24,699 nucleotides of DNA from Thermoplasmata archaeon (GCA_034667685.1 JAXDQU010000097.1:1-24699), one strand, 5' to 3'. Positions 1 to 24,699 are shown, counted from the first letter of the stretch. Notes: generated by a model from the letters alone, not told the origin. Made by a program: numbers and translations.

Positions 1-32
1 CGAGGGGCGGCTGAGGCCCCGTCGGTGCCCTG

Positions 33-82
33 CGCCTCCCCCAACCTCCCCCGGCCTCCCTTCGACTCCCCCCGCCTCCCCT
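33..82. repeat. Five imperfect tandem decamers (NNNCTCCCYY); G-rich on the minus strand
   Basis: cgcctccccc aacctccccc ggcctccctt cgactccccc cgcctcccct at exact 10-nt period. Confidence 0.75.
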
Positions 83-113
83 CGCCCTCATCCGACCCGG
101 AACAGCCCGTGTC

Positions 114-119
114 TTTAAG
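114..119 (+). promoter_or_regulatory. Archaeal TATA box (TTTAAG)
   Basis: AT-rich hexamer in GC-rich DNA about 27 nt upstream of GTG146; same hexamer precedes fixC and the methyltransferase. Confidence 0.65.
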
Positions 120-145
120 CACCCCGGAAACCCAGTGCTCGCCTG

Positions 146-376
146 GTGGCGACGATGATGGACAAGGGCAGCAAGCCGTTGGACCCCGAGGTCCGTGCGG
201 CGGTCAAGGACCTGTTCATGGCCAGCGACGTCTTCCGGCAGGCCTACAGCGACTTCCTGCGGGGTCGCGGCGCCGACGCGCACTTCCGCCTCGAGGAGGC
301 CCAGGCGCGTCTGGACGAGGCGCGTCTGAAGGCCGCCGAAGCGGAGCTCCACGCCCGCGCGATCCGGCCGGAGTGA
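146..376 (+). CDS. Small hypothetical helical protein (76 aa; start could be ATG155)
   Basis: GC3-rich codons, natural composition with coiled-coil-like C-terminus (LEEAQARLDEARLKAAEAEL), TATA box upstream. Confidence 0.7.
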   Translation: MATMMDKGSKPLDPEVRAAVKDLFMASDVFRQAYSDFLRGRGADAHFRLEEAQARLDEARLKAAEAELHARAIRPE

Positions 377-435
377 ACTTCTCCCCAGGGCCGAGACGGA
401 ACGGATCATGGCGGAGCGCCGCCGTGCGCGCCCCG

Positions 436-618
436 ATGACCCTCCTCTTCGCGTGCCGCCGCTGTGGCGCGCCGGTCGACGTGGCGCGGCGCGCGGCCCT
501 GGTCCCGCGCCCCGCCTCCTCGCTGCTGGTGGACGTGGCCTGCGAGACGTGCGGCCACCGGGCGCTCTACCGGCCCGAGGCCGATGGGCCACCGGCCCAC
601 CTGTTAAATAAGGGCTGA
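436..618 (+). CDS. Small zinc-ribbon protein (60 aa)
   Basis: C-terminal part of ORF 25..618 from ATG436: MTLLFACRRCGAPVDV...VACETCGHRALY, two CxxCG knuckles. Confidence 0.6.
   Translation: MTLLFACRRCGAPVDVARRAALVPRPASSLLVDVACETCGHRALYRPEADGPPAHLLNKG
604..611 (+). promoter_or_regulatory. TATA box of archaellin gene (TTAAATAA)
   Basis: AT-only octamer 30 nt upstream of ATG641. Confidence 0.65.
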
Positions 619-640
619 GGGAGGCTTGTTTCCGATCCGC

Positions 641-1219
641 ATGCGCGAATCCGCTCCCTCCCGCACCCGCCGCTCCCGCGACGAGGCGGCCGAGGTTGGC
701 GTCGGCACCCTGATCGTGTTCATCGCGATGGTGCTCGTCGCCGCCGTGGCCGCCGCCGTCATCATCGGCACCTCGGGAAGCCTCGAGCAGCGCGCGCAGC
801 AGACCGGCAAGGAGGCCACCGCCGAGGTCTCCTCCAACGTGAAGGTCATCGACATCTTCGGCGTGCGCGCCGACACCTCGCACGACGTCTCGACCCTGCG
901 CTTCGAGCTGGAGCTCTCCGCGGGCAGCAAGGACGTCGACCTCAACACCATGATCATCCGCTACTCGGACGGCCAGACCGTCTCGATGTACAGCCTCTCG
1001 GGCTCGCCCGGCTACAACCTCTCCTGGGTCCGCGGCGTGAACACGAACAACGTGATGAAGAGCGGCGACCTGGTCGACCTTGACCTCGCCACGCCCGCCG
1101 AGCTGGCGCCGCGCTCGCACATCCAGATCACGCTGATCCCCGAGGTGGGCTCGCCCATCGATCTCATGGTGGTCACGCCCCCGACGTACGGCACCAACAC
1201 CAACGTGCTGATCCAATGA
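641..1219 (+). CDS. flaB: Archaellin (archaeal flagellin) with class III signal peptide
   Basis: RRSRDEAA-EVGVGTLIVFIAMVLVAAVAAAVII...QRAQQTGKEATAEVSS, LSAGSKDVDL and LIPEVGSP are archaellin signatures; ATG641 chosen from TATA spacing. Confidence 0.93.
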   Translation: MRESAPSRTRRSRDEAAEVGVGTLIVFIAMVLVAAVAAAVIIGTSGSLEQRAQQTGKEATAEVSSNVKVIDIFGVRADTSHDVSTLRFELELSAGSKDVDLNTMIIRYSDGQTVSMYSLSGSPGYNLSWVRGVNTNNVMKSGDLVDLDLATPAELAPRSHIQITLIPEVGSPIDLMVVTPPTYGTNTNVLIQ

Positions 1220-1234
1220 CGAAGGGACATCGGC

Positions 1235-1240
1235 TTTAAG
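1235..1240 (+). promoter_or_regulatory. TATA box of fixC-fixX (TTTAAG)
   Basis: 31 nt upstream of ATG1271. Confidence 0.65.
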
Positions 1241-1270
1241 TGGGGTTGCCGCAATCGCGCCTCGACCTCC

Positions 1271-2578
1271 ATGGCCGATTTCGACGTCATCGTCGTGGGC
1301 GCGGGCGTGTGCGGCTCCACGGCCGCCGCGCGCATGGCCCAGAAGGGCCTCAACGTCCTCCTCGTGGACCGCGCCAAGCCGATCGGCTCCAAGAACCTCT
1401 CCGGCGGCGTCCTCTGGGGCCACGACCTGGACGAGGTCTTCCCCACCTGGTGGAAGGACGCGCCCATCGAGCGCCCCATCACCCAGAAGGGCGTGGGCAT
1501 GCTCACGAAGGAGTCGAACTTCACCATCGGCTTCGGCACCGAGGAATGGAAGCGCCCGCCCTACAACGCGTTCACCGTGCTGCGCGCGCGCTTCGACCTG
1601 TGGCTCTCCGAGCAGGCCGCGAAGGCCGGCGTCACCGTCATCGACGGCGTGAACGTCGACCACCTCGCCATCGACGACGTGAACGGCATCCGCACCGTCA
1701 AGGGCGTCGTCCAGGGCGGCGACACCATCACCGCGGACTGCGTGATCCTCGCGGACGGTTGCAACTCGCGCCTGAGCATGGACCTGGGCATCCGCGGCAA
1801 GCTCGACCGCACCAACTACGTCACGGGCGTCAAGCAGGTCATCAAGTTCCCCAGCGAGAAGGCCATCGAGGACCGCTTCGGCATCGGCCCGGGCGAAGGC
1901 GTCGCGATGGAGTACGTCCTGGGCTACCTGGAGAACGGCGCGAAGGCCGGCGGCTTCCTCTACACCAACAAGGACACGATCAGCCTCGGCGTCGTCGTGA
2001 ACCTTGATAGCATCTGGGAGAAGGGCGTCTACAACCACAAGATCATGGAGTCGTTCCGCACGCACCCCCAGATCGCGAGCCTGCTCAAGGGCGGCGAGAT
2101 GGTCGAGTACGGCGCGCACCTGATCCCCGTGGGCATGGAGCACTGCGTCCCGCAGCTCTCCGGCCAGGGCTGGATGATCGCGGGCGACGCGGCCGGCTTC
2201 GTCTACAGCAACGGCCTCGTGATCCACGGCATGAACTACGCCATCCGCTCCGGCATCATCGCCGCGGACGCCGCCGTCGCCGCCAAGGCCGCGGGCGGCT
2301 TCACGCAGCGCCACCTGAGCGTCTACGACCGCATGATCAAGGAGTCCTACATCTGGCAGGACTTCGAGAACCTCGGCACCGCGCACGAGTTCGAGTGGGA
2401 CGACATGAACCACTTCGTCATCCCCAAGCTCGCCGAGGGTGTGATGAAGGGCATGTTCACCTACACCGGCGAGCCCAAGATCACCACCGAGACGCGCGTC
2501 CGCAAGCAGCTCAAGCAGCAGAAGGTCTCGCTGATGCGCCTCGCGCGCTTCGGGCTGAAGGCCAGGAAGTCCCTCTGA
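1271..2578 (+). CDS. fixC: FixC-like FAD-dependent oxidoreductase (ETF:quinone oxidoreductase family)
   Basis: DVIVVGAGVCG Rossmann motif, GSKNLSGG, FTVLRARFDLWL, GGFLYTNKDTISLG, EYGAHLIP, GDAAGF; followed by fixX. Confidence 0.9.
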   Translation: MADFDVIVVGAGVCGSTAAARMAQKGLNVLLVDRAKPIGSKNLSGGVLWGHDLDEVFPTWWKDAPIERPITQKGVGMLTKESNFTIGFGTEEWKRPPYNAFTVLRARFDLWLSEQAAKAGVTVIDGVNVDHLAIDDVNGIRTVKGVVQGGDTITADCVILADGCNSRLSMDLGIRGKLDRTNYVTGVKQVIKFPSEKAIEDRFGIGPGEGVAMEYVLGYLENGAKAGGFLYTNKDTISLGVVVNLDSIWEKGVYNHKIMESFRTHPQIASLLKGGEMVEYGAHLIPVGMEHCVPQLSGQGWMIAGDAAGFVYSNGLVIHGMNYAIRSGIIAADAAVAAKAAGGFTQRHLSVYDRMIKESYIWQDFENLGTAHEFEWDDMNHFVIPKLAEGVMKGMFTYTGEPKITTETRVRKQLKQQKVSLMRLARFGLKARKSL

Positions 2579-2589
2579 GGTGATGTCAC

Positions 2590-2889
2590 ATGGCGGAGCT
2601 GACCAAGGAGCCCATGGAAATCAAGGCGATGCTCGGCACGACGTCGTACAACTTCGACGCCCACGAGTACGCGCACATCACCATCGACCAGAGCATCTGC
2701 AAGACCTGCCCGCACTTCATGTGCATGTACGGCTGCCCCGCCGGATGCTTCTCGCTGAACGAGGGCGTCATGCAGTTCCAGTACGAGGACTGCGTGGAGT
2801 GCGGCACCTGTGATATCATGTGCACGCCCGGGTCCGTGAAGTGGAACAACCCGCGCGGCACGTACGGCGTGAAGTACAAATATGGCTGA
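2590..2889 (+). CDS. fixX: FixX-like ferredoxin
   Basis: AHITID, CKTCPHFMCMYGCPAGCF, CVECGTCDIMC, WNNPRGTYGVKYKYG; SD-like GAGGTGA upstream. Confidence 0.92.
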   Translation: MAELTKEPMEIKAMLGTTSYNFDAHEYAHITIDQSICKTCPHFMCMYGCPAGCFSLNEGVMQFQYEDCVECGTCDIMCTPGSVKWNNPRGTYGVKYKYG

Positions 2890-2911
2890 GGCCGAAGCCG
2901 CAGCTTCGGCC
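2890..2911. terminator. GC-rich hairpin directly after fixX stop (possible terminator or stabilising stem)
   Basis: GGCCGAAGC-CGCA-GCTTCGGCC, perfect 9-bp stem; no U-tract. Confidence 0.45.
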
Positions 2912-2959
2912 GGAAGTACAAGCACGGGCGAGCGCGGCCACTGGCTGCGCGCCATCCTT

Positions 2960-3052
2960 TGTGAGGCCGCCCGCAGCGGCTGGACCGACCGCCGCGGGTT
3001 CGAGTGAGCGCTCCGGCTTTTCCCCGAGCTTGGCACCCTCACCCCCGCTGCG
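2960..3052 (-). ncRNA. Candidate structured small RNA or degenerate tRNA-Leu-like element
   Basis: Nested stems GTGAGG/CCTCAC, CCCGCGGCGG/CCGCTGCGGG (G-U on minus strand), GCTCGG/CCGGAGC; no credible ORF. Confidence 0.3.
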
Positions 3053-3069
3053 CGTGCATCCCGTCGAGG

Positions 3070-3102
3070 CGCGCTTCGCGTCTTTAAGCCGGAAGAAGCG
3101 CG
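3070..3102 (+). promoter_or_regulatory. TATA box (TTTAAG 3083-3088) flanked by an 8-bp inverted repeat
   Basis: CGCGCTTC-N17-GAAGCGCG; TATA is 27 nt upstream of GTG3115. Confidence 0.55.
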
Positions 3103-3114
3103 TGGGAGGGCCCA

Positions 3115-4446
3115 GTGGCCGCCGGTCAACCGCGACTCGGGACCGCACGCCCGGTCGAGCCCTCCGCATCCGTCGGCGCGGGCGACGAGGCGGCCGGCGC
3201 GGGGTCCACGAGCTTCGTCTCGAACATGAAGCTCCCCGTGCACCGGTGGTACCGCTACTCGGCGGGCTACTCCGCGACGTGGGCGCGCGACGAGATCGTG
3301 GCCGCCAAGGGCCGCTTCCCCCAGGGGGTGCGCGTGCTCGATCCGTTCGCGGGCTCGGGCACCACGCTGCTTGCCGCGGACGAGGCGGGGGTCCCGAGCT
3401 TCGGCTTCGAGGCGCAGCCCTTCGCGTTCCGGGTCTGCGAGGCGAAGCTGGCGTGGGACGCGCCGGCCGAGCCTTTCTCGCGCCACCTGGGGTCGGTGCT
3501 CCAGGCCGCGAAGGCGGACGTGCAGCCCGTCGCCTCGACGCCCCTTCTCGACAAGTGCTTCGCGCCCGAGGTCGCGCGGCAGCTCCAGTCGCTCGCGCGC
3601 GCCGTGGACGCGGAGCAGACGGACGAGCCCACGCGGAGGCTCCTCTGGCTGGCGCTCGTCGCGATCATCCGCCGCTGCTCGCACGCGGGCACCGCGCCGT
3701 GGCAATACGTGCTGCCCGCGAAGACGAAGGCCAAGGTCGTCACGCAGGTCTTCGCCGAGTACGAGGCGCAGGCCCGGACCATGCTCCAGGACATGCGGAC
3801 CTTCGCCGCGGCGGGCGCGAAGCGCGGGAGCGCCGTCCTTCCCTTCGACGCCCGGAGCGTGCCGGAGGGCCACGGCGTCCACGATATCAATCTCGTCGTC
3901 ACCTCGCCGCCGTACGCGAACAACTACGACTACGGGGACGCGACGCGGCTGGAGCTGACGCTGCTGGGCGACGTCGCCGGGTGGGGCGACCTGAAGCGAT
4001 ATCGCGAGCGCCTGGTCGTGAGCTGCTCGCAGCACGCGGCCTACCTCGATCAGAAGGCGCGTCACCTCCTCGGGAAGCCCCTGCTCGCCCCGATCCGGGC
4101 CGACCTCGAGGCGGCATGCGGCGAGCTTGGGAAGCTCCGCGAGACGCGGGGCGGGAAGAAGCAGTACGACGACATGGTCGCGTCCTACTTCCACGGGATG
4201 GCGGAGCATTGGCGCGAGCTTCGCGGCCTGCTCGCGCCCGGCGCCGAGCTTTGCTACGTCGTGGGCGACAGCGCGCCCTACGGCGTCCCCATCCCCACGG
4301 ACGAGTGGCTCACGCGTCTCGCCGAGCCGTTCGGGTTCGCGTTCGATCGCTTCGACAAGGTGCGCGACCGGAACGTGAAGTGGAAGAACCGGAAGCACCG
4401 CGTGCCGCTGAACGAAGGGTGCCTCTGGCTGACGTTCCAACCTTGA
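3115..4446 (+). CDS. Orphan DNA amino-methyltransferase, probably N4-methylcytosine, alpha-type motif order
   Basis: Motif I VLDPFAGSGTT near the N-terminus, motif IV VVTSPPYANNYDY about 180 aa later, PVHRWYRYSAGYS, VVGDS; no adjacent endonuclease. Confidence 0.88.
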   Translation: MAAGQPRLGTARPVEPSASVGAGDEAAGAGSTSFVSNMKLPVHRWYRYSAGYSATWARDEIVAAKGRFPQGVRVLDPFAGSGTTLLAADEAGVPSFGFEAQPFAFRVCEAKLAWDAPAEPFSRHLGSVLQAAKADVQPVASTPLLDKCFAPEVARQLQSLARAVDAEQTDEPTRRLLWLALVAIIRRCSHAGTAPWQYVLPAKTKAKVVTQVFAEYEAQARTMLQDMRTFAAAGAKRGSAVLPFDARSVPEGHGVHDINLVVTSPPYANNYDYGDATRLELTLLGDVAGWGDLKRYRERLVVSCSQHAAYLDQKARHLLGKPLLAPIRADLEAACGELGKLRETRGGKKQYDDMVASYFHGMAEHWRELRGLLAPGAELCYVVGDSAPYGVPIPTDEWLTRLAEPFGFAFDRFDKVRDRNVKWKNRKHRVPLNEGCLWLTFQP

Positions 4447-4550
4447 CACCGCGAGGGTCGGCCAGGACGAGGCCCCGCGGTTCGCACGATTCGGGCGCTC
4501 GCAGAGAACCGTCTTGCTTCGCGACGCGCACGCTGGGCGCCGGTGTGCAG

Positions 4551-4949
4551 ATGAGGACCCCCAAGCCCGGCGCCGCCGCGCAAGAGATCGTCGCCGACGT
4601 GGCGATCGCTCCGGACGCCGGCATCTCGGCGACCGGCGACGCGAGCGTGCAGGATGCCGCGAACGTGAACGTGCCCCTGCGCGTGCAGGGACGTCTCGTC
4701 GTGGGTCGCGGCGCGCAGATCCACGGCTCCGTGTGGGCGGGAGGCGGCGCGGAGGTCGGCGACGGGGCGCGCATCCACGGCTCGATGGCCTCGCAGGGCC
4801 CCGTGAAGTGGGGTCGGGGCGCGACGGCGCGCGCGGCGCACCTGGAGGGCCCGCTGATCACGACCGGCGACCTCGTCCGGGCGAACGCGCTGATCGCGAC
4901 GCGCGGCATCCACGTCGGGCGCTCGCGGCCGCAGGAGGGACCGGCGTGA
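4551..4949 (+). CDS. Soluble beta-helix repeat protein, bactofilin/polymer-forming-like (132 aa)
   Basis: C-terminal part of ORF 2820..4949 from ATG4551; ~17-residue rungs LRVQGRLVVGRGAQIHG, SVWAGGGAEVGDGARIHG, SMASQGPVKWGRGATAR. Confidence 0.7.
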   Translation: MRTPKPGAAAQEIVADVAIAPDAGISATGDASVQDAANVNVPLRVQGRLVVGRGAQIHGSVWAGGGAEVGDGARIHGSMASQGPVKWGRGATARAAHLEGPLITTGDLVRANALIATRGIHVGRSRPQEGPA

Positions 4950-5503
4950 GCCTCGACCTGGCGGCGCCACCCACGATGCTCGTGGTCGTCGCGGTCGTGG
5001 TCTGCATCCCCGTCGTGTGGCTCGCGTTGACGGTCTCGCGGAGGCGCCCCACGATCGTGGAGACGCCCGGGGCGGCGCCCCTCCGCGGCGGCGTGCCGCT
5101 CGACGAGCTCGTCGAGAAGGGCGGGAACGCCTCGCTCGCGCTCCAAGGCGAGTTCACCATCCGCTCGGACCTGCAGATCCCCGATGGTTTCGTCCTCCAC
5201 GGCTCGCTCGTGCTCGGGCCCGATGCGTCGCTGGAGGCGCCCGCCGAGGTCTTCGGCACGGTGACGCTGGGCGAGCGGGCGACGCTGCGCTGCCCCGTGC
5301 TGGTCCACGGCGACCTCGTGCTGGGGCGCAACGCGCGATGCATGGCGGCGCACGTCGAGGGGAACGCCTTCCTGAACGCGGGCGCCGCGGTCGACGGCGC
5401 GCTCCGCTGCGCGGCGCTCCACCTCGAGGAAGAGGACCGCGGGGAGCCCGTCCGCATCCGCGGCGCGGAGGCCGCGAGCGCCGGGGGCGAGATCGCCGCC
5501 TGA
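4946..5503 (+). CDS. Membrane-anchored beta-helix repeat protein, bactofilin/polymer-forming-like (185 aa)
   Basis: GTGA overlap with upstream stop, GGAGG SD; N-terminal TM (MLVVVAVVVCIPVVWLALTV then RRR); rungs FVLHGSLVLGPDASLEA, AEVFGTVTLGERATLRC, VLVHGDLVLGRNARC, HVEGNAFLNAGAAVDG. Confidence 0.75.
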   Translation: MSLDLAAPPTMLVVVAVVVCIPVVWLALTVSRRRPTIVETPGAAPLRGGVPLDELVEKGGNASLALQGEFTIRSDLQIPDGFVLHGSLVLGPDASLEAPAEVFGTVTLGERATLRCPVLVHGDLVLGRNARCMAAHVEGNAFLNAGAAVDGALRCAALHLEEEDRGEPVRIRGAEAASAGGEIAA

Positions 5504-5620
5504 TCAGCCGGCCTTGTGGCCCAGCCGGCGCGCGTGGTCCACCATCTCCTGCCGCTCGTGGAAGACCTTCCCGCAGGAGCAGGTGAAGTGCTGGTGGCCG
5601 GCGTGCGGGTCCGAGGGCAT
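5504..5620 (-). CDS. 38-aa C2H2-type zinc-finger microprotein
   Basis: MPSDPHAGHQHFTCSCGKVFHERQEMVDHARRLGHKAG: F-x-C-x-C-GKxF...H-x5-H. Confidence 0.65.
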   Translation of the reverse strand: MPSDPHAGHQHFTCSCGKVFHERQEMVDHARRLGHKAG

Positions 5621-5735
5621 CCCGCGCGCAGCCGATCGCGAGCGCTTCAGGGTTCCGTCGTGCATCGCGGCGGCGCCGGCCTGGCGAAGGCGCGTACCAC
5701 ACGCGACGACTACGGGCGCCCGCGAGGCCCGCGCC

Positions 5736-5987
5736 ATGAAGCTCCTCGTCCCCGACGCCGCCCTCGCCGACCTGGCCCTCCTTGACGTGATCGACGTGCG
5801 CCTCGATGGCAGCTATACGATCAACCAGGAGTTCCTGGCGGCGTGCCGCGCGGCCTACGTCGCGGCGCCGCACCGGTTCGACGACATCGTGCCCGGCATG
5901 ATCCTCGCCCGCGCGATGGCCCGCGGCCTGGCGCACGCCCTCGACGTGGACGCGCTCACGCTCGCGGCCTTCGAGATCGCGGCGTAG
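5736..5987 (+). CDS. Small hypothetical protein (83 aa)
   Basis: From ATG5736 in ORF 5514..5987 (MKLLVPDAALADLALLDVIDVRLDGSYTINQEF...); strong GC3 bias. Confidence 0.65.
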   Translation: MKLLVPDAALADLALLDVIDVRLDGSYTINQEFLAACRAAYVAAPHRFDDIVPGMILARAMARGLAHALDVDALTLAAFEIAA

Positions 5988-6029
5988 GCCGCCGGCAGGT
6001 TCAAGTCCGCCGCGCGCCGAGCCTCGGCC

Positions 6030-6182
6030 ATGCGCTGGAGGAAGGCGTCCCCGCCGCTCTTCGTGGCCGGCATCGGCATGATGGGCTGGGGGATCGGCGA
6101 TGATATCACCCCGCTCTGGATCGCGGGCATCGCCGTCTTCGTCATCGGCCTCGCGCTGATCGCGAAGCGCAAGCGGAATTAG
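6030..6182 (+). CDS. Small two-TM membrane protein (50 aa, not in ORF track)
   Basis: Translated by hand: MRWRKASPPLFVAGIGMMGWGIGDDITPLWIAGIAVFVIGLALIAKRKRN; basic termini; stop overlaps the convergent gene's stop. Confidence 0.7.
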   Translation: MRWRKASPPLFVAGIGMMGWGIGDDITPLWIAGIAVFVIGLALIAKRKRN

Positions 6183-7060
6183 CCGCTCTGGACGCAAGCG
6201 TTCGCGCTGTTGCTCCAAAGGCTCTGCACGGCGAACTTTCCGGTGCTCAGCGTGATGTCCTGCATCGCGCCCTGGCCGCTGGAGATCCAGGCGCAGATGT
6301 CGCCCGTCTCGCCGTTGCTGGGGTCGTTCCAGCCCGTGTTCGGCACGGGGTCGGTGACGGCCTCGGCGTACTCGTGGCCCGCGACGATGGTGACGCCGTC
6401 GAGGTTGCCCGCCGCGCCGGAGTTCACGAAGTTGTCTCCGCACGAGCTGACGAGGAAGTTGTCCGAGTCCGGGATGTAGGGGAAGTCGACGTAGGCGATG
6501 GTGCGCGTGCCGGCCGTGGTCGCGCTGTGGTAGGCGCAGTAGCCGCCCGGGCCGAACTCCGCGTTGTTGTGCAGGTGCGGGAGCGCGATGAAGTAGACCG
6601 CGTCCTGCGGGTAGCCGAAGTGCGACGCCGCGTAGTTGGCCTCGGTGGCGATCCACTCGTCGGGGATCGTCAGCGGCTCGGTGCGGTTGTCCCACCAGAC
6701 GCCGCCGAGCTGGTTGGCCTGGTTGCCCACGTGCCCCGCCGCGTCGGTGTATTGCGTCTGGCTCTCCAGCCACGAGCTTCCGCCGATGCCCGCGAAGAAG
6801 GCCGCGAGCACGGGCGCCTCGCCCGCGGGGTCGGCCGGGAGCGGGTTGGCCGCGGAGCCCCAGCCCCAGAAGACGAGGTAGACCTTCGGCGCGTGGAGGA
6901 CCGGGCCGCCGCCCCAGACCATGTGCGCGGCGATGGCGGGCGCGGCGTTCCCGGCGGCGGGCGCGGGCGCCATCCCCTCCACGACGCGCGGCATGGCGCC
7001 GCCCAGGACGTAGGGTGATAGCAGGATCAGACCGAGGAGGGCGAAGCCGGCCGCTCGCAT
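6179..7060 (-). CDS. Secreted Phi-1/EXORDIUM-like protein (zincin-like HExxE motif)
   Basis: Signal peptide MRAAGFALLGLILLS; GGPVLHAPKVYLVFWG, YCAYHS, YVDFPY, GHEYAEAVTDP, GETGDICAW, VQSLWSN. Confidence 0.75.
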   Translation of the reverse strand: MRAAGFALLGLILLSPYVLGGAMPRVVEGMAPAPAAGNAAPAIAAHMVWGGGPVLHAPKVYLVFWGWGSAANPLPADPAGEAPVLAAFFAGIGGSSWLESQTQYTDAAGHVGNQANQLGGVWWDNRTEPLTIPDEWIATEANYAASHFGYPQDAVYFIALPHLHNNAEFGPGGYCAYHSATTAGTRTIAYVDFPYIPDSDNFLVSSCGDNFVNSGAAGNLDGVTIVAGHEYAEAVTDPVPNTGWNDPSNGETGDICAWISSGQGAMQDITLSTGKFAVQSLWSNSANACVQSG

Positions 7061-7113
7061 GCGGCTGCCAGGATGGAAGGCGGCTTGGTCTTTCTCCTGC
7101 GACAGGCTTCGTC

Positions 7114-8526
7114 TCAGGCGGGGAGCGTGCGGATCTCCAGGGCCCAGAGCGCGCAGATCGTCGGGTCGGGGCCCACGGTGGCGAAGCCCAGGTCGCGCGC
7201 GAGCTGGATCGCGGCGCACGCCACGTGGTCGCCGCCCGTCACGTCGACGTTGAAGAGCGTGTTGTCGCTCGTGGGGTTCGAGGCGATCTTGTACCAGTCC
7301 TCGCTGGGCGCGATGAGGTAGCCCAACTGGTCGTTGGCGAGGCCCGCGATGACGACGTGCGACGCGGCGACGTGCTGCTGCACGGTCCACTGCGCGTTGG
7401 GGTAGAGCTCGCCCGGCGCGCCCCAGACCAAGACGTCGCCGATGCGCAGCGCGGTGACGAGCGTGGTGATCTGGTTCCCCGCCATCCAGGGCGGCAGGTT
7501 CGAGCGCGCGATCGGCACGCACGTCGGGTTGATGCCCTGCGAGTCGAACGGGTTGTTCTGGATCGCGCAGCCCGGCCGCCCGGCCGCGAGGCTTCCCAGG
7601 AGGATCGGGTTGTAGGCGTTCAACGTGATCGCCGCCTCCGCGCCCGAGACGCCCGGCGCGGTCACGTACTCCGAGCCCGCGTAGGCCGCCACGATGTCGT
7701 TCGAGATGCGGTCCTCCCACGTGCTGCGGTCCCCCGCGGGGTGCGTCCGGCCCACGGCGCCCTCGCCGAGCACGACGGGCACGCCGCCGAAGCGCGCGCC
7801 CACCTTGTCGCTCACGATGCCGGGCCAGTCGGGCGAGAGCAGCGGCGCGGAGCCGTGGAGCGTCGCGTGCGCGGCGAACGTGCCGTAGACGCCGGAGAGC
7901 GCGCCATCGGGGCGCTCCGCGAAGAGCAGCCGGAACATGCCGTCGGGCGTGTCCTGGTTGGGCTGGTTGAAGTCGCTGCTGACGTAGCTGCTCTCGTTGA
8001 TCTCGGTGACGCGCAGGTGCGCGGGCGCGCGGGCCGCGTAGGCGTCGAGGATCGCCCCGGCCGTCTGGTCGGCGATGAGCTGCAGGTACGCGTCGCTCAC
8101 GCCGCCCCACGCGCCGGTCGTGTCGGCGCCGCGGTGCGAGTGGTCGCTGCTGATGAGCACGTGGCTCCGGGGCAGCGCGCCGCCCGTCGCGGTCTCGACG
8201 CGCTTCGCGATGTCGTACTGCCCGAACGCGCCGTCCGCGTACGCCGCGAAGGAGCCCTGGACCTCCAGGCTCGCCATCGCCACGCTCTGCAGGCCGTCGC
8301 CCACGACCACGGCCCTCACGTGGACCGGATACTCGTGCGCCACCGACGTCCGGCAGCAGCCGAACCCGAACCCGCCGAGGTTCACCTGCCCCTCCGGGTC
8401 GATGCCACGGATGCCGAAGCCCACGAGGAAGTCCGCGGGCGCGGCGGGCGTCGAGCGCGCCGGCGCGACGGCGAAGGCCAGGAGGGGAGCCACGAGCAGG
8501 AAGGCCACGAGGAGCGCGCGCATCAC
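7114..8526 (-). CDS. Secreted neutral/alkaline ceramidase-superfamily protein
   Basis: Signal peptide; VRAVVV, ISSDHSHRGAD, FAAHAT, SPDWPG, PGELYP, GLANDQLGYL. Confidence 0.78.
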   Translation of the reverse strand: MMRALLVAFLLVAPLLAFAVAPARSTPAAPADFLVGFGIRGIDPEGQVNLGGFGFGCCRTSVAHEYPVHVRAVVVGDGLQSVAMASLEVQGSFAAYADGAFGQYDIAKRVETATGGALPRSHVLISSDHSHRGADTTGAWGGVSDAYLQLIADQTAGAILDAYAARAPAHLRVTEINESSYVSSDFNQPNQDTPDGMFRLLFAERPDGALSGVYGTFAAHATLHGSAPLLSPDWPGIVSDKVGARFGGVPVVLGEGAVGRTHPAGDRSTWEDRISNDIVAAYAGSEYVTAPGVSGAEAAITLNAYNPILLGSLAAGRPGCAIQNNPFDSQGINPTCVPIARSNLPPWMAGNQITTLVTALRIGDVLVWGAPGELYPNAQWTVQQHVAASHVVIAGLANDQLGYLIAPSEDWYKIASNPTSDNTLFNVDVTGGDHVACAAIQLARDLGFATVGPDPTICALWALEIRTLPA

Positions 8527-8568
8527 GCGGCGGACTGCGGGACCAGGTCATGTTCCTTCTCGTGAGAC

Positions 8569-8638
8569 GGGCTCTGGGCTCAGGACTCTGGACTCAGGGC
8601 TCCGGAGCCCTGAGTCCAGAGTCCTGAGCCCAGAGCCC
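8569..8638. repeat. Perfect 70-bp loopless palindrome of 5+5 heptamers (GGRCTCH)
   Basis: GGGCTCT GGGCTCA GGACTCT GGACTCA GGGCTCC | GGAGCCC TGAGTCC AGAGTCC TGAGCCC AGAGCCC. Confidence 0.95.
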
Positions 8639-8640
8639 CG

Positions 8641-9072
8641 TCAGGGCTCCGCGTAGAACAGCACGGGATCGGCGGCCATCCCCCGCCCGTCGACGTCCAC
8701 CGTCAGCGTCAGGCGGTACGTCCCCGCCTCGGGGAACGTGGCGCGCGGGATGGTTTCGACGTGGAGTGGCGTGTCGCCCGGGTTGCTGAAGGCGTCGGCC
8801 GCGACCTCGGCGTCGAAGGTCTTCACGAGCGTGTACGTGGGCGGCTCGGGCGGGTCGTGCTGCTCCTCCAGGACCATGTGGAGCTTGCCGTGGAAGGCGC
8901 GCGAGACGTTCTGCGCGTCGCGGCCCGTGATCTCGACGACGCCGTCCTGCCCGACCTTGGCGTAGGCGTTGGCGTGCACGAGGACGACCTTCCCGCTCTC
9001 GTCGGGGAAGACGTGGTCGGCGCCCAGGCAGCCGCACGCCGCCAGGGCCACGAGGAGGGCGCGCCAGCGCAT
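8641..9072 (-). CDS. Putative lipoprotein with beta-sandwich-like domain
   Basis: MRWRALLVALAACGCLG lipobox-like N-terminus; FPEAGTYRLTLTVDV strand. Confidence 0.7.
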   Translation of the reverse strand: MRWRALLVALAACGCLGADHVFPDESGKVVLVHANAYAKVGQDGVVEITGRDAQNVSRAFHGKLHMVLEEQHDPPEPPTYTLVKTFDAEVAADAFSNPGDTPLHVETIPRATFPEAGTYRLTLTVDVDGRGMAADPVLFYAEP

Positions 9073-9111
9073 CGTGCCCGAGGTGGTGGCGCCCCTGCTT
9101 GAGGGTCGCGC

Positions 9112-9501
9112 CTATTCGAGGACGTGCGGGATCGGCGGCGCGATGCGCGCGTGCCTGGCGACCTCGTCGAGGATCTGGCCGGGATCGGGGACGTCGAGCG
9201 TCACCTCGTCGAACTCGGCGTGGTCCTTCAGGTGGAGCGTCAAGGCCTGCTTGGTGGCGCGGCGGATGTCCACGAACTTCCACTGCGCGTTGTCGTGGAA
9301 CGTGCCGCAGGCGATGATCTGCGGGAGGTGCGTGCCGACGCGGACGGTCGTGATGCCGGGCCAGCCCGGCGCGCCCACCTCGGCGTTCTCGATGGTGGCG
9401 TAGGGGACGACCAGCGCGCGGCGCATGGCCTCGACGCGCTGGACGCCTTCGAGCCGGATCGCGAGGTGGTCCTGGTGGAACTCGAACCGGGGCGAGGACA
9501 T
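9112..9501 (-). CDS. Hypothetical protein, possible PH-like domain (129 aa)
   Basis: From ATG9501: LVVPYATIENAEV, RVGTHLPQIIACGTF, ALTLHL, VTLDVPDP. Confidence 0.7.
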   Translation of the reverse strand: MSSPRFEFHQDHLAIRLEGVQRVEAMRRALVVPYATIENAEVGAPGWPGITTVRVGTHLPQIIACGTFHDNAQWKFVDIRRATKQALTLHLKDHAEFDEVTLDVPDPGQILDEVARHARIAPPIPHVLE

Positions 9502-9706
9502 GCCCCTGGTTCGCGCGTCGGAGGGTTTGACGACGCTCGGAGGTGAAGAACCGGCGCGGGCCACTGCGCGCCGGTTCTTCGAGCGATCCAGGCGGCTGGG
9601 CGCCGTAACCGTTTGCAGGATCGGTCTTGCCAAGCCAGATTCACACGAATACTCCGCAATCGGGATGAGCGCGCGGGTGTCTCCACATCGCGGATCGGTG
9701 GGAGAC

Positions 9707-10279
9707 ATGTCGATGCGTATCCTCGCGCTTCTCGCGCTCGCGCTAACAACTTCGCCCCTCGCCAGCGCGCATCTGGCGGACGTCGCGGTCGGGCCCTCGG
9801 GGCCCAGCGTGGACCAGAACCCCTCGACGTACTTCGTGGACGTGGCGGCCGACGTCCCGGAGACGCCGCACAGCTCCACCGCCGCGGCGGACGACTGCGC
9901 CGGGAGCGGCCATCCCGCGGGACCCAGCGGCGTCGTGGAGGGGATCGCCGACCGCGAGTCCTCCACCCTCGGGGGCGCCGTGGCCGCCCTCGCCAACCCC
10001 GACGGCCCCAACGTCTACGTCCGGGGGGCCCTCCCCCGGTGCGTCGCGACGTGGGACGTCTGCCCGCCGACCCTCGGCATCCTCTCGTGCACGTACGCCT
10101 CCTACGACGTCACCAGCGGCCGTTACTACGTGACGACCGACACCCACCCTGACCTGCCCATCCACGTGTGGACCTCCACCTCCTCCGGGACCGCATCCAG
10201 CGACACCGCCATCACCGGCACGACGGGCCTGATCGTGGAGAACGACTGCCTGGACTGCCCGCCCCCCGTGTGCTGCTGA
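9707..10279 (+). CDS. Secreted Ser/Thr/Cys-rich protein (190 aa)
   Basis: GGAG SD before ATG9707; signal peptide MRILALLALALTTSPLASA; ends DCLDCPPPVCC. Confidence 0.72.
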   Translation: MSMRILALLALALTTSPLASAHLADVAVGPSGPSVDQNPSTYFVDVAADVPETPHSSTAAADDCAGSGHPAGPSGVVEGIADRESSTLGGAVAALANPDGPNVYVRGALPRCVATWDVCPPTLGILSCTYASYDVTSGRYYVTTDTHPDLPIHVWTSTSSGTASSDTAITGTTGLIVENDCLDCPPPVCC

Positions 10280-10339
10280 GGGGGCCCGCGCACGCCGGTC
10301 CCGCTCGCGGCCCTCGCGCTGCCCGCCGCCATCGCCGCA

Positions 10340-12355
10340 TTGGGCGTCCTGATCCTCGCCGCGCGCCCCGGGGCGCCCGCGCACAAGGTCCTCGGGGCGC
10401 TCCTGCTGCTGCGCGCGGGCTTCATGGGCGCCTTCGCGCTCGCCACGTCGGCCTCCGGGCCGGGGGACGCGCTCGCCCTCTCGTTCGTCGGCGCCGCGTG
10501 GTCGCTCGCCATCCCCGCGCTCGTCGTGTATGCGGCGCGGACGCTCTGGCCCTCGCGCGCCCCCCGCGCCACGGGCTGGCTCCTCGTCGTCCTCGTCGCC
10601 GCGGCCGCGCTCCTGGGCGTCGCGTCCGCGGCCGACCCGGCCATGCTCGTCGCGTCGGTCCAGCGGGTGCCGGGCGGATGGGGCGCCGCGAGCGGGCCGC
10701 TGCTCTACGTCAACGCGGCGCTCTCCGCGGCCGCCGACGCCGCCTTCGTCCTCGTCGCGGCGCGCGCGACCCGCGATCCCGAGGCCTCCGAGCCCGCGCG
10801 GCGCGCGGCCGGGCTCCTGGGGCTCGCGTTCGGCGTCTTCACGCTCTACTCGGCCGGCTTCTTCGCCGCCAGCGCGCTCACGCAGCCCGGCCGGCTCGCC
10901 GCGCCGCTCTTCGCGCTGCGCGCCACCGCGACGATGGCCGCCGGGCTCGCGATCCTCACGCAGGCGCCGCGCCTCGCGAGCCCCGCCCGCGCCTGGGGTC
11001 CTCCCGTCGCAGCCTGCGCGCTCGCGGTCGCCGGCCTGGGCGCGCTCGACGACCTCCTGGGCGACCGGGGCGCCGACGCGCTGCTGCGCGCGCTCTTCGG
11101 CGCGCTCGTGATCGTCGCGGTGGTCCGCTACGGCCTCGCCTCGGCCGATCCGCGCGAGCGGGCCCGCGCGCGCTCCGGCCTGCGCATCCTGCTCGCGGGC
11201 GCCTCCGCGGCCGCGGTCGGGCTCCTCGTGCAGGCGGGCCTGGGCGCGGGCGCGCTCGCGTGGGGCGCGGCGGGGAGCGCGGCGCTCCTGGCCTTCGCCC
11301 TCGCGTGGCGCCCGATGGACCTCCTCGCGGCGCGCATCCTTCTCGCCACCGACGACCCGCGCGCCGTCGCCGAGCGCGCCCGCCGCTACGCCGCCGCGTT
11401 CGCCATCGCGGGCGAGACGCCGGCGCTGGAAGAGCTTCGCCGCAGCCTCGGCATCACGCTCCACGAGCACCAGCTCCTCGTCCAGGGGCGCGCGTCGCGC
11501 GAGGCGATCGGCCGCTATGCGCTGGGCCCGGAGCTCCACCGCGGGAGCACGGCGAGCGTGCACCTCGCCACGGACGCGCAGACGGGCCGCGAGGTCGTCG
11601 TGAAGCGCTTCCACGCCGCGCGCGAGGGGCAGCGCATCCTCGCCGAGGCGCGCGCTCTCCAGGCCGCCGCGAGCCCGCGCGTCGTCCGCCTGCTCGACGT
11701 GGGGCACGAGGACGGCCGCGCGTTCCTCGTCATGGAGCGGGCGGCCGGCGGCAGCGCGCGCGACGCGCTCGACCGCGCGGGGCCATTTCCCCCGGAGCGC
11801 GCCGTCGCGCTCGTCGAGGACCTGCTGGAGGCGCTCGACGCGATGCACGCGGCCGGGCTCGTGCATGGCGACGTGAAGTGCGAGAACCTGCTTCTCGACG
11901 CGGACGGGCGCGGCCTCCTGGCCGACCTTGGCTCCGCGCGCGCCTCCGACCCGACGAGCACGCTCACCAGCGCGGACGCGGAGGGAAGCCTCGCGACGCT
12001 GGCGCCCGAGGTCGCGCGCGGCCAGCGCCCCACCCCCGCGGCCGACCTCTACGCCGCCGGCGCGGTCCTCTATCGTCTGCTCACCGGTGAGCACCCCATC
12101 GACTTGGCGGGGCTCGACGCGCTCTCGGCGCGCGACCGCCTGCTCATCGCGCCGCCGCGCCTGCCGCACGAGCGCGTGCCCGCGTGGCTCGCCCCCATCC
12201 TGCGCAGCGCGCTCGCCAAGCGGCCCGAGGAGCGGCCCGCCAGCGCGGCGGCGTTCCGCGGCCTGCTCAGGACTGGAAGACCAGGTGCGAGCGCCCCACG
12301 CCCACGATATCACCCGGCCGGAGCGGCACCGACGTCCCGCGACCGACCGGCGTGA
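10340..12355 (+). CDS. Multi-pass membrane Hanks-type Ser/Thr protein kinase (start uncertain)
   Basis: About 340 aa of hydrophobic helices, then LHRGSTASVHLA, VVVKRF, LAEARAL, LVME, HGDVKCEN, ADLG, LAPE, ADLYAAG, PEERP. Confidence 0.88.
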   Translation: MGVLILAARPGAPAHKVLGALLLLRAGFMGAFALATSASGPGDALALSFVGAAWSLAIPALVVYAARTLWPSRAPRATGWLLVVLVAAAALLGVASAADPAMLVASVQRVPGGWGAASGPLLYVNAALSAAADAAFVLVAARATRDPEASEPARRAAGLLGLAFGVFTLYSAGFFAASALTQPGRLAAPLFALRATATMAAGLAILTQAPRLASPARAWGPPVAACALAVAGLGALDDLLGDRGADALLRALFGALVIVAVVRYGLASADPRERARARSGLRILLAGASAAAVGLLVQAGLGAGALAWGAAGSAALLAFALAWRPMDLLAARILLATDDPRAVAERARRYAAAFAIAGETPALEELRRSLGITLHEHQLLVQGRASREAIGRYALGPELHRGSTASVHLATDAQTGREVVVKRFHAAREGQRILAEARALQAAASPRVVRLLDVGHEDGRAFLVMERAAGGSARDALDRAGPFPPERAVALVEDLLEALDAMHAAGLVHGDVKCENLLLDADGRGLLADLGSARASDPTSTLTSADAEGSLATLAPEVARGQRPTPAADLYAAGAVLYRLLTGEHPIDLAGLDALSARDRLLIAPPRLPHERVPAWLAPILRSALAKRPEERPASAAAFRGLLRTGRPGASAPRPRYHPAGAAPTSRDRPA

Positions 12356-12959
12356 AGTTCACGCGCGCGGGGTTGCGCGCCTGCGGCTCCGAGGAGAGGA
12401 CGAACGCCGCGCCCTCGCGCGCGATGCCCGCGCTGCGCGAGCTGGCGAACGGGTCGTACTCCAGCGTGATATCATTCTGCCGCGAGCGCCCGACGCTCCA
12501 CGGGCCGGGCCCGTCGAGCCCGAACGCGCGCCCCTCCCACGGCCCCCCCAAGAGCACGAGCCGCGGGCTCCGGGGCCACTCGGGGCTGACCGCCGCGCCG
12601 CCCTCCGCCTCCGTCGCGTCCACGTCGACGCGCATCGTGGGCTCGATCGCCGTCAAGCCGCGCAGGTCCTCGACCACCGCGAAGAGGCGCTGCGCGCTCA
12701 CCACGAACTTGGAGGCGCCCTCCCCGTCGAGGCGGTTGACGAAGCCCGATTCCTCCAGCACGTCCAGGTGCAGGCTGATCGCCTGGCGGCTCATCGTGCG
12801 CTCCGCGCTCAGGTCCGCGTCGCGCCGACGCGGCCGCACGTCCACGTCCGCGGGCGCGCGGGGCGTCCGGAGCTGGAAGAGAAGCTCCAGGCGCGCCGGG
12901 TGCGAGAGGGCGCGCAGGTGCGCGCTGAGGCGCTCGAGGTCGACGTCCGGCTCGGCCAT
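12267..12959 (-). CDS. ArsR-like winged-HTH + FHA-domain transcriptional regulator
   Basis: LRALSHPARLELL...MSRQAISLHLDVLEESGFV (wHTH); WSVGRS, DPFASSRSA, RNPARVN, LRPGDIVGVGRSHLVF (FHA). Confidence 0.85.
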   Translation of the reverse strand: MAEPDVDLERLSAHLRALSHPARLELLFQLRTPRAPADVDVRPRRRDADLSAERTMSRQAISLHLDVLEESGFVNRLDGEGASKFVVSAQRLFAVVEDLRGLTAIEPTMRVDVDATEAEGGAAVSPEWPRSPRLVLLGGPWEGRAFGLDGPGPWSVGRSRQNDITLEYDPFASSRSAGIAREGAAFVLSSEPQARNPARVNFTPVGRGTSVPLRPGDIVGVGRSHLVFQS

Positions 12960-12990
12960 GGGGAATCGTGGGAGCGGTGGTCGTCGAACG

Positions 12991-12997
12991 AATAAAA
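12991..12997 (-). promoter_or_regulatory. TATA box of the wHTH-FHA gene (TTTTATT)
   Basis: About 32 nt upstream of ATG12959 on the minus strand. Confidence 0.6.
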
Positions 12998-13037
12998 CTT
13001 CGCCACGGAGCCGTCCCCGCTCGCGATGGATTCATGC

Positions 13038-13064
13038 TCTATGGCTCCACCATAGATGTCATAG
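13038..13064. promoter_or_regulatory. Candidate toxin-antitoxin operator
   Basis: TCTATGG-N5-CCATAGA plus a further CATAG half-site just upstream of the antitoxin ATG. Confidence 0.5.
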
Positions 13065-13071
13065 GGTTCCC

Positions 13072-13272
13072 ATGGGCGCTTCGAGCATCCAGGTCTCCGA
13101 CGACACCCGCGCCGCGCTGCGACGTTACAAGACGGACGGCATGACGTATGAGGACGTCCTCAAGCTCATGATGCAGATCATGCCGCCCGAAGAATTCCAC
13201 GCGCTCTACGCCAAGTGGCAGAAGCAGGTCGCGGACGGCATCCGAAAGTCCAAGAAATGGTCCTCCTTCTAA
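13072..13272 (+). CDS. Ribbon-helix-helix antitoxin-like protein (66 aa)
   Basis: SSIQVSDDTRAALRRYKTDGMTYEDVLKLMM fits the archaeal RHH pattern; 6 nt upstream of a RelE-like gene. Confidence 0.75.
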   Translation: MGASSIQVSDDTRAALRRYKTDGMTYEDVLKLMMQIMPPEEFHALYAKWQKQVADGIRKSKKWSSF

Positions 13273-13278
13273 CACACG

Positions 13279-13638
13279 ATGGGATGGACGCTCGCGCAGC
13301 ACCGAGGCTTCGCGCGTGAGCTTGCGAAGCTCGACCGCGCGGACGCCGACGCCGTTCGAGCGAGCCTGGAACGCCTGAGGGCGCAGCTGGTTCGCGCAGG
13401 TTCCGTTGATCCGCGGAAGACGTTCTCCTCGGAGGCCCTCTTGCCCGTGCCCGACCTCCAGCCCTTGCGTGCGACGGGCATCCCGGGCTCATACCGGCTC
13501 CGCGTGGGCCGGCATCGCGTCGCGCTCGCGATCCTGCCAGACGAGCGGCTCGTGCTGTTCACGGTCCTCGCGCGCCGCGACGAGACGACGTATGACAAGC
13601 TGCCCGAGCTTCACCGGAAGCGGTTCGCCGATCGGTAG
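13279..13638 (+). CDS. RelE/ParE-family toxin
   Basis: WTLAQHRGFARELAKLD; SYRLRVGRHRVALAI...LFTVLARRDETTY. Confidence 0.78.
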   Translation: MGWTLAQHRGFARELAKLDRADADAVRASLERLRAQLVRAGSVDPRKTFSSEALLPVPDLQPLRATGIPGSYRLRVGRHRVALAILPDERLVLFTVLARRDETTYDKLPELHRKRFADR

Positions 13639-13653
13639 GCGACGAGTCCGGCA

Positions 13654-14631
13654 CTATCCTTCCGAATAGTCGTAGAACCCCTTGCCCGTCTTCCGGCCGA
13701 GCCGTCCGCTCGCCACGAGCTGCTGCACGATCTGCGGCGTGCGCTGCGATTCGGAGACACCCATCTCGCGCATGTTCTTGGCGACGTGCCAGACGACGTC
13801 GAGGCCGACCATGTCGGCCAATTCCAGCGGGCCCATGGGCCAGCCGGCGCCGGTCTTCATCGCCTTGTCGATGTCGCGGGCGCTGGCGATGCCCTCCTCG
13901 TAGATGTTGAACGCCTCGGTGAAGGCGCGGCCCAGGATGCGGTTCACGACGAAGCCGGGCGTCTCCTTGACCTTCACGGGCAGCATCGGATAGCGGTGGT
14001 TGCGCAGCTCTTCGAGGAAGCTGATCGTCTCCTCGACGACGCTCTCGGACGTCTCCAGCGCGGGGATGACCTCGACGAGCGGGAGCGTGGTGGGCGGGTT
14101 GAAGAAGTGCGCGCCGAGCACCTTCTGCCGGCGGTCCTTCACGGCGCTGGCGATCTCGGTGATGGAGAGCGCGCTGGTGTTCGTCGCGAGGATGGCGTGG
14201 CGCGGCGTGTGCTTCTCCAGGTCCGCGAACACGGCCTTCTTGATATCCATCCGCTCGACGACGGCCTCGACGACGAAGTCCACGTCGGCCAGGTCGTCGT
14301 AGGAGGTCGTGCCCTTGATCGACTTGAGGACGCGGGCCGCGCGGTCCTGCGTGTACGTGGCCGACTTCGCCTCGCGGATCTTGGCCTTCTGCTCGTCGGT
14401 GAGCTTGATGCCGTTGTCCGTCTCGATGCGTTCGATCTCGCGGTCGCCCTTGCCCTGGTGGAACTGGACGAGCCCCGAGAGGCTCGACTCGATGTTCTTC
14501 AGGCCGCGCTGCACGAACTCGTCCTTGACGTCCTTGAGGACGACCTGCTTGCCGTTGAGCGCGAAGACCTCGGCGATGGCGGCGCCCATGGCGCCCGCGC
14601 CGACCACGGCCACCTTCTCGACGTAGACCAT
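13654..14631 (-). CDS. hbd: 3-hydroxyacyl-CoA (3-hydroxybutyryl-CoA) dehydrogenase
   Basis: VAVVGAGAMG, VVEAVVERMDIKK, ATNTSALSIT, HFFNPP, LVEVI, PGFVVNRIL, PMGPLELADMVGLD, GRKTGKGFYDY. Confidence 0.92.
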   Translation of the reverse strand: MVYVEKVAVVGAGAMGAAIAEVFALNGKQVVLKDVKDEFVQRGLKNIESSLSGLVQFHQGKGDREIERIETDNGIKLTDEQKAKIREAKSATYTQDRAARVLKSIKGTTSYDDLADVDFVVEAVVERMDIKKAVFADLEKHTPRHAILATNTSALSITEIASAVKDRRQKVLGAHFFNPPTTLPLVEVIPALETSESVVEETISFLEELRNHRYPMLPVKVKETPGFVVNRILGRAFTEAFNIYEEGIASARDIDKAMKTGAGWPMGPLELADMVGLDVVWHVAKNMREMGVSESQRTPQIVQQLVASGRLGRKTGKGFYDYSEG

Positions 14632-14696
14632 GCTGCGCGCCAGCGGCACGGGCCGCCATAAGCTTGGCGTCGTCGCGGCTCCGATGGCGAGTGAAC

Positions 14697-15518
14697 TCAG
14701 GGGCGATCCGCGATGGGTCGGAGGAGTGGCGTCGCGTCGTTCCAGAGCGAGTCGAAGAGCCTCGCCTGCAGCTCGACCAGGTCCCGCGCGTCGGTCCAGA
14801 GCGAGACGTCCTCGGTCGCGGAGAGGCGGCCGGAGGGGTCGGCGACGAACGACAGGATGAGCTCGCGCCGGTCGACGACCATCATGCCGCCGGAGACGCC
14901 CTCCGGGAGCGTGCGCACCTGGGCGCGCTCGCGGAGGACCTCGCCCAGGCGCGGGTCGGGCGGCGCGCCGTTCACGATGGCGCGCACGCGGACGCCGCCG
15001 CGCAGCTTCTTGACGAGCGCCTCCAGGATGCCGCTGGCCTCGCCGAGGCTCATCGTGGCCGGATGCATGGAGAGGATGCGCAGCTCCTCGCGCGTCTCGG
15101 CGACGAGCCGGTCCGCGAGCGCCAGGAGATCGCGCCGGCCGCGGACGAAGCGGAACGTGGGCGCCGGCTGAACCGCGGGGGGCACGGCCCTGCCCAGCGC
15201 CTGCGCGACCCGGACGTCGGCGTCGCCCAATTGGCGGACCTTCGCCGTCTCGGAGCTCAGCGCCCGCGCGAAGACCTCGGCCGGGGGGCTGGCGCGGAAG
15301 CTCGCCGGGTGGCCCAGGTCCGAGAGCACGAAGCCGCGGTCCATCATGACGTGGAGGGTCCGGTAGGCGTCCTGCCGGCTGACCTTCAGCTTCTCCGCAA
15401 GCTCGGAGGCGCGCAGGGGGCCCAAGGTCGAGAGCTGCACGTAGGCGGCGGCCTGCGCGGCATCCATGCCGACAAGCTCCAACTCCTTGGTTGCCTCTGC
15501 GATCTCAGGCGTGATCAT
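14697..15518 (-). CDS. TrmB-family transcriptional regulator
   Basis: AYVQLSTLGPLRASELAEKLKVSRQDAYRTLHVMMDRGFV, PASFRASPP; C-terminal MMVVDRRELIL...FDSLW. Confidence 0.85.
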   Translation of the reverse strand: MITPEIAEATKELELVGMDAAQAAAYVQLSTLGPLRASELAEKLKVSRQDAYRTLHVMMDRGFVLSDLGHPASFRASPPAEVFARALSSETAKVRQLGDADVRVAQALGRAVPPAVQPAPTFRFVRGRRDLLALADRLVAETREELRILSMHPATMSLGEASGILEALVKKLRGGVRVRAIVNGAPPDPRLGEVLRERAQVRTLPEGVSGGMMVVDRRELILSFVADPSGRLSATEDVSLWTDARDLVELQARLFDSLWNDATPLLRPIADRP

Positions 15519-15535
15519 GCTATCGATGGCATGAT
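15514..15535. promoter_or_regulatory. 22-bp near-perfect palindrome over the TrmB start codon
   Basis: ATCATGCTATCGATGGCATGAT (one T/G mismatched pair). Confidence 0.5.
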
Positions 15536-15581
15536 GGGGTCTTCTCGGCCATCCACCTTCGTTCGGCGCGCCGCCACGATG

Positions 15582-15599
15582 CCGTTCCGTACGGGACGG
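15582..15599. promoter_or_regulatory. 18-bp near-perfect palindrome in the divergent promoter
   Basis: CCGTTCCGTACGGGACGG (one T/G mismatched pair). Confidence 0.4.
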
Positions 15600-15644
15600 A
15601 CGCACAAGCGCTCAACTACGCAGCGCGATTCATCCCCTCACGTG

Positions 15645-16076
15645 ATGGGCGACGCATCCGAGCAACCGCGAATGGTCCCAGGCTCCGAGAGCATGCTCGA
15701 GGTCCTGGATCCGATCCCCGACATCCTGGGCGATCGGGCGGCCGCGGCCCTGATCCGCTACGCGGCGGAGTCCACGGTCGCCGGACGGCTGGGGCGCGCG
15801 CCGCACGCCGAGGAGGACCTGCTCGCCGACGCGCTCGCCATCGCCTCGCGCGTCTCGCAGCACACGCTGCGGATGGTCGCGCGCAAGAACGACAGCTGGG
15901 AGTTGGAGGCGACGCCCGCGCCCGCCGTTGCGGGGCTGCGACGCGCGCTCGCCCTCGCGCTCTGCCAAGGGTCGGTGGAGGCGGCCCTGAAGGCGACGCT
16001 GCGGGTGTCAAGCCTGCGCGCCGAAGCGACCGAGAGGCCCGACGGGCGGATCCGCATCCTGGTCCGGAGGCGGTGA
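15645..16076 (+). CDS. Hypothetical protein, possibly degenerate V4R/H-NOX-like ligand-binding domain (143 aa)
   Basis: DILGDRAAAALIRYAA and LCQGSVEAAL resemble V4R elements; first gene of a tightly spaced operon. Confidence 0.55.
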   Translation: MGDASEQPRMVPGSESMLEVLDPIPDILGDRAAAALIRYAAESTVAGRLGRAPHAEEDLLADALAIASRVSQHTLRMVARKNDSWELEATPAPAVAGLRRALALALCQGSVEAALKATLRVSSLRAEATERPDGRIRILVRRR

Positions 16077-16079
16077 ACC

Positions 16080-16376
16080 GTGCCCGCGAGCGAGAGCGGC
16101 ATCGAGGACGAGCTGGAGCTGTGGATGAGCAGCGACGTGAAGGTGACGCTCGCGCGCTTCTTCCGCCAGAATCCCGGGCTCGTCGACACGCTCGCCGGGC
16201 TTTCGGTGCGCCTGGCGATCCCGCCCGAGCGGCTCGAGCCGCAGCTCCAGGACCACGTGCGCCTCGGCCTGGTCCGGGCGCGCGGCCACGGCGAGAAGTC
16301 GTTCTACATGCTCGACCCGCGCCGGCGCGCGCAGTTGGAGGACGCGATCGTCCGGCGCGCGGAGGGCCGCCGATGA
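16080..16376 (+). CDS. Small winged-HTH protein
   Basis: KVTLARFFRQNPGLVDTLAGLSVRLAIPPERLEPQLQDHVRLGLV...SFYML; ATGA-coupled to the next gene. Confidence 0.75.
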   Translation: MPASESGIEDELELWMSSDVKVTLARFFRQNPGLVDTLAGLSVRLAIPPERLEPQLQDHVRLGLVRARGHGEKSFYMLDPRRRAQLEDAIVRRAEGRR

Positions 16377-17161
16377 GCGCGCAGGCGACGCGCGGCCGGG
16401 CCGCGGGAGCCGCGCGCCTCCCCACGGGCGTCGCGGGGCTCGACACGATGCTCTTCGGCGGGATCCGCGCGGGCGACTCGACGCTCGTCGTGGGAAGCCC
16501 TGGCACGGGCAAGACGACGCTCGGGCTCCACTTCATCGCGGCCGGCGTCGAGCGCGGCGAGCCGGGCGTCTTCGTCACGTTCGAGTACCTGCCCCAGCAG
16601 CTCTACGAAGACGCCGAGCGCCACGGCATCCCCCTGCGCGCCTGGGAGGAGGCGGGGCGCGCGAAGGTCCTCTGCACGACGCCCGAGGTGCTCGTCATGC
16701 CCACCGACGAGGGCTCCCTGCTCCAGGAGGCCGTCGCGGAGATCGGCGCGAAGCGCGTCGTGGTGGACAGCATGGCCCAGTTCCAGCACGGCGGCTCCGA
16801 TCGGGACCGGCTGCGCGGCGAGGTGGCCGGCATCCTGAACCACATGCGGCTCCTGGGCGTGACCGCGCTGCTCACCCACGAGGCGCCCCAGATCATCTCG
16901 CCCATCGTGACGCTGAGCGAATGGGGGCTGGAGTTCCTCGTCGACAACGTGGTCATGCTCCGCTACGTGGAGCTGGGCGGCGAGCTCGACAAGGCGATCA
17001 GCGTCCTCAAGTTCCGCGCCGGCGGGCACGACCGCCGCTATCACCGCGTCACGCTGGGCGACCGGGGCATGTCCGTCGAGGCGGGCTTCGAGGACGTCGA
17101 GAACATCAGCGTCGGCAGCGCGCGCCGCAGCATGTCGCAGCGGGTCAAGGAGCTGGTCTGA
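16373..17161 (+). CDS. Single-domain KaiC/RAD55-like RecA-superfamily ATPase (262 aa)
   Basis: TGVAGLDTMLFGGI, Walker A GSPGTGKTT, Walker B RVVVDS, LVDNVVMLRY, ISVLKFR. Confidence 0.9.
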   Translation: MSAQATRGRAAGAARLPTGVAGLDTMLFGGIRAGDSTLVVGSPGTGKTTLGLHFIAAGVERGEPGVFVTFEYLPQQLYEDAERHGIPLRAWEEAGRAKVLCTTPEVLVMPTDEGSLLQEAVAEIGAKRVVVDSMAQFQHGGSDRDRLRGEVAGILNHMRLLGVTALLTHEAPQIISPIVTLSEWGLEFLVDNVVMLRYVELGGELDKAISVLKFRAGGHDRRYHRVTLGDRGMSVEAGFEDVENISVGSARRSMSQRVKELV

Positions 17162-17932
17162 ATGTCGGAGATGACGCTCCTCGCGGGAGGCGCCACGTCG
17201 CTCCTCAGCGGCATCGTCTACGCGGTCGTGGGCGCGCGCATCGCCTCGAAGCCGGGCGGCTCGGACGACCGCACGGCGCTGCGCGCGTTCGGCGCGTGGT
17301 GGCTGGGCCTCTCGCTGCTGGCCCTCGTGGGCGCCTTCGAGACCTTCCTCTGGCTCGCGGGCGCGCGGGCGCCCGTCTTCCACGTCCCGATCCTGTACCT
17401 CACGCTGATCCCGCTCTTCGTCGCCCTGTGGGGGATCTTCTACTATCTCGCGTACCTCTTCTCCGGCCGCAGGAGCCTGCTCTGGATCTCGGCCGCGCTC
17501 TACGCGGGTCTCTATGCCGTCTTCGTCGTGATCGTCGTCACGCTCGATCCCGTGGGCGTGAAGGCGATGACGTGGGACGTGCGCGTGGAGTACGGCGCCA
17601 CGCTCTCGCCCGCCGCGACGCTCGTCGCCACGCTGCTCCTGCTCGTGCCGATCCTCCTGGCGGCCGTCGCGTACGGGTCGCTGATCTTCCGGCTCCGCGA
17701 TCCGGCGCAGCGCTTCCGCGTGATCGTCGTCTGCGTCTCGCTCCTCGTCTGGTTCGGCGGGCCGCTGGGCGCGCAGTTCGCGGGCTTCGGCGAGAGCGAC
17801 GCCTGGGCGATGGCGAACCGCTTCCTCAGCCTCGCGTGCGCCCTCGCCATCCTCTTCGCCTATCGCCCCAGCGCGCGAGTGCTCCGGCGCGTCATGCGCG
17901 GCAGCGGCCAAGGGGGCGACCGCAGTGGGTGA
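17162..17932 (+). CDS. Stand-alone ~7-TM membrane protein (putative sensor)
   Basis: Seven hydrophobic segments, no soluble output domain; abuts the ATPase gene and overlaps the kinase start by 8 nt. Confidence 0.8.
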   Translation: MSEMTLLAGGATSLLSGIVYAVVGARIASKPGGSDDRTALRAFGAWWLGLSLLALVGAFETFLWLAGARAPVFHVPILYLTLIPLFVALWGIFYYLAYLFSGRRSLLWISAALYAGLYAVFVVIVVTLDPVGVKAMTWDVRVEYGATLSPAATLVATLLLLVPILLAAVAYGSLIFRLRDPAQRFRVIVVCVSLLVWFGGPLGAQFAGFGESDAWAMANRFLSLACALAILFAYRPSARVLRRVMRGSGQGGDRSG

Positions 17933-20375
17933 CGCGCGCTTCACGAAGCACTACGATCGCGTCCGCGAGGCGATGAACTCGATCGACGAGATCGAGCGCA
18001 TGTCGGACGACGACCTCGTCCAGGCGCTGGGCGCCGCCTCGCGCAACCGCGACCCCTACCTCGCCAACGTGCTCACCACGGCGGTGCTCAACCGCACGCG
18101 GCGCGGCCGGGCGGTGATCGAGACGATCGGCGACGGCGTCTGCATCGTGGACCGCAAGGGCATCGTGACGTTCGCCAACCCCGCGGCCGCGAAGCTCCTG
18201 GGCTGGGCGATCCACGAGCTGCAAGGGACCTACTTCCACGCCATCGCGCACCTTCACCTGGGGCGCCACCACGAGCAGCGCGACGACTGCCCGCTGGAGG
18301 CCGCGCTCCGCAACGCCCCAGCCGCCCGCGCGGACGAGAGCATCCCGGTCGTGCGCGTCGACGACTCCTTCAGCCGCCGCGAAGGCATGCCCATCGAGGT
18401 CGCGTGCGCGATCTCGACGATCGTGGTGGACGGCATCCCGGACGCGAGCGTCGTCCTCTTCCAGGACGTCAGCGAGCGCAAACGGGCGCAGACCCTGCTC
18501 GTCGAGCAGACGCGCGTGCTGGAGAGCGCGGTGGAGAAGACGCTCGGCGAGCTTGCGCACCGCGACCGCGTGGAGCGCCGGTTCGCGAGCATCCTCGCCG
18601 CGCTGCCCGAGGGCTTCGTCATCACCGACGCGTCGGGCGTCATCACGATGGCGAGCCGCGCGACGGAGACGATGTTCGGCTACGGGCCCGGCGAGCTCGT
18701 CGGCGAGCTTGCGGGCGTCCTCCTCCCCGAGCGTTTCCGCTCGCCGGAAGCCCCGCAGGCGCCCTCCGCCGGGCAGCCGAGCCCCTCCGCGCGCATCGAG
18801 ATCGCCGGGCGCCGCAAGGACGGCACCGAGTTCCCCATCGAGGTCACGACCTCCGCGTTCGAGGACGTCGAGGGCCCCGCGCAGGTCACGATCATCCACG
18901 ACGTGGGCGCGCGAAGGCTGCGCGAGGAGACGCTGCGGCACAACGAGGCGACGTTCAACCAGGCGCAGGCGCTCGCCGGCGTGGGGTCGTGGGAGCTCGA
19001 CCTGGAGACGGGCCGGCTCTCGTGGTCCGACGAGATGTATCGCCTCTGCGGCTTCGCGCCGCGCGAGCTGGATCCGACGTGGGCCGGCTTCCTTCTGATC
19101 ATCCACCCCGAGGACCGCGCGGCCCTCGAGTCCGCGCTCGCGCGGGCCAAGGAAAGCGGCGACGCCCCCGTGACCGTCGAGGCGCGCGTCCTTCCCACGG
19201 AGGGCGGCGCGAGGAGCCTGCACGTGCGGATGGTGGCGCTGCCGCGGCCGGGGGGCGGGACGCGCGTCCTGGGCACGGCGCGCGACGTCGCCGTCGAGCG
19301 GGAGCTGCGCGACGCGGTCGAGCACTGGACGACGCGCTTCCACGCGGTGCTCGGCCACCTCCACGAGGGGATCGTGCTCGTGGGCGCCGACCGCGCCGTG
19401 CGGGCCGCCAACGCCCAGGCGCGCGACCATGGCGCGCTCGACGCCCACGGCGCGCTCTCCGAGGCGCTCCGGTCGTACGTGGACCGCGTCTCGCCCAAGA
19501 GCGCCGGGGGCGTGGCGCGCGTCGCGCTCCGGCTCCCCGCGGGCGAGGAGGTCACGGAGATCGTCGAGACGCGCCCGCTGCGGGACGACCTGCTCGTGAT
19601 CGTCGAGGATCCCTCCAAGCTCGACGCGATGGAGGCCAAGCTGCGCGAGGCGACGACGGAGCTGGAGAAGCGCGTCGCGGAGCGGACCGCCGCGCTCACG
19701 CGCAACTACCGCGAGATGGAGGCGTTCAGCTACACGGTCTCGCACGACCTGCAGGCGCCGCTGCGGGGGCTCGACTTCCTCCTCACCGTCGCGCTCGAGG
19801 ACCACGCGCCCAAGGACGGGAAGCTGCGGGCGGACCTCATGCGGATGAGCGAGGAGGTCGCGCGCCTGCGGGCGTTCGTGAAGGCCGCGCTCCAGCTCGC
19901 GCGCATCGGCGTGCAGCCCATGGACCGGACGCGCGTGGACCTCTCGCAGCTCGCGACGGACCTCGCCGAGCAGATGCGCCACGCCTTCCCCGGCCGGCTC
20001 GTGGACGTCACGGTCCAGCCGGGCATGGCGGCCGACGCCGACGCCGCGCTCGCCAAGACGCTCCTGGAGAACCTGCTCTCCAACGCCTGGAAGTACTCGG
20101 CCAGCCGCTCCGTGGCGCGCGTCGAGGTCGGCACCGTGCCGGGCTCGCCCGCGACGTTCTTCGTGCGCGACGACGGCGACGGGTTCGACATGCGCGAGGC
20201 CTCGCGGCTCTTCCAGCCCTTCACGCGCCTGGCCCGCGCGAGCACGAAGGAGGGCTCCGGCGTCGGGCTCGCCAGCGCGAAGCGCGTGGTGGAGGCGCAC
20301 GGCGGGCGCATCTGGGCGGAGAGCGCGCCGGGCAAGGGCGCGACGTTTTTCTTCACGCTCAGAACCGCTTCTTGA
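17925..20375 (+). CDS. Cytoplasmic multi-PAS sensor histidine kinase
   Basis: Three clear PAS domains (FANPAAAKLLGW; ETMFGY...RRKDGTEFPIEV; WSDEMYRL...IHPED) plus a degenerate fourth; H-box SHDLQAPL, N-box NLLSNAWKY, DDGDGFD, GSGVGLA, GATFFF. Confidence 0.93.
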   Translation: MGDARFTKHYDRVREAMNSIDEIERMSDDDLVQALGAASRNRDPYLANVLTTAVLNRTRRGRAVIETIGDGVCIVDRKGIVTFANPAAAKLLGWAIHELQGTYFHAIAHLHLGRHHEQRDDCPLEAALRNAPAARADESIPVVRVDDSFSRREGMPIEVACAISTIVVDGIPDASVVLFQDVSERKRAQTLLVEQTRVLESAVEKTLGELAHRDRVERRFASILAALPEGFVITDASGVITMASRATETMFGYGPGELVGELAGVLLPERFRSPEAPQAPSAGQPSPSARIEIAGRRKDGTEFPIEVTTSAFEDVEGPAQVTIIHDVGARRLREETLRHNEATFNQAQALAGVGSWELDLETGRLSWSDEMYRLCGFAPRELDPTWAGFLLIIHPEDRAALESALARAKESGDAPVTVEARVLPTEGGARSLHVRMVALPRPGGGTRVLGTARDVAVERELRDAVEHWTTRFHAVLGHLHEGIVLVGADRAVRAANAQARDHGALDAHGALSEALRSYVDRVSPKSAGGVARVALRLPAGEEVTEIVETRPLRDDLLVIVEDPSKLDAMEAKLREATTELEKRVAERTAALTRNYREMEAFSYTVSHDLQAPLRGLDFLLTVALEDHAPKDGKLRADLMRMSEEVARLRAFVKAALQLARIGVQPMDRTRVDLSQLATDLAEQMRHAFPGRLVDVTVQPGMAADADAALAKTLLENLLSNAWKYSASRSVARVEVGTVPGSPATFFVRDDGDGFDMREASRLFQPFTRLARASTKEGSGVGLASAKRVVEAHGGRIWAESAPGKGATFFFTLRTAS

Positions 20376-20378
20376 CCG

Positions 20379-20576
20379 TCAGAACAGCTTCTTGACCTGC
20401 TCGTTCTCGTCGACGAGGTCAGGCCCGGCCTGGACGACGTGCTCGAAGTAGTAGTCGAGGGCCTCCTCGATCGCGTCGCTCATGCGTTTGTTGCGCAGGA
20501 GCTTGAGCGCGTGCAGCTTCAGGTGGTAGCTGACGTCGATCTTGACGCGCAGCTCTTTGACGTCCCCGTCGGACAA
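20379..20576 (-). CDS. Small ribbon-helix-helix-like protein (65 aa, TTG start inferred)
   Basis: C-terminal end of ORF 20379..23792: KELRVKIDVSYHLKLHALKLLRNKRMSDAIEEALDYYF. Confidence 0.7.
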   Translation of the reverse strand: MSDGDVKELRVKIDVSYHLKLHALKLLRNKRMSDAIEEALDYYFEHVVQAGPDLVDENEQVKKLF

Positions 20577-20663
20577 GCGAAGTCCTGCCGATTCTCTCCG
20601 TCGAGACGAAAAGGGTTCTCGTTCGGTCGGCGCAGGACGGGCTGCCAGGCAGGCGACCACCCA

Positions 20664-20669
20664 TTTAAC
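20664..20669 (+). promoter_or_regulatory. Possible TATA box (TTTAAC) for the PKD protein gene
   Basis: TATA-like run in the intergenic region, about 80 nt upstream of ATG20748. Confidence 0.4.
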
Positions 20670-20747
20670 CGGCGCGGGTAGCGTCGCGGTGTCAGGTCGC
20701 CACGTGCAGCCGGTTCCTTGCCTGGCTGGCGAAGAGGCTCCCCGCAC

Positions 20748-23363
20748 ATGTTGGGGATCCGTTGGGGCGCGGCGCTGGTCGCCGTGGCGATGCTCGCGAG
20801 CGCGCTGCCGCTGGCGCCGGCCGCGACGCCGGGCGCCGTGGGGCTGGGCGTGAACGTGGACGGCGCCGCGGCGGTGAAGGCCGTCGGCGGGAGCGGGACG
20901 TACGCCTCGTTCTGGGCGGGCGCGTGGATGGCGACCTCCGGCTGGGGCGGGCTCGACGGCGCGATCGCCTCGGCCCGCGCCGCGGGCGCGACGCCGCTCG
21001 TCTACTGGTACTACTGGGGCGACTCCATCTCGCCCGCGTGCGTCGAGAGCGGATGCAGCGGCAAGTCCCGCGCGCAGTGGGACGCCATGACGACGACGCT
21101 CGTGGGCCACCTCCAGGGCGACCTCGCCGGCGCGCCGGCCGTCGTCGTGCTGGAGAACGAGTTCAACAAGAACGGCGTCGACGCGGCAAGCTACGCGCCC
21201 ACGTTCGACGCCTACCTCGCCGCGAAGGCGGTGGCGCTCCACCAGGTGCCCAACGCGACCGTCGTGCTCGGCTTCGGCGGCTGGGGCGAAGGGAGCTGGG
21301 GCCTCTTCCCGAAGGCCATCGCGGCGTCCGACCTCGTGGGATTCCAGACGATGCGCGCCAGCACGCGCGACACCGTCGCCTCCTACACCGGCGCGCCCGA
21401 CCGCATCGCGCAGCTCGTGGCCGCGGCCAGCGGCGTGGGCGCGAGGGGATCGTTCCTCTACGACCTCGCGCTGTCGAGCTACCCGGACGCCACGTGGGAA
21501 GGCTATCAGAACCAGACGCTCGCCGCGATCCTCGCCAAGGCGCCCGCGCTCGCGCAGCAGGGGCTCGCGGGCATCGTGTACCGCGAGGTCAACGACAACC
21601 CGGGCATGAGCCCGGCCAACTACTACGGCTACGCCGAGCAGCATTGGGGCCTGCGCGACAGCGGCGGGACTCCGAAGGCCGCCTGGGGCACGTGGACCGG
21701 AGGCGCTGCGCCGGCGCCCGCTCCCGCGCCGCCCGCCGTGCCTGGCTCGTTCGAGGGCGAGTCGATGCGCGCCACCACCGGAGGGCGCGTCGCGGACGCC
21801 TCGGCCTCGGGCGGCGCCGTGTGGAACCTCTGGTCCAATGGCGCGGTCTCGCAGGTGATGAGCGCGACCGCGGGCGCCTACCAGATCCTCGTCACGGCGC
21901 GCGGCTCGCCGGCCAGCGGCGCGTGGCCCACGATGGAGGTGCGGCTCAACGGCGCGCTCCTGGGCACCGCCAACGTCGCGTCGAGCGCCCTGACGAGCTA
22001 TCGTTTTCCTGCCAGCTTTCCTGACGGCGCCTCCACCCTGAGCCTCTCCTTCACCAACGACCTCATGACCTCCACGGAGGACCGCAACCTGTACGTCGAC
22101 GTCGCGCGCATCGCGGCGAACCGGGCGCCCGTCGCGTCGTTCGCCACGAGCGGCGCGAACCTCAGCGTCGTGGTGGACGGCTCGGCCTCCTCCGATCCCG
22201 ACGGCGATGCGCTCTCCTACGCCTGGGACTTCGGCGACGGAGCCACCGCGACGGGCGCGAGCGTGACGCACGCGTACGCCACCGGCGGCGCGTACCAGAT
22301 CGCGTTGACCGTGAGCGACGGGCACGCGACGGCGCGCGCCACCGCCAACGTCACCGCCGTCCCGCCCAACCGCGCGCCCACCGCGGCCTTCCAGGTCGCG
22401 GGCGCCAACCTCACGTGGGCCTTCGACGCCACCGGCTCGCGGGACGCGGACGGCGACGCGCTCACCTACCTGTGGAGCTTCGGCGACGGCGCGAGCGCGA
22501 CCGGCCCGACCACCTCGCACACCTACGCGGCGCCGGGCAGCTACGCGGCGCGCGTGGTCGTCAGCGACGGCCGCGCGAACGCGAGCGCGACCGCGCAGGT
22601 GACCGCCTCCTACCCGCCCCCGCGCGCGGCGTTCAACGTCACGGGCGGCGGCGCGACCTTCAGCTTCGACGCGAGCGCGTCGGAGGGCGCCGCGCCGCTC
22701 TCCTACCGCTGGGACTTCGGCGACGGGAGCACCGCCACGGGCGCGACGACGACGCACGCCTACGCCACGGGCGGCGCGCGCGCCGTGACGCTGAGCGTGA
22801 GCGACGGCTACGCGACCGCGACGGCGCAGCGCGTCGTCAACGCGACGGTCCAGCCCTTCGCCGCGACGTTCAGCACCAACGGCGGCAACGCCTGGTGGCT
22901 CGCCACGCGCGTGAGCGCCAACGAGCCAATCGCGGGCGTGTGCGCGTCGATCAACGGAGGGGCATGCCAGCCGCTCACGCTCCAGAGCTGGGGCGAGTGG
23001 GCCGCGTCGTACAGCGCGCCCAACGGGTCGCGCGTCACGTTCACCGCGACGAGCACGCTGGGCCACAACGCGACCTCGCCGGGGTACTTCTGGACGAGCG
23101 GCGTGCCCTGGGGCAACGCCACCTTCTCGGGCGTCAGCGGCAACAACTGGTGGGTGCAGGCCAGCGTCGGCTCGAACCTGCCCGTCGCCGGCGTGTGCGC
23201 GTCGGTGAATGGCGGCACGTGCCAGGCGCTCGCGCTCCAGAGCTGGGGCGGATGGGCGGCGTCGATCCACGCGGCCGACAACGCGAATGTCGCGTTCCGC
23301 GCGACGCTCTCCACCGGGCAGGTCGTCGCGAGCGCCGCCTACACGTGGTCGAGCAAGGTCTAG
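20748..23363 (+). CDS. Secreted modular protein: GH-like catalytic domain, Pro/Ala linker, CBM-like domain, 3x PKD, 2x Trp-rich C-terminal repeats
   Basis: Signal peptide; VVVLENEFN; PAPAPAPP; FEGESM...FTND...EDRNLYVD; three W[D/S]FGDG PKD motifs; NAWWLAT and NNWWVQA repeats. Confidence 0.85.
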   Translation: MLGIRWGAALVAVAMLASALPLAPAATPGAVGLGVNVDGAAAVKAVGGSGTYASFWAGAWMATSGWGGLDGAIASARAAGATPLVYWYYWGDSISPACVESGCSGKSRAQWDAMTTTLVGHLQGDLAGAPAVVVLENEFNKNGVDAASYAPTFDAYLAAKAVALHQVPNATVVLGFGGWGEGSWGLFPKAIAASDLVGFQTMRASTRDTVASYTGAPDRIAQLVAAASGVGARGSFLYDLALSSYPDATWEGYQNQTLAAILAKAPALAQQGLAGIVYREVNDNPGMSPANYYGYAEQHWGLRDSGGTPKAAWGTWTGGAAPAPAPAPPAVPGSFEGESMRATTGGRVADASASGGAVWNLWSNGAVSQVMSATAGAYQILVTARGSPASGAWPTMEVRLNGALLGTANVASSALTSYRFPASFPDGASTLSLSFTNDLMTSTEDRNLYVDVARIAANRAPVASFATSGANLSVVVDGSASSDPDGDALSYAWDFGDGATATGASVTHAYATGGAYQIALTVSDGHATARATANVTAVPPNRAPTAAFQVAGANLTWAFDATGSRDADGDALTYLWSFGDGASATGPTTSHTYAAPGSYAARVVVSDGRANASATAQVTASYPPPRAAFNVTGGGATFSFDASASEGAAPLSYRWDFGDGSTATGATTTHAYATGGARAVTLSVSDGYATATAQRVVNATVQPFAATFSTNGGNAWWLATRVSANEPIAGVCASINGGACQPLTLQSWGEWAASYSAPNGSRVTFTATSTLGHNATSPGYFWTSGVPWGNATFSGVSGNNWWVQASVGSNLPVAGVCASVNGGTCQALALQSWGGWAASIHAADNANVAFRATLSTGQVVASAAYTWSSKV

Positions 23364-23836
23364 GACTTCGCGGCCTCGCGCCGGTGCGCATTCAGGTAGG
23401 ACGTCAGCGGCGTCACGAACGCCGCGGTCTTCCCGCCGTGCTTCGTGAGGAAGTACTCGATGCGCACCGGCTGCTCGTCGAAGACCTGCCGGTCCACGAG
23501 CCCCTCCTCGCGCAGCACCTTGAGCTTGTCCGAGAGCGTGCGCGACGAGAGCCCCAGGAGGCCCTGCAGCTCGCCGAACCGCGCCCGGCGCTGGATCGCC
23601 AGCACGTAGAGGATCTCGCACATCCACGGCTGGAAGACCACCTGGCAGGCGCGCATCGAGGCGTGGACCCAGCGCGCCTGGTCCTCGGGCGAGAGGCCCG
23701 CGAGGTAGGTCTCCACGCCGCGGTTCTGCGCGTTGGCCTGCTGGAGCACGCCGCGCAGGAAGGCCTGCATCTGGGCCACCGGAACCGGGCACTCGGCCAC
23801 GAACTCGCTGTTGCGGATGGAAGCGGCTTTGCCCAT
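23360..23836 (-). CDS. HxlR-family winged-HTH regulator with N-terminal extension
   Basis: PWMCEILYVL, RFGELQGLLGLSSRTLSDKLKVLREEGLVDR, PVRIEYFLTKHG. Confidence 0.88.
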   Translation of the reverse strand: MGKAASIRNSEFVAECPVPVAQMQAFLRGVLQQANAQNRGVETYLAGLSPEDQARWVHASMRACQVVFQPWMCEILYVLAIQRRARFGELQGLLGLSSRTLSDKLKVLREEGLVDRQVFDEQPVRIEYFLTKHGGKTAAFVTPLTSYLNAHRREAAKS

Positions 23837-23881
23837 CGCGATCACGTCCTTATGGTGTCCGGACGGAATAGACTTTGCCAG

Positions 23882-23900
23882 GTGCAATCGCTGTGCAATC
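23882..23900. promoter_or_regulatory. Direct repeat GTGCAATC x2 (11-bp period), candidate operator
   Basis: Copies at 23882-23889 and 23893-23900 between divergent HxlR and hydrolase genes. Confidence 0.45.
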
Positions 23901-23913
23901 CAAAGCGCCTTCC

Positions 23914-24699
23914 ATGCTGGAACGTCGCGTCGTGGGCGCCCTCGTGCGGACGGCGTTCCTGCGGAGCCGGCGGGCGGGGCCGTGGCCCACGGACCTCGAC
24001 CACGCCGAGCTGACGATCAAGGGCAACGCGGGCGCGCGGCTCGCGGCGCGGCTCTTCCGCCACCCGAGGCCCCGCGGGCTCGTCGTGCTCGCGCACCCGG
24101 ACCGGCGCTACGGCCAGCATTGGTTCGTGCGCGAAGGCTGGGTGGCGTGGCTCCTGGAGAACGGCTTCGAGTCGCTGACGTTCGACTTCCCCGACTATGG
24201 CGCCTCGCGCGGCGGCTCGACGTTCTACCACGACGACGTGCTCGCCGCCGCGCGCGCCGGCCTGCGCGAGGCGGGCGGCCTGCCGGTCCACGTGCTCGGC
24301 ATCAGCATGGGCGCGTTCGCCGCCGCCAACGCCTCGCCGAGCCTGGACTTCGTGGACGGCCTCGTGCTGGAGAGCCCGTACCCCAGCTTCGCGGCGTGGT
24401 ACGGACCCGGAGGCAAGGCGATCGCGCAGCGCGCCTTCGAGCGCGCGTTCCCCCGCAGCGCGGCGCAGATCCAGGCCGACCGCAACCTCGCGCGGTGCGC
24501 CGCGAAGCGCGTTCTCGTCGTCGCCGGCGGCGCGGACTCGATCACGCCCGCGCGCCTCTCCCGCGCCGTGGCAGAGGCGCAGCCGCGGGCGCGCTACCTG
24601 GAGCTGCCGGGGCTCGACCACTTCGAGGCGTTCCCGAAGAGCGAGGCGTACCGGCGCGCGGTGTTGGAGACGTTCGGGGCTCTGGGCTCTGGACTCGGG
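23914..24699 (+). CDS. Alpha/beta hydrolase, 3' end outside the window (not in ORF track)
   Basis: Translated by hand from ATG23914: VVLAHP, TFDFPDYGAS, nucleophile GISMG, AGGADSIT, LDHF; no stop before the window ends. Confidence 0.88.
   Translation, partial: MLERRVVGALVRTAFLRSRRAGPWPTDLDHAELTIKGNAGARLAARLFRHPRPRGLVVLAHPDRRYGQHWFVREGWVAWLLENGFESLTFDFPDYGASRGGSTFYHDDVLAAARAGLREAGGLPVHVLGISMGAFAAANASPSLDFVDGLVLESPYPSFAAWYGPGGKAIAQRAFERAFPRSAAQIQADRNLARCAAKRVLVVAGGADSITPARLSRAVAEAQPRARYLELPGLDHFEAFPKSEAYRRAVLETFGALGSGLG
24677..24699. repeat. Second, truncated copy of the GGRCTCN heptamer array
   Basis: GGGCTCT GGGCTCT GGACTCG GG. Confidence 0.8.

Follow-up and report, generated by a model that had tools for sequence, protein, structure and literature searches.

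The genes at positions 9707-12959 of the window, a stretch of 24,699 nucleotides from a Thermoplasmata archaeon (GCA_034667685.1 JAXDQU010000097.1:1-24699), are best read, with some reserve, as encoding one of a set of lineage-specific cognate pairs, each comprising a polytopic sensor-Hanks kinase and a dedicated ArsR-type wHTH-FHA regulator connected by a proposed phospho-relay. The locus comprises (i) the gene of a signal-peptide-like Cys-rich protein (9707-10279, plus strand; 190 aa, recognized by its open reading frame and coding signal, with a TGA stop codon at 10277-10279); (ii) the gene of a multi-pass membrane Hanks kinase (10340-12355, plus strand; 671 aa counted from the first canonical start); and (iii) the gene of an ArsR-like wHTH and FHA protein (12267-12959, minus strand; 230 aa), convergent to the kinase gene. 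The open reading frames agree with the three genes and coordinates given by the initial annotation, as does the 89-nt overlap of the two 3' ends at 12267-12355, and a third-position GC content of 0.88-1.00 supports all three frames. Among the convergent kinase/wHTH-FHA pairs of relatives, 13 of 20 display a 3' overlap of 4-96 nt. An A/T-rich TTTTATT element (12991-12997, minus strand), located ~35 nt upstream of the regulator ATG, resembles an archaeal TATA box. The host genome, that of a soil organism, is confirmed as archaeal, its SSU rRNA scoring 1498 bits on the archaeal model and being followed by an archaeal LSU.

The cassette had been described as a single one; it is present as described, but belongs to a family of pairs expanded 11-fold. 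A tblastn search of the own genome recovered 11 kinases built like that of the window, together with 11 wHTH-FHA genes. In each family, 10 members adjoin a partner on the same contig, within ~2 kb, with only the C85 kinase and the C17 wHTH-FHA gene lacking one. In a broader set of 45 wHTH-FHA genes, comprising the 11 own copies and 34 from the genomes of other species, where the pattern scan yielded Thermoplasmatota-type records only, a kinase domain is encoded in the same locus in 36 cases, in convergent (20), co-directional (12) or divergent (4) orientation; of the nine genes without a kinase, at least four lie near contig ends. Non-conservation of this neighbourhood, an outcome that the initial annotation held would speak against the pathway, was thus not found among the relatives. 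The divergence of the two partners also co-varies: the Mantel correlation for the 10 own pairs is r = 0.85, a value reached by 0 of 20000 permutations, and the FHA and kinase trees have 6 of 33 bipartitions in common, whereas 2000 label shuffles gave 0.19 on average and never more than 3, both tests being based on paralogs, which are not independent samples. Among the clades common to both trees are C12/C122 and C28/C95, each a pair from within the genome, as well as C97/C25/L002. Such congruence demonstrates co-duplication, and fits cognate pairing without proving it. At a larger scale, 25 of 301 genomes of the phylum contain both families, 3 contain the FHA family only, 2 the sensor family only, and 271 neither. 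Taken as comparative evidence, adjacency, co-varying divergence and co-occurrence lend strong support to the predicted link from the kinase to an FHA transcription factor.

It is very improbable that the two genes are neighbours without direct signalling, associated by co-duplication or shared regulation only, with the real substrates elsewhere. The variable orientation and the separation of at least 2 kb between kinase and wHTH-FHA gene in some loci would accommodate such an arrangement, and the part of PMC4601284 consulted describes Hanks kinases as often pleiotropic. However, adjacency outlasts the orientation changes and 35-65% sequence divergence, and the two families co-occur phyletically. 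In addition, the genome contains eight Pfam FHA places, every one inside a wHTH-FHA gene, and 12 Pfam Pkinase places, 11 of which display the window architecture, the twelfth being a weak 34-bit match. Phosphatases of the PP2C, PP2C_2 and SpoIIE families were not found in this genome, which is 99% complete, so that these families supply no off-switch.

The kinase domain (11525-12247, plus strand) is of the Hanks Ser/Thr type and matches Pfam Pkinase (PF00069) at aa 396-636 of the kinase, with an E value of 6.8e-35 and 121.2 bits, where the cut-off is 31.7. Residues K422, E436, H509, D511, N516, D529, P556 and E557 are present in the window kinase and invariant in 10 paralogs, and the Hanks-type catalytic set, comprising the VAIK Lys, the αC Glu, the HxD Asp, the Asn, the DxG Asp and the APE motif, is complete, with a degenerate glycine loop (H-R-G-S-T-A). 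Judged from these residues, the enzyme looks catalytically competent, the opposite of the inactive kinase that had been named as a ground against the pathway. The previously recorded non-RD character is borne out by an HGD motif and a DLG motif in place of DFG; the C25 and C108 paralogs likewise have HGD, C54 has HLD, and the other six have HRD. Activation-loop phosphorylation, the usual docking site of FHA domains, is not required for the activity of non-RD kinases, so that the window kinase, being of the HGD type, would not depend on it. The same domain accounts for the resemblance to defence systems. The PADLOC models of PD-T4-6 and mad6, both kinase-based systems, match the kinase with E values down to 3.8e-55, and NCBIfam MADS6 matches at 4.7e-36, far below its cut-off, which could suggest that the cassette serves anti-phage defence or conflict, with a Ser/Thr kinase at its core. 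Nevertheless, these matches span the generic kinase domain only (aa 363-656), the architecture is unlike that of PD-T4-6 and mad6 systems, the genome encodes eleven paralogs with membrane sensors and DNA-binding partners, and the cassette contains no further defence gene, all of which makes such a function exceedingly improbable.

The kinase begins with a membrane sensor domain (aa 1-385; 10340-11494, plus strand), which comprises about 9-10 membrane helices, one β-hairpin loop and a cytoplasmic helical linker. The nine hydropathy segments and the AlphaFold2 model, a confident helical bundle (pLDDT 90.2, pTM 0.86), corroborate the large multi-pass domain proposed at the outset. This architecture is preserved in nine of nine further paralog kinases, in which Pkinase is preceded by a membrane region of 380-450 aa that belongs to no family. 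A sensor profile built from 10 paralogs matches 1292 cluster representatives, nearly all of 600-760 aa among the 150 matches listed, and 71 of 73 aligned sensor relatives carry Pkinase. Pfam HisKA_7TM (PF16927) matches six of these 73 relatives, with a best E value of 5.1e-11, and gives no match at E <= 10 with the window sensor domain and nine own paralogs; when the genome was searched with PF16927, the C122 paralog was matched only at E 0.03. C106, a paralog lacking the kinase, is matched by PF16927 (E 5.3e-4, positions 3-222 of 224) and, across identical residues, by the paralog profile (E 3e-13). Comparison of the sensor model with the PDB disclosed only a 7TM-bundle-like resemblance. Judging by the profile matches, the membrane domain seems to be a distant relation of the HisKA_7TM sensor of histidine kinases.

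The C-terminal half of the regulator consists of an FHA domain (aa 133-229; 12273-12563, minus strand), modelled by AlphaFold2 as a β-sandwich and matched by Pfam FHA (PF00498) at aa 154-222 (E 1.6e-5; 25.7 bits against a cut-off of 20.7). The best Foldseek matches of this model are the FHA domains of GarA and OdhI, with 33-37% identity, an rmsd of 1.1-1.7 Å and target-normalised TM scores of 0.86-0.94, and the matched entries include, by their titles, the PknB-GarA complex and phosphorylated OdhI. The phosphothreonine-binding residues are strongly conserved among the 45 relatives, with G157 and R158 preserved in all 45 and S173 and N196 in 44 each, and the window protein also retains N201, consistent with the initial annotation that the domain keeps GR, S and N. 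The loss of the usual His of the SxxH motif, likewise recorded there, is visible as Ser176; this position is occupied by Asn in 22 relatives, His in 20, Gln in two, and Ser in the window protein alone. The linker between wHTH and FHA contains Thr116 (codon 12612-12614, minus strand), a candidate phospho-acceptor that is Thr in 43 of 45 relatives and invariant in an alignment of 21 sequences, with adjacent linker columns varying freely; position +3 is hydrophobic (Leu, Ile, Val or Ala) in 29 of the 45, and Glu in the window protein.

The N-terminal half reads as an ArsR-like wHTH (aa 1-105; 12645-12959, minus strand), in which the AlphaFold2 model shows helices at residues 8-17, 21-29 and 58-71, a hairpin at 74-87 and a helix at 89-103. 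An Arg-rich insertion of 28 residues (aa 30-57), modelled at lower confidence, precedes the recognition helix. The Pfam HTH_5/ArsR match is marginal (aa 49-75, E 8.1e-5, 22.9 bits against a cut-off of 22, thus 0.9 bits over), NCBIfam HTH_metalloreg matches below its cut-off (E 7.5e-6, 25.7 bits against 55), and solved ArsR/YgaV structures give weak sequence matches (E 0.5-0.9). Cys/His ligands like those with which ArsR/SmtB metal sensors bind metal are not found, and the 230-aa regulator contains no Cys. It seems unlikely, but deserves weight, that this protein is a kinase adaptor or regulator, or a substrate scaffold, rather than a transcription factor, with the wHTH fold serving protein contacts. 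FhaA and FipA are mycobacterial FHA adaptors, and the weak NCBIfam FHA matches of the regulator, which stay under the cut-off at E 1.5e-5, are with adaptors of the FhaB/FipA type; the marginal wHTH match with its unusual insertion and the strict one-to-one pairing, which suits an obligate subunit as well as a response regulator, point in the same direction. Against this, 21 relatives keep both the segment of the recognition helix and the succession of helices and wing typical of ArsR proteins, four Pfam HTH families, HTH_20 among them, match the same segment, and the Arg-rich insertion adjoins the recognition helix. Furthermore, the closest ortholog (L002) carries a perfect 20-nt palindrome in the promoter of its own wHTH-FHA gene, 53-72 nt upstream of the start.

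The same word is found in the window as the imperfect palindrome TTGCAGGATCGGTCTTGCCA (9613-9632), 75-94 nt upstream of the ATG of the Cys-rich gene, and similar promoter-proximal palindromes occur at four other genes of the own genome. Genome-wide, the palindrome with up to two core mismatches is not enriched (12 occurrences versus about 10 in shuffles), and the perfect-core class alone is (1 versus 0.01). The palindrome at 9613-9632 is accordingly treated as a putative operator, a lead only that comes from sequence comparison.

The N-terminus of the Cys-rich protein, read from the sequence, runs from M-S-M-R through a hydrophobic stretch to A-S-A and resembles a signal peptide, a pattern common to all four of its relatives. 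The protein contains eight Cys residues, four of them invariant among these relatives, ends in D-C-x-x-C-P-P-P-x-C-C, and gave no Pfam or NCBIfam match and no recognisable fold or family. The four relatives belong to one genus and each lies directly upstream of an orthologous or paralogous kinase. Among 21 genomes of the class, a search with the window protein as query detected it in three, all belonging to that genus, and only beside one kinase subfamily. In L039 the secreted gene and the kinase gene are translationally coupled by a GTGA stop/start overlap, and in the C25 paralog GGAGG and a GTG lie 2-4 codons past the stop of the secreted gene. The self-contained ligand-to-receptor step that had been proposed finds no support in this narrow distribution and the lack of a family or a fused form. 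The protein appears to be a genus-specific accessory of one kinase subfamily in the same operon; its link to the kinase is one of operon structure and translational coupling, which only weakly suggests a role as ligand, and a role as co-sensor is possible but unsupported.

The junction between the two genes displays a feature overlooked by the initial annotation: the TGA that ends the Cys-rich gene is in frame with the kinase open reading frame. The 20 codons between it and the first canonical kinase start (10280-10339, plus strand) are hydrophobic and contain no ATG, GTG or TTG, and their translation lines up with membrane helix 1 in the three kinases most closely related to this one, so that no canonical start of the window kinase would take in this helix. 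The secreted domain and the kinase might therefore form one polypeptide if ribosomes read through the TGA, or re-initiate with no canonical start, giving a tethered extracellular Cys-rich domain. The sequence itself is reproduced by contigs of an independent soil run, which match 9614-10719 with 0 differences, the TGA is also in frame in the C25 paralog, and by the positive-inside rule the predicted helix would have its N-terminal end outside and its C-terminal end inside, as suits an external N-terminal domain. We nonetheless hold a single polypeptide to be quite improbable, given that three of four cassettes have a kinase start of their own: the C25 kinase starts with GTG preceded by GGAGG, the L039 kinase in another frame within the GTGA overlap, and the L040 kinase with ATG after a gap of ~70 nt. 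Moreover, an in-frame TGA in two of four cassettes equals the chance expectation, TGA is the commonest stop of the genome (629 of 1009 long open reading frames), tRNA-Sec and tRNA-Pyl were not found in the genome, and, as weak evidence, no fused homolog appeared among longer proteins.

Compared to known systems, the kinase and wHTH-FHA pair is read as analogous to PknH-EmbR from Mycobacterium tuberculosis, probably with a GarA-like phospho-switch. The pknH and embR genes adjoin, the former encoding a membrane Ser/Thr kinase and the latter a DNA-binding protein that ends in an FHA domain, and kinase activity reaches transcription through phosphothreonine and the FHA-bearing regulator, the logic proposed here. 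Foldseek also matched the FHA part with the EmbR structures 2fez and 2ff4. On the other hand, (i) EmbR combines an OmpR-type wHTH with a BTAD domain, whereas the present wHTH is ArsR-like and without BTAD, neither Trans_reg_C nor BTAD giving a Pfam match in the regulator at E <= 0.1; (ii) PknH is a single-pass protein with an extracellular domain, whereas the present kinase crosses the membrane many times, in a bundle of some 10 helices; and (iii) the pairs number 11 per genome and occur in an archaeon. The actinobacterial proteins GarA and OdhI, phosphorylated by PknB/PknG, offer the closest solved FHA folds and, in a flexible stretch preceding the FHA domain, a conserved Thr whose counterpart would be Thr116; in their phospho-switch the FHA domain itself binds the phosphorylated Thr. 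In contrast to the window protein, they lack a DNA-binding domain and regulate metabolic enzymes, and self-binding of phosphorylated Thr116 is only deduced by analogy.

In archaea, the text consulted of PMC5007285 describes the ArnA/ArnB system of Sulfolobales with the ArnC/ArnD kinases, also ST0829/ST1565, in which Hanks kinases act on an FHA transcription regulator, and the FHA structure of ArnA, 5a8i, is among the Foldseek matches. The statement that such a pathway is not described in archaea therefore stands in part: the literature searched contains no pair of membrane kinase and wHTH-FHA regulator, but Sulfolobus already offers a case of kinases acting through FHA regulators, at least from the portion of that source consulted (PMC5007285). 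As presented there, ArnA joins a zinc finger to the FHA domain and has a vWA partner, unlike the present N-terminal wHTH, which lacks an ArnA-type zinc finger, having no Cys; also according to that portion of the source, no one-to-one adjacency to membrane sensor kinases is seen for the Sulfolobus genes, in contrast to those here. A further likeness is to two-component systems with HisKA_7TM, which the section consulted of PMC5847659 lists among the sensor domains found in archaeal histidine kinases: one sensor and one dedicated DNA-binding partner are encoded by adjacent genes and expanded by duplication, and the sensor bundles seem distantly related, as indicated by the 6 of 73 relatives and the bridging paralog C106. 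Two-component systems rely on His-Asp phosphotransfer, whereas Ser/Thr phosphorylation read by an FHA domain is proposed here. Ordinary two-component parts are found in the same genome (22 HisKA and 26 REC places), and HisKA, HATPase and REC are absent from the kinase and regulator proteins.

We infer the following course of signalling, from the stimulus through each biochemical step to DNA binding and the target genes. A stimulus in or at the membrane would be sensed by the 7TM-type bundle and switch on the cytoplasmic kinase, which would autophosphorylate on Thr; the FHA domain of the regulator would dock on the phosphothreonine of the kinase, which would then phosphorylate the regulator, most likely at the linker Thr116. 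The FHA domain might subsequently bind phosphorylated Thr116 in the same chain or across a dimer, as in GarA/OdhI, altering the binding of the wHTH dimer to its operator and thereby transcription, with the sensor operon itself possibly among the targets. Weighing against this course are Ser176 in place of the His, the non-RD motif and degenerate glycine loop of the kinase, the marginal wHTH match with its insertion, Glu at +3 of Thr116, the absence of a canonical start that takes in the first membrane helix, the partnerless C85 and C17, and the failure to find the three phosphatase families.

Seen across the family, we tentatively suggest, while granting that it may well prove otherwise, that a clade of Thermoplasmatota operates a second, parallel Ser/Thr 'two-component' system, in which ~10 kinases per genome with 7TM-type sensors would be wired one-to-one to ArsR-wHTH and FHA regulators, a phosphothreonine in the linker being read by the regulator's own FHA domain. 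Such pairs would have multiplied by whole-pair duplication, like pairs of histidine kinase and response regulator, with a sensor borrowed from or shared with HisKA_7TM proteins, and the Cys-rich proteins and the promoter palindrome may mark the input and the regulon of one pair. The pairs would thus point to signalling like that of bacterial two-component systems, built from different parts.

The window is one complete contig (24,699 nt) of an archaeal genome that comprises 3.48 Mb in 124 contigs at 71% G+C. The SSU rRNA of this genome matches the archaeal Rfam model along its full 1478 positions (1498 bits) and is followed by an archaeal LSU rRNA. Because many spurious ORFs open at such G+C, reading frames were picked by third-position G+C. 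The cassette comprises (i) a secreted Cys-rich protein gene (9707-10279, forward strand; 190 aa), (ii) a kinase gene (10340-12355, forward strand; 671 aa counted from the first canonical start, with the frame open from 10280), and (iii) a wHTH-FHA regulator gene (12267-12959, reverse strand; 230 aa), the last two convergent and overlapping by 89 nt at their 3' ends. The initial annotation had proposed these three genes, and all are confirmed at these positions, with domains matched by Pfam and NCBIfam: Pkinase at aa 396-636 of the second gene (Pfam E 6.8e-35), and FHA (E 1.6e-5, above the cut-off) and HTH_5/ArsR (E 8.1e-5, just above the cut-off) in the third, NCBIfam giving the same picture at the domain level. 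A bacterial-type scan of 9400-13300 returned 0 promoters and 0 terminators, the bacterial models being uninformative for an archaeon.

The same arrangement recurs across the genome. Searching with the window proteins (tblastn, E ≤ 1e-5) discloses 11 kinase domains and 11 wHTH-FHA genes, 10 of each sharing contigs at a spacing of about 2 kb or closer (C97, C25, C108, C54, C12, C109, C28, C31, C122 and C95), with a kinase on contig C85 and a wHTH-FHA gene on contig C17 left over. The former (C85:26827-28965) is the sole unpaired multi-pass kinase and the latter (C17:34845-35672) the sole unpaired wHTH-FHA gene of the genome, and the two might form a pair in trans. Pfam locates 12 Pkinase places, comprising the 11 kinases found by tblastn and a weak 34-bit match, and 8 FHA places, every one within a wHTH-FHA gene. 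All nine further full-length kinases share one build, in which the Pkinase domain comes after a region of 380-450 aa that shows 7-11 hydropathy peaks and matches no Pfam family.

Beyond this genome, the protein collection holds 41 full-length or near full-length relatives of the regulator at 35-65% identity, and species-representative genomes contribute 36 loci. The neighbourhood set includes every wHTH-FHA match 180 aa or longer (n = 45; 11 own, 34 elsewhere), leaving out the shorter matches at loci L033, L035 and L036. A kinase domain occurs in the same locus for 36 of the 45, in convergent (20), regulator-then-kinase (8), kinase-then-regulator (4) or divergent (4) orientation; 13 of the 20 convergent pairs overlap at their 3' ends by 4-96 nt, and another four lie at most 26 nt apart. 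Nine loci are kinase-less, at least 4 of them lying no more than about 2 kb from the end of a contig, and at locus L017 a kinase fragment is severed by the contig end. The record set that carries the closest ortholog of the cassette (L002, L024 and L028) is titled proteobacterium, and the titles of other related records are mostly Thermoplasmatota, with some Halobacteriales or Methanobacteriota; the non-Thermoplasmatota titles look like mislabels, since the search places all such records in the phylum of the window, the closest in its genus.

Regulators and their neighbouring kinases have diversified in parallel. Among the pairs of the genome itself, a comparison unconfounded by species history because all pairs reside in one genome, the pairwise distances of regulators and kinase domains correlate with r = 0.85, a value reached in 0 of 20000 permutations; all 36 pairs give r = 0.54 (0 of 5000 permutations), and the FastTree trees of the two proteins have 6 of 33 bipartitions in common, against 0.19 on average and never more than 3 in 2000 label shuffles, none of these permutation and shuffle figures being a probability, as paralogs are non-independent samples. 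Among the clades common to both trees are C12/C122 and C28/C95, each a sister pair from this one genome, and C97/C25/L002, all with support of at least 0.98 in both. These comparisons show that kinase and regulator have been duplicated together, as a unit. The two families also co-occur: in a sample of 301 genomes evenly drawn from the phylum, profiles match the regulator in 28 and the membrane sensor domain of the kinases in 27, with 25 genomes carrying both, 3 the regulator only, 2 the sensor only and 271 neither, and within the class of the window the regulator is present in 20 of 20 sampled genomes. The best 9 regulator and 6 sensor candidates were scored per genome, so copy numbers are not comparable. 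The proposal that the kinase signals to the FHA regulator is well supported by comparative evidence from neighbourhood, co-diversification and co-occurrence, and the single-cassette reading is best widened to a family of putative cognate pairs.

The AlphaFold2 model of the regulator (pLDDT 88.2) has a pTM of 0.49, as expected because its two domains are loosely tethered. The N-terminal part comprises helices at aa 8-17 and 21-29, an Arg-rich insertion of 28 residues predicted at lower confidence, the recognition helix (aa 58-71), a β-hairpin wing (aa 74-87) and a further helix (aa 89-103); the FHA sandwich (aa 133-229) follows after a linker that includes a short helix (aa 113-119). The wHTH is not a thiolate metal sensor, because it contains no Cys. 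The top Foldseek matches are the FHA domains of GarA/OdhI (33-37% identity, rmsd 1.1-1.7 Å), with EmbR, Bdellovibrio DgcB and Sulfolobus ArnA lower in the list. Of the FHA residues, G157 and R158 occur in all 45 relatives and S173 and N196 in 44 each, and the SxxH position is occupied by N (22), H (20), Q (2) or S (1), the last being the protein of the window. The most informative residue, T116 in the linker, is conserved in 43 of 45 relatives amid freely variable adjoining columns, and the position at +3 is hydrophobic in 29 of 45 (L 17, A 7, V 3, I 2). A phospho-acceptor read by an FHA domain would be expected to show this pattern, which makes T116 a candidate phosphosite; from the resemblance to GarA/OdhI, which suggests self-binding, we infer that the regulator may bind its own linker after phosphorylation of T116.

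The kinase domain retains its catalytic residues. K422 (the Lys of VAIK), E436 (the αC Glu), H509, D511, N516, D529 and P556-E557 are invariant in the alignment of 10 paralogs. The description of the enzyme as non-RD, with HGD and DLG motifs, holds, both being present; HGD also occurs in two paralogs and HRD in six. The glycine loop is degenerate (H-R-G-S-T-A), with the most conserved Gly retained, and no sign of a pseudokinase was seen. A role of the cassette as a defence system was considered and rejected, the matches being to the generic kinase domain only. A search of the genome for PPM-family phosphatases (PP2C_2, SpoIIE, PP2C) found none.

The membrane sensor domain belongs to a large family. 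A profile built from 10 paralogous domains and searched against 1.84 billion representatives yields 1292 matches at E ≤ 0.001, of which 650 reach E ≤ 1e-10; among the best 150 of the 1292, almost all are 600-760 aa long with the matched region N-terminal, and 71 of 73 aligned members carry Pkinase, the two exceptions being the query domain and a single shorter protein. Pfam HisKA_7TM matches 6 of the 73 (best E 5.1e-11), and the membrane domain of the window gave no direct match to it. Contig C106 encodes a kinase-less paralog of the sensor (C106:146492-147772; 426 aa), which matches the paralog profile (E 3e-13) and, across the same residues, positions 3-222 of 224 of HisKA_7TM, weakly and below the cut-off (E 5.3e-4); it terminates in the cytoplasmic motif Y-R-A...L-R-x-x-L-G-I-S, which in six paralogs stands ahead of the kinase domain. 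This protein is one bridge from the domain family of the window to HisKA_7TM, which PMC5847659 names among the sensor domains of archaeal histidine kinases. The AlphaFold2 model of the membrane domain (73-row alignment) is confident (pLDDT 90.2, pTM 0.86) and predicts about ten long helices with one β-hairpin loop (aa 104-118); three short helices on the cytoplasmic side lie between these and the kinase. Foldseek returned no solved structure at E ≤ 0.001; VIA-align superposes residues 1-275 on 7TM bundles of the GPCR type (rmsd about 4 Å, about 200 aligned residues) at Z 10-11, below the bar of about 13 for helical bundles, and this GPCR-like seven-helix likeness of the model may be just a common arrangement. 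We class the domain as distantly related to the HisKA_7TM sensor and as no more than a possible member of that family.

The secreted Cys-rich protein has a much narrower distribution. It has no Pfam or NCBIfam family and no usable look-alikes in the ESM Atlas (Atlas model pLDDT 0.29), and a weak search found no longer or fused homolog among the 8000 candidates sharing most words. Its relatives, found with this query in 3 of 21 genomes of the class, are confined to the genus of the window, as a paralog on C25 and single copies in two other genomes (G108 and G093), and every such gene lies directly upstream of a kinase of the same subfamily. The four proteins share invariant V-A-x-G-P-x-G, D-C, P-x-C-x-A-T, Y-D-V-x-x-G-R-Y-Y, T-G-T-x-G and D-C-x-x-C-P-P-P motifs, and three of them end in C-C. 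On C85, C31, C122, C54 and C108, too, the paralog kinases are preceded by genes whose products have N-termini resembling those of signal-peptide proteins or lipoproteins. The initial annotation had cast the secreted protein as the ligand of the receptor kinase, a reading that is not supported, nothing showing a ligand role; the predicted complex with the membrane domain scores 0.01 against a mark of 0.32, a value that supports neither reading, the partner's own fold being uncertain.

The junctions of the relatives comprise (i) C-C-TGA on C25, then GGAGG and a GTG at most four codons on, (ii) a GTGA stop/start overlap in another frame in G108, and (iii) an ATG that follows after about 70 nt in G093; the secreted protein and the kinase are therefore encoded by separate, translationally coupled genes. 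At this junction in the window (10277-10340), the kinase ORF is open in the frame of the TGA that terminates the secreted gene. The 20 codons after this stop read as a run of hydrophobic residues that lines up with helix 1 of the membrane domain in the three closest relatives, yet they contain no ATG, GTG or TTG; the first canonical start, the TTG at 10340, lies inside this helix. The kinase may thus have a non-canonical start, a truncated N-terminus or TGA read-through. A sequencing or assembly error was rejected in a contig-level check, contigs from run X1, possibly the source, and from the independent soil run X2 being identical there, and selenocysteine or pyrrolysine insertion was likewise rejected, with no tRNA-Sec or tRNA-Pyl among 48 tRNAs (Aragorn) and TGA the commonest stop. 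Over all contigs these 48 tRNAs include none for Trp or Tyr, and Aragorn has probably missed intron-containing archaeal tRNAs.

A possible operator precedes some of these genes. In the L002 ortholog, a perfect 20-nt palindrome, TTGCAGGATCGATCCTGCAA, lies 53-72 nt ahead of the start codon (ATG) of the regulator gene (L002:5917-5936), and the window carries TTGCAGGATCGGTCTTGCCA at 9613-9632, 75-94 nt before the ATG of the secreted gene. The 14-position core occurs with up to 2 mismatches at 12 genome sites versus 9.9 in shuffles (1, 1 and 10 sites with 0, 1 and 2 mismatches, versus 0.01, 0.5 and 9.4); with no excess in the total count, a genome-wide motif was rejected and the palindrome kept only as a lead. 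Five sites also have a central GATC or GAAC; all are promoter-proximal, and four of them (C115:9828, C76:25562, C12:70573 and the site of the window) precede genes for Cys-rich, signal-peptide-like proteins. The form TTGCAGGATC..GATCCTGCAA lies 36-157 nt before start codons at these four sites, C8:24214 and L002:5917-5936, and the sites may constitute a candidate regulon of some transcription factor.

Around the cassette, three well-supported ORFs lie on the 5' side (7114-8526, 8641-9072 and 9112-9507, all on the reverse strand), the first two with signal-peptide-like N-termini; no member of the trio belongs to a Pfam family or recurs beside the relatives of the cassette. On the 3' side, two small tandem ORFs (13084-13272 and 13279-13638, forward strand; 62 and 119 aa) occupy a stretch of lower G+C (0.656 in 13001-14000) and may be a toxin-antitoxin pair; neither has a Pfam match at E ≤ 0.01, and the second looks, by eye, RelE/ParE-like in its motif. 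Farther away are an ORF with a DNA methylase match (3115-4446, forward strand; N6_N4_Mtase, 33 residues only, E 1.3e-10) and a cytoplasmic multi-PAS histidine kinase (17925-20375, forward strand; PAS, HisKA, HATPase_c). Ordinary two-component systems are plentiful in the genome alongside the kinase/FHA pairs, with 22 HisKA and 26 REC places.

By its logic, PknH-EmbR is the closest known system to these kinase/FHA-regulator pairs, and by FHA fold and linker Thr the closest is GarA/OdhI. In archaea, the nearest are ArnA/ArnB with ArnC/ArnD, and ST0829/ST1565, the few kinase/FHA cases described in reviews being all from Sulfolobales (PMC5007285). A full-text search of open-access papers and bioRxiv turned up no account of wHTH-FHA/multi-pass kinase pairs from archaea.

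Signal transduction in archaea is little understood, and the kinase/FHA pairs offer a defined, testable system, with short soluble regulators, the candidate phosphosite T116 and clear FHA mutants (R158, S173). The eleven paralogous pairs of one genome allow a direct test of kinase-partner specificity, the question that made two-component systems a model for pathway insulation after duplication. A putative function is given to a large unannotated family of membrane domains (1292 cluster representatives), and the same sensor module may feed two different phosphorylation chemistries.
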